Assembly (NCBI GenBank): GCA_051294905.1
Contig: CM119372.1
Span: 13,704,001 to 13,768,000, forward strand
Origin: Botryllus schlosseri
Taxonomy: Eukaryota
Reading direction: 5' to 3'
Length of the DNA stretch: 64,000 bases
Each line of letters opens with the position of its first letter. The stretch's first letter is position 1. A model generated the notes under the pieces. The model had not been told where the DNA came from. It worked only from the letters and a program-made list of their open reading frames with translations, and searched no databases. Positions 1 through 64,000 of the stretch are shown here, piece after piece. A program made the position numbers and the translations under genes.

Positions 1-304
1 ATCACATATCAAAATGTAAAATTACAAGCTACGCACAGTTATTGGCTGCGACCGGTAATTCGTTGTAAAATTTACAGAGATTTTCCAGTAAATCTACCAG
101 ATTTTTTACAGTGTAGGTATGATGTTTATTCAATCAATCATTGAAATTTATATAAAGAATATATCGTGGTCTAATGTAAAAAATCTTGCAGGAGTACGGG
201 ATCCATCTTGATTTGATATGTTCGTTGTATCATAAAAGCAAATCCGTGCGATTAGGGTGTTGGCTACTGTATAAAAGGTTATGGGATAATATCGGTAGCA
301 AGTA

Positions 305-675
305 TAGGGTTACCATACGTCCTCTTTTAAGATGATTATTCCTCTTTTTTGAAAGTGTTCTCGGAGGACGCCAAAATGTCCTCTTTTTTGAGAATTTTGG
401 TTTAAATATAGGGCAAAATCCGACTGAGATACAGTAAATCAGCACTGAAGTAACGCTCCGGCGGCTATTTTGCGAACTGAGCCGGAATGCAAGCCTTTTT
501 TGTCAGCGAATGGAAAATGAGGAAGTAAAACTGTATTTCGGGAATTGAGCCGGAAACTTGACCTCTTTTTAGTCAAAAATTTACAATATTTTCAGGATTT
601 TCCTCCGGTATTGCAAGTCTGAAAATTTTTAAAAAGTTTCCTTTTTTCAGATTTACAATATGTGGTAACCATATA
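305..675. mobile_element. hAT-type MITE (TIR tagggttacca)
   Basis: TIR tagggttaccata / tgtggtaaccata; TSD agcaagta 297-304 and 676-683. Confidence 0.7.
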
Positions 676-937
676 AGCAAGTATAGAAACCCGTTTTACA
701 CTCTGGTCAATATCAACGTAGCAATAGTCAGACGCCGACAATACGATGTCCGGTCTGGCCTAGACCCGGCGTAAGCTAATATTCCCTCGCAAGTCCTTGT
801 CGAAATTGTTGGCAAAGCGACGAAGGATATTGATTTTATGGGATTATTGATGGCTGTAGTTGATGACGTTTAAAAATTATAAGCATGTAGGCTACTTCAG
901 CATTGTGGCATAATGTGGCCTGACGAGTCGTCGCTAG

Positions 938-2227
938 TAGGGATGGTGTGAACCTCTGAAAGGTTCAGGTTCTTGTGAACGCGAACCTTTTTGAAAGGTT
1001 CTGTGTGAACGCGAACGTGAACCCCATGACGTCACGTGACGTCATATTGCTAATTCCAATCCTATCTTTCAGTGAAGTGATAGCCTATATCAATCAATCA
1101 AGGATAATCCCAGAATTATCGAATAAAAACTGAAATAACTCCGCTTCTACGGCTTGGAATTGAGTCAAATTTGTTTTGCATAGTTTTTGAAGACAGCCCA
1201 ACAATTTCATGGGGTTGGCAGAAAAATTTGAAAAAAAAATTTTTTTGCGTTTCTGGGCAAATCCGAAATTTTCAAACTCTACGTAACCCGCGAATATTTG
1301 TCGGAATGAATTCAAATTTGGTATGCGTCGTTTTTTAAGGCAACCCAACGATTTAATCAAGTAACCAGCAAGATTCAGGAAAAAAAGTTATTTTTGAACA
1401 GCCCTAGTGTACACGATACCTAGCGACGAGTCGGGCCACATATGCCACAATGCTGAGGTACATATTGGCGTTTTAAACGTCGCTGAATATATCAACTGAG
1501 GCAATCAAAGAATATAGTAATCCCATAAAATCAATATTTTCCGTCGCTTAGCCAACAATTTTGACCAGGACTTACCAGGGAATAAAAGCTTACGCCTTAA
1601 TGGTCCAGGCCAGACCGGACAATGTATTCGGCGTCTGAGTATTGCTACATTGATATTGAGCAGAGTGTAAAACGGGTTTCTATACTTGCTACCGATTTTA
1701 CCCCAATAATAAGTTATACAGCAATAGCCAACACCTCAATCGTACGGATTTGGTTTTAATGATATAGTGAACCTATGAAGATTTACCCCGTACCCCTGCT
1801 AGATTTTTTACGTCAGAAAACGATTGATTGGTTGAATAAGTATCATTGCTGACTACGCATTTCGCTCGTGATGTTTTGTGATTGCGGGTCGAGCTCACAG
1901 CAGAGAGTCACTAAATGTTCACAAACGGTAATTAAGCTGGATATTTCGAGCAAACTTTTGTAACAAAACAAGTAAAACTTTTGAGATTGTCAAGGTGCAT
2001 GTTCATATACTGTTGACTTTTATACTGCCAACGCCATGCATAGAGTGGCCCGCAGTTGAAATGCAATAAATTTGAACGAAAGATGTCACAATGAAGTGAA
2101 AATTGTAATATATGAAAAAGGTTCACAGTCCAGAACCTACCAAGGTTCTGTTGTGAACGTGAACCTCTAAACTTCCGAGGTTCACACACAGAACGCGAAC
2201 GTGAACCTCAGGTTCACACCATCCCTA
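938..2227 (+). mobile_element. hAT-type MITE (TIR tagggatggtgtgaacc) inserted into an inverted copy of its own family
   Basis: TIRs at 938 and 2211-2227; gtcgctag at 930-937 and 2230-2237; interior is the reverse complement of 117-937 plus 2230-2399. Confidence 0.7.
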
Positions 2228-2651
2228 TAGTCGCTAGGTCTCGTGCACATTAATATATCACTTCACTGAAATGTAGGGTTGGAATTAGCATTATGACCTC
2301 ATGTGACGTCATAGGTTCACGTTCACGTTCACACAGAACCTTTCAAAATGGTTCGCGTACACACGAACCTGAACCTTTCAGGGGTTTGTACCATCCCTAT
2401 CTGGTGCCCTACCTCGCCCAGACATTGCTTCATTGATCATGTGGTACCATCGTTTTTTACAGCCAGACTGTACATACAGAGACAAGTGTACTTGTTTGAT
2501 GAGGGTGTGATCAGACGAGTTGACCTCCTCGGTCGTATCGATCACTCCTATCTGATACCGAATACTGTGCAATGTGCATGCATATTTTCTGTACCACCAT
2601 AATTGCCGTCTGTTTGGTATGTAGGCCTACTTTGATTGGATGAAAAAGAAA

Positions 2652-2652
<1 letters not shown>

Positions 2653-2695
<43 letters not shown>
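2653..2695. repeat. (CT)n microsatellite
   Basis: Direct observation. Confidence 0.95.
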
Positions 2696-2696
<1 letters not shown>

Positions 2697-3085
2697 GGCA
2701 GTGTTTGGGCCATTGCACGTAAAGGCAATAATTATGTCCACTCATATCAGCTAGAATTCTTCCTGTATGGAATGCTGTTTTCATCGCCGAAGCCGTTTCA
2801 GCTAGTGAGGAATAGGGATGGTGGTCACAGGAGAATAGCTATCTTTGAACAACAACAATATTTTGAAGCTGAAACTAATTGCAGCATTTCAAAATCATCC
2901 GAAATCCCAAATCAGATCGCGGGCCGCAAAATAAAAACTTCCAGGTCGCGTGTTGGTGAGCGCTGCTTTACAGTAAATGAAGGCTTGTAGATACTTCGGA
3001 TCTAATGACATTTTCTATACATAATTCTGTTGTTGAAATGCTTTTATCTTTTTGTTCCGATACTTCAAAGCGTTTTTTATTGCAG

Positions 3086-4067
3086 TTGGGTTCACGAGTG
3101 ACGGATGGTATCGATACTCAAATGGACATGAATACAAATACCTCACTGCCGAGACAAATTACGGTGCTCAGTCATCATTTTGCGCAAGTCATAACTCGCG
3201 TCTCGCGACGGTTGCAGTAAGGAATGGCGAGCTTGGCGGGTTGGTCATAGGAATAAGTCTGAATGCTGTGAATCCACACGACTGGCTCAAATACGTTTCA
3301 GTATACGAAACATGGCAATTTGTGTAACAGTTACTTCAGATGATTGGAGTCGATTGTAGACTGCTACTATAAAATGAAAACAGGCAATGGCAACGACCGA
3401 TTTTACGGCTTCGTTCCGCTTCGCGGAGGCTGTAGTCAGAATGGATTTGCGTAAGAGACTGTGGAATTTCTGGCAATCCAAAAGTTATCTTCCAGAGCGC
3501 AGAATTTACTGAATCTGGTCGTGATCGGAAGCTACAGTCGCTGCGATTTCGAAATTCTTTGTTTTATTTTGCTACAATTTATACCAATATACTTGTTTTT
3601 AACAACAACAATTTGCCATCTTAAAGGTATTCGTGTCAGACGTTGCAGAATTAGCGTCATATTTCCACATAAACTGAACCGTTCATTGAATTTGAGCCAA
3701 TAGCTTGAACCGAGTGTACGGGAGTCTTTCATGGATCTCCGCCATTTATATTCGACGTTACACCGAATGAACGAGATGCATAACTGAAATATTTGAACTT
3801 TTCAGTTTCCAAAACACTATTGGGGTTCCAGACTTTACAATGTATTTCGTCGGGGGAACAGATGCCATTGTCGAAGACACGTGGATTTTCCAGGATTCCA
3901 TCGTGATGACTACTGATGATATTAAAGTGTGGGCTGAAAATGAGCCTAATGATGACGCAGTTCCAGATGTTGAGGATTGCTTAGCATGGTTTAAAAATCT
4001 CAACAAATTGGGAGATACCTCATGTTCAAATACGCTTTCAGCCATGTGTGAGCGACCAATTGCGTAA
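3086..4067 (+). CDS. C-type lectin domain protein (EPN type), last two exons 3086-3239 and 3806-4067; 5' part not identified
   Basis: Spliced translation GWYRYSNGHEYKYL...FCASHNSRLATV...YFVGGTD...TWIFQD...WAENEPND...EDCL...LGDTSCSNTLSAMCE*: four CTLD cysteines, WIGL-like FVGG, EPN; phase-compatible splice sites. Confidence 0.88.
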
Positions 4068-4451
4068 AGTATATGCTGTAAACGGTTAAAGAACTCGTGT
4101 CAAATTGAGCATGGAAGTCGTGCTGAATATACTTTATGTACCAAAGTACGTCTTGCCCAATTTATTATCATAGGACGAGATAGGTAGCCTACAGGTATCA
4201 TTTACTTTTTCGTGTAGCCTACTACTACTGCATAAATGCGTATTCGAAATATTAGTAAGCAAAACCATAGGGCCGATTGGAGTCGGTAAGGACAAAGCTC
4301 GGTATTGGCACGAACTCCAGAAATTCCGACTTATAGCCGACATATTTAAACATTGAACTCAACGATTAATACGGGATTATATACAGTAATGGATATATCA
4401 TGTGGGGTTTTTCACTTGCACGTCGTTACAGCGTATAGATTGAATCCGACG

Positions 4452-4722
4452 AGAGAGTGTGGTGGTTGAGCGTCACTTTTGTCATGGGCTCGAAGTCTCG
4501 AACCCGGGCAAGCCAGACCTAATTCCGGATTGTCAAATTTACATTACCGACTTTTTCGCTAGGGATGCTGCAATTCCCGGAATGTGTTCATGTTTTACTG
4601 AACGGCAGAAACGACATAAGCCATTAGCCATCGCATGGCTCCGGTGTTAACGTCGCTGGAGCATGAAATCTCAGCATCTGAATCTGGTTCCTATTTCTCT
4701 GTTGGCCGATGATGATGATGAA
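4452..4722 (+). mobile_element. Degenerate tRNA-derived SINE
   Basis: A-box-like gtgtggtgg, B-box-like tctcgaaccc, (gat)n tail. Confidence 0.45.
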
Positions 4723-5266
4723 TATTATCAACAATTGAACATTTTGTCCAAGGCCAAAATTCATATTCTTAACCATTGCGCGGGTGACCTAAGTATTGAT
4801 GACTTTTTGTCTAAAGCTGGATTAGGTAACGGTGAACGCAAGACATATGTTACTACTAGGGATAAAGTGAGCTTCGCGTTCGGCGTGCGAACCTCGAGAA
4901 ATTAGAGGTTCGCGTTCGCAAGAGAACCTTGGTGGGCTCTGCACTGAGCCTTTTTCATATATAAAAAATTTTCACGTCATTCTGTTACACTGGTCAACAC
5001 ATATTTTTAGGCGGACAAAGTAAGAGTGGTTTTGGGGGTTCTGAAGGGCACTGATTCCGAACATGACCTTGGTTTTTTGAAATTGGCTCTTGTTTTGGAG
5101 ATAACCCATGGGGCTATTTTGACCAAAATCTCCCATTTTCGCTGTAATGGCTAGATAGAAAATCGGCTCAGTCGCACTATAAAGTTTAGAAATTCAATCT
5201 ACTTGTTCTTTTTACACACAAAAGACTCTTTTAAATCAAAATACAGCAACAGCACTATATTTAGGG

Positions 5267-6043
5267 CAGGGGTGGCCAACCTTTTTGCCATTCACGGCCG
5301 CATTTCGACTACTCATGTAGCCCACGGCCGCATTCCACGGCATAGTCGTAATGAACGAGGTGGACGCCAAATACCCAGGTTAAAGTGTCTATGTCCATTT
5401 CTGGTGAACTCCGGATAGGCTTACTATGCGCACCAAAATCGCGAGTGGTCACTGGTAACGTTAAGGAAGGAAGTGCTCATAGTCGCGAAAAGCGCGAAAA
5501 AAATTTCAGATTCACTAATGAATTTAGTCATTGATATTAGTAGTTTTACATATTACCATCAAACATTTATCCTTTCTCATCCCGTGTGATCAGATCCACC
5601 GGTATAGAGTTGATGTAGGAGTGTTTTCGAAAATTTAGAGCAAGTTATAAATTATGATACATCTTCGGGTGGGCCAATTGGTATTAGTCACTTGTTGTGT
5701 GCTGTTATTTTTTGACCTCCCATCAGGATTGTTAGTATAGTGAGGAGCACACGATTCCGAGTTGGTATTTCCATACGAGGCGCATCATTTTCCGCTGATG
5801 TTCGCATCTGTATTGTGGGGCTCTGATTGCAAAGGGTGCTACTTTATTAAAATCGAAAAATGTAGTCGTATTTAATCGCGCGCAGCGCGAAGAAAATTTC
5901 AAGATTAATTAAAATCTTTCAAGAAATCGGGAGTCAATTCATAAATTCAAATTGCATGTCGACGGCCGCCAACACACACCAATTGAACTGCGTGTCTATG
6001 GCCGCACAAATTCCCTCTTACGGCCGCAGGTAGGCCACCTCTG
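5267..6043. mobile_element. hAT (Charlie-like) MITE
   Basis: TIR caggggtggccaacc / ggtaggccacctctg; TSD atttaggg 5259-5266 and 6044-6051. Confidence 0.85.
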
Positions 6044-7356
6044 ATTTAGGGGTATTAGATTTATCATAGTTATACACTTTCACGGATATCATGTACATAA
6101 ATATACTCCAGTCATGTATATAAGTATTTACATAGATACTCAAATAACGTGGCATTAATTCAATCAGTTTTACGTCAACCACCTATTGTAAATTTGAAAT
6201 AATCAGATGGAATATAATATTATTCATTTATTATAAGTCACAATTGTTTTTTGTACGATTTTTGCCTGTAAGCAATTTAGTGCAGTTTCTCGAAAGGTTC
6301 GAACAATGGTCTGCCAAAATATATATATTCATCTCAACGGGAAGGAGCCAAAGTCGGAAGCAGTCCTCGCGACACTGTAACCGATGATGGGTTGATGGAA
6401 GCTGCAAATCAGTACGCGTCGAGCCGGCACGTTGTCCGTGTGGCCGCTGGCAGTGTCGCCGCTAGCCGTTGTCGCTGGCGCAAGAGTCGAGATGGTAATC
6501 ACCACTGGTGCGAAATATGTGTCGAGTCAGGAATCCCCGCTGGCACCAATCATAAATACGCCGATATTATGACGGCAACTGTCTTACCTTCTTTCTCAAA
6601 AGGTAAAAAAAAAATATGGGAAATCCCTAGTGTCGCGGGTCAGGTAGCCCCTGCTGGCACTAGTCGAGAAAGTGTCGGTCAGTTAGCACTGCTGGCACTA
6701 ACCAAAGGTGTGTCGAGTCGGGAATCCCTGACGGAACCATTCATGAAGACGTCGAGCGCGGAATCCCCGCTGGCGCAAATAAGGACCAACTTGAGCAGCA
6801 GTGTTGCCAACTCCGGATGGACAAAAATCGCTAAAACTGGTGTTAAAAATCGCTAGATGTAGCTAAATCTTGAAATAAAATCGCTAAAAAAGTCGCTAAA
6901 TCTGTATTAATGCCTAAAGTTGCTAGATTGAACCAGGGTAGCTATTTTCTTGTTAGCTATATTGTAATCAGCTGTGTCAATAGGCACTTATCATACTTAT
7001 AGTTCATAATACGCATTACGCAGGAGTCATCTCAAAACCGGACAAAATGTGTGGTGCATTTCAACAAAACAGACTGCTGTGCGCCATAATTGCTGTGCGT
7101 GTCCAGATTTGCAGTTATACCCGCTCACTATATATTGCCTGTAAACTAACTACTGCCGCTTAAATGGGATTTGCGTTGAAAAGCATCCTACATATACAAG
7201 GTCCAACCCGATACAAGCACCCTAATTTTCCACTTGGATCAATTTTTTGTCCTAAAATCGGAGTACAAGAATTTCGAAAAAAATTTCCTCTAAATGAAAC
7301 TTGCAATTACACCTTTCTTCTTGTTTGTTGTCAATCGCGCATCACATCCAGACATC

Positions 7357-7650
7357 GTGGTAATCTTAGGTGGTAATCTGATTGCTGCACCTATTTTCCA
7401 CTCCTGGTAGGTGTATTCTACTAGTTTTTACCCACAGGAAGGGTGTGATACTATCTTTTGTCTGGTTCACACTGCAGGTCAGGTCAACTAGTTTGCGCCC
7501 CCGTTTATTTCTCCTCCATGCTATCCGTGAATGCCTAACAGGATAGCTGCGGATACCAATTTTCGAGTCTTTGGTATGACCCGGCCGGGGATCGAACCCA
7601 CAGGCTAATGATCGAGAAGCCGGACGCATAACCATTACACCATCTCGCTC
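7357..7650 (-). mobile_element. tRNA-derived SINE
   Basis: Pol III A box TGGTGTAATGG (7642-7632) and B box GGTTCGATCC (7598-7589), then non-tRNA body and repeated tail; related copy at 55224-55490. Confidence 0.75.
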
Positions 7651-7752
7651 AGTTGATATACACCTTTCTTCTCTGCTCCTTCAAACACAATGCTCTCGTG
7701 TCTGACGCTGGCTCGATCACCTGCTCATACAGAGGTGCGTATTAAGCATGGG

Positions 7753-8916
7753 CAGCACCGTAACTGCCGCACCCCAAACCCCTCAATTGGGGGGACCCAA
7801 GCTCGAAGGGGCCCCAAAATTATTTCGTGAATTAGCATAAATCATAGAGTATTTTTTGAAAATTTAAGCAATTTTTTCAAAAGTTTTTCGCGCTGCGTGC
7901 GAATTCAAGTAGACACCTTGGCCGAAAAGGTCTATGCCCTTATGCTGACCGAAGACTTCGTTATATACACAAAATACATATAGGTTTAATTGTCCATAGG
8001 CGCCTAAATGACTGGCGCCGAATGTTGCTGTCTTTGCAATCTGAACCTCACAAGACAAATACCATCCCGCTGGTCAAAATTTTATGCCAGTGAAGAAATA
8101 CCAATTTGAAATCGTGTGCGTCTCTTAGTTTAGAAGCTCACGTTTGGGCGATTCTATATTTTTGGTTATAGCAGACTGGAAGTCACGAAATAACATCATG
8201 TAACGAAGTCATATCAACGGGTCCGCCCGCCGAAGATGTTTAATTAGTATTTACGGGCCCTCCCGTTTTCAAGACACTTCACTCGGCTCTACCGGTGAAT
8301 CTAATTACGTGAGTAGAGAGGACAATAAATTGATAGCATAATATATATGCAATCGCCGATCTGATTGACCGATTTTATCATAAATTATCGAAAATTTTCG
8401 CGCTTAGCGCTGCCTCACAACACAGTACAGATGATTTCGTGACAAACGCGAACAACGTGATGGGGGGGGGTCGTTTTACACCCTATGGGAGCCCAAGACC
8501 CACGTTTTTGGGGGCCTGACGAGGTACTGTTTCGTTCCTGCCAATGGGTATACGCCCGAAGATGTTTAATTATTATTGAGTCGTCCTACCTTTTCAAACA
8601 CACCTCACTCAGCTCTACCGGCAAATCTGATTACGTGAGCAGAGAGAAGATAAAAATTGATAACAATATATATGCAATTCCCGATCATACTGACCGATTC
8701 AATCATGAATTCTAGAAATTTTCCGCGCTTCGCGAGCTTAGGCGACAAAAGCTGATTCACTAAACAAACTCCCAACAATATGATAAGTAGCGGTAAACAG
8801 GGTATCGCGGGAGGGGGGTCTGGGGGGCTTTCCCCCCCCCGAAGTTCGGCCTATAACCCTATGGGGGGCCCAAGACCAAAGTTTGGGGGGGCTGACGAAG
8901 TGCTGTTACGGCCCTG
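7753..8916 (+). mobile_element. Non-autonomous DNA transposon, family X (GC-rich ends)
   Basis: Ends cagcaccgtaac / gttacggccctg; TSD agcatggg 7745-7752 and 8917-8924; inverted copies at 31825-32808 and ~31766-35133. Confidence 0.85.
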
Positions 8917-9397
8917 AGCATGGGTACAGGTTTTCCCCAGTTTGACATGTCATGTTAAGGGTGCGTACTACAGATGGAAAATGAGCGTACCTATAGCACT
9001 TCTTATAGCCCCTGGCCATCCTGTTTCCCTAGTATCTATACATTGGATAAGCGACGGGACGATACATCAAATATCTTTATTAAAGATTTAAATCTTTTAA
9101 TTTTCAATTTTTATCTGTTGGAAATGGGCTGACCAGCGGTTTTAGGTTATTTTTGAATTTACTGTCAGCAATTGGGATTTCGAGGCGTTTGCAAAGGTTA
9201 TTCGATCAATAACCTGGTTGTTAATATCGCACCTGTCCTTGTTCACGAATGTTCAGTCTAGGCTATGTCATAGTCCTTGTAGAAGTAAAAAGTAAAATCG
9301 TTCATTTACAAAGAAATCGATTAGATATGTTAAATAATCGATTGCGACTACGATCGCTTGAAAATCCTGTAATCGATTACGATTACCAATCACGGAC

Positions 9398-9770
9398 CGG
9401 ACCCGATGTGTGGAACAGTATCCCGCCGGCCATCTGACAGTCGACGAGCATGTCCACATTCAAGTCAAAATACAAGCAATTACTACTAAATAAATACAGT
9501 CCATCCTCAAGATTACCGGACCACGACTGACCTATCGATGTCGCTTCCCATGACATGCCGCCCTATTCTTGTCGCTTTCATTTTCTATACTGTCTTCTTT
9601 ACTTTCATTCAGTGTGCATGCCTCCTCTTTACATCGCCTAGGCCAAGGTGGGTGTCTGATTCCATAGACAACTCCAAGTCGCTTCGACATCTTCCTGTCT
9701 TTTCATTGTATCGCATTTTTTGTGGTGTATTGAACTGATAAAATTGCTAATAAACCAATGATGATGATCA
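9398..9770 (+). mobile_element. 3' end of a CR1/L2-like LINE
   Basis: GPDVWNSIPPAI*QSTSMSTFKSKYKQLLLNKY fits the GPxxWNSLP...FK..LK ORF2 C-terminal pattern; followed by a 3'UTR, aataaa and a (tga)n tail. Confidence 0.7.
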
Positions 9771-9789
9771 CGATCACCCCACGCCCGCT

Positions 9790-11046
9790 TGGGTGTCTTA
9801 CGGACAGTGTTGTCATTCGGACATCGTGTCTGGGGTATGTTCGGACCGTGTTCCCAATCGGAAATCGTGTTCGAATATCATATCCGAGGTGTGTTTGGAC
9901 TGCTTTGGCACTCGGACAACGTGTCTGGGTAGTGTTCGGACTGTGTTGCTACTCGGACTTGCGTATGGGATATGTTGGTGCTGCGACTGACGTTCTTGTG
10001 AATGTAACGACTGTTCTCATTGTGAACATGGGACTTTTCTTATCGTGAACATGAGACTATTCTTATTGCGAAAATGACTGCTCTTATTGTGAACATGAGA
10101 CTGTGCTTATTTTTAACATGCCTGACCTTATTGTGAACTGGCAATACAGTCCGATCATACCTCAGACATCATGTCAGGAGTGATGAAATTCATAATCTAC
10201 TCCGTTCCACATACGGCTTGAGATTCCTATTCCTTACACTGGACAAAGACCAGTCCAACACACACAGCAGAGTATATTACAGCGGACCTGTTCAGTGTTC
10301 ATACAGCGAGCGACGTATCGTACTACCACGTGGCAACCCAGAATCAAACCAATTATACCCGAGTATCAAAACATTAACTCGAACGTACACGAGAAACCAG
10401 AACACTTTCAATATGAGTCATTCTCACTCATGCAGGGAGACTAGTGGTTAGCTAACAAAGTTCCAGAATATTCCAAACACAAGTACAGTGTACAACGAAT
10501 ACACAATAGGTACAATATATACAACAGTTTAACAATGTCTCGTGTAACATGAAAATCATTATTTTCAACAGCAGTGTCTTCGGACTGCATTGACACTTGG
10601 ACATCGAGTCTTGGGGTGGCGTTTTCGGACATCATTTCCGTGAAGTGTTTAGTCATCATGTCTAGGGTGTGTTCAGAAAATCATGTTTGGAGTGTCTCCG
10701 GACTGCGTTGACACTGGGACATCGTGTCTGAGGTGTGTTCGGACCGTTGTCAATCGGAAATCGTGTTTGGACATCATGTCTGTGGTGTGTTCGGACTGCG
10801 TTGGCACTAGGACATCGTGTCTGGGCGGTGTTCGGATATCATGTCCGGTGTGTGTTCGGACTGCTTCGACAGTAACACTCGGACATCGTGTCTGGGGGTG
10901 TTCGGACATCATATCTGGGGTGTGTTCGGACTATGTAGACACTCGAACATCGTGTCTGGGGGATACGTTGGTGGTGCGACTGACGCTACTGTGAATATAA
11001 CGACTGGGTTCTTATTTTGAACAAAACTGTTCTTATTGTGAACATT
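9790..11046. repeat. Two related minisatellite blocks (~20/40-bp ggacatcgtgtctggggtgtgttc units followed by ~20-bp gactgttcttattgtgaacat units)
   Basis: Arrays at ~9790-10140 and ~10575-11046 with a shared junction gggata(t/c)gttggtg.tgcgactgacg. Confidence 0.85.
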
Positions 11047-11250
11047 ATCGAACATTTATCATTGATCGAACCAGCCCTGTAGTGCCGAGCCGACAACTTG
11101 ACGCCCTAATGCATCTTCCAGGCTGGGACCCGCTTGTTTCTCCTCTCGGATTTTCCTTATTACACCCATTCAGCTGTTGCCACCAGAGACTAACCCATCC
11201 TCAGACGAGGCCATTGCTGATATGGTGTATTTGCTACCGAGGCCACAGTC

Positions 11251-13614
11251 CAGTATTGGGATGACTCGAGTCATGACTTGACTTGGCGTATAAAAAATGT
11301 GGATTGACTCGTGACTCGGAGCAAATTTCACGAGTCAATTTCAAGTCATTAAGTAATTGGTGTCGATAAAAATCACGGTATCTTGCATATGGTCGGATTG
11401 TACGCGAAATGTGGTGTAACCCGTGAGAGTTACCAATCATTCATTGATCTTGCGTTTTCCTGAGCCTCCATTGTTCTCTCACAAATAAATTGACCGCAAA
11501 CGAAGTAATCGAAGCTTACACCTTACGGCAGGGGTTCTCAACTTTCCTTGTATAACGGGCCGCATTTTAACAGCAAAAGACGCTGCGGGCCGCAGAACTA
11601 TGTTACCTTGCATTCATGGGCTACTATTAAATTTAGGCTATTGTAGCCGATTTACCAGTCGTATACCGGCATTTAGTACATTTCTATGCATTATAAAGTA
11701 ATAATGAACAGCGTTCGTAAGTTTGCAGCTGCTGCTTGAGAGAATGTGTATCTTCTAGCGGCGCATGTAAATCCCTTCATGGAGCGTGCATTACATTCGT
11801 TGTCAAGTCGGTATATGTAACTTCAAATCCTTCCACCAGAGAGCCGAACTCTTTGTTCCAATGCGTGGGCGAGCAAGTATAAAATTACTATAACTTTTGC
11901 GTTACAGAGACCATTATCACATTGAGCTCTGAGTGATATGAAAAGAAATCTGGTGTTTGGGGGCATTTCTGAGCAAAACAATCAACATTTCTCCTTTCCG
12001 TTCATGCCTAGAGCACTGCACCAATAGTTACAGAAGTCAGCTTTGTCAAGTTGATATTTTTCGCTGGTACCCTCCCCACGTTTGCCCAGCCAGTATTTCT
12101 CTGCATATATGTCCACTCTGATGAAATTCAACCAGATAATTAGTTATACAATGTCGGCGGATTCATCTAAGGCTGCGTAAAAGTAGTCTACGCGGCAACG
12201 TGTTTCAGAACAGGCGCTAAAAGATTGACTGATATTGATGTTACTCGTCTGGTCAGGATTGAATCAGACGATTGCATCTTCGAAATTTGTCTGGTGATGT
12301 TATCCTTGCTGCTAAGTTCCGGAAACAGCAAATATTCGCAAAGTATGTTACGATTTTATTGAAATCACACCTTCTATATCAGATTTCTTGGCTTTAGCGA
12401 TATTCGAAGCAATTTTAAACGATGCGTCTGTAACGTCGTCGGCAATCTCAACAACCGTTCGCAGTGAGTCAAACACTCTTTAAAAGTGTAGGCCTACTAA
12501 GAAGCGGGATTCTCTTGAACCAGAGTCCAGCCGAATGATGATTCAAAACAATAACAATCTGAAGTCGAGCATATATCAAGAAACGAGAGCACATTGAAGC
12601 AGTGGTTCTCAAACATTTTTTAGTCACGCCCCCCTCCCTTTTTGATAGGGAAAAATTTCGTGCCCCCTTATCGTCATATAACAAAATGCAACCAGAATGC
12701 TAGCAATACAAACGGCAAGTTTGATGGCATGGAAGGTTATACCCGTTGATCAGAGAATTCTCAAATATGAAATTCGGACTATACACAGAGAAATAACAGT
12801 GAATTAGGGATAAATTGCGCGCAGCGCGAAATTTTTTTCAGTTGCATGCACCTTCGCGCCCCCTTCAGATGCTTCACGCACCAAAGAGGGCGCGTGCCCC
12901 CAGGTTGAGAACCACTGTCTTCAAGGATGAGTAATCAAACGAAACAGAGACGGTGCGATAAAAGAGCTAAGTATCTAAATTAATTTGTAACAATACCGTG
13001 TCATTAGTAATTGCGTTTATAATGAAAGATGTCGCGGGCCACAAAATATACGTCTGCGGGCCGCGGGTTGAGAACCCCTGCCTTACGGTATTGTAAACCA
13101 TTATAGTGTAGTAATTTAATAGTAAAATGTATATTTCTGTTCTCTGTTCTTACCTGAACCCAACCTCTTGTTTTATTGAAATTGAATTCGAATATAGTTT
13201 ATATAGTCCTCAGCCATTGGCGTAGGCTCGAATTGTATCATATCAATTTGTAAATGGGTAATGTATTGCATCTTATCAATTCGTTTCTCTATTCTTTATT
13301 TTGGCTGGTAACTATAAACTGTGACGATGCGATTACTTTTGGTTTAGCAGTTCTACGTTCATGTGAGCAATACAGCGCCTTCTTGCGTGTATCTTGAACT
13401 CTATTTCCGTTCATTGCTTCAGAATCAATGACCACGCAATCTGTATTTCAGAGAGCTAGCAAAATGCAATGACGTAATAATGCCTCATACATCGAAAAGG
13501 CAACTTGACTTGAATTGTGACTTGACTCGAGTCACCTCCAAAAATCGAGTGACTTGACTTGACTCGAGTCAAAATGTGCAATGACTCGAAGGTAGTGACT
13601 TGATCCCAACACTG
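11251..13614. mobile_element. hAT-type element with GACTCGAGTC subterminal repeats (outer layer of a nest)
   Basis: TIR cagtattggga / tcccaacactg; TSD ccacagtc 11243-11250 and 13615-13622. Confidence 0.85.
11529..13080 (-). mobile_element. Charlie/Buster-like hAT with decayed transposase
   Basis: TIR caggggttctcaac; TSD ccttacgg on both sides; minus-strand YFYAALDESADI (~12150-12185) resembles the Buster-type FSLALDESTD motif; contains a smaller cagtggttctcaa MITE at 12600-12917. Confidence 0.85.
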
Positions 13615-14623
13615 CCACAGTCTAAGCATGACATGCCTATTCGCCTTTCTCATGGAGACGTCGCTCGTTGGGTATTCCGCAACAGTATTCATAATCAACC
13701 GATCGGGCATCGTCAGCGGCACTTCCCGGCCAACTGATGGCTACCCGCCACGGAAGAGCATGGATGTTCTTTTGCCATTTTACCGATTTTGCGTACGGCG
13801 CCGCCCATACACCTCGTCACGTGTTACGCCAAGCATATCTTATACGGACCCTTGTACGCTTCATAGTTCAAGGAATAATCAAGCCCTAGGGGTAGGGATA
13901 TGCCACAGCCTCATATATGTTTGCTACTAAGGCAGCAGTCGAAGCACTACTGTGTCTTTCCACCCCACTCAAGGGGTCCGACGACCACTCAGGCTGCCCT
14001 TCCACAATCCACACTCATATTCTAGATCAGGGGTCGCCGTGCGGTGCCCACCGACCATTGGTAGCCCGCAAGGAAAAGATGAATCGCCCGCGTGTCTGTT
14101 CTAAAAATAGATGGAGTAACAGCCCTCAACAGTGAGCTTTTACATAATGAGATTTATTTATTTAGCTGTTCATGTGTAAATCACACAAACATGTAACTTG
14201 GTTACTCCCGCCATTTACCCGCTTCAAATTTTAGTGTTTTTTGGCTGTAACTCGTTATGTGTTCACAATAGAGAAAACTTTCTTTTCAATACAGATATAA
14301 TCATGATGTTTCCGCAGATTTTGAGCTATATATCATGACTAGGGCGATTTTTTTTTGACCTAAAAACGGAAGATTTTGACCTAAAAAATCTAAATTTTGA
14401 CTTTTTTTGACCTAAAAAAACTGAAATTTGACCAAATTTTGACCTTACGTATGCAAATTAGGTGTTTTCGCACATAATGTCAAAATTGTACTACTTATCT
14501 TCATTTCTGGTTGGAACTGTCTGTCCTTACAAAGTAGATTGGCCTGAAAAAACGTTTTGGGAACAAAAACTAGCAAATTTTTACATGAAAAAACTATTGA
14601 ATAGTATATTCATACTGAAATGA

Positions 14624-14657
14624 ACCGGAATATTTTCGGCTGACACTCGTCAGGGGT
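14624..14657 (-). ncRNA. Minimal type I hammerhead ribozyme (inverted copy)
   Basis: Reverse complement accc-CTGACGA-gtgtcagcc-GAAA-atat-TC-cggt; identical core, one stem I mismatch. Confidence 0.6.
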
Positions 14658-14915
14658 AATCGTCAGCAACCAGTAGAGAATTGGAAAGAACATGGTATAT
14701 CAACAATCGTATCACAAAATATGACGTCATTTGTGTGACTTGGAGTGGACTTTTATCAAAATACACCAACCAAAACTCTGTCAACAAAAGGAGTTCGTGT
14801 ACCACCTAAAATAGTACATTGAACGCTCTCTCTTTCATGCTGGTGGCGTCATATTTTGTGATACGATTGTTGATATACCATGTTCTTTCCAATTCTCTAC
14901 TAGTTGCTGACGATT

Positions 14916-14949
14916 ACCCCTGACGAGTGTCAGCCGAAAATATTCGGGT
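14916..14949 (+). ncRNA. Minimal type I hammerhead ribozyme
   Basis: accc-CTGACGA-gtgtcagcc-GAAA-atat-TC-gggt: core CUGANGA/GAAA/UH, 4-bp stem I, palindromic AATATT at stem III; predicted cut after C14945. Confidence 0.7.
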
Positions 14950-16291
14950 TCATTTCAATATGAATATACTATTCAATTGTATATTGAAGTTCTGTACCTC
15001 CAAGAAGCCAATGAAAAAACTAGTATTTTAACGAAATCTGGCCCTATGAAGAATTCCAGTAGTTACATTACGTATTATGGTGGAAATAATTAAAATTTGT
15101 TGTAGTACAACAAACGAAAGATAGCTTACTTTTCTACATTCTCGGGTAGAAAGTGTTTGTTCTTACTAAGTAGCTTGCCAATAATGGAGAAAGAACGTTA
15201 AACAGCAGCGGTTGTTGGCTGACAACACTGAAGTTGTGTGCACACTGCTGGTGACACACCGCGTTGCTTCATTCTGACAATGTTGTCTATATCACAATTT
15301 TTCAGCTTGCGCTTCTTGATATAAGAATCATGCAATGTCCAAGCAGTCTTGCTTCAGTTAGGATATTGCGGTACGTTGACCATAAAACCAGGTCACTATT
15401 TGTTTCATTTGATCGTTTATGATTCACAATGAGCAGACGATGGGTCGTTTACAACGGTAGGCCTATAAAGTAGGCTACAAGCTGTAAAATATCAAGTGAT
15501 AAGTTCACCGACAGCGCAAAATCTACGATACAAACGAAATTCAGAGGTCAAACAATGTTTGACTTTGTAACAATTTTGACAAATTTTGACCTACCGCTAC
15601 AATTTTGACCTAATTTTGACTTTTTTAGACATGTCAAAAAATCGCCCTAATCATGACTCTACGACCAGCGGTGGCCGAGATGGGTCATTTTACCCCCTCA
15701 ATTGGGGGGTTGCCGGCTGGAAAATGAGGGTAATTCCCTAAAGTCGATATTTATTGAAGTTTTGGTGATTTGTCAGGATTTAAGAACCCCCTTTTTTCGA
15801 TTTAAAAAAAAGTCATTTTCACTCCACCCTATAATGTAGAATGCTGTTTTAAGCTGTTTGAAGGAATCTTATAGTGCGACTTTCTGCAACATTTTCGATT
15901 TTTCATTAAAGTATTTTCGATTTTGGTGAAATACACGGCCAAATTCGACTGAAATACCGCAAATCAGCACTGAAGTAATGCTCTTACGGGTATTTCAGGA
16001 GCTGAGCGGGAAAGTGGACCTTTTTTTTAGTCAACCAAGCAAAATGTGGTCTTTTCGTGCAACTTTTGTGAGAAAATAAATGCAACTTTTGTCAAAAATA
16101 AATGCTACTTTCCACGGATTTAACTGCGACAAAAACTTGCCCTAATAATAACTCATTTCAAAACTTACCGCGCAGGCCATGGGTTGACCATCGCTGCCTT
16201 CTAAGTGAAGAAAATTAATAAAATAATTAAATATTAATCATTTTAATTATTATTATTAATAATTAATAAAATAATTCCGAACACCAATACA

Positions 16292-16297
16292 TTTATT
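16292..16297 (-). promoter_or_regulatory. Candidate polyadenylation signal (AATAAA) of the minus-strand gene
   Basis: tttatt on + strand, ~370 nt downstream of the predicted stop. Confidence 0.45.
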
Positions 16298-16665
16298 GCA
16301 ATTGACATGGGGCGAAAATCCCTCTTACCAACCAAAAAGGCCACTCGAACACTGTGACCTCACTTGCGTTCTCTACATCACAAAGGATCCATGACGTTCG
16401 TCAAGTTCGAATCTATTAATTTAAAACATCACAAGACTGCGATAGTGTCACAATCCAAATCACAAATTATTAGATGGGGAGGCGCCTGCAGCCAACTGTC
16501 TATGCCACATCTCAAAGATACCAGTTAATTGTTCAAGTTCCACTGCCAATTCGGTTTCGCATAAGTAGGTATTTTGATTTATCCAAGCTCGTACATCCAG
16601 AGTGATTCCGCCATGACAAGTGGACAGAAACAGTAGTTTCAACTGAAGATCTCCAGACTTTCCCG

Positions 16666-19600
16666 CTACATTGTTTCCGAATCCGTGGTCGCCTCCGTGT
16701 CAGTATCAACTAAAAACAAGGCGACATTGAACAACACAAAAAGAGACTGGATATTTTATTCTGCAAGTTACGAACATTTAACAGGAATCGGTGTGAACGG
16801 ACGCCTGAACGATTCGGCGTCCGTCGTATCGGTATCGATATCATTGAAACGATCGTAGTTGAAGCCTTGTTGTGGAGCGCGTGGAACAGGTTTTGGCTGA
16901 TGAATGCAAAATATTATTGTAAATACCTGCCAGTACCACAGCCATTAGAACGCAGTAGCAAAATATTTTACTGGCGACAAGGCGTGGATTGATGATTGGT
17001 TTGATGTTACCTTCTTTTTCCAATCAGCAACGCTATATTATTATTCATTATCGATCTTTAACACAAAGTAACGATGGCTCGGTCATTAGATCAGACAGGC
17101 CGCAACAAAAAAAATAAAATCAGTGTGATGAATTTACATATACAGTAATCAGAAATCAAGTCCACTCCATAACCGCTTTCGTGGTTGCCATAATGCCTGG
17201 GATCAATTACAGTTGGTCATAGTCAGCATTGTTATTCAAGTAGAATTAGCATGGTGAAATTATACTCAACGAGTATCAAGTAGCGATTTCCTGACATGCT
17301 ATAACTGTACTCGAGCAGAAGCATAAAATGAAAGGCCCTAAAAGCACTGACGTAGTTTTAAAATGTGGATTTGGACAAGGTGTCTCATACTTTTACTCGT
17401 ATAACATAAAATGCTATTTCTGAAATTCAAAGATCCATCTTCCTGACATGCAGAATAACTGATGACACCAAAATAGAGCAATTTTCAAGAGCAGGGAGAG
17501 AAGCTCGTCGGTGTACCGACCTATTTTTAGTAATCAGCGTCTGTAATGGGCTTGGGTTTTATTTAGTCAAAAAATCAAGTAGCAAGCAGACCGATATTAG
17601 GCAGTCTGGCCGATGTGATGACCTTCTTTTAAAATTTTAGTCGGCATAAGATGGTTAAGTAGTAGTAAACCGAAACTTGGCAATACGACAGTCAGATGGA
17701 AGGTGTGACCTTTTTTTAGTGATGTCATCAACACACTTTGACGGTAACACTGAATAAGGTGCACGAGTCAGAGCTACAACGTTCAAGGAGTGCACCACTC
17801 AAAAAAGAAGAGCACTGTACGTACTAGAGTACTCTCTGGAAAAGTAGAAGTATTTCGTTACAGATCACCTCTGCATAATTGTGTTTTCTCTATCTAAAAT
17901 TTTATCGATACTCTTTAGCTATCGATAAAGCCATAGTTCAAGTACAAAACTACGATGGATTTATATATTAAGCACCATGCATGGAAATAACATTCCATCA
18001 CAACCAACGCACACTTTTCTTCTTCAGAGTCTTTTCCGGTTTTCTGTCTTTCTCCTTCAGAGCAGCCTCACGCAATTTTCTCTGATCAGTCCTAAGAACA
18101 TTGCAAAAGGCCTGGTCAGCGAGGGCGATAACATGGGACGAAAAGCGCGCGTGTACCAATACTCCCTCGTCATGTCCAACAAATGACTGGCCTCGTCAAT
18201 CACGCGAGACTCGCCCGAAAGAATGAGGTATCGCTCCAGCTCGATAATGACCTCCAGAGAACTCGTAATGGACAGTGCGTCCGCGTCCACCTGAGACAAC
18301 AAAGCAGGCAACGTCAGCCAAGAGGTGTTCAGGTGTTCAAAAGTTCTTCTACTTTTAGGAAGTACACAAGCAAGTTTCGCCTACTTGCATTCCCTACTCA
18401 ATTGGTTTTGTTGTTAGATTAATTCAGTTTCAACAGTTTTTACGGGAAACTGCTTACTTTTATAATTTGGATTTTTAAAAGTAGGAAGTAGTTCTGGGAT
18501 AAGTTTGCATCATTATTACGAGTGTAGTTGTCATAGCAACCACGCGAAGTAGACCTGGTAACCGGATATATTATCGAAGATTGCACCTGGCTAAATAGGT
18601 GACTGGCGGGACTTTTCGTGTGCCCTTCTCAAGATTTAACGGCACAATGAGTAGAAATTTACGACACCACTTCTACTTCTTTTCAAGTTAAGACTACTTG
18701 ACCGCTTCTGACAATCGAGCGCACCCTATCGTTGACGGACAGGCTTTCCACAATGGCCTGCGAAAGCTTAAACAGGATCACCGCCAGTTTCCGCGTCTCC
18801 TTTCTGTCGTCCGCTGGCAAATCGCAGGCCATCTTGACGAGCGGGACCAAGGCGACGCAATTCGCGATGGGCACGTCGTCCAATGCAAGGCTGAGGAGAG
18901 CTCCGGCTACCTTAATGTACAAAAATGCGAATATCGACACAGTACGCGAGACATGAAAAATACCAAGGGCGATGACAAAGACATAATCAGATAAGGTGAT
19001 AATATGTATGTATATTGAAAACAAACCAAACATTGATTTGATAATATCCTACACGCATCAGAAACGTTGATGAGATTTTATAAGCTGGTCGATCTCAATA
19101 ACCAATTTGTCAAAACTAGGAATAAGAGTCGGTTGTCCCGATTCTTAGAACAAGATGGAAATTTGAATCCGCGAACAGCGATCTGCTCATAGATATACTA
19201 ATTCTACTTTTGGTTCAACTCCAGGATATACAATGCTGACATCATCATAACTATGTTAGCTTGAAATACGCTTCTACAATATATAGATAATATAAATATT
19301 TGCACACATATAGAGAACGACTCTACACAAATTGGTTTTTCCAAGTACAGCACTAAAAGAAATAAACTTGCTGGAGTGGCCAATCTAAAATCACACGTGT
19401 GATACGAATTAAATTACGCCCGCTTTGACTTTCTGTGGTGTTTAGTGGTTGAAATCTTTCAAAATGCACGGGCTTTGAAGTCGGACTGTTGCGCCAACAA
19501 CGAAATAGGAAAAAAATAATAATTATCATCGTGAAATATATTGAGAAAAAGTTTAATCAAGTCCCTGCGGTAATCAAATTTTTAGTAGGCCTATGCATTT

Positions 19601-22600
19601 TATTAATATTTCTAACACATGTCTTGAGACTATCGCAGGCCGCACAAAACCGTGTAGCAGGCCGCGGTTTGCCCACCCCTGGTATTGACCTACTGCATCT
19701 GAAGATTTAAAAGAGGACTGCGTACTTCCAAATTCACAGGTGACAATCTACTTCTACTTCACAGTTTTCAGTCTGTTGGGCAAAACTAGGACCAGAATAG
19801 GTCTACATACTTTTTTGCTTACTTGGAAATCGCAATATCTACATGTACTCCAATAAAAGTTCACGCCACTTCTACTCGAGTACTGACGATGACCACTTTG
19901 ACCAACTCTTATTACAAGTACTAATAATGGTACGAATTGTGGAAGCATAACGCATACAAGCATTATCGGGGACTCGCCCTAACCTACTCCCAAGCCTGCA
20001 ATTCTCTTATCTCATCAGAACGGTCTTTTATCAGGATTTCCAGCAAACGCACTCCGAACGAACTTGACTACTTGATGCTCAAAATGCACAGAGAGAAATT
20101 GAACTAGTCACTTTTCAAAACTCACAACCAGAACTAAAACCAGAAAGAACGACCTTTAAAAAACTGCAACTAACTAAAACACAACTAACTAGATTCAATT
20201 CCGAAACTCCTCGTTACTTTTTATTTTATTGGAATCGGATCGGTTAATTGACAGTCCTGATAATGCAAATTACTGAATTGTAAATGAGCGAAGAAATATT
20301 GTCGAAGAAGAACATCACACAGCAGAACACCGGTATCACCATTTATGCCAAACGACACACGTTTTCTAGTCGTTCGGCAACTAAATTTTTTTCAAATGCG
20401 CAACTAGAATTACTTATATTCCAAAAACCGCAAATCGAACTCAAACACCAGTAGTTAGTCGACTGCCAGCTAACTAGATTCGTATTTTGTAGAAATCCGA
20501 CTCGAGAAAATGGTATTGTTACGTGACCCGACAATGGAAAGCCAGAAAATTACTTACGATCAGCGCTTCCTTCACCGTTTGCGTCGCAGGCAGAACGTTG
20601 GCCAAACTGTCGATGTCACGTCTCGAGAGATCGTAGTATGATCCGACGGCAAGAACGTGCATTTCCAGCAATAACGTCATCCGCTCCGCTTCACTCAATG
20701 GCTCGTCGCAAAACTTTTCGCCGAGTTCGTCCAGTGAGAGAACGGCTTCGTCTTTATCCTCTTTGCTCTCTATACCAGATAGGAAAGGCCGCTATGCATT
20801 TTTACCATGATGTTTTGTGGCATATACACCGACTCACAATATACATACACACGGTCTGAACATATGCATACCATGAGCGCATGTGCATAAGGGTTATGAC
20901 TAAAAAAAAAAAATTGCCTATAGCAGGAATTGATGAACATTTTGGTATAAATTAATAAAATTATAATCATTTTGTTCAAATCGAAAAAAATGTCCCGCAC
21001 AAACTAAGTTCAATTTTCGACACTGGTCCAAATTTAGAAAGAAATTAAAAGATTTCTTTGCTACAAATTTAATCTTCAAATATATGTCCTAATGCACTTG
21101 TTGTAAAGTTCATCCATCAATTTGACTTCCCTTTCTGTTATTATGTTAGCGTCAGTGACATCTACGACGGACATATCGGACTTCCAATAGGGTTTTGAGG
21201 CACTTTATCGCTGCCGGACATTCGACCACAAAGATAGCAGCAAATAATCTCTGGTATATTCTAGAGCCCGACCGATATTGGATTTTTGGGTCGATACCGA
21301 TAAAACCGATATCTCACACCTTGGCCGATAACCAGACCTGTTTATTTTTGAATAATGGGTTTTATTTTTGGAGATTCTCCAAAAATAAGATTTGAAAACA
21401 TCCAAAAATAAGATTTTTTTGGATGATGTTTTCTCAAGTTTTTCAGTAAAATAAACAAGTCAGAGCGATGTAAACGACCAGAAAACTCATGAAAACACAC
21501 AAAATCAGAATGTATGTGAGGGAGAGGTCACCGAAACGCTAAAACTACTTCCACTCAATCCACTTCACGTTTCTGCTGACCTTGCCCTCCCGCCCCTCCA
21601 CCTTTGTACTCCTAGTTTCACAGCGCGACACATAGAGAAGACGGGAAGGCAGCTTGAGTGAGGCAAAGGGAACGGCGAAATCATACACCGCCACTTCTGT
21701 CACGATCACTTCGTCCACACGATGACGGGACTGATCTGCTGATGCTTCAGACGGCAACACAACTTGATCCAGTAGATGGAAAGTGCGCGCCCCGAGTTTG
21801 TTGTCGCTCGTTTATTGTCAATGAAGAGGGTGGCCTCTTAGTTGACTGGAAACCGTACCAAACTGCTTTAGGTTATGGACGAGAACAGTCCGGAGTGTGC
21901 ACCTTCGCTGCAGTGGTTAATCCACCTGATCGCCCTCGATCGCATGGTCACGGTCTCACAGATCTGAGCACCACCGTCACGAAGCTTCATGGTCTTGACG
22001 TTCTGATCACGGAGCAGCAGAAGCTCATGCGCCTTGTCGAACGCCTTCGAGCTCTGTGTTCAGGCGAGTACTGGGACAAAGAGGACCGCCACAAGGAAGG
22101 TTTTCTGGTCAGAGGGTGTTGGGCTGTCAAGTTCAATGAGGCACGCAACTTCGTGGAGGATCAGAGGTTTCAAGCGCATTACTGACGAGCGCTTGTCAGG
22201 AGCAAAGGCTTGGAAGATTGGATAGTTTGAAGAATTAGACATTCCTTCATTTTTGGACCACTAACCTCGATGTTTCCCACAATTGCGAGGTTCGAGGCCG
22301 ATATCTCGAAAATCAAGTGAGAGGGAGGGTCTCGGCCGGCGTCTCGCAATGATTGATATTCTTTAGAAGGTATTCTTCAGGCCAAAGACTAAATTTGCGA
22401 AGAATGTATTGGAAAGTTAGATCAAGATCACTGATGATATCTATGTGATGGAGGACTTGAATACATGATAATAACATACTTTTAGTGGAGTTTTTCAGTA
22501 GTAATAGGGCTCAAAACACCTTCATTTCTTATTTTTGGAGATTCTCCAAAAATAAAATTTGAAAACATCCAAAACTAAGCTATTTTTGTTATTTTTGGAG

Positions 22601-25600
22601 AAATCCAAAAATAAACAGGCCTGCCGATAACCCTAATACATTCAGCCGATATTCAAAAGAAGTTGGATGTATACATAAGCACATTTTCAAAGCTTCAGGG
22701 CATTTATTTGAACATCTTTACAGTCATTGTTATACTTGAACATGAAATGAACTAGAACGGCTGCATCTGGACACCCGTAAAGTGTAAGCTATATGAAATA
22801 TATCATTATTCTCAGTTTAGCGGTCCAAGATTATGGTTTTCTGACTTCCTACCATCGATAATTCTTTCAAATTGTGATATCGTCTCGATATTATCGGCGA
22901 ACCGATAATCAGTCGGACTCTAGTATATTCCATCTTTAGACATCTGGTTAGAATAACAGGCTTCCTGACACAAATTTGCGATGAATAAGCATGATATCTC
23001 CAGAGTTACTCTCCCTCTGGGGATTCGGAAGTACGCAATCATGGCCCTTGAGCTCCATCTCGCATTGCGTAGAGATGGAAATTTATGCCATTTGATTAGT
23101 GGTAATCTACTTTGAAAAGCGGCATGCTCTGCACAGCTCATAGATAAGCTTAAAAGCATCCTTCCATCCTCGGTTTTCTAATATTTTCATCTGAAATTCT
23201 GGCTTGGTGGAGTGTACCAAGTTTTCGTAGTGTTTTACCACATCACATTTGTTGAAGACGTTGGATTGAAGAACTCTGATATATGCTTTTAAGAATCGAT
23301 AATAGGATGCTAGCAACCAATATATATAGTGGTTTATCACAATCCTTGCTCATCATTGCATTTTGCAATTCACAACAACGCCATTCTGCCGTCCAGTATC
23401 AACAGATGCTGTGTCACATGTGAAATGACATTTCAAATTTTCCAATGCATCATATTCCTCTAATCGGTTTTCTAGACTGCTGAAAATATCTTGAGTTGTT
23501 CTACTTTTGCCTTTTCGAACACCCAGTTTGATTTGTGTCAGATAAATTGAAATTATACGATAAATGCAGTTTACATCTAAAATCGAAATTAATAATTATT
23601 TATTAATTACTTAATTTTGATTATAAACAAGAACACGATAGGATTAATTTAATCTGAGCGATCACAATTTACTAAAATAATATTTTAAATATTCGCAATT
23701 GGAATTGTGTCAGTCAAATTGGGAATCAGTCGCTATATATATTATATAGTCTGTGTCTACAAAAAAAAAACTATCCTTCATACAGTGAAAACTGGAAAAT
23801 TATTGTGCGGGAGGTTTTTGTTTGAACAGTCTAAAGTTTTGTGAATTTTGAAATCAGGACACAAAAGTTCATAATTTGTGACTACAGGACACACAAAATT
23901 TATAAAAAAAATCCAGTCATAACCCTAACCGGCACCTGTCCGCAGGCCAAAGGTTGTCGACCATTGGCCTAAGAAGTATGCTTGCTATTCCCAATCATAC
24001 CATGTGCGGCCGGTAGTCATTGGCAGTCAGGCCTTTCATTAGATACCCTCAATCTATGGGATTGTGCGTGGTCTTCCACCGCGCCATTTCAAATTCAACT
24101 AGCTCAATTTTGCTTAGTGGGGAATTTAGGCTTGAATATTGGTCAAACGTGTCCAATCGACTAAAAGGGTTTGAAACCAGTGAGACATGGTGAAGACTAA
24201 ATCGAAAGTCGTAAAAGACCCAGTGAGTTGGGATACATTGGTGACAGCAACGTGGCATTCCAAATACAACGTACCAATATTTGAGGAATTTTCTGTCTTC
24301 TCTATATGTCTAGTAGGTGCCGGTAGTCGACGAACTGCACCAGACGCTTTGTTGCTGACATCACACTGCCCAGACATCACTTCGACATCGTCCGCGTCAA
24401 GCTGGGACAGGCCAGACACGCCTCTTTTCATGGGCGCATCAAAGATACAGGCATCAGGTCGTTCAACGTCCATGACATTCCGAGTATCCTCCAAGATTTT
24501 ATCTTTGTCTTCCGGTTCTAAACAATAAATTATAAGCATATACGCAATTATGAAGACAAAGTGTTGAAAGCACGAGTTTTACACAGAGCCACAGAGGAGA
24601 GACTTTCGATACACACAAACATTTATATCCCCACCACACCAACCATAAACAACCTCACCGGATTGGTACAGCGGACTAAAATATCATGGTGTCATATGCA
24701 CAGATTATGAAAACCTTCACAGTTAATGATCTAGACTTGAATAATTGCAGCTCAAAATATCTAGAACAGTGGTTCCCCGACACATCGCCCCTTATCTAGC
24801 TCGACGCAAGTTTTTGCCCCCATATTTTCGGAACCGAAGAAGAGGGCATATAAAAGGGAAATTTTCCGCAACTAAATTCTGATAGCTGGTGAATTGACTA
24901 CAAAAGAAGGTCATTTTTTCGAAATGTCTCCCGAAAGACTCGTCTTCACGTATAATCGGTGGAGTTCATGTTTTTTTTAGTCAACTTTCGAGGGAGATTC
25001 AAAAGAACCCGTTTTTCACGTGCCTATTAATTAAATATAGCCGTTCTAACACACTATACGATGAAATGTCTGTCTTATCGACGACAATTATGGTTTCGAT
25101 ACTATTTTTCACTGTGGAAACCTTGAAACCTTGATTGGCCGTATCACAGCATACGAAACATGGTACAAAGCTACGACCGTTACTCGAAATATCCCATTTC
25201 CGAAGTCATGTTCCTCCCACAATATTGTCACAAAGTGAAATGAAATCGTTACGTCGAAATGATACCAAAGTATAAGTAATGTGATGAACAACAGGCATTA
25301 TATTCTTTGTGGTGGCATAAAAGGTACATATTTGAACCTTGAAATCTTATATACTGTTATTACGTCATAATCAGAGATACTCGAATACTCGACTCAAAGC
25401 ATATTACGTGACTCAGAATCGAATCACTCAGGTACTCGATTTTGCCCAGCCCTACTTAGCAGTCTTTAGTCTCGAGTCATGCAAAATGACTTGAGTACAA
25501 GTCGAGTCAATACAAAAATTGACTCAAGTCAATTTACGCATTTGAAAAGATGACTCGAGTCAAGTCGAGTCACCAAAAAATCGCGACTCGAGTCAAGTCA

Positions 25601-26035
25601 TGACTCGAGTCATTACAACCCTGATGTATGCGCTATATTCAACTGCACCACTTCAAAAACAAATTGACTATTGACTGACGGGGTCTGCTGGATCAAAAAG
25701 GTTGGAATCCAGTGATCCATACTAGACTGACACGACAGCTCCCTGATATTTCAAATACAACGCACCAGAAATTGAAGAATTCTCTTTGTTTTCCTCACAA
25801 CTAGTAGGCGGCGGTAGTCGACGCATTACACCTGACTCTTTGTTGCTGACATCGCAACGCCCAGACGTCAGTTTGGCATCATCGAGTTGAAGCTTGGAAA
25901 TGCAAGACGTGGGGCGTTCAACCGGTAAATCAACGTTACTAGCCTCACGTCGTTCAATGTCCTTGACATTTTCCGAATCCGAAACCGCAAGTCGGTCCGT
26001 AGTATTGTGCGAGATTTTATTTTTGTCTTCCGATT
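16666..26035 (-). CDS. Probable 3' exons of TDRD12 (duplicated linker exons, helical region, acidic tail)
   Basis: Ten open exons with GT-AG borders and compatible phases, ending ...GFNYDRFNDIDTDTTDAE...DTDTEATTDSETM* (TAG 16668-16666). Joining to the upstream part needs a phase 0->1 exon (candidate 38274-38247). Could alternatively be a separate gene. Confidence 0.6.
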
Positions 26036-29000
26036 CTAAATGAAAATTCAGCGACATCAATGCGAGGTGTACAGGCAGAGTGCTGGATTCTGGAAGTCAG
26101 CGCAGTGGTCATCTGCAGAGGCTAGCCTCTCGATACGCACAAACTTTTATATGATCGTCACATCAACCTGAATCAAATTACCTTCACCGCATTGATTCAG
26201 CTAACTGGAGCATCAAGGCGTTCTATGTATAGAAAACGAGGTATTTGCATGCATCTCAATCGAATAGATCGGTGGTTCCCAAAATTTTTTAAGCTACTGC
26301 CCCCCCTGGACAACGAATAAAGTACCAACGCCCCCGACCCCCCCCCTAAATGATAAAGCGAAAGTTGTTCCGTAAATACTATAATCAACAATAATACATA
26401 TGAAGCTGTTGCATATGTTATCATCATCATCATCATTATTATATTGGTTTGATATCTTAGAAGAACAATCTGAAATCTCCACGTCCGGCTATGTGAAGTT
26501 TCTGCTGTTAGTCAGAAGATTTGTCACGGCGCTGAAAGCACGTTTTAATAAATATAAGCTGGGAGCTGATGAGGAAAAATTCAACCCGACTCCAGGTAGA
26601 GTATTTCCATATGATTCAATTGTGTAAATGTATCCAGAAGGATTGATAGTAAGAGATATTGAACTTTGATGTGAGCGCAAAATTGTTCTGCAATGTAGAC
26701 GGCTCTTATTCATTTCATGCTCGGAAATTTCACGGACTGTACTGATTACACTGCGCAACAATTTTGAACGAAAAATTTGTAGACTTTGGTTGTTTATGCT
26801 AATTTTGACGTGCTGATTCCAATAATGCCGCTGGTTTTCTTCTATCACGTCAAGTTTTTGCTCTACGACATATGCCCAAAATATGCAAATTTCCACGATT
26901 TTAGCCACATTACTTTTCCATACCATATAAAAATCCATACTTTTACCATATAATAAGTTATATAGCGAAGGGATCAATTGAATTATAAAGAAAAAAGATG
27001 CTGGTATCGATCTAGGCCGATGCTTTCACCCATTTTCGGTTAGAGGATGCAATCATCCGATGATATTTCACACACATATTTGATGCAAACTGGAAGATAT
27101 AGCAAGAAAATTAAACATTACTTTTACTATCAGCTGTAGGTCCAATGCCCCATTCAGCTTATCCAGTGTAACTTGAAGCTCACATACGCTCGATAATTTG
27201 GATCAATATGAAGATCCTATAGTTAGCAGGCCTAATGATGAATATTTTGAAATCGAATATGATTCAGAACGTTATTGATCTGACATAAGCTTTAGGACTA
27301 GGAATAGAAATTTTCAGAACTTTTAACATCCTTACGAAGTGAGAAAAGATTCCTTGGCAAGGTGGAGAAGGTATCTCACTTTGGATCATGAGAATCAGCC
27401 TTTTCTCAGTAGGCCTGCTTTCGGTAGCTTTGTGTATTGCATTGTACTGGCATTGGCATTATACTGTTACCATGGATTACTGGAGCAGTTGGGAATCCCG
27501 ATTTACAACTCAAGTGAATGGCAAATGCCTATAGGTAGCTGAAAAAGGATCCGAAAGTGTGGCATTCTCCAAAATGGCAATGTCTTAGGTGCAGTAACAA
27601 TTGCACAGTCAGTTAGTCTTCGTCAATAATACAGAAGCATTGAGAATCATAGGCTCCGACTTTAAATTTTTTACGAGGTGGCGAGGTCATGTGATGTCAT
27701 AATTTCTCCATATAGATGACGTCATCATCACACTAAAACGCACTTTACTACATGCCGCTGGTGTATGTGCAGTGTGCACTTGTGCAGCGTAAAACCATAG
27801 TGTCCTATATGGTGTCGACACAAGCAAATCTCACGGCTCAGTGAAATTGGTCTACGTCACACTTTCCATTTTGCTGAAGGCAATTTGAGGGTAATTTTTG
27901 ACTGACTTGCCGAGCATCAAATTTGATGAAACGGGTATCAATCGAAAGCTGCGGCTGTACTCACTCAAGTAGCTAGTATAGGAACTATAGTCGGCGACAT
28001 TGAAACCTAATTCCGAGAAGGCACAAGAGTGCACCCACTGAGTTCAGCGTGTTATGGACAAATGGACTGAAAACTAGATATTCACAGAAGCGAAAACGCC
28101 AATACGAGACCGTTATATGCAGGATACATAGAGAATATTATAGTTACACAGAAGTATAAATCAAATATATGTGGTTGCACTGCTGTATCAATTCTGACTC
28201 AAAAGGTCCCCGGCCACCAGAGAAACCCGAATCGCGATTTAATAACATATGAAGGTATGCAAATATTTAATCACCGTATTTCTCATGGCAATTCGGCTGT
28301 TTGCGATACAGGTGTTGCTGTAATTGAACCGGGTTTGTAATATAAAGTAGTATTGTAATATATGCTTGATTATAAAGTAACCATTGAAAATCAAGGGTAT
28401 GGATTTTGAGGTATGCGAGTGATCTGCAGGTTTGAATCCGTTGGAGCTAACATATGTTAGCTGACTATTGCTTGAGTATCAAACTAGACAACTTACAGAA
28501 TTATGGGTCATTAGTAGGGCGGTTTTTTTTTACCTAAAAATAATAAAATTTTGACCTAAAAAATCAAAATTTTGACTTTTTTTGACCTAAAAAAACTGAA
28601 TTTTGACCAAATTTTGACCTAACGTATGCAAATTAGGTGTTTTCCCACATAATGTTAGAACTGTTCCACTTATCTTCATTTCTGGTTGGAACTGACTGTC
28701 CTAACGAAGTAGTTTGGCCTGAAAAACGTTTTTGGCTTAGAAACAGGCAACTTTTTACACGAAAAAAACAACATTTTAACGAAATCTGGCCCCATGAAGA
28801 ATTCCAGTGGTTACAAAATGTATTATGGTAGAAATAATTAAAATATTTTGGAGTACAACGAAAGATACTTTTCTACATTCTTGGGTAGAAAGAGCACGTC
28901 CTTACTAAGAAGCTTGCCAAGGACGTTCAACAGCAGGAGTTGTTGGCTGACAACACTCAAGTTGTGCGTATACTGCTGGTGCTGGTGACACACCGTGTTG

Positions 29001-32000
29001 CTTCATTCTGACAATGTTGCCTACATCACAATTTTTCATCATGCGCTTCTTAATGTAAGAATGATGCAATGCACAAGAAGTCTATCTGCATTTAGGATAT
29101 TGCGGTACGTTGACCATAACACCAGACGATTAGCCGTTTACAACGGTAGGCCTATAAAATAGGCTAAAAGCGGTAAAATATCAAATTATAAGTTCACCGA
29201 CAGTGCAAAATCTACAATACAAACAAAATGCAGACGTCAAAATTTTTTTGACTTTACGAAAAATTTTGACGAATTTTGACCTAACGCTACAATTGTGACA
29301 AAATTTTGACAAATTTTGACATGTCAAAAAAAAACCGCCCTAGTTATTAGCGTAAATTTGGACCCTGAAACTCGCACTATATTTGTCCTGTAGAAGCAAC
29401 ATCAGTTCAAATCAACCAAATATAACAGTGCAAATGTTTATTTGAAGTCTATTGATTTACTTTCGACTGCTTGTGGTTTTTGAAACGATTTATGCAATAA
29501 AAATAAAATATTAAAAGTAGTGGTATTATGCGGGTTATGAGACAATGTGGTGGGTGCCTAACCCAAAATCTTGACGTGATAGAGAAAAACGGAAGTGATT
29601 TTTGAATTCAGAGCCCAAAAGTAAGTCAAAATCAATTGTCTGATCAAAGTCAACAAAAATTGTGTTGACCAGTGTTATCCTATCCAAAAATGAACTTTTC
29701 TGATTGGAATATATTCTGAAATCAGATCAGACATGGGGTAATCGCGATTAGTAATCGTAATCGATTACGACGATTACAGCATTTTCAAGTAATCGTAATC
29801 GCAATCGATTACATTCGAAAAAAATCCAAAGTAATCGTAATCGTAATCGACTACTTCGCATATTTAATCGATTGTTTTGTGAAAGAAAGATTACTTTTTA
29901 TTTGTACAATGAATATGACAAATCCGAACATTCGAGAACAAGGAAGAGATATTATACTAGGTTATTGATAACAATCGGTTGATTTTCGAACGCCACTGCT
30001 CATTATTACGTCAGAAATATTAGCTTTGCTCGTCCTTGCGAAAGAAGTATCCACACGTAGTAAATATATATTCGATGTACATTGTTGTGTGATTGTTAGA
30101 ACAGTGTATGCCATGCTGTATATCAGGTTATCAATACACTCCAGACGCCACTACCTCGCAGCAAGATAATAATCACCACTCTGCCTAGTTTCAAATAGTA
30201 ACTCATGTATTGATGTTTGGTTATGCTTATAGTTAAACGCAGTTTGACCGTTGCTGCTTGGCGAGCAGTAGGCCTGTCTATGGAGTGTACGTATGTATTG
30301 CACGTACACCGGACAAAGATTTGAAGTTTTGTACTCGTCAAATAAAACATTACGCTGCGTTTATATATCATAACCGAGCCGTTCTTTGCCGTTTCTTTTA
30401 ACGGTATAACCGGCAGCTTGCAGTATCTGTATTAAGTGGAAGGTAGAATTTTAAGTTCACTTTATCTTATCCTCATATGAATACTTCAAACGGGCGCAAT
30501 CGTTATTTCACAATTCTTCACTCGACATTTATACCTGCCGCCATAGCCCCCCGCTTATGCACCATGTAAGCGTGGGCATAGGCGCCGAACGCTAATTTTC
30601 CTTAGGCATGCGAGTTCGATGACGTCACAAAGGAATGACGTCATGATCCGACGGAATTGATATTTAGGGATAATATAGCATCAATTCATGAGGGTTAAGT
30701 GCCTGCATAAATGCCGATTATGCAATATCTGCGTGTTAACAAACTTGCGCGTATGATAAGCTTGTCAACGAGTCCGGAAGTGCTGTCAATTAGCGAGTCC
30801 CTGATCGCTAGCGAACAATTAAATACGCCGCTTATCAACGCGTATTACGTAACCTCGGCGACGATTTGCGCAAGGCAAAATGTCAGAGTTGTTATGGAAT
30901 CTGTTCTATAATGGCACTGATTTCAGGTTGTTCCAACCTTTCCCGTCTTTTACAACTCAAGCCTTGACAGTTGACACACATCTTCTGATGATTATGTTTA
31001 GGTATTAGCGGGATTCACTTACGCATGCACGGCGCACTCACAATCGCACATGTCTGCGGACATTCGATGTCATTCAGGTTAGCGATGCCGCTCTTTAATT
31101 ACAATCGCTAACCAACAAACACCTAACGGCATTGTCACCAAGCCATCGAAAGATTGGAGCTAGCGCATGCTAGGCTCGAGAGATGGGAGCCAACGCATGC
31201 CTGGCTCTAGACGCGATAGTTAGCCAGCGATGATATCTTTCGTACCAGGCCTGTTGCAGATGCGATTGTGTAGGCAAGCGATAATATCGTGTGCGCCAAT
31301 GCAGATGCGAATGTGCAGGCAGCGATGGCACCGGGCTTACTGCTGATGTGATTGTTCATTATGCTCAAGCGAGTGAAACTAGGCTTGTAGGAGACGCGAT
31401 AAAGCAGGCAAGCGCCCCAAGCAATGATTGCCGAACGCACGGCAATCAGTGACACAATTTCGCGCTCATCTCAGCGGGAGATCGTGTCGCGTTACATTGT
31501 GCACAGACATATCTCGTTAATTGGCAACGCGATTGTAGCTAATTGGCCGCGCGCAACGGGTTACCTCGCTCACATAAGCGGTAGTAGGTAATGTCGTAAA
31601 CGGAAATACATTGCGATTCGTTCTAAATAACACAATCGGGGATTATGCCGATTCATGTCGAACCGAATTCTAGGCATGCCGCATGCCTAAAAAAATGTCT
31701 AGGCATGCCTGGCATGCCTTGCATGCCCAGGTTCGGCGCCTATGAGCGTGGGTTGTAGGTACAATCAGAACCAAAACAGCAATTCGTCCCCCACTCCAAA
31801 CGTTGGTATTGGTAAGGTTGTAACCAGGGCCGTAACAGCACTTCGTCAGGCCCCCCCCAAAACGTTGGCCTTGGGCCCCCCATGGGGTGATAACCCTAAC
31901 TTCTGGGGGGCTTCGCCCCCCAGACCCCCCTTTGGCTAGACGCTTTTTGACGCTATTTCACATCTCCACTGGGTGTCCTTAGATCAGACGGCTTTTCCCG

Positions 32001-35000
32001 CCTAGTCGCGCGAAGCGCGAAAAATTTCAGTAATTCAAGAATGTAATCGGGCGATCTGATCGGGAATTACATATATATTGCTATAAATTTTGATCCTCTT
32101 TCTGCTCACGTACTCTATACTTTATCACCCAGAGAGCAGGACGACGATGAGAATTGTACATTGGATCGCAGCGGGCCGTAACAGCACTTCATCAGCCCCT
32201 CCAAAAAAAATGTTGGTCTTGGGCCTGCTATATCAAAAATATAGAATCGCTCTAACGTACTAAACTAAAAGACGCACACGATTTCAAATTGGTATTTCTT
32301 CACTGGCATATATTTTTTCCTGTTGGATGGTATTTGTCTTCTGAGGTTCGGATTGCCAAGACAGGAACATATGGCGCCAGTCATTTAGGCGCCTATGGAC
32401 AATTAAACCTATTATTTGGTACATATAACGAAGTTTTCGGTCTGCGTGAGGGCAGTCCGTTTCGGCCAAGCTTTTCGCACTGCCGATCGTTCTGGTACAC
32501 TTCTTGGAGTCGCATGTAATAAGTCCTAAATCATTATATATCTTGGTGCGTAGTGGCGTGTTAATGGCCAACGCCGATATGTCCATTTCTATAAATCTTG
32601 CGTGTTTTTTCTTGGGGAAGAGTATACCAAATAATGAAGATATTTGGCAGCTTTAAATCGCGCGCAGCGCAAAAAATTTTGGAAAAAATTGCATAAATTT
32701 TCAAAAAATACTCTATAATTTATGCTAATTCACGAAATAATTTGGGGCCCCCTTCGAGCTCGGGCCCCCCCCAATTGGGGGGTTTGGGGTGCGGCAGTTA
32801 CGGTGCTGGTTGTAACGTAGGGTTACCATATTTTTGTGTAGCAAATTCCGGACACTCTTTAGCGCCCACTAGCGGATTTAAAAATGAGGTATTACACATT
32901 GAGTGTCAATATGACGTCACACGAGCAAAGTATTGCCAAACGACTGTATACAGGAATGGAGTGGGACACATAGGTCATGAATTGGGCCCTCTGAAATGTG
33001 AGCTCTGGTGATTGCTACTTGCTATGGTGTGCAATAGATTTCTCCACTGGCCGGATGAAATCGTCTGGCGGGCCGTGTTTGGCCCGTCTGGATTGTGTTT
33101 GACAGCCCTGCTATCTACTGTTAGGTCGGTGCGGCTATCTGATTGTGTGTTTTTATTTAATCAGGTCCGAAACAACATTTTTTCCGCCCCCTTCCGCCCA
33201 AAAAAAGAGCACTGATCTCTAACCCAGCATAGGGTAATCGATGTAACTTTTTGGACAATTACTATATGCATTTGACTGTGAAATTTTATGAATGAATTCT
33301 TCAATAATATTGATTCTCCCATTAGGCTACCATAAAATGCACCAGCAGGTTGCACATCCGGTGATTTCTAACCTTTAATAGTCGCGACCTCATTTCAAAC
33401 TTTAAAATGTTCCGTGTCCCAGCTAAAAACTTGATAAGCTGATCGCTAAAAAATTTTAACTTGCCCAAACTTACTCCCGGCTTACGACGGTGATTACGTC
33501 CAACATCATCGCGATCCCCAGATAAAGGTAAACGACCCCAAGATTTGGAACCACTATCTGTGACTAAAGCATCTAATCGGCGTTGACCAACTCTAGTACT
33601 ATACCGTTTGCTTATAATTGCGATTACCATTGGACTTATTTCAGTAAATGATGGTAATTTATATTTATTTTGATTGCATTTTTTGGCGAAAGTGGTGCCT
33701 GGTGCCCACACTAATATCAATATACGTGTTATTACCTCGCGCGCAACGCGAAGAAGAATTTAGAATATCATAAATCTGCTTGAAAAAATATTGTTTATGT
33801 TGATTTACGAAAAAGAAATTCCTCCCGGACGCAGATTTTTCAGCGAAATTCCGGACATGTCCGGGAAATTCCGGACGTATGGCAACCCTATTGTAACCAA
33901 GTTACAATGTTCCGAGTCGCAAGTCAATCTCACTTTTATAGTTATGACTCGAGTCAAGTCTATTCATTTTCAATTCCCCCCCGAGTCAAGTGCGAGTCCA
34001 AGTCAGCTAGTATAGGGTCGAGTCTGAGTCATATTTTTTAACTCGAGTACGAGTCCAAGTCGTTATGTTCACAGATCAGTTTTCTGATCAATCCGGCTCA
34101 ACCCACTTTTTTCAACTCTGCGCGAGGGATATAGAATGGCTCGCGTTCATAATATCGTATTTTTCATCAAGTTTCACAGTTTACGGCCCCATTTCCAAGT
34201 ATCAGGACTGATAGACGAAATACAAATAATGTGGTAACGTTACTATTCTTCGAAGTTACATGGAATGTCTGTATTGGCCGTTCTAGTCTCGAGTCATGCA
34301 AAATGACTCGAGTACAAGTCGAGGTAATACAAAAAATAACTCGAGTCAAGTGTAGTCACCAAAACATCGCGACTCGAGTCGAGTCATGACTCGAGTCATT
34401 ACAACCCTGGGTATTGGGGCCCCATAGGGTGGTCAGTTTTCAAGTTGATGAGGGAATTTCGTCAATAATATTGGTATTTGCATTATCTTGCTATTCATTC
34501 AGATTTACCGGTAGAGCTGGGGGCAAGTAATTCATAATTGTAACATCTGGTATGTTGTTTTAATTTCATTATTGTATGCTGTTAATTCGTGACCTCCCGT
34601 CTTTTATATAATCAAAAGATACTGTAGTCGCCCAAACGTAGCAGACTAAAAGAAAAACTTTCGTGAGACGCACACACAAATTGCCATATCTTCATTCCTC
34701 TGTGAGTGCCCCGGGTGACATTTGCATTGTTGGGGCTCTGATTGGAAGGACCGGACTATTCGTCACGCCCACACAGCGCGGCTACTTACAATGGACACAT
34801 ACCCAACGTTTTGGCCAAGGTCATTCTTTGGTAGCACACTTTGTGGAGTTGCATGTTGGCCGAAATTGCTTACGTCTTTTGGTGTGTCGTGGCGGGGTAA
34901 TGACCGCCACTGAAATGCCTATTCCTATAAATTTGCATGCTTTTTTTCTTGAGGGGGAGAGGTATGCATTTCAAAATCAAGCTATTTAGAGACATTAAAT

Positions 35001-38000
35001 CCCGAAGCTGAAGAAAATTTTCAAGTTAATTAACTCTCTTAAAAATATGTTGATTTACAAAATACTTTTGAGTCCCCTTAGAGCTCGCTTCCGGTCCTAT
35101 TGGGGAGTTTGGGGTGTGGCAGTTACGGACCTGGCAAGAATGCAAATCGTTGGGTGCAACGGATAGTCCTGCATAGAGGTGGGCGATGGGTGCATTATGA
35201 CGTAACAAGCAAATGACGTATGATTTATAAAGAAAGTTGTTATCTCATTAGACCTTTTCATCGCAAGCCTTATTTATATTGTCTTCCAATATCTCTTCTG
35301 AAATTAGTTCTAAGAAGTAAAACAAATGTAATCGGGAGTAATCGTGATTACTTTTGAAAAGTAATCGTAATCGTAATCGACTACTTCCTGATTTGGCTGT
35401 AATCGTAATCGTAATCGTAATCGCGGGATTCACGAGTAATCGTAATCGCAATCGATTACATTCGTCAAGTAATCACCCCATGTCTGAATCAGATTACCAT
35501 AAATCCTTGCGCAGTTTTTCGAGATGATGGCTGTATGCTACTACGTCAAAATTAGATGGGCCTATGCGAGCAGGACCGTTACCAAGCCCGGGCAAGCTTG
35601 AGAATTGGAAATCTCTCTGATCCATCATGGGCTTATTACTGAATCCAGATAGCGGCATTTTCATCTTGATCAGATTACATCAGGGGTGGGCAAACTTTTG
35701 AGCTCGCTGGCCGCATTCAACATCTGAATCCATTCGCGGGCCACGCTATATAAAATGGGGATTATAAACCAAAACGCAATATTGATATTTGATTATATAG
35801 TGAGGACATGGAGATAATAAATGTGCATATTTAAAACAAACCAAGCATTGCTTTGATGATTTCGTACACGCGTCAGAAACATATATATATATATGTAGTA
35901 CTATATTGGCGAGATTTCATAGGCTGGCAAACCTCAATCACCAATTTATCAAAACTATTTCCAAATTCTACTTTTGGTGCAGTTCCAGGACACACAATGC
36001 TGACAGCATCATAACCATATTAGCTTCAAACACGCTTCTACTATGTGTAGATAAAATATAAATACATCAATTCTACGCATACAGACAACGAATCTACCTA
36101 AGGCACGCCCGTATCGTTTTTTATAGGCACATCACTAAAATAATTAAAAAGGGAGTGGCCAATCTGAAATCCCACTCGTGATCCAAATTATGCCAATCTC
36201 GTTGCAGCTATCCCGCTATGATATTAGGTATTTACTAGAGCCCGACCGATTATCGGCTCGCCGATAATATCGAGTCGATATCACGCTTGGAGAGAAATAT
36301 CGGTATCGGCCATTGAAGGTAACAAAATATCGGCCATTTTCGTGACGTCACAACATGGTGGCAGGGAGTCAGAGAAGTCGATAGAAGACGTGAGGACGGT
36401 AAATTATAAAAATAAATGGCTGCATATAATGCATACTGCATACAGGCAGTAGGCGTGCCTATCTGAAAAATATTTTAGATAACTAACCACCGTTATGCCC
36501 CACTGACTTCGTGGGAATCCCCCTGCAGTAATCGATCGATCACCATGAAGACAGAGAGCAGCTGGATGGATAGTTGTCTGCAGAAGATTTCAATCAGTAA
36601 GAGAAATGAGAACTTTAATCATGCTGGACTGACCCTCGTGATGAAAAGAGAAAAGCGTCGCGTCGAAACGTTTCTCTGAAGATAGTGCTATTGGTTCCGT
36701 ACCAAGACCAACAGAGCTATTTATACCAGTAATGTATGAAGTCGTCTGACTGAGGCCTGCGGGGCCACCATGATAGGAAATATGCGAGCATAGAGGCCAG
36801 AGGGAAAGAAAATCAAGCAAGCGTGGAGTAAAGCCAATAATTGATACGAAAATATTTGATTCCATGATGACATTGGCCAATTATTATTGATCAATTGATT
36901 GTTGAAATGCTGGTTATGGTCAAGGCAAGGGGATGTGTGGAGCAGTTGCAGACGTGAACAATTTCAGTTGATTTGCCCATCCTCTTCAGCTATTTGTTAA
37001 TGATGTGCTTAAGGCTCCAGGTGCACTGCCAGAAGAATATCAATATTTAGTGAAACCTTGAAGGAAAGATCCCCTGCAAGTGCAAGGGAGCGGTGGAACC
37101 GAAATGAAGAAAGATTTCCAATTCTTGCTGTGCCACTAACTATGGTACCAAGTGAAAGACTGCCCACTGTGTTAAGTACTATATACATCATTTATGGAAG
37201 ACCACAGAAGCTCACTCCTTGGAGAAAGGGCCGAGAAATTGTGCTTCGTGAACTGTAATCTGCAACTGCTGGATTGGTGATTTTGTGATATATTTTTATA
37301 GCCCCTAAATCATTTATTTCATGTTCAAGCATATCATTGGCTGTAAAGTTGTTGAAATAAATGCTCTGAGGTGTTAAATATGGGCCTTGAGCTAGATTCC
37401 ACATCTTTTGAATATCGGCTGAATATATCGGGGTTATCGGTGGAGGTACTGGATATCGGTCTTATCGGTATCGGCTCAGAAATCCAATATCGGTCGGGCT
37501 CTAGTATTTACCTTAAATCAGTGGTTCTCAAACTTTCTAAGACACGCCCCCTCCCCCTTATGAAGATGGAAGATTTCGCGCCCCCTTATCGTCATATCAC
37601 AAAACGCAACCAGGATGCTAGCAAATCTAACGACTTGTTTGATGGCATGGAAGGTTACGACTGTGAATGAGAGATTTTAAAATATGTAATTCAGACTAAA
37701 TACAGAGCAATAACTATAAATTGGTTATAACTCGCGCAGTGCGCGAAAAACTTTTTCAGTTGAGCCCAGTATCGCGCCCCCTTCAGGTCCTTTCACGCCC
37801 CTAAGAGGCGCGCCCACCAGTTTCAGAACCACTGTTACAGAATTATCATGGTAAAATATACTAAAAAAAAGTTAATCAAGTCTCTGCATTAATTCGATTT
37901 TTAGTACACAATTTATCAATATTTAAAAAAGTTTCTTCAGACTCTCGCGGGCCGCACAAAACGGTGTGGAGGGCCGCATGCGGCCCGCGGGCCGTAGTTT

Positions 38001-41000
38001 GCCCACCCCTGGATTACATTATTACCAAAAAAGGATAAATTCGACTCGTAAAACTTGATGAATAGCCTATGTCCGTCAATTATCAGCATTATCTTTTTCT
38101 CGCAATCGAACTATTGTGGGACAGGGTCGCATCAGTGTGAGAATTTTACGACAGTTTGAAACAGAGTAAAATTGCGGAAGGCAGTTCTCTTCAAAGCCAT
38201 CGCACCTAACTGCAATATAAGTGTTCAAATACATCGTAGTTCTCACCACCCAATATATCACGCTTTCCGTGATTCTGCAGGCTGCTGAATCAGTCCATTG
38301 ATGGGCAGGACACATATTGTCAAGTAACAATCGAATTTCCCGGTACAGCTACTTGAACAGACCGACGCCTGGATTGACCATAAATTGCCTTGATATAACC
38401 GATTTTGCTGTTTTTACTGCATATTTAGTGGTTTTCTTCATCAATCGTTTAAACACTATGCAGCAGTAGCCCGTTAAACCTCCACAGCCCCCATTTGCTC
38501 TCAGCGCCCCCCTACCGCCAACTTGTAGCCAGCGCCCCCCCAATCGCCCATTTCGTCGCCAGCGCCCCCTTCACGCTCGCTAACGTCCTCAGGGGGGCAC
38601 TGGCACCCACTATGAATAGATCTAAAACCAGGTAACGTTTCGCAGAACGGCAATAGCCTAAAAATGTAAACTTGCCAATCACAATCATACCTTGTGAAAC
38701 CGTCATAATATCCGCAAGACATGCATTAAAAGATTAGGTACCCTACAGCAATTGGATTATGTGCAACAGGACTGTTCATAAGTAACTTTTTTCCAATTTC
38801 AACTGGCACCGTGAATAAATTGTTAGGATGCTCAAAATACCAACACCGAACTCCAACTACTAGCATAGCATCAGAAAACTTTCAATTTGAATTGAAATCG
38901 AAATTGAAATTGTTCCGAGTCTACTGGTGGGAATTGTGCCAAATTTGGTGGGCAGGGCTGTTGTAGGCAACTGAACAATTAATCAAAGTGACGGTGAAAT
39001 TTGGAAAGACAAGTTTAGTTGAACAACTTCCAATTTCAATATGAACTTACTCGATTTCATTTCGCTTGGAGCTGGAGGAAATACCTTCGCGCGTTGCGTT
39101 TCATGCTCTCCCTCTATCGAGACGGCTCCAATTTCGCCGGAGATGAAATCCGTCAGCCTTTGAAGACACGCACACACTTCAGGCGATCAAGCCGCAAAAA
39201 GTGGCGACAAACACCTACATTTTGACTTGAGCCGGGTGCTTCTGAGCGTACTTCAATTTCAACAGCTCCTGCGCCACGTTGAAGTCGGTGAGGGTGACTT
39301 TCGCGATCGGCAGCTTGGACCTTATGACGGCGGGTGACAGCCACATCGTGTGGCCAAGCGTGGCCACAACGATGCCTTCCAAATCCTGCGGAAAAGGAAT
39401 CAAACATGAGGACGTAAAGACGTGTCCCTACGTCAAACATTTCATGACTTCTTTGTCTGTGATGAAGTGGGTTAGGATTCAGAATTTTATTCCGCCTACT
39501 CATTGACGAAGAAAGCAGACACTTGGAGGCGTACCACACGCCAATTTGGCTTCAAAATGATTTGTTGTAAGTGACCGCCTGACAGGCCGTAGCTTGCCAT
39601 ATATTTTTTAAATGTTCAAGCGTGTTCGGTAAACCCAGGGCCTATGCTAGTGTGCTAATCACATTTCTGAGAAGTCAGCATAAGCCAGTGGATCTTAACC
39701 AGGGTTCACTGGCGGTCAAGACACACCAAACTCATACAGCATAAGTCCCGCTGATTTGTGGTGAATAGTCATTATAATCTTCTAGTTTTGCATGAAGATC
39801 GTGAATTAATTGTTTGTTGATTAACAGTTAATTTTGTGCACCAGTATTCTATAGTAATATACTAGACACGATTTTCTGATGACTCGACTTGACTCTGACT
39901 CGAGTCATTTTCTCAAAATACGGAAATGACTCGACTCGATTCAATCTGTGTATTGGACTCGAGTCATTGCGCATGACTCGAGACTCAGACGACCAATACC
40001 AACATTTTAGAAAAGTAACCACACTATTTGGATTTCGTCTATTGGTACTGGCACTTGAGAATGCGACCAGAAACTGCTGAAAGTGACGAAAATTAGTATA
40101 TTATAAATGTGAGCCATTCGATATCACCAAACACAGTTATAAAAAGTGGGTTTACCAAGACTAACTGGAAACTGAGCAGTCAACAGAATGACTTGGACTC
40201 AAGTCATAATACCATGAGTCAGACTTGACCCTCTGCTCTCTGACTTAGACTAGGACTTGACTCGGTGGTGAATTGAAAATGACTCGACTTGACCCGAGTC
40301 AAAACTATAAACGTGAGATTGATTTGTGAAGAAGGGCCTGAAGAGGTAGATTTTGTATTTCTGACTATGTAAAATTAGTGGTTCGCCAGGGGGGTAAAGG
40401 TTACGAACCACTGGCTTAAGACACCCGAGATACCTTATTAAACAGATTCTCGTGGACCATCTCGTCGGCTTGCGGTAGCCACTTGCAGTCCCGGTCGTTC
40501 GGACGCACCCCACAAACCCGGATTTCGACCGCCTGCAAAACGTACATCTTGGTCTCGCGTGTCACACTGTTAAAGTCAAAACAGTTCTCTAGCCTACCTG
40601 ACGCGGAATCGAACGCAAGCTTTCCGGTAGGGTGACCAGCTCGTCGCACCGGACCACCCGCACCTTGCCCGTGTCAATGTACTTCACGCAGGTCTTCCTC
40701 ACTTTTGCCGGCGAGGTCCAGCACACAAAGGTCTTGGCCGGATCGTGCTGAAAGAAGACAAAGTGAAAAACAGCGACAGCAAATCGAGTGGCGCAAAACG
40801 GATACCAACCGTAAAGTTTGCAATCGTGACTTCTTTGCCGTCTCTCTTGTTTGGCGCATACGATTTCTTGAGTCGAAGCGGCACGACCCTTTCGTTGGAT
40901 TTGACGGTGGCGTACACGATGCCGGGAATTGGATCCGACGAGAGCGCAGCTTTCACTTTGTCCGCAGACCTTCGACAAAACATAATCATGTTTGGTGATA

Positions 41001-44000
41001 CGACTGCGCATAGGCGCCGACTTTTATTTTTGCATGGGGTGGCGGCAGGTGCGTAGTCAGGGGGGTGTCGAAACCCCCTCCTCTTAAAACGCAAAACCCC
41101 GTACCTTTGAAATGACCATTCTGACGCTAATGTTTAGTTGCAATTAGGGTTGGATTATCCGGATAACGGTTAACCGCAGGTTTTTTTATTATCCGATATC
41201 CGGATATAAATCTGCCGGTTAACCAGATAAAATAGTATCATTAATAATGCGTTTTATACTTTTAGGGAGCTTCAATAAGTCGTATTATCAGTGTTGCGCG
41301 CGGATAATTAGCGAGAAGCGTGTCGCCAGTTAGCGAGATACGTCAATGCACTGTGTAACGCGACGCAATCTGCCGCTGAGAAGATCGCCAAATTAGGACA
41401 TTGATTGCAGCAAGCTCGGCTATCGTTGCTGGCCTGATTTTTCGAGTCTTCAACAAGCCTGTAGTTCTGCTGGCAGAATCACGTGTAATAGGCTCTGTGG
41501 ACATTATACTATCGCTGGCCTGCATAATCGCATCTGCATTGGCTTGGTGCTCACGATATTATCGCCGGCCTACACAGTCGCATCTGCAATAGGCATGGTA
41601 CGAACGATATCATCGCGGGCGTAACCTTCGAGTCTCAGACCTGGCGTGCGTTGGCTCCTATCTCTTGGTGGCTTGAAGACAATATGCCGCTAAGACTATT
41701 ATGATCAGCGATTGTGATTAATGAGCGACATCGCGAAACAGAATGACATCGAATGTTCGCATTTCGCAAACATGTTCCTGCGTGCAAGCGTAATTGATTT
41801 ACGCTAACACTAAATTTGAAAAAAATCGAAACCCCCTCGTTTTATTCAAAACATCCCTTCATTTTTCGGCTGGCTACGGGCCTGATCATGTGAATTTCTC
41901 AGGGGGGAATTAAAGCGAGCTATTATGTCGGCCTCAATTCCAGTATCAGCTGCTCGTCCTTCCAGTACTCGACACCTAAACAGAAGAACGGGCAAAAAGG
42001 AAGCGCTGCTTACTATATTTAGCCCAATTTCTGGAAGCAGAAAGGGCATTTAATATGTGTGGACTCTTTGTTACAAAACTCCGACGCGATCTCTTGCTGA
42101 TATGATTGCAAAATTAGGTCAATGTCAATGCGCGCATCCAATCAGTAGTTATCCTTACCGCCAACGCAATGGGTTTTTACTTAGTATTGAGTAGCTCACA
42201 TCTCGACAAGTGGTTGCTGATTAAAACATCGATTTTGACTGCATTGCTGCATTTCCCGATTTACGTTTGCAAAGCATAATTGAATTAATATGGGCACTGG
42301 AATAAATTCCAACTAGCAGGCACACACAATAAAAACACTGTTCAACTTGTGCTCCGAGAATATTTATCACAAAATGGTACACTAAATATTTTAAACGCGG
42401 CTTGCGGCTCTCCTCGATGCAAATAATGCACTTCAATTTGTAGAAGGTGAACGGATATTTGGTGTTTCTCAGAGCGCGCGATGAAATCTACGTTTCTAAC
42501 GATGAGGTCGAATTTGTATATCTAATAAGGATCGTTAGTTTGCTGAAATCAGCATCAGTTCACTGTGCAAAATACATAGTAGTGATCAATTTTATCGGAC
42601 TGTACAATCGGCCGGCAAGGTTGCGCTGATAACGAAATTGACAGACATGCCGCAAACCTGCAATAATTACAATTACAGGGTGCGCTAGTCCTAACTAAAT
42701 ACCCAGATTTGACATTGGCCACGAGCACAATTTGTTCAGACGCGATCATAAGTTTTAATCAAAAAGATACATCAACACAAACAATATTACACTCAGAGAT
42801 TGTTACTGTTTGGCGAAAGTGTTTCAGCGGACGGTAGTATAGGCCTGCATGCGGACGCGCTAAGTCAAACCACCGCCGATAGTGCACAAGCACATGATAT
42901 ATCGATGACCCATTACGCATACAAATGATTCTCGCTAATTTGCAGTACGCAGCATCGATAATACGAATTAGCGAATCGGCATTTCAAAAGGACTGGATTT
43001 CTAGTTTTAAATGAGTAACTCACTGGCTACGCACCTAGGGTTTTAATACCGACAACACGCTGGTTAAGATTAGCCAGGGGCCTACGGCATACATAAGTAC
43101 CGATCAGCCAGTCGAATTTGATCGTGAAATGGTGCGATTTTAATTATCCAGGTGTTATTGCAGCAAGAGCAAATTTGGCGCATGCCGCAACCTTATCAAT
43201 AGAAATACAAATCTCGATGGTTTGAAATCGATCCGCGACATGGTTGCGCCCGATAGAGTCCGTCCAGCGAAGTTGGTTGGAACATAGTAGGTTCCCGCTC
43301 AAACTAATCGAGTAAATTCAGAAATTCCGCCACCGAGGATCTCTTGTTGCATCAATATTTGACAACATAATTCAACGCTGTGCACTGCACAATGCGCAGT
43401 AAGAATAACAAATCAAACACTGATATGTGTCTCCGAGGGAATACGAGTGTATAAAGCAGACAAGAATTAGTAGCCTAGAGATGATAGCAAACGAGAAAGC
43501 GTGTATCTAATCAGTAATTCCTCAACTTGCGTATAGCACAATGGGGTTCCGAGCGCGACATTTGTTTGCAATTGGATATGCGCACTTTGCGCAGGAATGA
43601 CTTTCAATTCGCAGGCATACACTAACACACTTTCCTATTTCGCGGTCCAATTGAAAAGACTATCACGAAACTAAGTCAAGAATTATTTTGTAAACGAATA
43701 TGGGCGCAAAGACAATTTAATTGGGAGAAGCAGAACGTGAATTCGCTAGTCCAGTAGAGAGAGCTGGTGTTTCTCAGAGCACGCGTGTCGAAATCGACGT
43801 CGTAAACGAGGTAGCTTCGATTGTATGATTACTAATCACGGATTACAATTTATTAGGGCGTTTTAAGCACTAGTTTAAGCTGCGTATTCAATTATTCGCA
43901 CGCATATCGGTTAATAGTAAATAGTTAGCATTTACGCGATAATCACAGAACCGCTAATTGACAGTACACACGGCGGACGTTTAAGCATTTTGTATGGGGT

Positions 44001-47000
44001 GGCCGCCACCCCATGATTATGTCACTCGGCGCCTATGCAACTGCGGACTGTTGATATACATAGTTCTTTGGAATACTCAACCAGCTCCAGACGAGTAGGA
44101 GTGTTCGGATTAATTTCAATATGAATATACTGTTAAATTGTCTATTGCAGTAACGATTATACAATTTTAGCATTTACCGACTTGTAAAATGGTTAATGAA
44201 CATCAAAGAGATTAACAACTCCGACGTCCAACACCACTACGAGAGTTCGAATTCAATGTCGAGCTCGAACGGCCAACAATAGTTAGTCATCGCACTTCAT
44301 CCTAGCCAAGATATGGCCATACAAAGCACTCAAAACGATTTGAATTGTTAAGGTTCAAAACAATTTGCATGCCTTAGATTACACACCCACACTAGGTATG
44401 TAATCAAGTCAGAGTAAATTCAGTCAAGCCAGTTTGAACAGGCTCAGCTTGCTTATAGCGCGACTTCAGAGGATCTCTTTACAAGGGTTCAACCAGTAAA
44501 AAAATGCAATAAACTACCAACTCGGTATTTCGTGCTGTCGAATCGGGGAAGATTTTATGAAGTATGGTGAAGGGATTGCACCAGTAGACCAATAGTATTT
44601 TGTAATCTAATCAACTCTCAGGAAACATCTGATACTTCACGCTTGGCACAAAGAATATAGATTGAGAAGTGTTGCGCGATTAACACTCTGCTCTCCTGTT
44701 CGTAATCCTTAGGTTGTTCTCTAAAATGATATATTTCTTTGAATAATCTGCAACCAGTTCAAACACAATTCATCATGGCGACGTTAAACAACAATCGGTG
44801 CGGACTCAGTGTTGTATATATGAGAAAGGCCGTTGTGAAATGTCGTCGTGGCTTTACATGATTGTCATCGTCGATCGAGTAAACGGGGTGTCTCAAATTA
44901 CGCCCAGAAACAACATGTGAAAAGGATACGATTTTTTCTGTGTAAAAGCAGAAATCACTGAGGTTGGCAATTATCATAAACCCTAGGCTCATAATTATTC
45001 AAGGATCGAGAAAACAGCTTTTTTGTGACACCTCTCTGTACTTGCTAGTCGCCGCTCAAATAAACTCTACGGATGCTGGACAAAGTGATGTAAGTACGAC
45101 AAATCAAGCACCAACCTCAAAAACTCCTTTATCTCGTCCGAAATCGATTCACGCCGATCTTCCAGCTTCTCGATATTGCCCGCTGCATGCTTCACGGCCT
45201 TGCACACGCCGTAATAGTGAGTGGCGTCGACTACATGAGTGACCCGGATTTTCACTTGCCCAGCGGTAGGCACCTGTAACACACACTTTCGCATTCATGG
45301 AATCCGAATTCAAGTGGGGAGCTGTCTCTCTTACAGGAGGAAACTTGCTGTCTCGGTTCGCTTTATCGGCCGACGACAACTCGTGTCTATATCTGCAAGC
45401 GGCAATGTTCGGGCATTCGCCCACAAACTGAAGGGTGGGGCACAGCGGTATCGACGATTTGTCGCCCTTGCAAAACATTCAACTTGAGCGTCATTGAAAA
45501 AAAGTGATAGGGAAGGGAGACTCACTGATAACGCCTTTCTAGCCATGGACAAAAGACCCTCAGGAATCGGTTGATTGACGCGTTTTAAAAACTGGAATAT
45601 ATCAGCCGCGCCGTTGCAGTTTTTCTCGTCAATCAGAAATATCGATCTGGAATTCGAAACAGCAGATGCATTAACGGGGCCTGGCACCGTCGGGTATGTC
45701 CGAAAAATTTTGCTTCACTTTTCAAAACTGCAAAACACGACCTCAATGGTCTGGCCACGACTGGGTGTTTATTAGGGTTGTCCAAAATTTGGAAAATCTT
45801 ACAAATCCTCCGTTGTAATGTCTTATTCTATAGATTATTGATAAAAAACGACATTAGGCCTAAAAGAAGCTCACAAGGAGGCCGTTAAGATTTCGTGCAA
45901 AGCGTTTGAAAGTAGCTGCTGAAGAATGGGCGTGCCACCGACCATAGAACGGCGAGAAGACTAGTAATCACGAAACCACGGCTCTTGATTGGCTAATCTG
46001 CTATGCTTCAATGACCACGACAGCAGCAGCTTGCTGATTAGGTGATCGCGGAGTCTGCTACCGGCGGCGATTCTGAAAGCGCATTGTATGTAGGTTGACA
46101 GATTATGATTTAGGATTGATTCAGGGTATGTTGAGGTACGAAATACATGATGAACAAACCAAATACATGATGAACAAACCACAGCTGCTTCACAAAAACG
46201 TCTAAAGCATGACCGCTTTACTGTGAAGGAAACCGCCGTAGCCTAAATGCCTTGTTTTCAACGAGGGAAAGCATAGGTGCTTATGCAAGTGGCGATGGAT
46301 TCCTAGTTTCAGAACGGATATATCATTATTGAATACAAATATAAAGCTTAACAACGACACTATAATTTGTGTGATCTTATTGGGCTCAAGTTGTGGTACA
46401 TAGTTGAAGTTGTGAATGCTCTAGGGATCGGCTGAATCAGACGGTTAGGCCTGGCACTTATCAGATGTTTACAGCAAATTGAATTCACTTGTAAGTGTTT
46501 TCAAAGTCCCAAATGATGCCGCAGAAACAAGGTGTAAATGTAAGCACACACATACTGTGCTTGATATGATATACAAACTATGCTGGATACTATGCACTAT
46601 GCAGTATTTTCTGTGCTTACCTTTACATTCCCTTTCTGCGCGTTTATTAAGGACTTTGCCATATCATTGACATATAATATCCAGCATAGTATGTGCTTAC
46701 TATTACACCGCTTTCCTGCGTCATCATTAAGGACTTTGACAACACTTGCAAGTGAATACAATTTGATGTAAGCATCTGAGAAGTGCCAAGCATAACCCGC
46801 CGATTCTTAGAGCATTCAAAACTTCAACTATGCACTACCACCTGAGCCCAATAAGATCACACAACTAATAGTGTCGTTGTTAAGCTTTATACTTGTATTC
46901 AATAATGATATATCCTTTCTAAAACTAGGAATCCATCGCCACTTGCATAAGCGCCTATGCTTTCCCTCGTTGAAAACAAGGCATATAGGCTGCGGCGGTT

Positions 47001-50000
47001 TCCTTCACAATAAAGCGGTCATGCTTTGGACGTTTTTGTGAAGCAGCTGTTGTTTGTTCTTCATGTATTTTGTACCTCAACATACCCTGAATCAATCCTA
47101 AACCATTATCTGCCAACCTACATGCAATGCGCTTTCACAATCGCCGCCGGTAGCAGACTTCTTGATCACCTAATCAACAAGCTGCTGCTCTCGTGGCCAT
47201 TGAAGCATAGCCGATTAGCAAATCAAGAGCCGTGATTTCGTGATTACTAGTCTTCCCGCCGTTCTATGGTCGGTGGCACGCCCAGTCTTAGGCAGCTACT
47301 TTCAAACGCTTTGCACGAAATCTTAACGGCCTTCCTGTGAGTTTCTTTTAGGCCCATTGTCGTTTTTTATCAATAATCTATAGAATAAGACATTACAACG
47401 GAGGATTTGTAAGATTTGCCAAATTTTGGACAACCCTAGTGTTTATGGTGATACTCTCTATCATGTTTTGATACTATGGATCGAAATAGTTGAGCAAAAG
47501 CGGTCACTCATGGCTTGTTTGAAAGATGATATCTCTGACGCAGTGAATAGCACGTACTTATTCACACTAGGTATACAAAATGGTACACTAAATATTTTAA
47601 ACGCGGCTTGCGGCTCTCCTCGATGCAAATAATGCACTTCAATTTGTAGAAGGTGAACGGATATTTGGTGTTTCGCAGAGCGCGCGATGAAATCTACGTT
47701 TCTAACGATGAGGTCGAATTTGTATATCTAACAAGGATCGTTAGTTTGCTGAAATCAGCATCAGTTCACTGTGCAAAATACATAGTAGTGATCAATTTTA
47801 TCGGACTGTACAATCGGCCGGCAAGGTTGCGCTGATAACGAAATTGACAGACATGCCGCAAACCTGCAATAATTACAATTACAGGGTGCGCTAGTCCTAA
47901 CTAAATACCCAGATTTGACATTGGCAACGAGCACAATTTGTTCAGACGCGGTCATAAGTTTTAATCAAAAAGATACATAAACACAAACACAAACAATATT
48001 ACACTCAGAGATTGTTACTGTTTGGCGAAAGTGTTTCAGCGGACGGTAGTATAGGCCTGCATGCGGACGCGCACGTACTTATTCACACTAGGTATACGTT
48101 GTGGACTCTGTAAGGAAGTAACCAAAACTTATCAATGTTTAAAACAAGGTTATCTCGTCTTCTTGATTATATACACAAGGGTTGTTCAGATTTGAAAAAT
48201 TGTCAGGAAACTTCGATGCTTGTGACCAAAATGATGGTTTAGTACATAAAAACACTTTTATGAGCAATTTTGGTCATCTTCATCGTGATCTTCTATCCCC
48301 GAAAACCCCCCAAAGATCCACGGGGCAATTCTCCTTACTACTGGATATATAATGTTGACCGCGTCATCGGCTTATAGCTTTTGTGACGTTATCAGTTGAA
48401 AACGGCCATGTAGAGATGATATATTGCAATAAAATAGCCATGTTTTCAAAATTGTACTTGAGTGCAGTCCTATAAAGGCCACATGCATATCGGTTTCACT
48501 CTGCACAACCTGTCTATTATGTTCATGTGAATCATGTATTGGTTGCACGGTTGACATCGGCTAATTGTGGATCGTACATTGAAGAAGCGCCGATGGGTTG
48601 CAACAAATCTAGAGTAAATGCAGATATTTCCTGCTTCTTTTCTCCTAGTTTTCAGCAAGAAGATATTATTTAAAGGTATGTAATGTCAGTAATACTTTTC
48701 TGAACTTTAAATCATCTGTGAACTTTAAATCATCTGTAAAATACCGAGTTATCTTATTTTGTGGTAGACTGCAATTTAATTGCAGAAGAATGTCTGAAAC
48801 AAAGCGGATATGGGTTTTGCGGACCCACCATGAACAAAATTCAGGTCTGCCCACTATTTGGTCTGATATTCTGGTCACTATTCGGTCGGATGTTTATCTG
48901 AGTGTATTAGTCACTCCAAGTTACCAACTCTAGATGAGGTTCTACTACATCCGCCATATCTGAAAGAAAATTGCCCAGAAACTACCACAACACATGACTG
49001 TGTCCTTCCACCTGTTGAAGAGGTTGCCAACGTATAAAATATGACACGAATACCTATAAGGCAAGTGCTGAACAATGTGTTGATGCATTGTTTCAGGCAT
49101 TCTTCTTCAACTAAATTGCAGTCTACCATGAAATAAGATAACTCGGTATTTTACAGATGAGTTGAAGTTGAGAAAAGTATTACTGACATTAAATACCTTT
49201 GAATAATACCTTATGGCTGAAAACTAGCTGGGAATATCGGTGTTTGTTCACGAATTGCTACCCAACGGCGCTTCTTCAATGTACGATCCAAAACAAGGCA
49301 ATGTCAATGGTGCAACCAATACATGATTCCCACGAGCATGATAGACAGGTTTTGCTGAGGAAAACGGAGATGCATGTAGCCTTTACAGGACTGCATTTAA
49401 ATAAAATTTAAAAACATATAACGTCACAAAAGCTATAAACCGGTAACATGGTCAACACAACAGATCAAGCAGTAAGGAGAATTGCCCCGTGGATCTTTGG
49501 GGGCTTTTCGGGGATGAAAGATGACCAAAATTGCTCATGAAAGTGTTCTTATGTACTAAACCATCATTTGGGACACAAGCATCGAAGTTTCCTGACAATT
49601 TTTCAAATCTGAACAGCCCTAATTTACACGCTCGGTTGCCCTGCTCCCGTCCACCTTTGTGGCGTAGTTGGTTAGGCGTTGAAATTCTGAATCCAACAAT
49701 GTATTACTTGTTGGTCTCGCATCTCATTAAAGTCGTGTTTTACAGTTTTGAAACGTGAAGCAAAATTGTTCAGAACATTCGGCCGGTGCCAGCCAGATAA
49801 ATGTCAGATTTACACTACTTGCGACGTGGTATTAGTTTTCGCAGTAAAAGAAACACGTGGCAGAAAGCTTGTCAGTCAAACGTCATTCACAGAAGGTCTA
49901 TCAAAGCTACTTCATCGAAGATTCAAGAAATATAAACACGGGGCTTCATATCACTGTAAAGTAGGGGTGGTTGCAGATTCAAATCTCAAGCACAAGTAAT

Positions 50001-53000
50001 TATCTTAGAGTCGAGACAAATTTGAACGACACATTTCAACTATATTCCGTGATTGGAGCATGGGGTTAACGGGCTACGTCTGTTTCATTGATGGAAGTAT
50101 GTCGAGGGAATTTTCTATTTGACAATATCCCAAGTTCAAATCAGTCACCCACGAACAAAAATATTCGTCTGCTTAGGAAAAGCAGAAAGAATTTGTTGCC
50201 TCCGTAGAAGCGGCAGTTGATTTTAATACACATCAACAGTAACATTCATCCACAAAATTCCAACCTTCCCGCTTTTTCCAAATCCTCGATTTCACTATCA
50301 AACAGACTTTGCATGACCGACAGCCGCACACCCAGTCGATGTTGATTCGTTGGCGGAGACAGATGAACAACAACCTGGTGGTTTGAATTCAGTTAAAAGA
50401 CTAATAAGTCTCACCAGAACGTGCTCGGTATTGACATTGAAAAGGTAACCCGGCTATCAACAGAACATTGACCAAACATTCAATTCAATACCTCAAAATG
50501 TCTTCACTATCATAACTAGATGTCATCAACAATCTATACCAGGGGTGGGCAGACCAGCTTCATGTGCGAGCCGCATATCAAAAATATCAGCTATAAAAGA
50601 TCGAAAACTGTTACATCGAGAATTAGGTCGAGGTGGATGTTAGATTGAGAACCTCTCTGATCCTTCCGTATTGCACTGTACATTGTGTCTCAGGCAGAAA
50701 AATGATAAACCGCCAATACTAATATTATAAGATTAATTATTTAAAATCCGTCTATGAAAAGTAGAAACATACTCGAATGCCATACACATCCAGATGAGGC
50801 ACGACATCGTCAGTGGCGAACAGAACAAGCTGCGTCGACTCCTGAGAAACCTCACGGCTGACGATATCCAGCTCACCGTGAGACATGCTGCCATGGGCTG
50901 AAACAAATCGTACAGCCCAGTAACAAAACACAAACCAAGCCACCAACACAGCGTCGTACCGCACCGACCTTGAAAAGTGTAAAGTCCACGAGCTCGGAAG
51001 CATTCCGCAAGCCTTTCCGTCGATTTTGGATTATCCGTAAAAACGGCGACCGAACCTCTGCCTCGGTAAGAAGCGAGCAAATATTCGAGCAGAGACAATT
51101 GACTCTTGGAGGCAGTCATCACGGCTTTGTGCCGAACCTGTCCGATTAAAGCGAGTTCATGTGTCACAGAAATAACAGTCGGAAACCAAATGCCCGAGTG
51201 ATTAAATAACGAACAAGGTATCAATCATTATTATCCAAATGTTGCCTACTATGACAGGGAAGTTAGCGTAGTGGTGACGATAACCGCCCGCGACAAGGGC
51301 CGCCCGGCTTCGATTCCGCGTGGGAGGTCTATCTGGGCTTTTCTTACACCGCGCCGCTGTTCCTACGACGACAGAATGACCCGATGAGTGCGTGTGCGTC
51401 TTGATCGGATTAAAATATAATCTGATGATCGATTATTACAGTAAAAATGTTTTGCAAAGTCAAATATGCACCTTTTCGCAGTCGCATGGAAAGTAATGAC
51501 AATCACATGACTTCAAAATGAAAATTTTGATTGTTCTGACCATGATTATGTATAACGCTGTGTGAACATTCCGCAGGTCGATCACTATTCCCGGAAATGT
51601 GGTTTCCACAAATATTAGCTTCATGGTGTAACATATTCCAGGGTTCGAGTTACGATCGATCGAGGTTTCAAGGCTCTCACGGTGGGAAGACAATATCAAA
51701 CTATATTCCTGATGGATGAGACATTTGAGACAACTATTCCAGAACAATTGACTCTCCCTACTCGATTCCAATTATTAAAATTGTTACTCCACTTGGCGGT
51801 GTTCCACCTACTGGAAACAATGTCAAGTCTCACCCTGCCGAAAACCGCGGCTTCCAGAGGATCGCTAATCAGCAGGAGAGGGCGAGTTTTAGTGAACACC
51901 GTCATGAATGAGTCCATTCCTTTGGTCCATTGAGATCCGACGCAGATTATCTAACAAATCAGATCGAAAAGATTAGAAGAAGCAAGGTCGGAAATATCAT
52001 AATCATAATCGTCTCCGGAAACATTTTTTTCAGTGCTTATACTGCTCATCGAATCATGCCAGTATGACAAATAACTTCAACGTCAAAAATTAGCGGCTCG
52101 CGCTCGTCTATCAAAATTCGCGGCTTTAGCGTAAACTCACTTGTGGCGGCTTCATGACTCGCATGTGAACCGCAGCCGTCCTCAGGACGTTCGCAACAAT
52201 TTTCATAACGCCCCTGACCTCCTCCGAGAATTCCTCGAAGAGCAGATGAGCGCTGTCGAACACGAGATGCCGCAAGCTGGGACATGGGAGCTCGAATAAG
52301 AGACGTAAATACACCACCACGAAAAGCAACCAGCATCACTGTCCAAACTTCCGCTTTTAGAAGGTACAAACTTGGTTACGGCTTGCCTAATATACAGTGA
52401 CTTCATTCTACCTACTGTATTCTACCCAACACATTGGCTCAAATAATTTGGTCTGGAATATTTTGTCATGTTTGCCGTTTGATACCGAGAATCACCCTTG
52501 TGTCACATTGACAGAGTATTGCACTGAAATTCAGCTTTGATCACGACGCGCGGACCGTGGAAGTTTCAAAAAGTGACTGGAAATGGGTACACTTTCAAGT
52601 AAAATCAGTTACAATATGCCATACTAGTTTTGGACCATATTGAAAATGAGCAATTCAACTAGTATTTGATATCACAATCAATTTCAACAACACTATTTGA
52701 AATCAAACAGTGTAAGACCTCGGACACAACTTCGCTCTCCAAATTATTTCTATTCAACTCGGATATACAAATTACTTCAGTCAAGGACTAGTAAAGTTGG
52801 TCAAACAGAGCTGAGCTGCCACTCGCAATCAACGGAGCCAACATCAGTTTCATGATTTATCGTGGCGACCAATGAAAATTGCGCTCGGTCGTACAAGCAC
52901 CACGCGGAACGATGCCCTACCTGGAAAGATTCACGTATTTTGCATCGCAAATTCTGATGAACGACGCCGCACTGCAGATAAGCACGGAGCAACCGGATGC

Positions 53001-56000
53001 CAATCGGGAGGCTTTGATATTCTCGTCCGAGCTGCCGCCGCACACGGTTACCACCTTGTGTTGTCTCTCGGCAGTTTCCAAGAACGCTTCGAACAGGTAT
53101 TCGATTTTCTAAACAGATTGTTTGAGACATTATCACCCAGGGAGGAATATATCGTTCGTTGATGAATTATACTAGTAAGTAATAATAAAGATGACATCAT
53201 TGCAGATACTTCAGATGAATTATTAGATACCGTGAACGTGAGCGTACTACATGTTCTAAAATATATGATTCAGATAAAAAGAGGTCTCACGGCTGCTGTG
53301 TTGGGATAAAGTTTCGGTACATGACTATATTGACTAATACATCACCAATCGCAAAAATCTATACTCTATTCAGATTCGAGTACTAAAAACACACAGCCGT
53401 ATCAAATACTTTGAAGCAGGGGCATCTAGCTCGATTAACGTTACGGGTTGGATTCAAATCTTCACATCACTCGCGGGCAGGATTTCATAATGTTGCCTTA
53501 AAACCGAAACTTGAATACTTTATTATCAAGCCTATATCCAAAATAGTAGGCTATACTAAATTATATTTCGTATCATAGGGGTTCTATTGTAGCAACACCT
53601 TTATTCGAAACAATTGAATTGGCAAAATTACGATGATCAGCCTGTTGAATATAATAAGTCTCGTCCTTTGATGCTGGTGAGAGATTACAGACAGACTGTT
53701 CCGGCAGAAGATTTATTAGATTAGAGCTAATAATCCCAACTACATCTGCAGAAAGAAATGATGCGGGAAAGCAACATTACTGCACTACTGTTAGCGCGAT
53801 CGGCAACGTATATGAGCGATTTAGCGGTCTTCACAACAAACGTTGCGAGGCAAACTTGTGAATTCGCTATAGCGAGAATCAGGATATAACAGAATACAGT
53901 TATAAACCGGTGCAGAAACAAGCAATATAAGTTCGCATAGTTCTTTGCTACCTTTTCGCCATGATGTAGCGTGAGGAATACAAGGGATTTAACTGCAAAC
54001 TCGGACGTGGGAATTTGCTTCTTTATTTTTCTTTGCTCTTTATTATTAAATCGAGATTCGGGTTTCTCTGCCGGCGCAGGACCGTTCGAGTCAGAAGTGA
54101 TACACCAATGCGAACAGATATTTGAATTTTATTCTGTACAGCTTTTATATTATCCATGTAAGCTGCATATAACGGTTGCATGTTGGCGTTTTATCGAACT
54201 ACTTTTCGGTCCATTTTGGCATGTGAGCTCCGGTCACCACTTTTGTTGCCTTCTCAATATCGGGTGTCAATATAAGCAACTTGCTCGAATTGGAGTATCG
54301 AGTGAATCCTGAATACCGCAGTCAGATGGTTATATTGCGGCCTATGGACATACTCGACGTTTGCTATCTTTGGGGATTGTAAGTGGACGTATTTCTCAGA
54401 AAATACCTCAACATTTGCTAGAAATAGAGTTGATAATGCATGCACTTTACAATCTACTCAGAACTGCTTCTTGGGCTGGATGTTTGACAACCTTTCTCGA
54501 AAGCTTGTGGATACGGCAGGTACACACACCTGCCACTGATTTTGCAACAAAATTCTACATAATTGCGCATAGCCCCGTCATTAGGCAATATCTACTCTTC
54601 GGAAGCTCGTCGTATGAAAAATCAAACATCACCTGAGCTCTATTCCAGTTCGGAGTGATGACAACCGCCAACGGCGTTTCACATCTCTCGTTACGCGCCT
54701 TTGCCTGCTTGATGATCATGTGAGCCAGAGGCACGATGTAAGTCAACATCTTCCCGCCGCAACCAGGAGCCACAGCGACCACGTCGCGCTTCTCCATCAC
54801 GGCAGGCCACGCGTGTGCCTGAATCAATTTCGGACCTCGCAGGCGCAAGGTCGACTGAAGAAGAAATGGGGGTGTCAATTGCAGGCATCTGGCGCGCACA
54901 AGTGGTCAATAACGAAGTACTTCTACTTTTCTGCCTACTCAGGTACGTTTGTCTACTTGCACCAGATACCCACTTGGCAGTTTTTAGCATCTGAAACTTT
55001 TACCTGGAACAGTTGTTTTGGCAGATGTACCAAGTCTTTACAAATCAAATTTTAAAAAGTAGAAAATAGTTTTACCATATATTTGTATAAGCTTTATGAG
55101 TGAAGTGTCGTAGAAGTGAACATTGAAGATCAGTAACTGGATAAATATTTGATGATCGCGCCAAATTGTAGTATAACTAGTCATTTTTTGTCTTGAAATT
55201 TCCAAGTGGTCACTCATCAACTGAGAGAGACAGAGAGAAAGATTAGATTTATTCTCGTCTGCATCATCGAGACGCCTTGACGATGAAGATGCGATACAAC
55301 CTTTCAGGTAGGGTTATCTAGTCTGCATCACCATGATTTTTCTCATCCATCCTATCCCTGAATGCTGAGCGCCGAGCGGGATAGCCGCGGAATCCAGTTT
55401 CTGGAGTCTTTGATCTGACCCAGCCGGGGATTTAACCCACAACGTACCGATCAATAAGCCGGACGCATCACCATTACACTATCTTTCTCCGATTAACTGC
55501 TAAAAGTATACGACTCTTCAACCACTTACTTGCTACCAGCGTTTCCTATTTCAACTTGAAGTAGTGAAAATTGACATATCTGAGAAATCGCTACTGCTAT
55601 TTCTCCTTGAGAACCAACGCTGACTAATTTTGACAACCTCTACCGGCGCGAAATCCGAAAACCCACCTCCAGAACCCGGGAAAAATTCGAGAAAGGAGTT
55701 TTACAAAAGACTGGATACGGATTCGGTGGCTTGTGACCGCGAACAAGCACCACGCTGCCGGTGTGAATTTTATCGGGTACAAAGACGGATTTCAAAGGAG
55801 CGCGAGCTTTCGTCGGATTGTTATCGGCATCCGAATCAACAGAGCTAGCAGTCTCGGAGTCACCAGCGCTGCCTGTAAGTAACGATCGAATTACACGTTT
55901 CATCGATTCGTCAGGTCGTCGTACACACTTGTTGCGTCACTGTCGGAAATGGATCGTTTCGGAATGTGATTCAACAGATCGTTGTCGAGTCGATACGGTT

Positions 56001-59000
56001 CGATTTTGGCAGGCAAATTCCTACAAAAGAAACAAGTCAAGATTAACCACCAAAAAACCGAGGTCACGGGTCCATTGGAACGCATGATAATAACACAATT
56101 TTGCTCGAGCCGATCGCAATCGAACGAATGGTAGTGACGAGGACAGTTGTAATGGCAAATATCTTCCGATTCCTTCGGAATATCAAGCTACCAAGCGATG
56201 TCAGGTGATGTGCTTCAAAAGACATTCCTTCGAGGCTCTCAGCTAGAAAGATCAGCGTTACTGGTCCAATGCGACCGAAGACATCAAAATTATATCCACA
56301 AAATAGATAGTTCGCGAGTCGCTGTTGTGCCAATAACAAATTACGGAAGAATCCAAACTCACCTCTTCGCAGGGTCGACATCGAGCGGCTTATCAGATTT
56401 CTGACATGTTGTGTCGGAGTCCTCAACCGGCTTTCTTGCGTCTCGAGCAAAAATCTCCAGATCACGCTTAGTAACCTGACAGCTGAAATCCTTGCGTTTA
56501 ACGTGTTCCTCCCCATCATTGTCGGAAATCGGACTATCCTCTCCCGCCTGCGATCCGATTGAGCGCATGCGAACCACTTTTTTGTTAGCCGGCTGCCGAG
56601 GCGCACCTTTAACGCGGACTTCGCGCCGTTTTTTATCAGAGCTCCTGTGGCTTAAACGGCGCGGCCTATGTGACACGCCCTTGCATACCACTTCGGGGAC
56701 TACGTCGTCGGTGTCGTCACTTTCGCTGCCGTTGCACGGGGGCCACCCCGTAACGCCGTCATTCTCAAGCTTCGCGCAGACTGATTCGTCGTCGGAAGAA
56801 GGCCCTTCCGAAAAGTCGGACAAACAGTCTAGTGCGATCTAGGAAGACGTTCGAGTTGGTCAAGCGTGTCTCACAATAAGGTACAGCGGGTTAAACCTGA
56901 AAACTCCTCTGCGGGAATCGCGGTCGGCCGTTATTCGACGAGGTGTGTCTGCAAAGTATCAACCCAATTCAAGCAGCGTAATTGACTGATCCCCGGATCT
57001 GCGAGCAGCGTGCCGGGGTCGTCTGTACCGAAGCAGGTTTTGCCTACTTACTCAAGAGTGGTTATATTTTTAGATTGCATTCATTTATACTGAATAGGTT
57101 TTGAAAAAGTATTTGCTTTTTAAGCTTTCATTAATTGTAAAGTAGAGAGCGGTTTCGGGATTGGTTTGATCACTTTTTTGAGTGAAATGGTCATACTTGC
57201 GATGTCGCAATGTTTGCAGTAACCCATTTCCGATTTGCTGTACTACTAAATACACGGTTCAACAACCCAAATCTACTTTTCGAAACTTGAAACTCTTGGA
57301 AATCACTGTTTCTACTTATAATTGAGTAGAAGTTTACGGCATTACTTCCACTTCTATTTGAGTTGCAATACAGACTACTTTGACCAACTCTTGTATTCAT
57401 GGATAGTTTGTTGCTGGCCAGTAGAAGAATAGAACATAAGTACAGAAAAGATTTGAAATTCTTTTTCAATTCATCCGGAGGCCAATCTTACAGTCTATTT
57501 AGTCAAGATTGGTCAACTTGGTCAGGTAGGTTCTTAGTACTGAGATGAACGTTCATGCAAATGATACTTTTATAAAGTGGCAGCTGGCACTCTGCATTAT
57601 CGCAGGGAACTATATAAATTTACCTTCGCTAACAATGTACACAATATTTTCTGACCAAGTGAAACTGGGGTCACACATCCTTGTGCAGAATTCCAAACAC
57701 AAATTGCATTTTTTCAAATACTAGGCTTACTCACACTCTACAGACTCCAAACACAATGTTAATGGCCATGCATGTATGCCATAGCAACGTAAACCACAGT
57801 TCAACATGGAGCTTACCCCTTCGTAGATTCTTTCTTGGTTTCGGCAAATTCCATTCCGATAAGCTCGTCATTGAGAAACACGCGCTCATTCTCTATACAG
57901 CTTCCAGGCATGAATAATTTGATCCAAATCTTACCGGAGTGGTCCGTCTTCATCACAACTGCCTGCAACACCTTGTCCCGGCCTTAACATAGTTATTCAA
58001 TGCACGCGTTGGCTTACTGGCATTTCCGATAAATTTTGCACATTTCACCAAAAAAACAGCGGGTCGAATGGAACTACATATTTTTTCCAAATCAAACATG
58101 GATTGTAAAACAGCATCTCACCAATACACAATTCCTCCAAGAAAGCACAGGCAGCAGGATCCCATCCCGATTTCGAGCAAGCACTGGACCATTGGAACAA
58201 GTACAGGGTCAAGTACAAATCCGTCACGCCCACAACAAGCGACTCACACTTTATTCATGGTCTCTCTAAGGTAGTCCGGTTTCAGTTTCGCAGGAACAAT
58301 TCCGTGGAGACCAAAACACGCAGATTGGCACGGGACCATCCACACCCAGTCCGGAGCGTGGTAAACGCTTAGAACAAACGGTAACGATGAATGAAACAGC
58401 AAGCATACGAAATCAAAATAGCGTACCTTGTATTCGGCACCTGAGCGAATTTGAACTCGTCAAGAAGAACGCAGTCACAGTAAAGACCCATGCTGGCTGA
58501 TACAAATGTTTTGCGAATCTTGGCGCGGTGATATAGTCCGTTGTCTGTTTTCACTATGCAACGCTAATTACGAAACAAACCAGATGAGGTACGAGGACTA
58601 CAACACGAATATTCAATCACATAACAGATGTTCTAGTTTTGCTACTATTTCACCACTAACTACTTCCACTAGTACTCAAGTACCAAGACGACTACTTGGA
58701 CCACCTCTTCCAAACAGCAGGAAGGAAGAGAGTTCATTTTCATCTGCATCAGACGTGCTTGGACTACGGAGATTCACAGGATTGATTGAGTTGGCACCAC
58801 CATTTTGACTTTCTTCGTTGTCAAACAGCACTTAGCGGAGAAGCCTGTGATACCAGTGGTCTGACCAAGCTCCAGATGGAGCCCAAAACCAAATGATTAA
58901 ACTGTGTAAACACGACCACAACTACAAGCACACCACGATTATGAGCAGGTGCCTCAAATTCTTTGTGTTCCTGCATGCATTATACACTGCATATTAGTTT

Positions 59001-60824
59001 CAGGGCCCAGGAGTTGCATTTAGTAGCGTGCATCATTCTCGGCCAGACGTTGTATTTAAGAGGTGTTGTGAGGTAGAATCAACATTGTGCTAGAAACAGT
59101 CGAAGTCGAGTGAGACGTAGAGTCCGACTTTTGGTTTATTAATATTGACTGCCTTTCCGAGTCACAATTTGAAATCAAACAGTCTCAGCCATTCTAGTCC
59201 AATCACAGGCAAAGATAAATAAATATACATGTTACGGCCTAGCCTAGAAACCCTTTTAAAGGGGGTGATGCATATTTGCATCAGTTCAAGGTGAGAATTG
59301 CGATGACAATTTCGCCGTCAGCACGTGTCTTTGACAACCGATTATGTTTGCCATGAAAAGCTGGCAATTTTCTGCTTCGTTTGATACATTATTCATATTT
59401 TTCTGTGTAGAAAATTTTTTGCTGCTATTTCTTTTTTAAATGATGGTAGAGGGGTATAAGCAGCTCACTTTTAAACTGGAACTGCCCGGGTTCCGGGTTC
59501 AAGTTCCGGGAAAGTCACAATATGAATTTGAAAAGTGGTGCTTATATTTCATCAATACCAAACCCCTTCAAATGGATTAATTCATATCAAGGAGTAAAAT
59601 GGGTCATTAACACTTTTATATCAGCGGAAATCGAACCAATGAAGTAAATAGGATACCGGTATTCAAAATATTGAATCCAGAGATGACCACATAGAGAGCA
59701 GTTGATGCTTGATACTAACCTGGCCATCATAAGGTTCTTGCACTGACGATTTACAGAAGACGTAATTATTGTGTAAGTAGTTCTTTATTTCCTTCTTCAA
59801 ACTTCTGAAAGCCTTGAAATTTTCACTGTTCACGATACGCGCATAGAACTCTACAGGAGAATTCAACTGGAAATGACGTGTTAAACTACATGTTAACGGA
59901 GGTTATAGTCCAAGACACGCGGTACAGATTAGTATGTAAGACGACTAGAATTTGAACTCTAATAGTTGGCCATTTCCTCGCTCTATCATCAAGTATGCAA
60001 TAATGAGACCATGATATAGGAGAGCTTGTCAAACAAAGGACCTTCATATCCCTTGTATTATAAATTTCAGCACTTCAAAGCATCACAAGATTATGAATTA
60101 ATTGGTGAGAAGTAATTATCAAGCCTAATCTTCAGCCTACGGCATTACGGTCCAAGACAGAGATCACCAATGTCGTGACCGTGGGCATCAACTCGGCAAT
60201 AAGGACCAGTTGAGTTGCCAATAGTGGAAGTAGCAAATATTCAAATGACAACTTCAAGTGAAAAAGTGAAGTGGAAAATGGTTAAATGTGAACTGCATTT
60301 AAACATGGGTCACTCGACCCTAACAAACATGCAAATGCAGTTTTCAATTGAAAGGGAATCTAGCTCGAGCCTAAACCTGAAGATTGGCCGTTTGGCGCCC
60401 CGTGCGACAACGTAACTGAACTCGTAGACGCTGGCGTGAGTCCCAGGAAGAGTTAGGCCTATATTTTCATTGCAAGGAGTGGAAACCCTGCAGTGCTCTG
60501 AATGTTCAAGTGAAGATATTCAACTAATTACAGGCAAACGGCAGTAGCAACTGGTAGCCCATCACATTAATCAGTACCGAAGAAGTTGCTCCTGGTTTCA
60601 AAAAGGTTGCTTGCTAACCCCTGGTGTAACATCATTATACCAACCGCTTGAGATTTGAAAATATCTCCTCTTATCTTCACCAAAAGGATTAGCACAAGCA
60701 GCCCGCACGCCACAAGCTATATTACCTTCTCAACACAAATTTGAATCTCCTGCCCATCCTCTACTTCAAAGTTTCCGCCTTTCACATTCAAATCGGTCGA
60801 TAGAATTTTTTTCCACTTTGACAT
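16666..60824 (-). CDS. TDRD12: Tudor domain-containing protein 12 (putative RNA helicase TDRD12, piRNA pathway), multi-exon, ~1700 aa
   Basis: Manual phase-consistent GT-AG model (minus strand): 60824-60726, 59866-59720, 58563-58427, 58367-58248, 58183-58122, 57982-57817, 56948-56897, 56838-56363, 56020-55929, 55872-55667, 54854-54633, 53108-52921, 52276-52141, 51950-51834, 51137-50969, 50897-50773, 50374-50265, 45646-45526, 45466-45335, 45273-45116, 40969-40810, 40747-40598, 40532-40434, 39385-39219, 39157-39085, (38274-38247 tentative), 26035-25766, 24517-24275, 20769-20558, 18910-18725, 18290-18157, 18091-18013, 17918-17869, 17032-16972, 16896-16776, 16709-16666. Total 5112 nt, open frame. 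Domain order (Tudor, DEAD-like helicase, LCP..C..C..H, Tudor) and motifs (QAHAWP, LEAAVFG, FATDDVVP, AVEIRVCGVRPND, ATLGHTMWL) match TDRD12 as I recall it. Exons after 39085 are less certain. Confidence 0.88.
21262..22922. mobile_element. hAT element (TIR tagagcccgaccgat) containing a second hAT at 21333-22623
   Basis: Outer TSD gtatattc (21254-21261, 22923-22930); inner TIR cag(a/g)cctgtttatttttg with TSD ccgataac (21325-21332, 22624-22631). Confidence 0.9.
22931..23560 (-). pseudogene. Decayed hAT-like transposase fragment
   Basis: Minus-strand CDTASVDTGRQNGVV followed in another frame by YIGC*HPIID, like the FDTTxxNTG...CxHH transposase motifs; stops and frameshifts. Confidence 0.5.
28515..29342 (+). 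mobile_element. Second copy of the tagggcg MITE (empty site for the Penelope-like insertion)
   Basis: Colinear with 14340-15649 minus 14597-15010; TSD gtcattag/gttattag. Confidence 0.9.
29728..35486. mobile_element. hAT-type element with (gtaatc)n subterminal repeats hosting at least five nested insertions
   Basis: TIR cagacatgggg / ccccatgtctg; TSD aatcagat 29720-29727 and 35487-35494. Nested: 30577-31744 (TSD agcgtggg), ~31766-35133, 31813-34409 (TSD ggtattgg), 31825-32808 (TSD gttgtaac), 32818-33890 (TSD ttgtaacg/c). Confidence 0.85.
35681..38011. mobile_element. Charlie-like hAT MITE hosting two further elements
   Basis: TIR caggggtgggcaaac; TSD gattacat 35673-35680 and 38012-38019; partial relative at ~19060-19681; nested 36236-37503 and 37519-37834. 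Confidence 0.88.
36236..37503 (+). mobile_element. hAT deletion derivative with transposase remnants
   Basis: TIR tagagcccgaccgat; TSD gtatttac; remnants FAHPLQLFVND (CxxH region) and WNRNEERFPILAVPLTMVPSERL (hAT dimerisation-domain pattern). Confidence 0.88.
39085..45466 (-). CDS. TDRD12: TDRD12 exons 19-25: CCCH zinc finger and second extended Tudor domain
   Basis: LCPTLQFVGECPNIAACRYRH; GQVKIRVTHVVDATHYYG; VKYIDTGK...LVTLPESLRSIPRQAVEIRVCGVRPNDRDCKW; DLEGIVVATLGHTMWL...FNVAQELLKLKYA. Confidence 0.88.
41009..44037. mobile_element. Composite non-autonomous transposon (TIR cataggcgccga)
   Basis: TSD cgactgcg/caactgcg; same TIR as 30577-31744; 41280-41820 is an inverted homologue of ~30990-31560. 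Confidence 0.75.
44046..44150 (+). mobile_element. Degenerate fragment of the same Penelope-like pLTR
   Basis: gactgttgatatac...cagacgag...ttcggattaatttcaatatgaatatactgttaaattgt aligns by eye with 14865-14990; hammerhead core disrupted. Confidence 0.55.
45526..55872 (-). CDS. TDRD12: TDRD12 exons 10-18: DEAD-box-like helicase core with degenerate motifs
   Basis: Q-motif region GPKLIQAHAWP, motif I APGCGGKM, Ia VVITPNWNRAQ, GG loop, motif II LVFDSAH, second RecA domain VAVFTD/AHG/LFATD/VVVH. Confidence 0.9.
45773..47438. mobile_element. Foldback/palindromic element, ~800-bp arms
   Basis: Arms are reverse complements along their length; TIR tagggttgtccaaaattt; TSD gtgtttat 45765-45772 and 47439-47446. 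Confidence 0.92.
47575..48072 (+). repeat. Near-identical direct copy of 42369-42860
   Basis: About 5 substitutions and one 6-nt expansion; flanked by a 27-bp direct repeat. Confidence 0.95.
48177..49621. mobile_element. Second foldback element, ~530-620-bp arms with ~285-bp spacer
   Basis: 48177-48802 is the reverse complement of 49088-49621 with indels; TSD atatacac/atttacac. Confidence 0.88.
51255..51440 (+). mobile_element. Short tRNA-derived SINE-like element
   Basis: A box tagcgtagtgg and B-box-like gcttcgattcc; no valid cloverleaf. Confidence 0.5.
55224..55490 (-). mobile_element. tRNA-derived SINE, same family as 7357-7650
   Basis: gatagtgtaatggtgatgcgtccggctt...gggttaaatccccggc; CT-rich tail; flanked by atcaactg/attaactg. 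Confidence 0.72.
57817..60824 (-). CDS. TDRD12: TDRD12 exons 1-6: N-terminal extended Tudor domain
   Basis: MSKW...ICVEK/LNSPVEFYARIV...PYDGQ/RCIVKTDNGLYHRAKI...CVLLDEF/...CFGLHGIVP/...WDPAACAFL/...FLNDELIGMEFA; typical extended-Tudor layout, intron phases consistent. Confidence 0.85.
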
Positions 60825-62294
60825 CGTGCCTGCAAGTTTAGAAAGAAATACTATAAGTCACATGGCAAACTAGTGCCTAGAAACATGGCAGTGCAACTGG
60901 GATAGTGTTGACAGTTACGTTTCCAACCAGAGTTTTGATGAACCCATAAACTTGGTTTTCCGGTTGTTTTCAACTACCGGTACGAGAAACCAGAGATTTT
61001 ATAGGAATATAATTGCTTTTTCTGGATTGACACACATTTAAATATGTTACGTTATGATGCAACCATATAAGGCTGCTCCAATTGACACTTTTTTGATATA
61101 AACCCTACTAGAAAGATATGGGTTATCAAAAGGGTGCTTTATCTAATGAGAGCAAGATATTAAAAATATAAATCTCTTTAAAACCGGATAAATCTCATGA
61201 GCCTGAAACCCAGGTCAAGAAATAAACCCCAAATTGAAATCATCACAGTACTGACTTTGTAATCCAGTGATTTCCAAGGTGAGTGTTGCCAGATTCTCAG
61301 GTGTACCGCGAATCTTTTTGGAATATTGGAAAAGAACTGCATAGACATAAGTTGAAAAGTTTGAGAACCACTAGTGTAATCATGTAGCTGGCAAGTGGCA
61401 ACCAAAGCACTATATTTAATCAAACTACCCCTAATCAGAATCTATATCCTGTCACACTGCAATTTTGAAAATATGAATCATAATCTTGTCAGAGAGCATG
61501 GGAACACGCAAAATAGCACAAACTAAGAGTCGTGCCACCAACTGATCGCTACAGTTACATGTTTACCAGTATTTCCCCATGATTCCCAATGCTAATTACA
61601 TTGTCATCACGTATCATAACAACCTTATGCTTGTGTCGCTTCAGGCCTGGGGCTGGGTAAACACTTCGGTCTATATCCCCTTCCTGTTTTGCCTTGCCAT
61701 TAGAATTCAATTACAAATTCAAGCAGGCGTGTCCATAGCTAGTGGAGAAAATCGGCTACGTCAGAAATCATGCCCTCTCTATCAGTCGAGAAAATCATGT
61801 TCATAACATCGCGACCCCACAAAACACGTCTATAGTCATGTAAAAACACAGGTCAACTTTTCAATAATGCACTGTATAGACGCAGAGTAATGAAAGAATT
61901 GGCATGTGGCGATAACGATAAGTATTGCATCCTGTCACTGTGATTGGCTTACGTAACAATGCTAATTACTGAGTAATTAGCGATTTTGAGGGCAACTTTT
62001 GGAGGCTCCGGTTTCCTGCCAATAATATAATTCATAAACATGAGTTGTCTATAATGCAACTGCCCTTATTATGTATGGGACTGATGTTATTATGCATCAA
62101 CAGCCCAGCCCTAGTGTGTGATTACCAGTTGAATAGCCCAACCTGAAAAAGTCAAAGATGAAGAGGCAAGTGAGAATTTATTTCAGAGGAAGAATAGGCC
62201 CTGTTGAATCTTACCTGATGCCATGCAATCATTAACACAGCCCAGTAAGTTACAGTCTGAGATTTTGTTTTCTATTTACCGATCACAATATCTA

Positions 62295-62765
62295 CACTAC
62301 AAAAAAAAATTAGACAAATTGGTCTCAAAATTAGACAAATTTGGTCTCAAATTTAAGAAATGAGGATGATTTGGTCTCATTTTACCACCCACTCACCATA
62401 AATGCTATTTTCGACTCAGACAACCATATATATATTGATCTGAATAGTACATGTGAGTAGTAAGTGGCATGTACCTTGATAACTATATCTAGTGAATACC
62501 TTGTAAACTTAGTACAGGATCATCTCAACACTGCAATTTCTGGTCTCTCTCATCCTTCCCCTCCTCCGCTCAGACCCCTAACACTGAAAAGGATGCCCCC
62601 GAGGCACTGCTACTATTTTCGATCAATTTCTGGCTTACTTTTGAGACATAAAGTACTTGGTAAGACTAATTGGTCTTTAAGACTTATTGGTCTTTAAGAC
62701 TTTTTTTTTGTAAAAAATCGATTTGAGACATTGAGACCAAATTTGTCTTATTTTTTTTTGTAGTG
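62295..62765. mobile_element. CACTA/EnSpm-type MITE
   Basis: TIR cactacaaaaaaaaa / tttttttttgtagtg with ggtctcaa subterminal repeats; TA on both sides. Confidence 0.78.
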
Positions 62766-64000
62766 TACCGGTAGCTGTTAAAGACTGGACATCAGAAGCA
62801 AATACGCAATGACAGGTACTAAGCGGCCGCACCGCTCAGCAGTTAAAGTTACAGTTATCAAATCAGTTATGAACATTAGATAAGCTAGATGGAGATTTCA
62901 CGTCCGATTTTATTGATGTTTGCTGCTTCCTAGATTCACTATTATGTGAGGACAGTGTAATACCGGTATGTATTGTCAGTATATCATTAATGATGCAGTT
63001 TGTTTGTTACGGCAATATTTCCTCCGGTATGATTTTCCTTTCTAGAAATAGTCAAGAAATCAGGTTTGCGCAAAAGAATTATTGCAATGACGGCACTGTA
63101 TTAACTCTAACAGCAATCGTATGCGTGGTTAAAGCCTTAGGGGCTTATGCTGATGCAGTTATTCAAACCAAGGCAAATCATACATATAGCCTATTATGAG
63201 CATTCAGCAGTTCTTCTATTTTTTCCGCCGATAACATGGAAAACTACAAAGTGATACACACGAATGAAATAATGCGAAGATATTTTTATTCGCATTTCTT
63301 ATCGTTTCTACAGAATATTTCGAGCCAAATAACCAATTTCAGTAGAAACCACTTCGAGTCGCGGCTCCGTAGCCAAGCAGAACACGTGATTGTTTGAGAA
63401 TGTGCATGTTCCGGTTACTGGATAACAAGCTCCTTTAAATTTTAATGGTAAGAAATAATATATGTCACATTGAATGGGGTAATATGTTGCCTCGAATGAA
63501 TATGTTTGCATCTGGATTGAAGGGAAACGATTCCGAGCAATAATTCGATGAGGAAACATTAACAAACTTGAGCATCTGGGCTATAACAAATCCATGGGTA
63601 CTAGTAATAGACTAAATTTTCAATTTTGATATACGTCGGTCACATAGGCACATTATTCTCTTTCTCTCTCTCACGCATACACACATTCCCTTCCCAAGTG
63701 TTTGAGGTTTATCTAGGCTCTACGGAGCTGGTAGGAGCAGCGCAAATCGCAAACGTATTGGCCATTATTGCACAAGCGATTGAGCATTCACACTCTCACC
63801 ATGGAAAACTGAATGGGATAGAACGGTAACTGCGTGGCCTGTCAATCATTTCCGGTCGGGTAACAGTGACCTCACGAGTTGAGCAAATTTGCGCCAGTCA
63901 CAAAACCTTAGCATTGAGAAAGTGTCTGTTTTCTGTTAGTGATCTTTTGGGGCATTTGACCTTGTAGTAGATGTTTTGCAGATATGTATTAGTGATTAAT

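Follow-up and report, generated by a model that had tools for sequence, protein, structure and literature searches.

The window analyzed here, a 64,000-nucleotide stretch of the Botryllus schlosseri genome, contains at positions 14340 to 15649 (plus strand) a composite hAT-like MITE with TAGGG termini, which is delimited by terminal inverted repeats, carries a Penelope fragment inside, and is present in about 40 copies in the genome. The element is flanked by identical 8-bp target-site duplications (14332 to 14339 and 15650 to 15657). The Penelope fragment is an insert of 414 bp (14597 to 15010) bounded by a 12-bp direct repeat, the left (14585 to 14596) and right (15011 to 15022) copies of the Penelope target duplication. 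In most other composite copies this repeat is 13 bp long (from 14584); it is 12 bp at this locus because position 15010 is A here and C in most other copies. Both the DNA-MITE host, recognizable by its terminal inverted repeats and 8-bp duplications, and the 12-bp duplication around the insert had been proposed in an earlier sequence-only reading of the window and were confirmed.

The insert is a hairpin formed by an inverted partial pLTR (left arm, 14597 to 14729, minus strand) and a sense pLTR (right arm, 14844 to 14976, plus strand), which pair over 133 bp with 4 mismatches; the arms reported earlier are thus real, and their coordinates (14597 to 14730 and 14844 to 14977) were off by one. 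The folding energy of the insert was −258.7 kcal/mol (z = −30.6), and none of 100 shuffles was equally stable. The spacer between the arms (14730 to 14843, plus strand) encodes, as had been suspected, the last codons of a Penelope open reading frame (ORF; stop codon at 14812 to 14814), followed by the start of the noncoding pLTR. It is 1 base shorter than in an intact copy, and 2 nt of microhomology are found at the inversion junction. A tail of approximately 33 nt (14977 to 15009, plus strand) is present at one end only, and the first codons of the Penelope ORF lie at 14960 to 15009 (plus strand), with the ATG at 14960.

Each arm contains a hammerhead core (CTGACGA-N9-GAAA-ATAT-TC), at 14916 to 14949 on the plus strand (right arm) and at 14657 to 14624 on the minus strand (left arm). 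These were the only two matches to the strict core pattern in the 64-kb window, one per arm, in agreement with the claim of a core on both strands; a scan of the locus against Rfam gave no hammerhead family at an E value of ≤1. The right-arm copy is an intact type I hammerhead with a 4-bp stem I (accc/gggt closure), a core at 14920 to 14926, a one-pair stem II (G14927-C14935), and a palindromic stem III, and its predicted cut falls between 14945 and 14946, 14 nt 5′ of the ATG. Closure by accc/gggt had been assigned to both cores; this holds for the right arm, whereas the left arm reads accc/cggt. The resulting C·C mismatch (base 14627) adjoins the core as the first pair of stem I, at the cleavage site, and is common to 24 of the 28 parsable composites.

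The Penelope parent and the anatomy of the insert

The 33-nt hammerhead had 3,270 exact matches in the 496-Mb genome versus 0 for the reversed control. Matches to the variant with the stem I mismatch (44 in the genome) were considered as candidates for further composites and rejected: 13 were left arms of composites, and the 21 of the other 31 that were examined were all separate, older Penelope copies, none of them in this MITE. An intact Penelope parent, as the sequence-only reading had expected the genome to hold, was identified at locus L063 between two pLTRs, in a tandem unit of 2,692 nt. Its single long ORF (848 amino acids from the first Met) matched RVT_1 (E = 7.8e−9) and carries near the C terminus a GIY-YIG-type motif (Y..G.T...L..R...H) with a flanking C-x-C; Pfam GIY-YIG matched 10 of the 38 aligned proteins, and the L063 parent itself was not among them at an E value of ≤0.05. 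With its single ORF, in which RT is joined to a GIY-YIG-type domain at the C terminus, and with its partial tandems, the parent resembles EN+ PLEs of the Penelope/Poseidon type as described in PMC8557442 and PMC11167929, a likeness to be read with the single Cys seen by eye in the RT-EN linker, a region that lacks a Zn finger in the Penelope/Poseidon clade, and with an RT tree whose rows contain no named Penelope/Poseidon reference sequences. The fragment at the locus is 94% identical to the L063 parent, with one 8-nt and one 1-nt gap, and therefore stems from a slightly older Penelope subfamily. The Penelope origin, the pLTR hammerhead with a palindromic stem III, and the inverted partial pLTR that had been read from the window were all borne out by this comparison.

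Among the first 100 of the 3,270 matches, neighboring hammerhead pairs within 3.5 kb were divergent in 13 cases, on the same strand in 3, and convergent in none; the pairing of hammerheads at this locus is the routine 5′ inversion of the Penelope family. The ends of 59 Penelope copies beyond the predicted cut fell mostly into two classes, at 31 to 37 nt (13/59) and at 66 to 76 nt (25/59), while 3 ran on into the ORF and 18 were scattered. The left arm at this locus stops about 31 nt beyond the predicted cut (the short end class) and the right arm 64 nt beyond it, i.e., one of each class, which accounts for the one-sided tail of approximately 33 nt. The 414-bp insert is thus a 5′-truncated Penelope element with a standard inverted pLTR and such a tail. 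An inverted truncated copy with a tail of 30 to 40 bp, exactly this layout, was described by Craig et al. (PMC8557442), and Frangieh et al. linked the tail with the use of two start sites by the RT (PMC11167929). The adjacent inverted 5′-truncated copy, the one-sided tail of 30 to 40 bp, and the pLTR hammerhead are all shared with the EN+ PLEs of these two reports, whereas the locus retains a 414-bp remnant only.

Judging from this anatomy, the Penelope protein would have primed reverse transcription at an AT-rich site of a MITE of approximately 880 bp, on both DNA strands and from two RNA start points lying about 33 and 70 nt beyond the ribozyme cut, with the result that the site was duplicated over 12 to 13 bp and received a copy in sense, a short one in inverted orientation, and a tail on one side. 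Together with the genomic distribution described below, we consider it very probable that the hairpin is a 5′-truncated Penelope copy that was likely inserted once in the hAT-like MITE and has since been copied by DNA transposition, and that the copy in the window likely has no activity as a ribozyme.

The neighboring gene and transcripts of the insert

Minus-strand exons at 40 to 55 kb of the window matched DEAD (E = 6e−6), CCCH (7e−4), and Tudor (2e−3) domains, an order that we take to be compatible with TDRD12, and TDRD12 is a plausible identity for the neighboring gene. A homologue search with the DEAD exon and a PDB search with a Tudor-region frame gave no match, and 25 of the 28 frames searched against Pfam had no informative match for this gene. 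Candidate exons at 16 to 26 kb are putative members of the gene with the DEAD and Tudor exons; the plausible last one, on the minus strand, ends near 16670, and the insert lies about 1.65 kb beyond it. With this distance in mind, the locus might, as the sequence-only reading had suggested, act on read-through RNA of a TDRD12-like neighbor, either through cutting by a ribozyme or as a 133-bp double-stranded RNA (dsRNA) trigger for editing or small RNAs, the hairpin being so stable that any crossing transcript would yield dsRNA. We consider such a role unlikely, and the cutting of read-through RNA in particular. The hammerhead that is in sense on the gene's strand is the left-arm one, which is mismatched beside its core, and poly(A) signals come before the MITE in the direction of the gene (AATAAA at 16297 and another at 16247). 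Read depth was zero over 16248 to 17100, a stretch that includes the putative last exon itself, in all four RNA runs of the same species label (3 to 6% of each run used), and the joints listed for these runs include none that spans the inversion junction of the composite. RNA reads of the Penelope pLTR were plentiful, and 86 of the 87 reads over position 14738 carried the parental base and not the base of the sub-lineage to which this locus belongs. The same composite, moreover, is found at about 40 unrelated loci.

The two hammerheads lie on opposite strands and point outwards, and an RNA of the locus has at most one of them in sense. Same-sense neighbors are required for cleavage as a dimer by way of the palindromic stem III (PMC4209133; PMC6466107); the copies at this locus therefore lack a dimer partner in cis. 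Whichever way a transcript crosses the insert, the antisense arm is made before the sense arm, so the hammerhead would be expected to be trapped in the 133-bp duplex. A transcript starting within the spacer could fold the right-arm hammerhead, which is still intact in most composites. In MITE-borne copies, rare substitutions occupied 11 of 476 cells (2.3%) in the right-arm core versus 80 of 3,537 (2.3%) in the nonribozyme arm, and 23 of 441 cells in the left-arm core versus 84 of 3,360 in the rest of that arm; by this test, which has low power and includes a few rearranged copies, the ribozyme core shows no visible constraint.

Read ends at the predicted cut were also recorded. In run X24, 7 of 160 reads ended at 14945 and continued into what is presumably sequencing adapter, a number below the threshold and possibly including duplicates, and no stop at 14945 was present among the rows listed for runs X22 and X23. 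The stops in X24 are a weak hint of the predicted self-cleavage.

Copies of the composite element

A search of the genome with the inversion junction identified 37 loci, with MITE sequence at all 37 and on both sides at 36. An independent search with the 3′ junction gave 37 matches, 3 of which were at new places, and the number of composite copies is therefore about 40. Where both ends could be parsed, the 8-bp duplications were identical in 21 of 22 composites and comprised 19 different sequences. The target consensus, scored on the 38 copies that parsed out of 68 (composites and empty MITEs together), was nTnATnAn (T2, 36/38; A4, 36/38; T5, 38/38; A7, 38/38). The MITE family is large, with at least 570 exact left termini, and empty sites were found as 60 exact matches and at least 200 matches within 2 mismatches. 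The insert is also absent at 28515 to 29342 (plus strand) in the window, which had been put forward as the empty site; this copy belongs to a diverged subfamily (88% and 77% identical) and has an 8-bp duplication with one mismatch, and the exact empty sites are elsewhere.

The MITE has hAT-type features, namely, terminal inverted repeats and 8-bp duplications, and lacks a transposase. An autonomous hAT element with the termini of this MITE was not found in 30 of the 150 hAT-domain loci, each taken with 1.5-kb flanks; 2 of these 30 loci contain inserted copies of the MITE itself. The label “hAT-like” is therefore based on the termini together with the 8-bp duplication, which are established grounds for it. 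Sequence variants among the composites are nested. In four composites, which have the parental base at 14738, neither hammerhead is damaged, whereas the left-arm mismatch is present in 24; the remaining 9 did not parse. Seven composites form a subgroup with further changes in common, on the MITE side as well as on the Penelope side. Intact composites mostly differ from the majority sequence by 1.2 to 3.5% (about 2%). The insert had been described as a young module; with about 40 composites, each about 2% from the majority, and 94% identity to the intact parent, it is not a young local one.

Since the same insert with the same junctions is found at each of about 40 loci, each with an 8-bp duplication of its own, it was likely captured once and copied by DNA transposition. 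We infer that Penelope retrotransposed once into the MITE and that cut-and-paste transposition then multiplied the composite. As indicated by the distribution of the copies, the composite would have moved as a DNA transposon, by a putative mobilizing enzyme, into nTnATnAn sites with formation of 8-bp duplications, and most copies would derive from a sub-lineage in which stem I of the inverted hammerhead had been lost.

Spread via RNA was weighed against this history. The composite contains an intact sense hammerhead and the 3′-end region of Penelope, and animal retrozymes have been described as Penelope derivatives (bioRxiv 10.64898/2026.07.22.740005), so it might be a retrozyme-like or SINE-like nonautonomous retroelement that relies on its own hammerhead and the Penelope enzyme. 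This is very improbable: the copies end exactly at the MITE terminal inverted repeats with 8-bp duplications, as empty MITEs do, and not at Penelope ends, tandem units are absent, and the core shows no visible constraint. The non-LTR retrozymes of that report share with the locus a noncoding, Penelope-related sequence with a type I hammerhead; they consist of tandem same-sense units, each with a hammerhead, whereas the locus has an inverted pair bounded by MITE ends. Repeated, independent retrotransposition into the same MITE site, which is AT-rich as preferred by the Penelope-family endonuclease (PMC11167929) and of which at least 200 empty examples are available, is the least credible of the alternatives and is largely refuted by the identity of three junctions (the inversion junction and both outer junctions) at 37 loci, in addition to which MITE-part and Penelope-part variants cosegregate and free Penelope copies vary in their truncation point.

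A single capture followed by DNA transposition, our preferred reading, has counterparts in other genomes. In the hobo-N families of the anole, which are nonautonomous hAT elements, a 520-bp Penelope insertion was captured once and multiplied by the class II element (PMC3014272), and in MER6 a SINE V domain is carried by a DNA transposon according to the same principle (PMC6887750). The Botryllus composite differs from both in that its passenger is an inverted pair of hammerhead-bearing pLTRs forming a 133-bp hairpin and in that it has only about 40 copies. The locus is thus ordinary and made of known parts, as inverted pLTRs, pLTR hammerheads, and Penelope pieces in nonautonomous hAT elements have all been published; of more use is the ribozyme variant of its parent family.

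A predicted pseudoknotted hammerhead in one Penelope clade

The nine bases between the two halves of the hammerhead core form only the G10.1-C11.1 pair, and the 7-nt loop that this pair closes (loop II, 14928 to 14934) is complementary to positions 14906 to 14912 (plus strand), just 5′ of stem I, which would make the latter the 5′ strand of a pseudoknot. The segment from 14900 to 14960 contains both strands. Relatives were drawn from 78 metagenome and 25 genome-collection loci encoding Penelope relatives, and in the nearest relatives with a pLTR the layout was unchanged and the letters were different. The pseudoknot strands read GCUGAC/GUCAGC in the Botryllus family, UCCGAC/GUCGGA in L121 and L122, UCUGAC/GUCAGA in L125, L148, L173, and their kin (in which the core begins with U3), and UCUAGC/GCUAGA in L120; in L138, the pseudoknot has 5 bp and the loop 6 nt. 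Over 11 distinct rows from four families (L138 and the duplicate L122 left out of the pair counts, and L190, in which the upstream strand is absent, left unaligned), 92% of pseudoknot cells were paired, with changes on both sides in 4 of 7 pairs of the pseudoknot and in 4 of 4 pairs of stem I. None of 500 shuffles reached the observed number of pairs changed on both sides, and slid controls paired at 25 to 41%. A single family supplies the majority of the rows, and decayed copies are among them, so that these changes correspond to about four independent covariation events. The G10.1-C11.1 pair was G-C in all 11 distinct rows, and 6-nt stem III palindromes were present in the Botryllus, L120, and L125 families.

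In a tree of the RT region (34 rows; L173, with a short match, was left out), the seven rows of the pseudoknot type and L190 formed one clade with a support of 100/100. The “classic” label of L190 stems from a separate fragment, and L190 also has a truncated core of the pseudoknot type. The other 26 rows were of the classic type, in which helix II is longer and one more base is present. The distance from the predicted cut to the first ATG, which follows it, is 14 nt in the Botryllus family, 3 nt in L121 and L122 (where the first ATG of these copies opens a short frame only) and in L123, L127, L148, and L173, 21 nt in L138, and 52 nt in L120, i.e., 3 to 21 nt in four of the five families. In the Botryllus family, loop II can also pair with the core, to which it is complementary, and this decoy is the best nested fold of the monomer (−12.2 kcal/mol), compared with −7.8 kcal/mol for the pseudoknot helix alone; the pseudoknot model therefore rests on covariation and not on energy. 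The covariation and the tree make a clade-specific pseudoknotted hammerhead well supported as a structural variant of predicted activity. Candidates for other hammerhead families with a one-pair stem II and a different loop III in the Botryllus genome (15 matches versus 2 in the control) were mostly decayed copies of the same family and were set aside.

The sequence-only reading had assigned these hammerheads to the published minimal type, which is correct for the type I core and the palindromic stem III, whereas the one-pair stem II with its covarying pseudoknot departs from the consensus. The minimal hammerheads that Cervera and de la Pena described in 2014 from PLEs of metazoans (PMC4209133) share the type I core, G10.1-C11.1, a short stem I, and a rudimentary, palindromic stem III, which implies that they cleave as dimers. 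Their consensus includes a helix II of 6 to 8 bp and one additional base at 9/10.1, features also seen in the distant relatives analyzed here, whereas the pseudoknot clade has a one-pair stem II with a 7-nt loop, no extra base, and a covarying pseudoknot. Pseudoknots were reported in all three hammerhead types by Perreault et al. in 2011, and one of type II, whose stem II is a single pair and whose pseudoknot has 6 bp, was fast (>1.2 per min) (PMC3088659). In that example, as predicted for the Botryllus hammerhead, the regions of stems I and II pair with each other in place of loop-loop contacts, but the former is a metagenomic type II ribozyme, whereas the latter is of type I, borne by a retroelement, and without a stable stem III. 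The word “pseudoknot” does not occur in the text of PMC4209133, and a pseudoknotted form in Penelope elements was not described in titles and abstracts on hammerheads and Penelope or in the text seen of PMC10085705, PMC6765202, and PMC6466107; with figures, supplements, and Lunse et al. 2017 outside this scope, the novelty of the clade is provisional.

The parent hammerhead is predicted to fold with a one-pair stem II braced by a pseudoknot of 6 to 7 bp between loop II and the 5′ flank, and its cut just upstream of the ORF ATG would need either the protein of the element or a same-sense partner joined by the palindromic stem III. The MITE would supply neither in cis; RNA transcribed across the insert would instead fold into the 133-bp duplex. 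The role of Penelope hammerheads has been described as unclear (PMC8557442), and the published minimal hammerheads of metazoans cleave poorly (PMC4209133). The hammerhead of the anole element cuts only with the help of the protein that the element encodes, and insertion in vitro proceeds without it (PMC11167929); in PAc of the anole, the cut falls 26 nt inside the ORF (PMC8557442; PMC11167929), whereas in the Botryllus family it is predicted to fall before the ATG. In some RNA viruses, cleavage just upstream of a start codon drives cap-independent translation (PMC13725137), and from this precedent the same role might follow for cleavage in Penelope. A tentative scenario, which we put forward as a possibility on the less likely side, is that one Penelope clade swapped a long helix II for a one-pair stem braced by a pseudoknot and so gained a faster ribozyme, which would cut 3 to 21 nt before the ORF and yield an uncapped mRNA that is translated, while the MITE would scatter dead hairpins. 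If this were true, Penelope hammerheads would gain a function. The pseudoknot clade, with its predicted cut just ahead of the ATG, an intact parent of high copy number, and compensatory variants that arose in nature, lends itself to asking if cleavage plays a part in translation or in processing, and the approximately 40 datable, unselected composite copies of one ribozyme may serve as its neutral control.

Target choice and size of the MITE family

The hAT-like MITE family, represented in the window by the composite copy at 14340-15649 and a diverged copy at 28515-29342, and elsewhere by the genomic loci L031-L104, showed an unusually strict preference for the 8-bp target nTnATnAn. Among parsed copies, T5 and A7 were invariant (38/38 each), and T2 and A4 were each found in 36 of 38. 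Most copies with an exact empty site (lacking the Penelope insert) were ~1,175 bp long, whereas the version that captured Penelope was ~880 bp. Outside the composite MITE, genome-wide matches of the hammerhead variant with the mismatch in stem I were skewed in strand within the assembly (8 plus versus 23 minus; n = 31), possibly by chance.

Other coding features of the window

A C-type lectin exon was identified at 3771-4064 on the plus strand (Pfam Lectin_C, E 8e-5). In the minus-strand gene region, the likeness between two open frames (24126-24578 and 25722-26096, minus strand) suggests an internal exon duplication.

Penelope relatives and recent insertions

Core position 3 was U rather than C (UUGAAGA) throughout a related Penelope family (L123, L125, L127-L129, L148, L173, and L190), in which G8, stems I and III, and the predicted pseudoknot were retained; this is a natural core variant of the hammerhead. 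L190 (positions 2400-2500) also held two overlapping classic minimal hammerheads on opposite strands, nearly palindromic. Twenty-five Penelope loci (L198-L222) lay within records titled bacterial or archaeal MAGs and are most likely animal DNA carried into the bins.

A decayed, older pLTR of the family that supplied the composite insert (44046-44151; 75-88% identity, core destroyed) lies inside the TDRD12-like gene span. At L061 (G000:C1:1043500-1049000), L062, L063, L064, and L074, the Penelope insertions are very young: their ORFs hardly differ from one another, and they are arranged as large head-to-head inverted pairs of up to 2.9 kb. Activity of their family looks recent or current.
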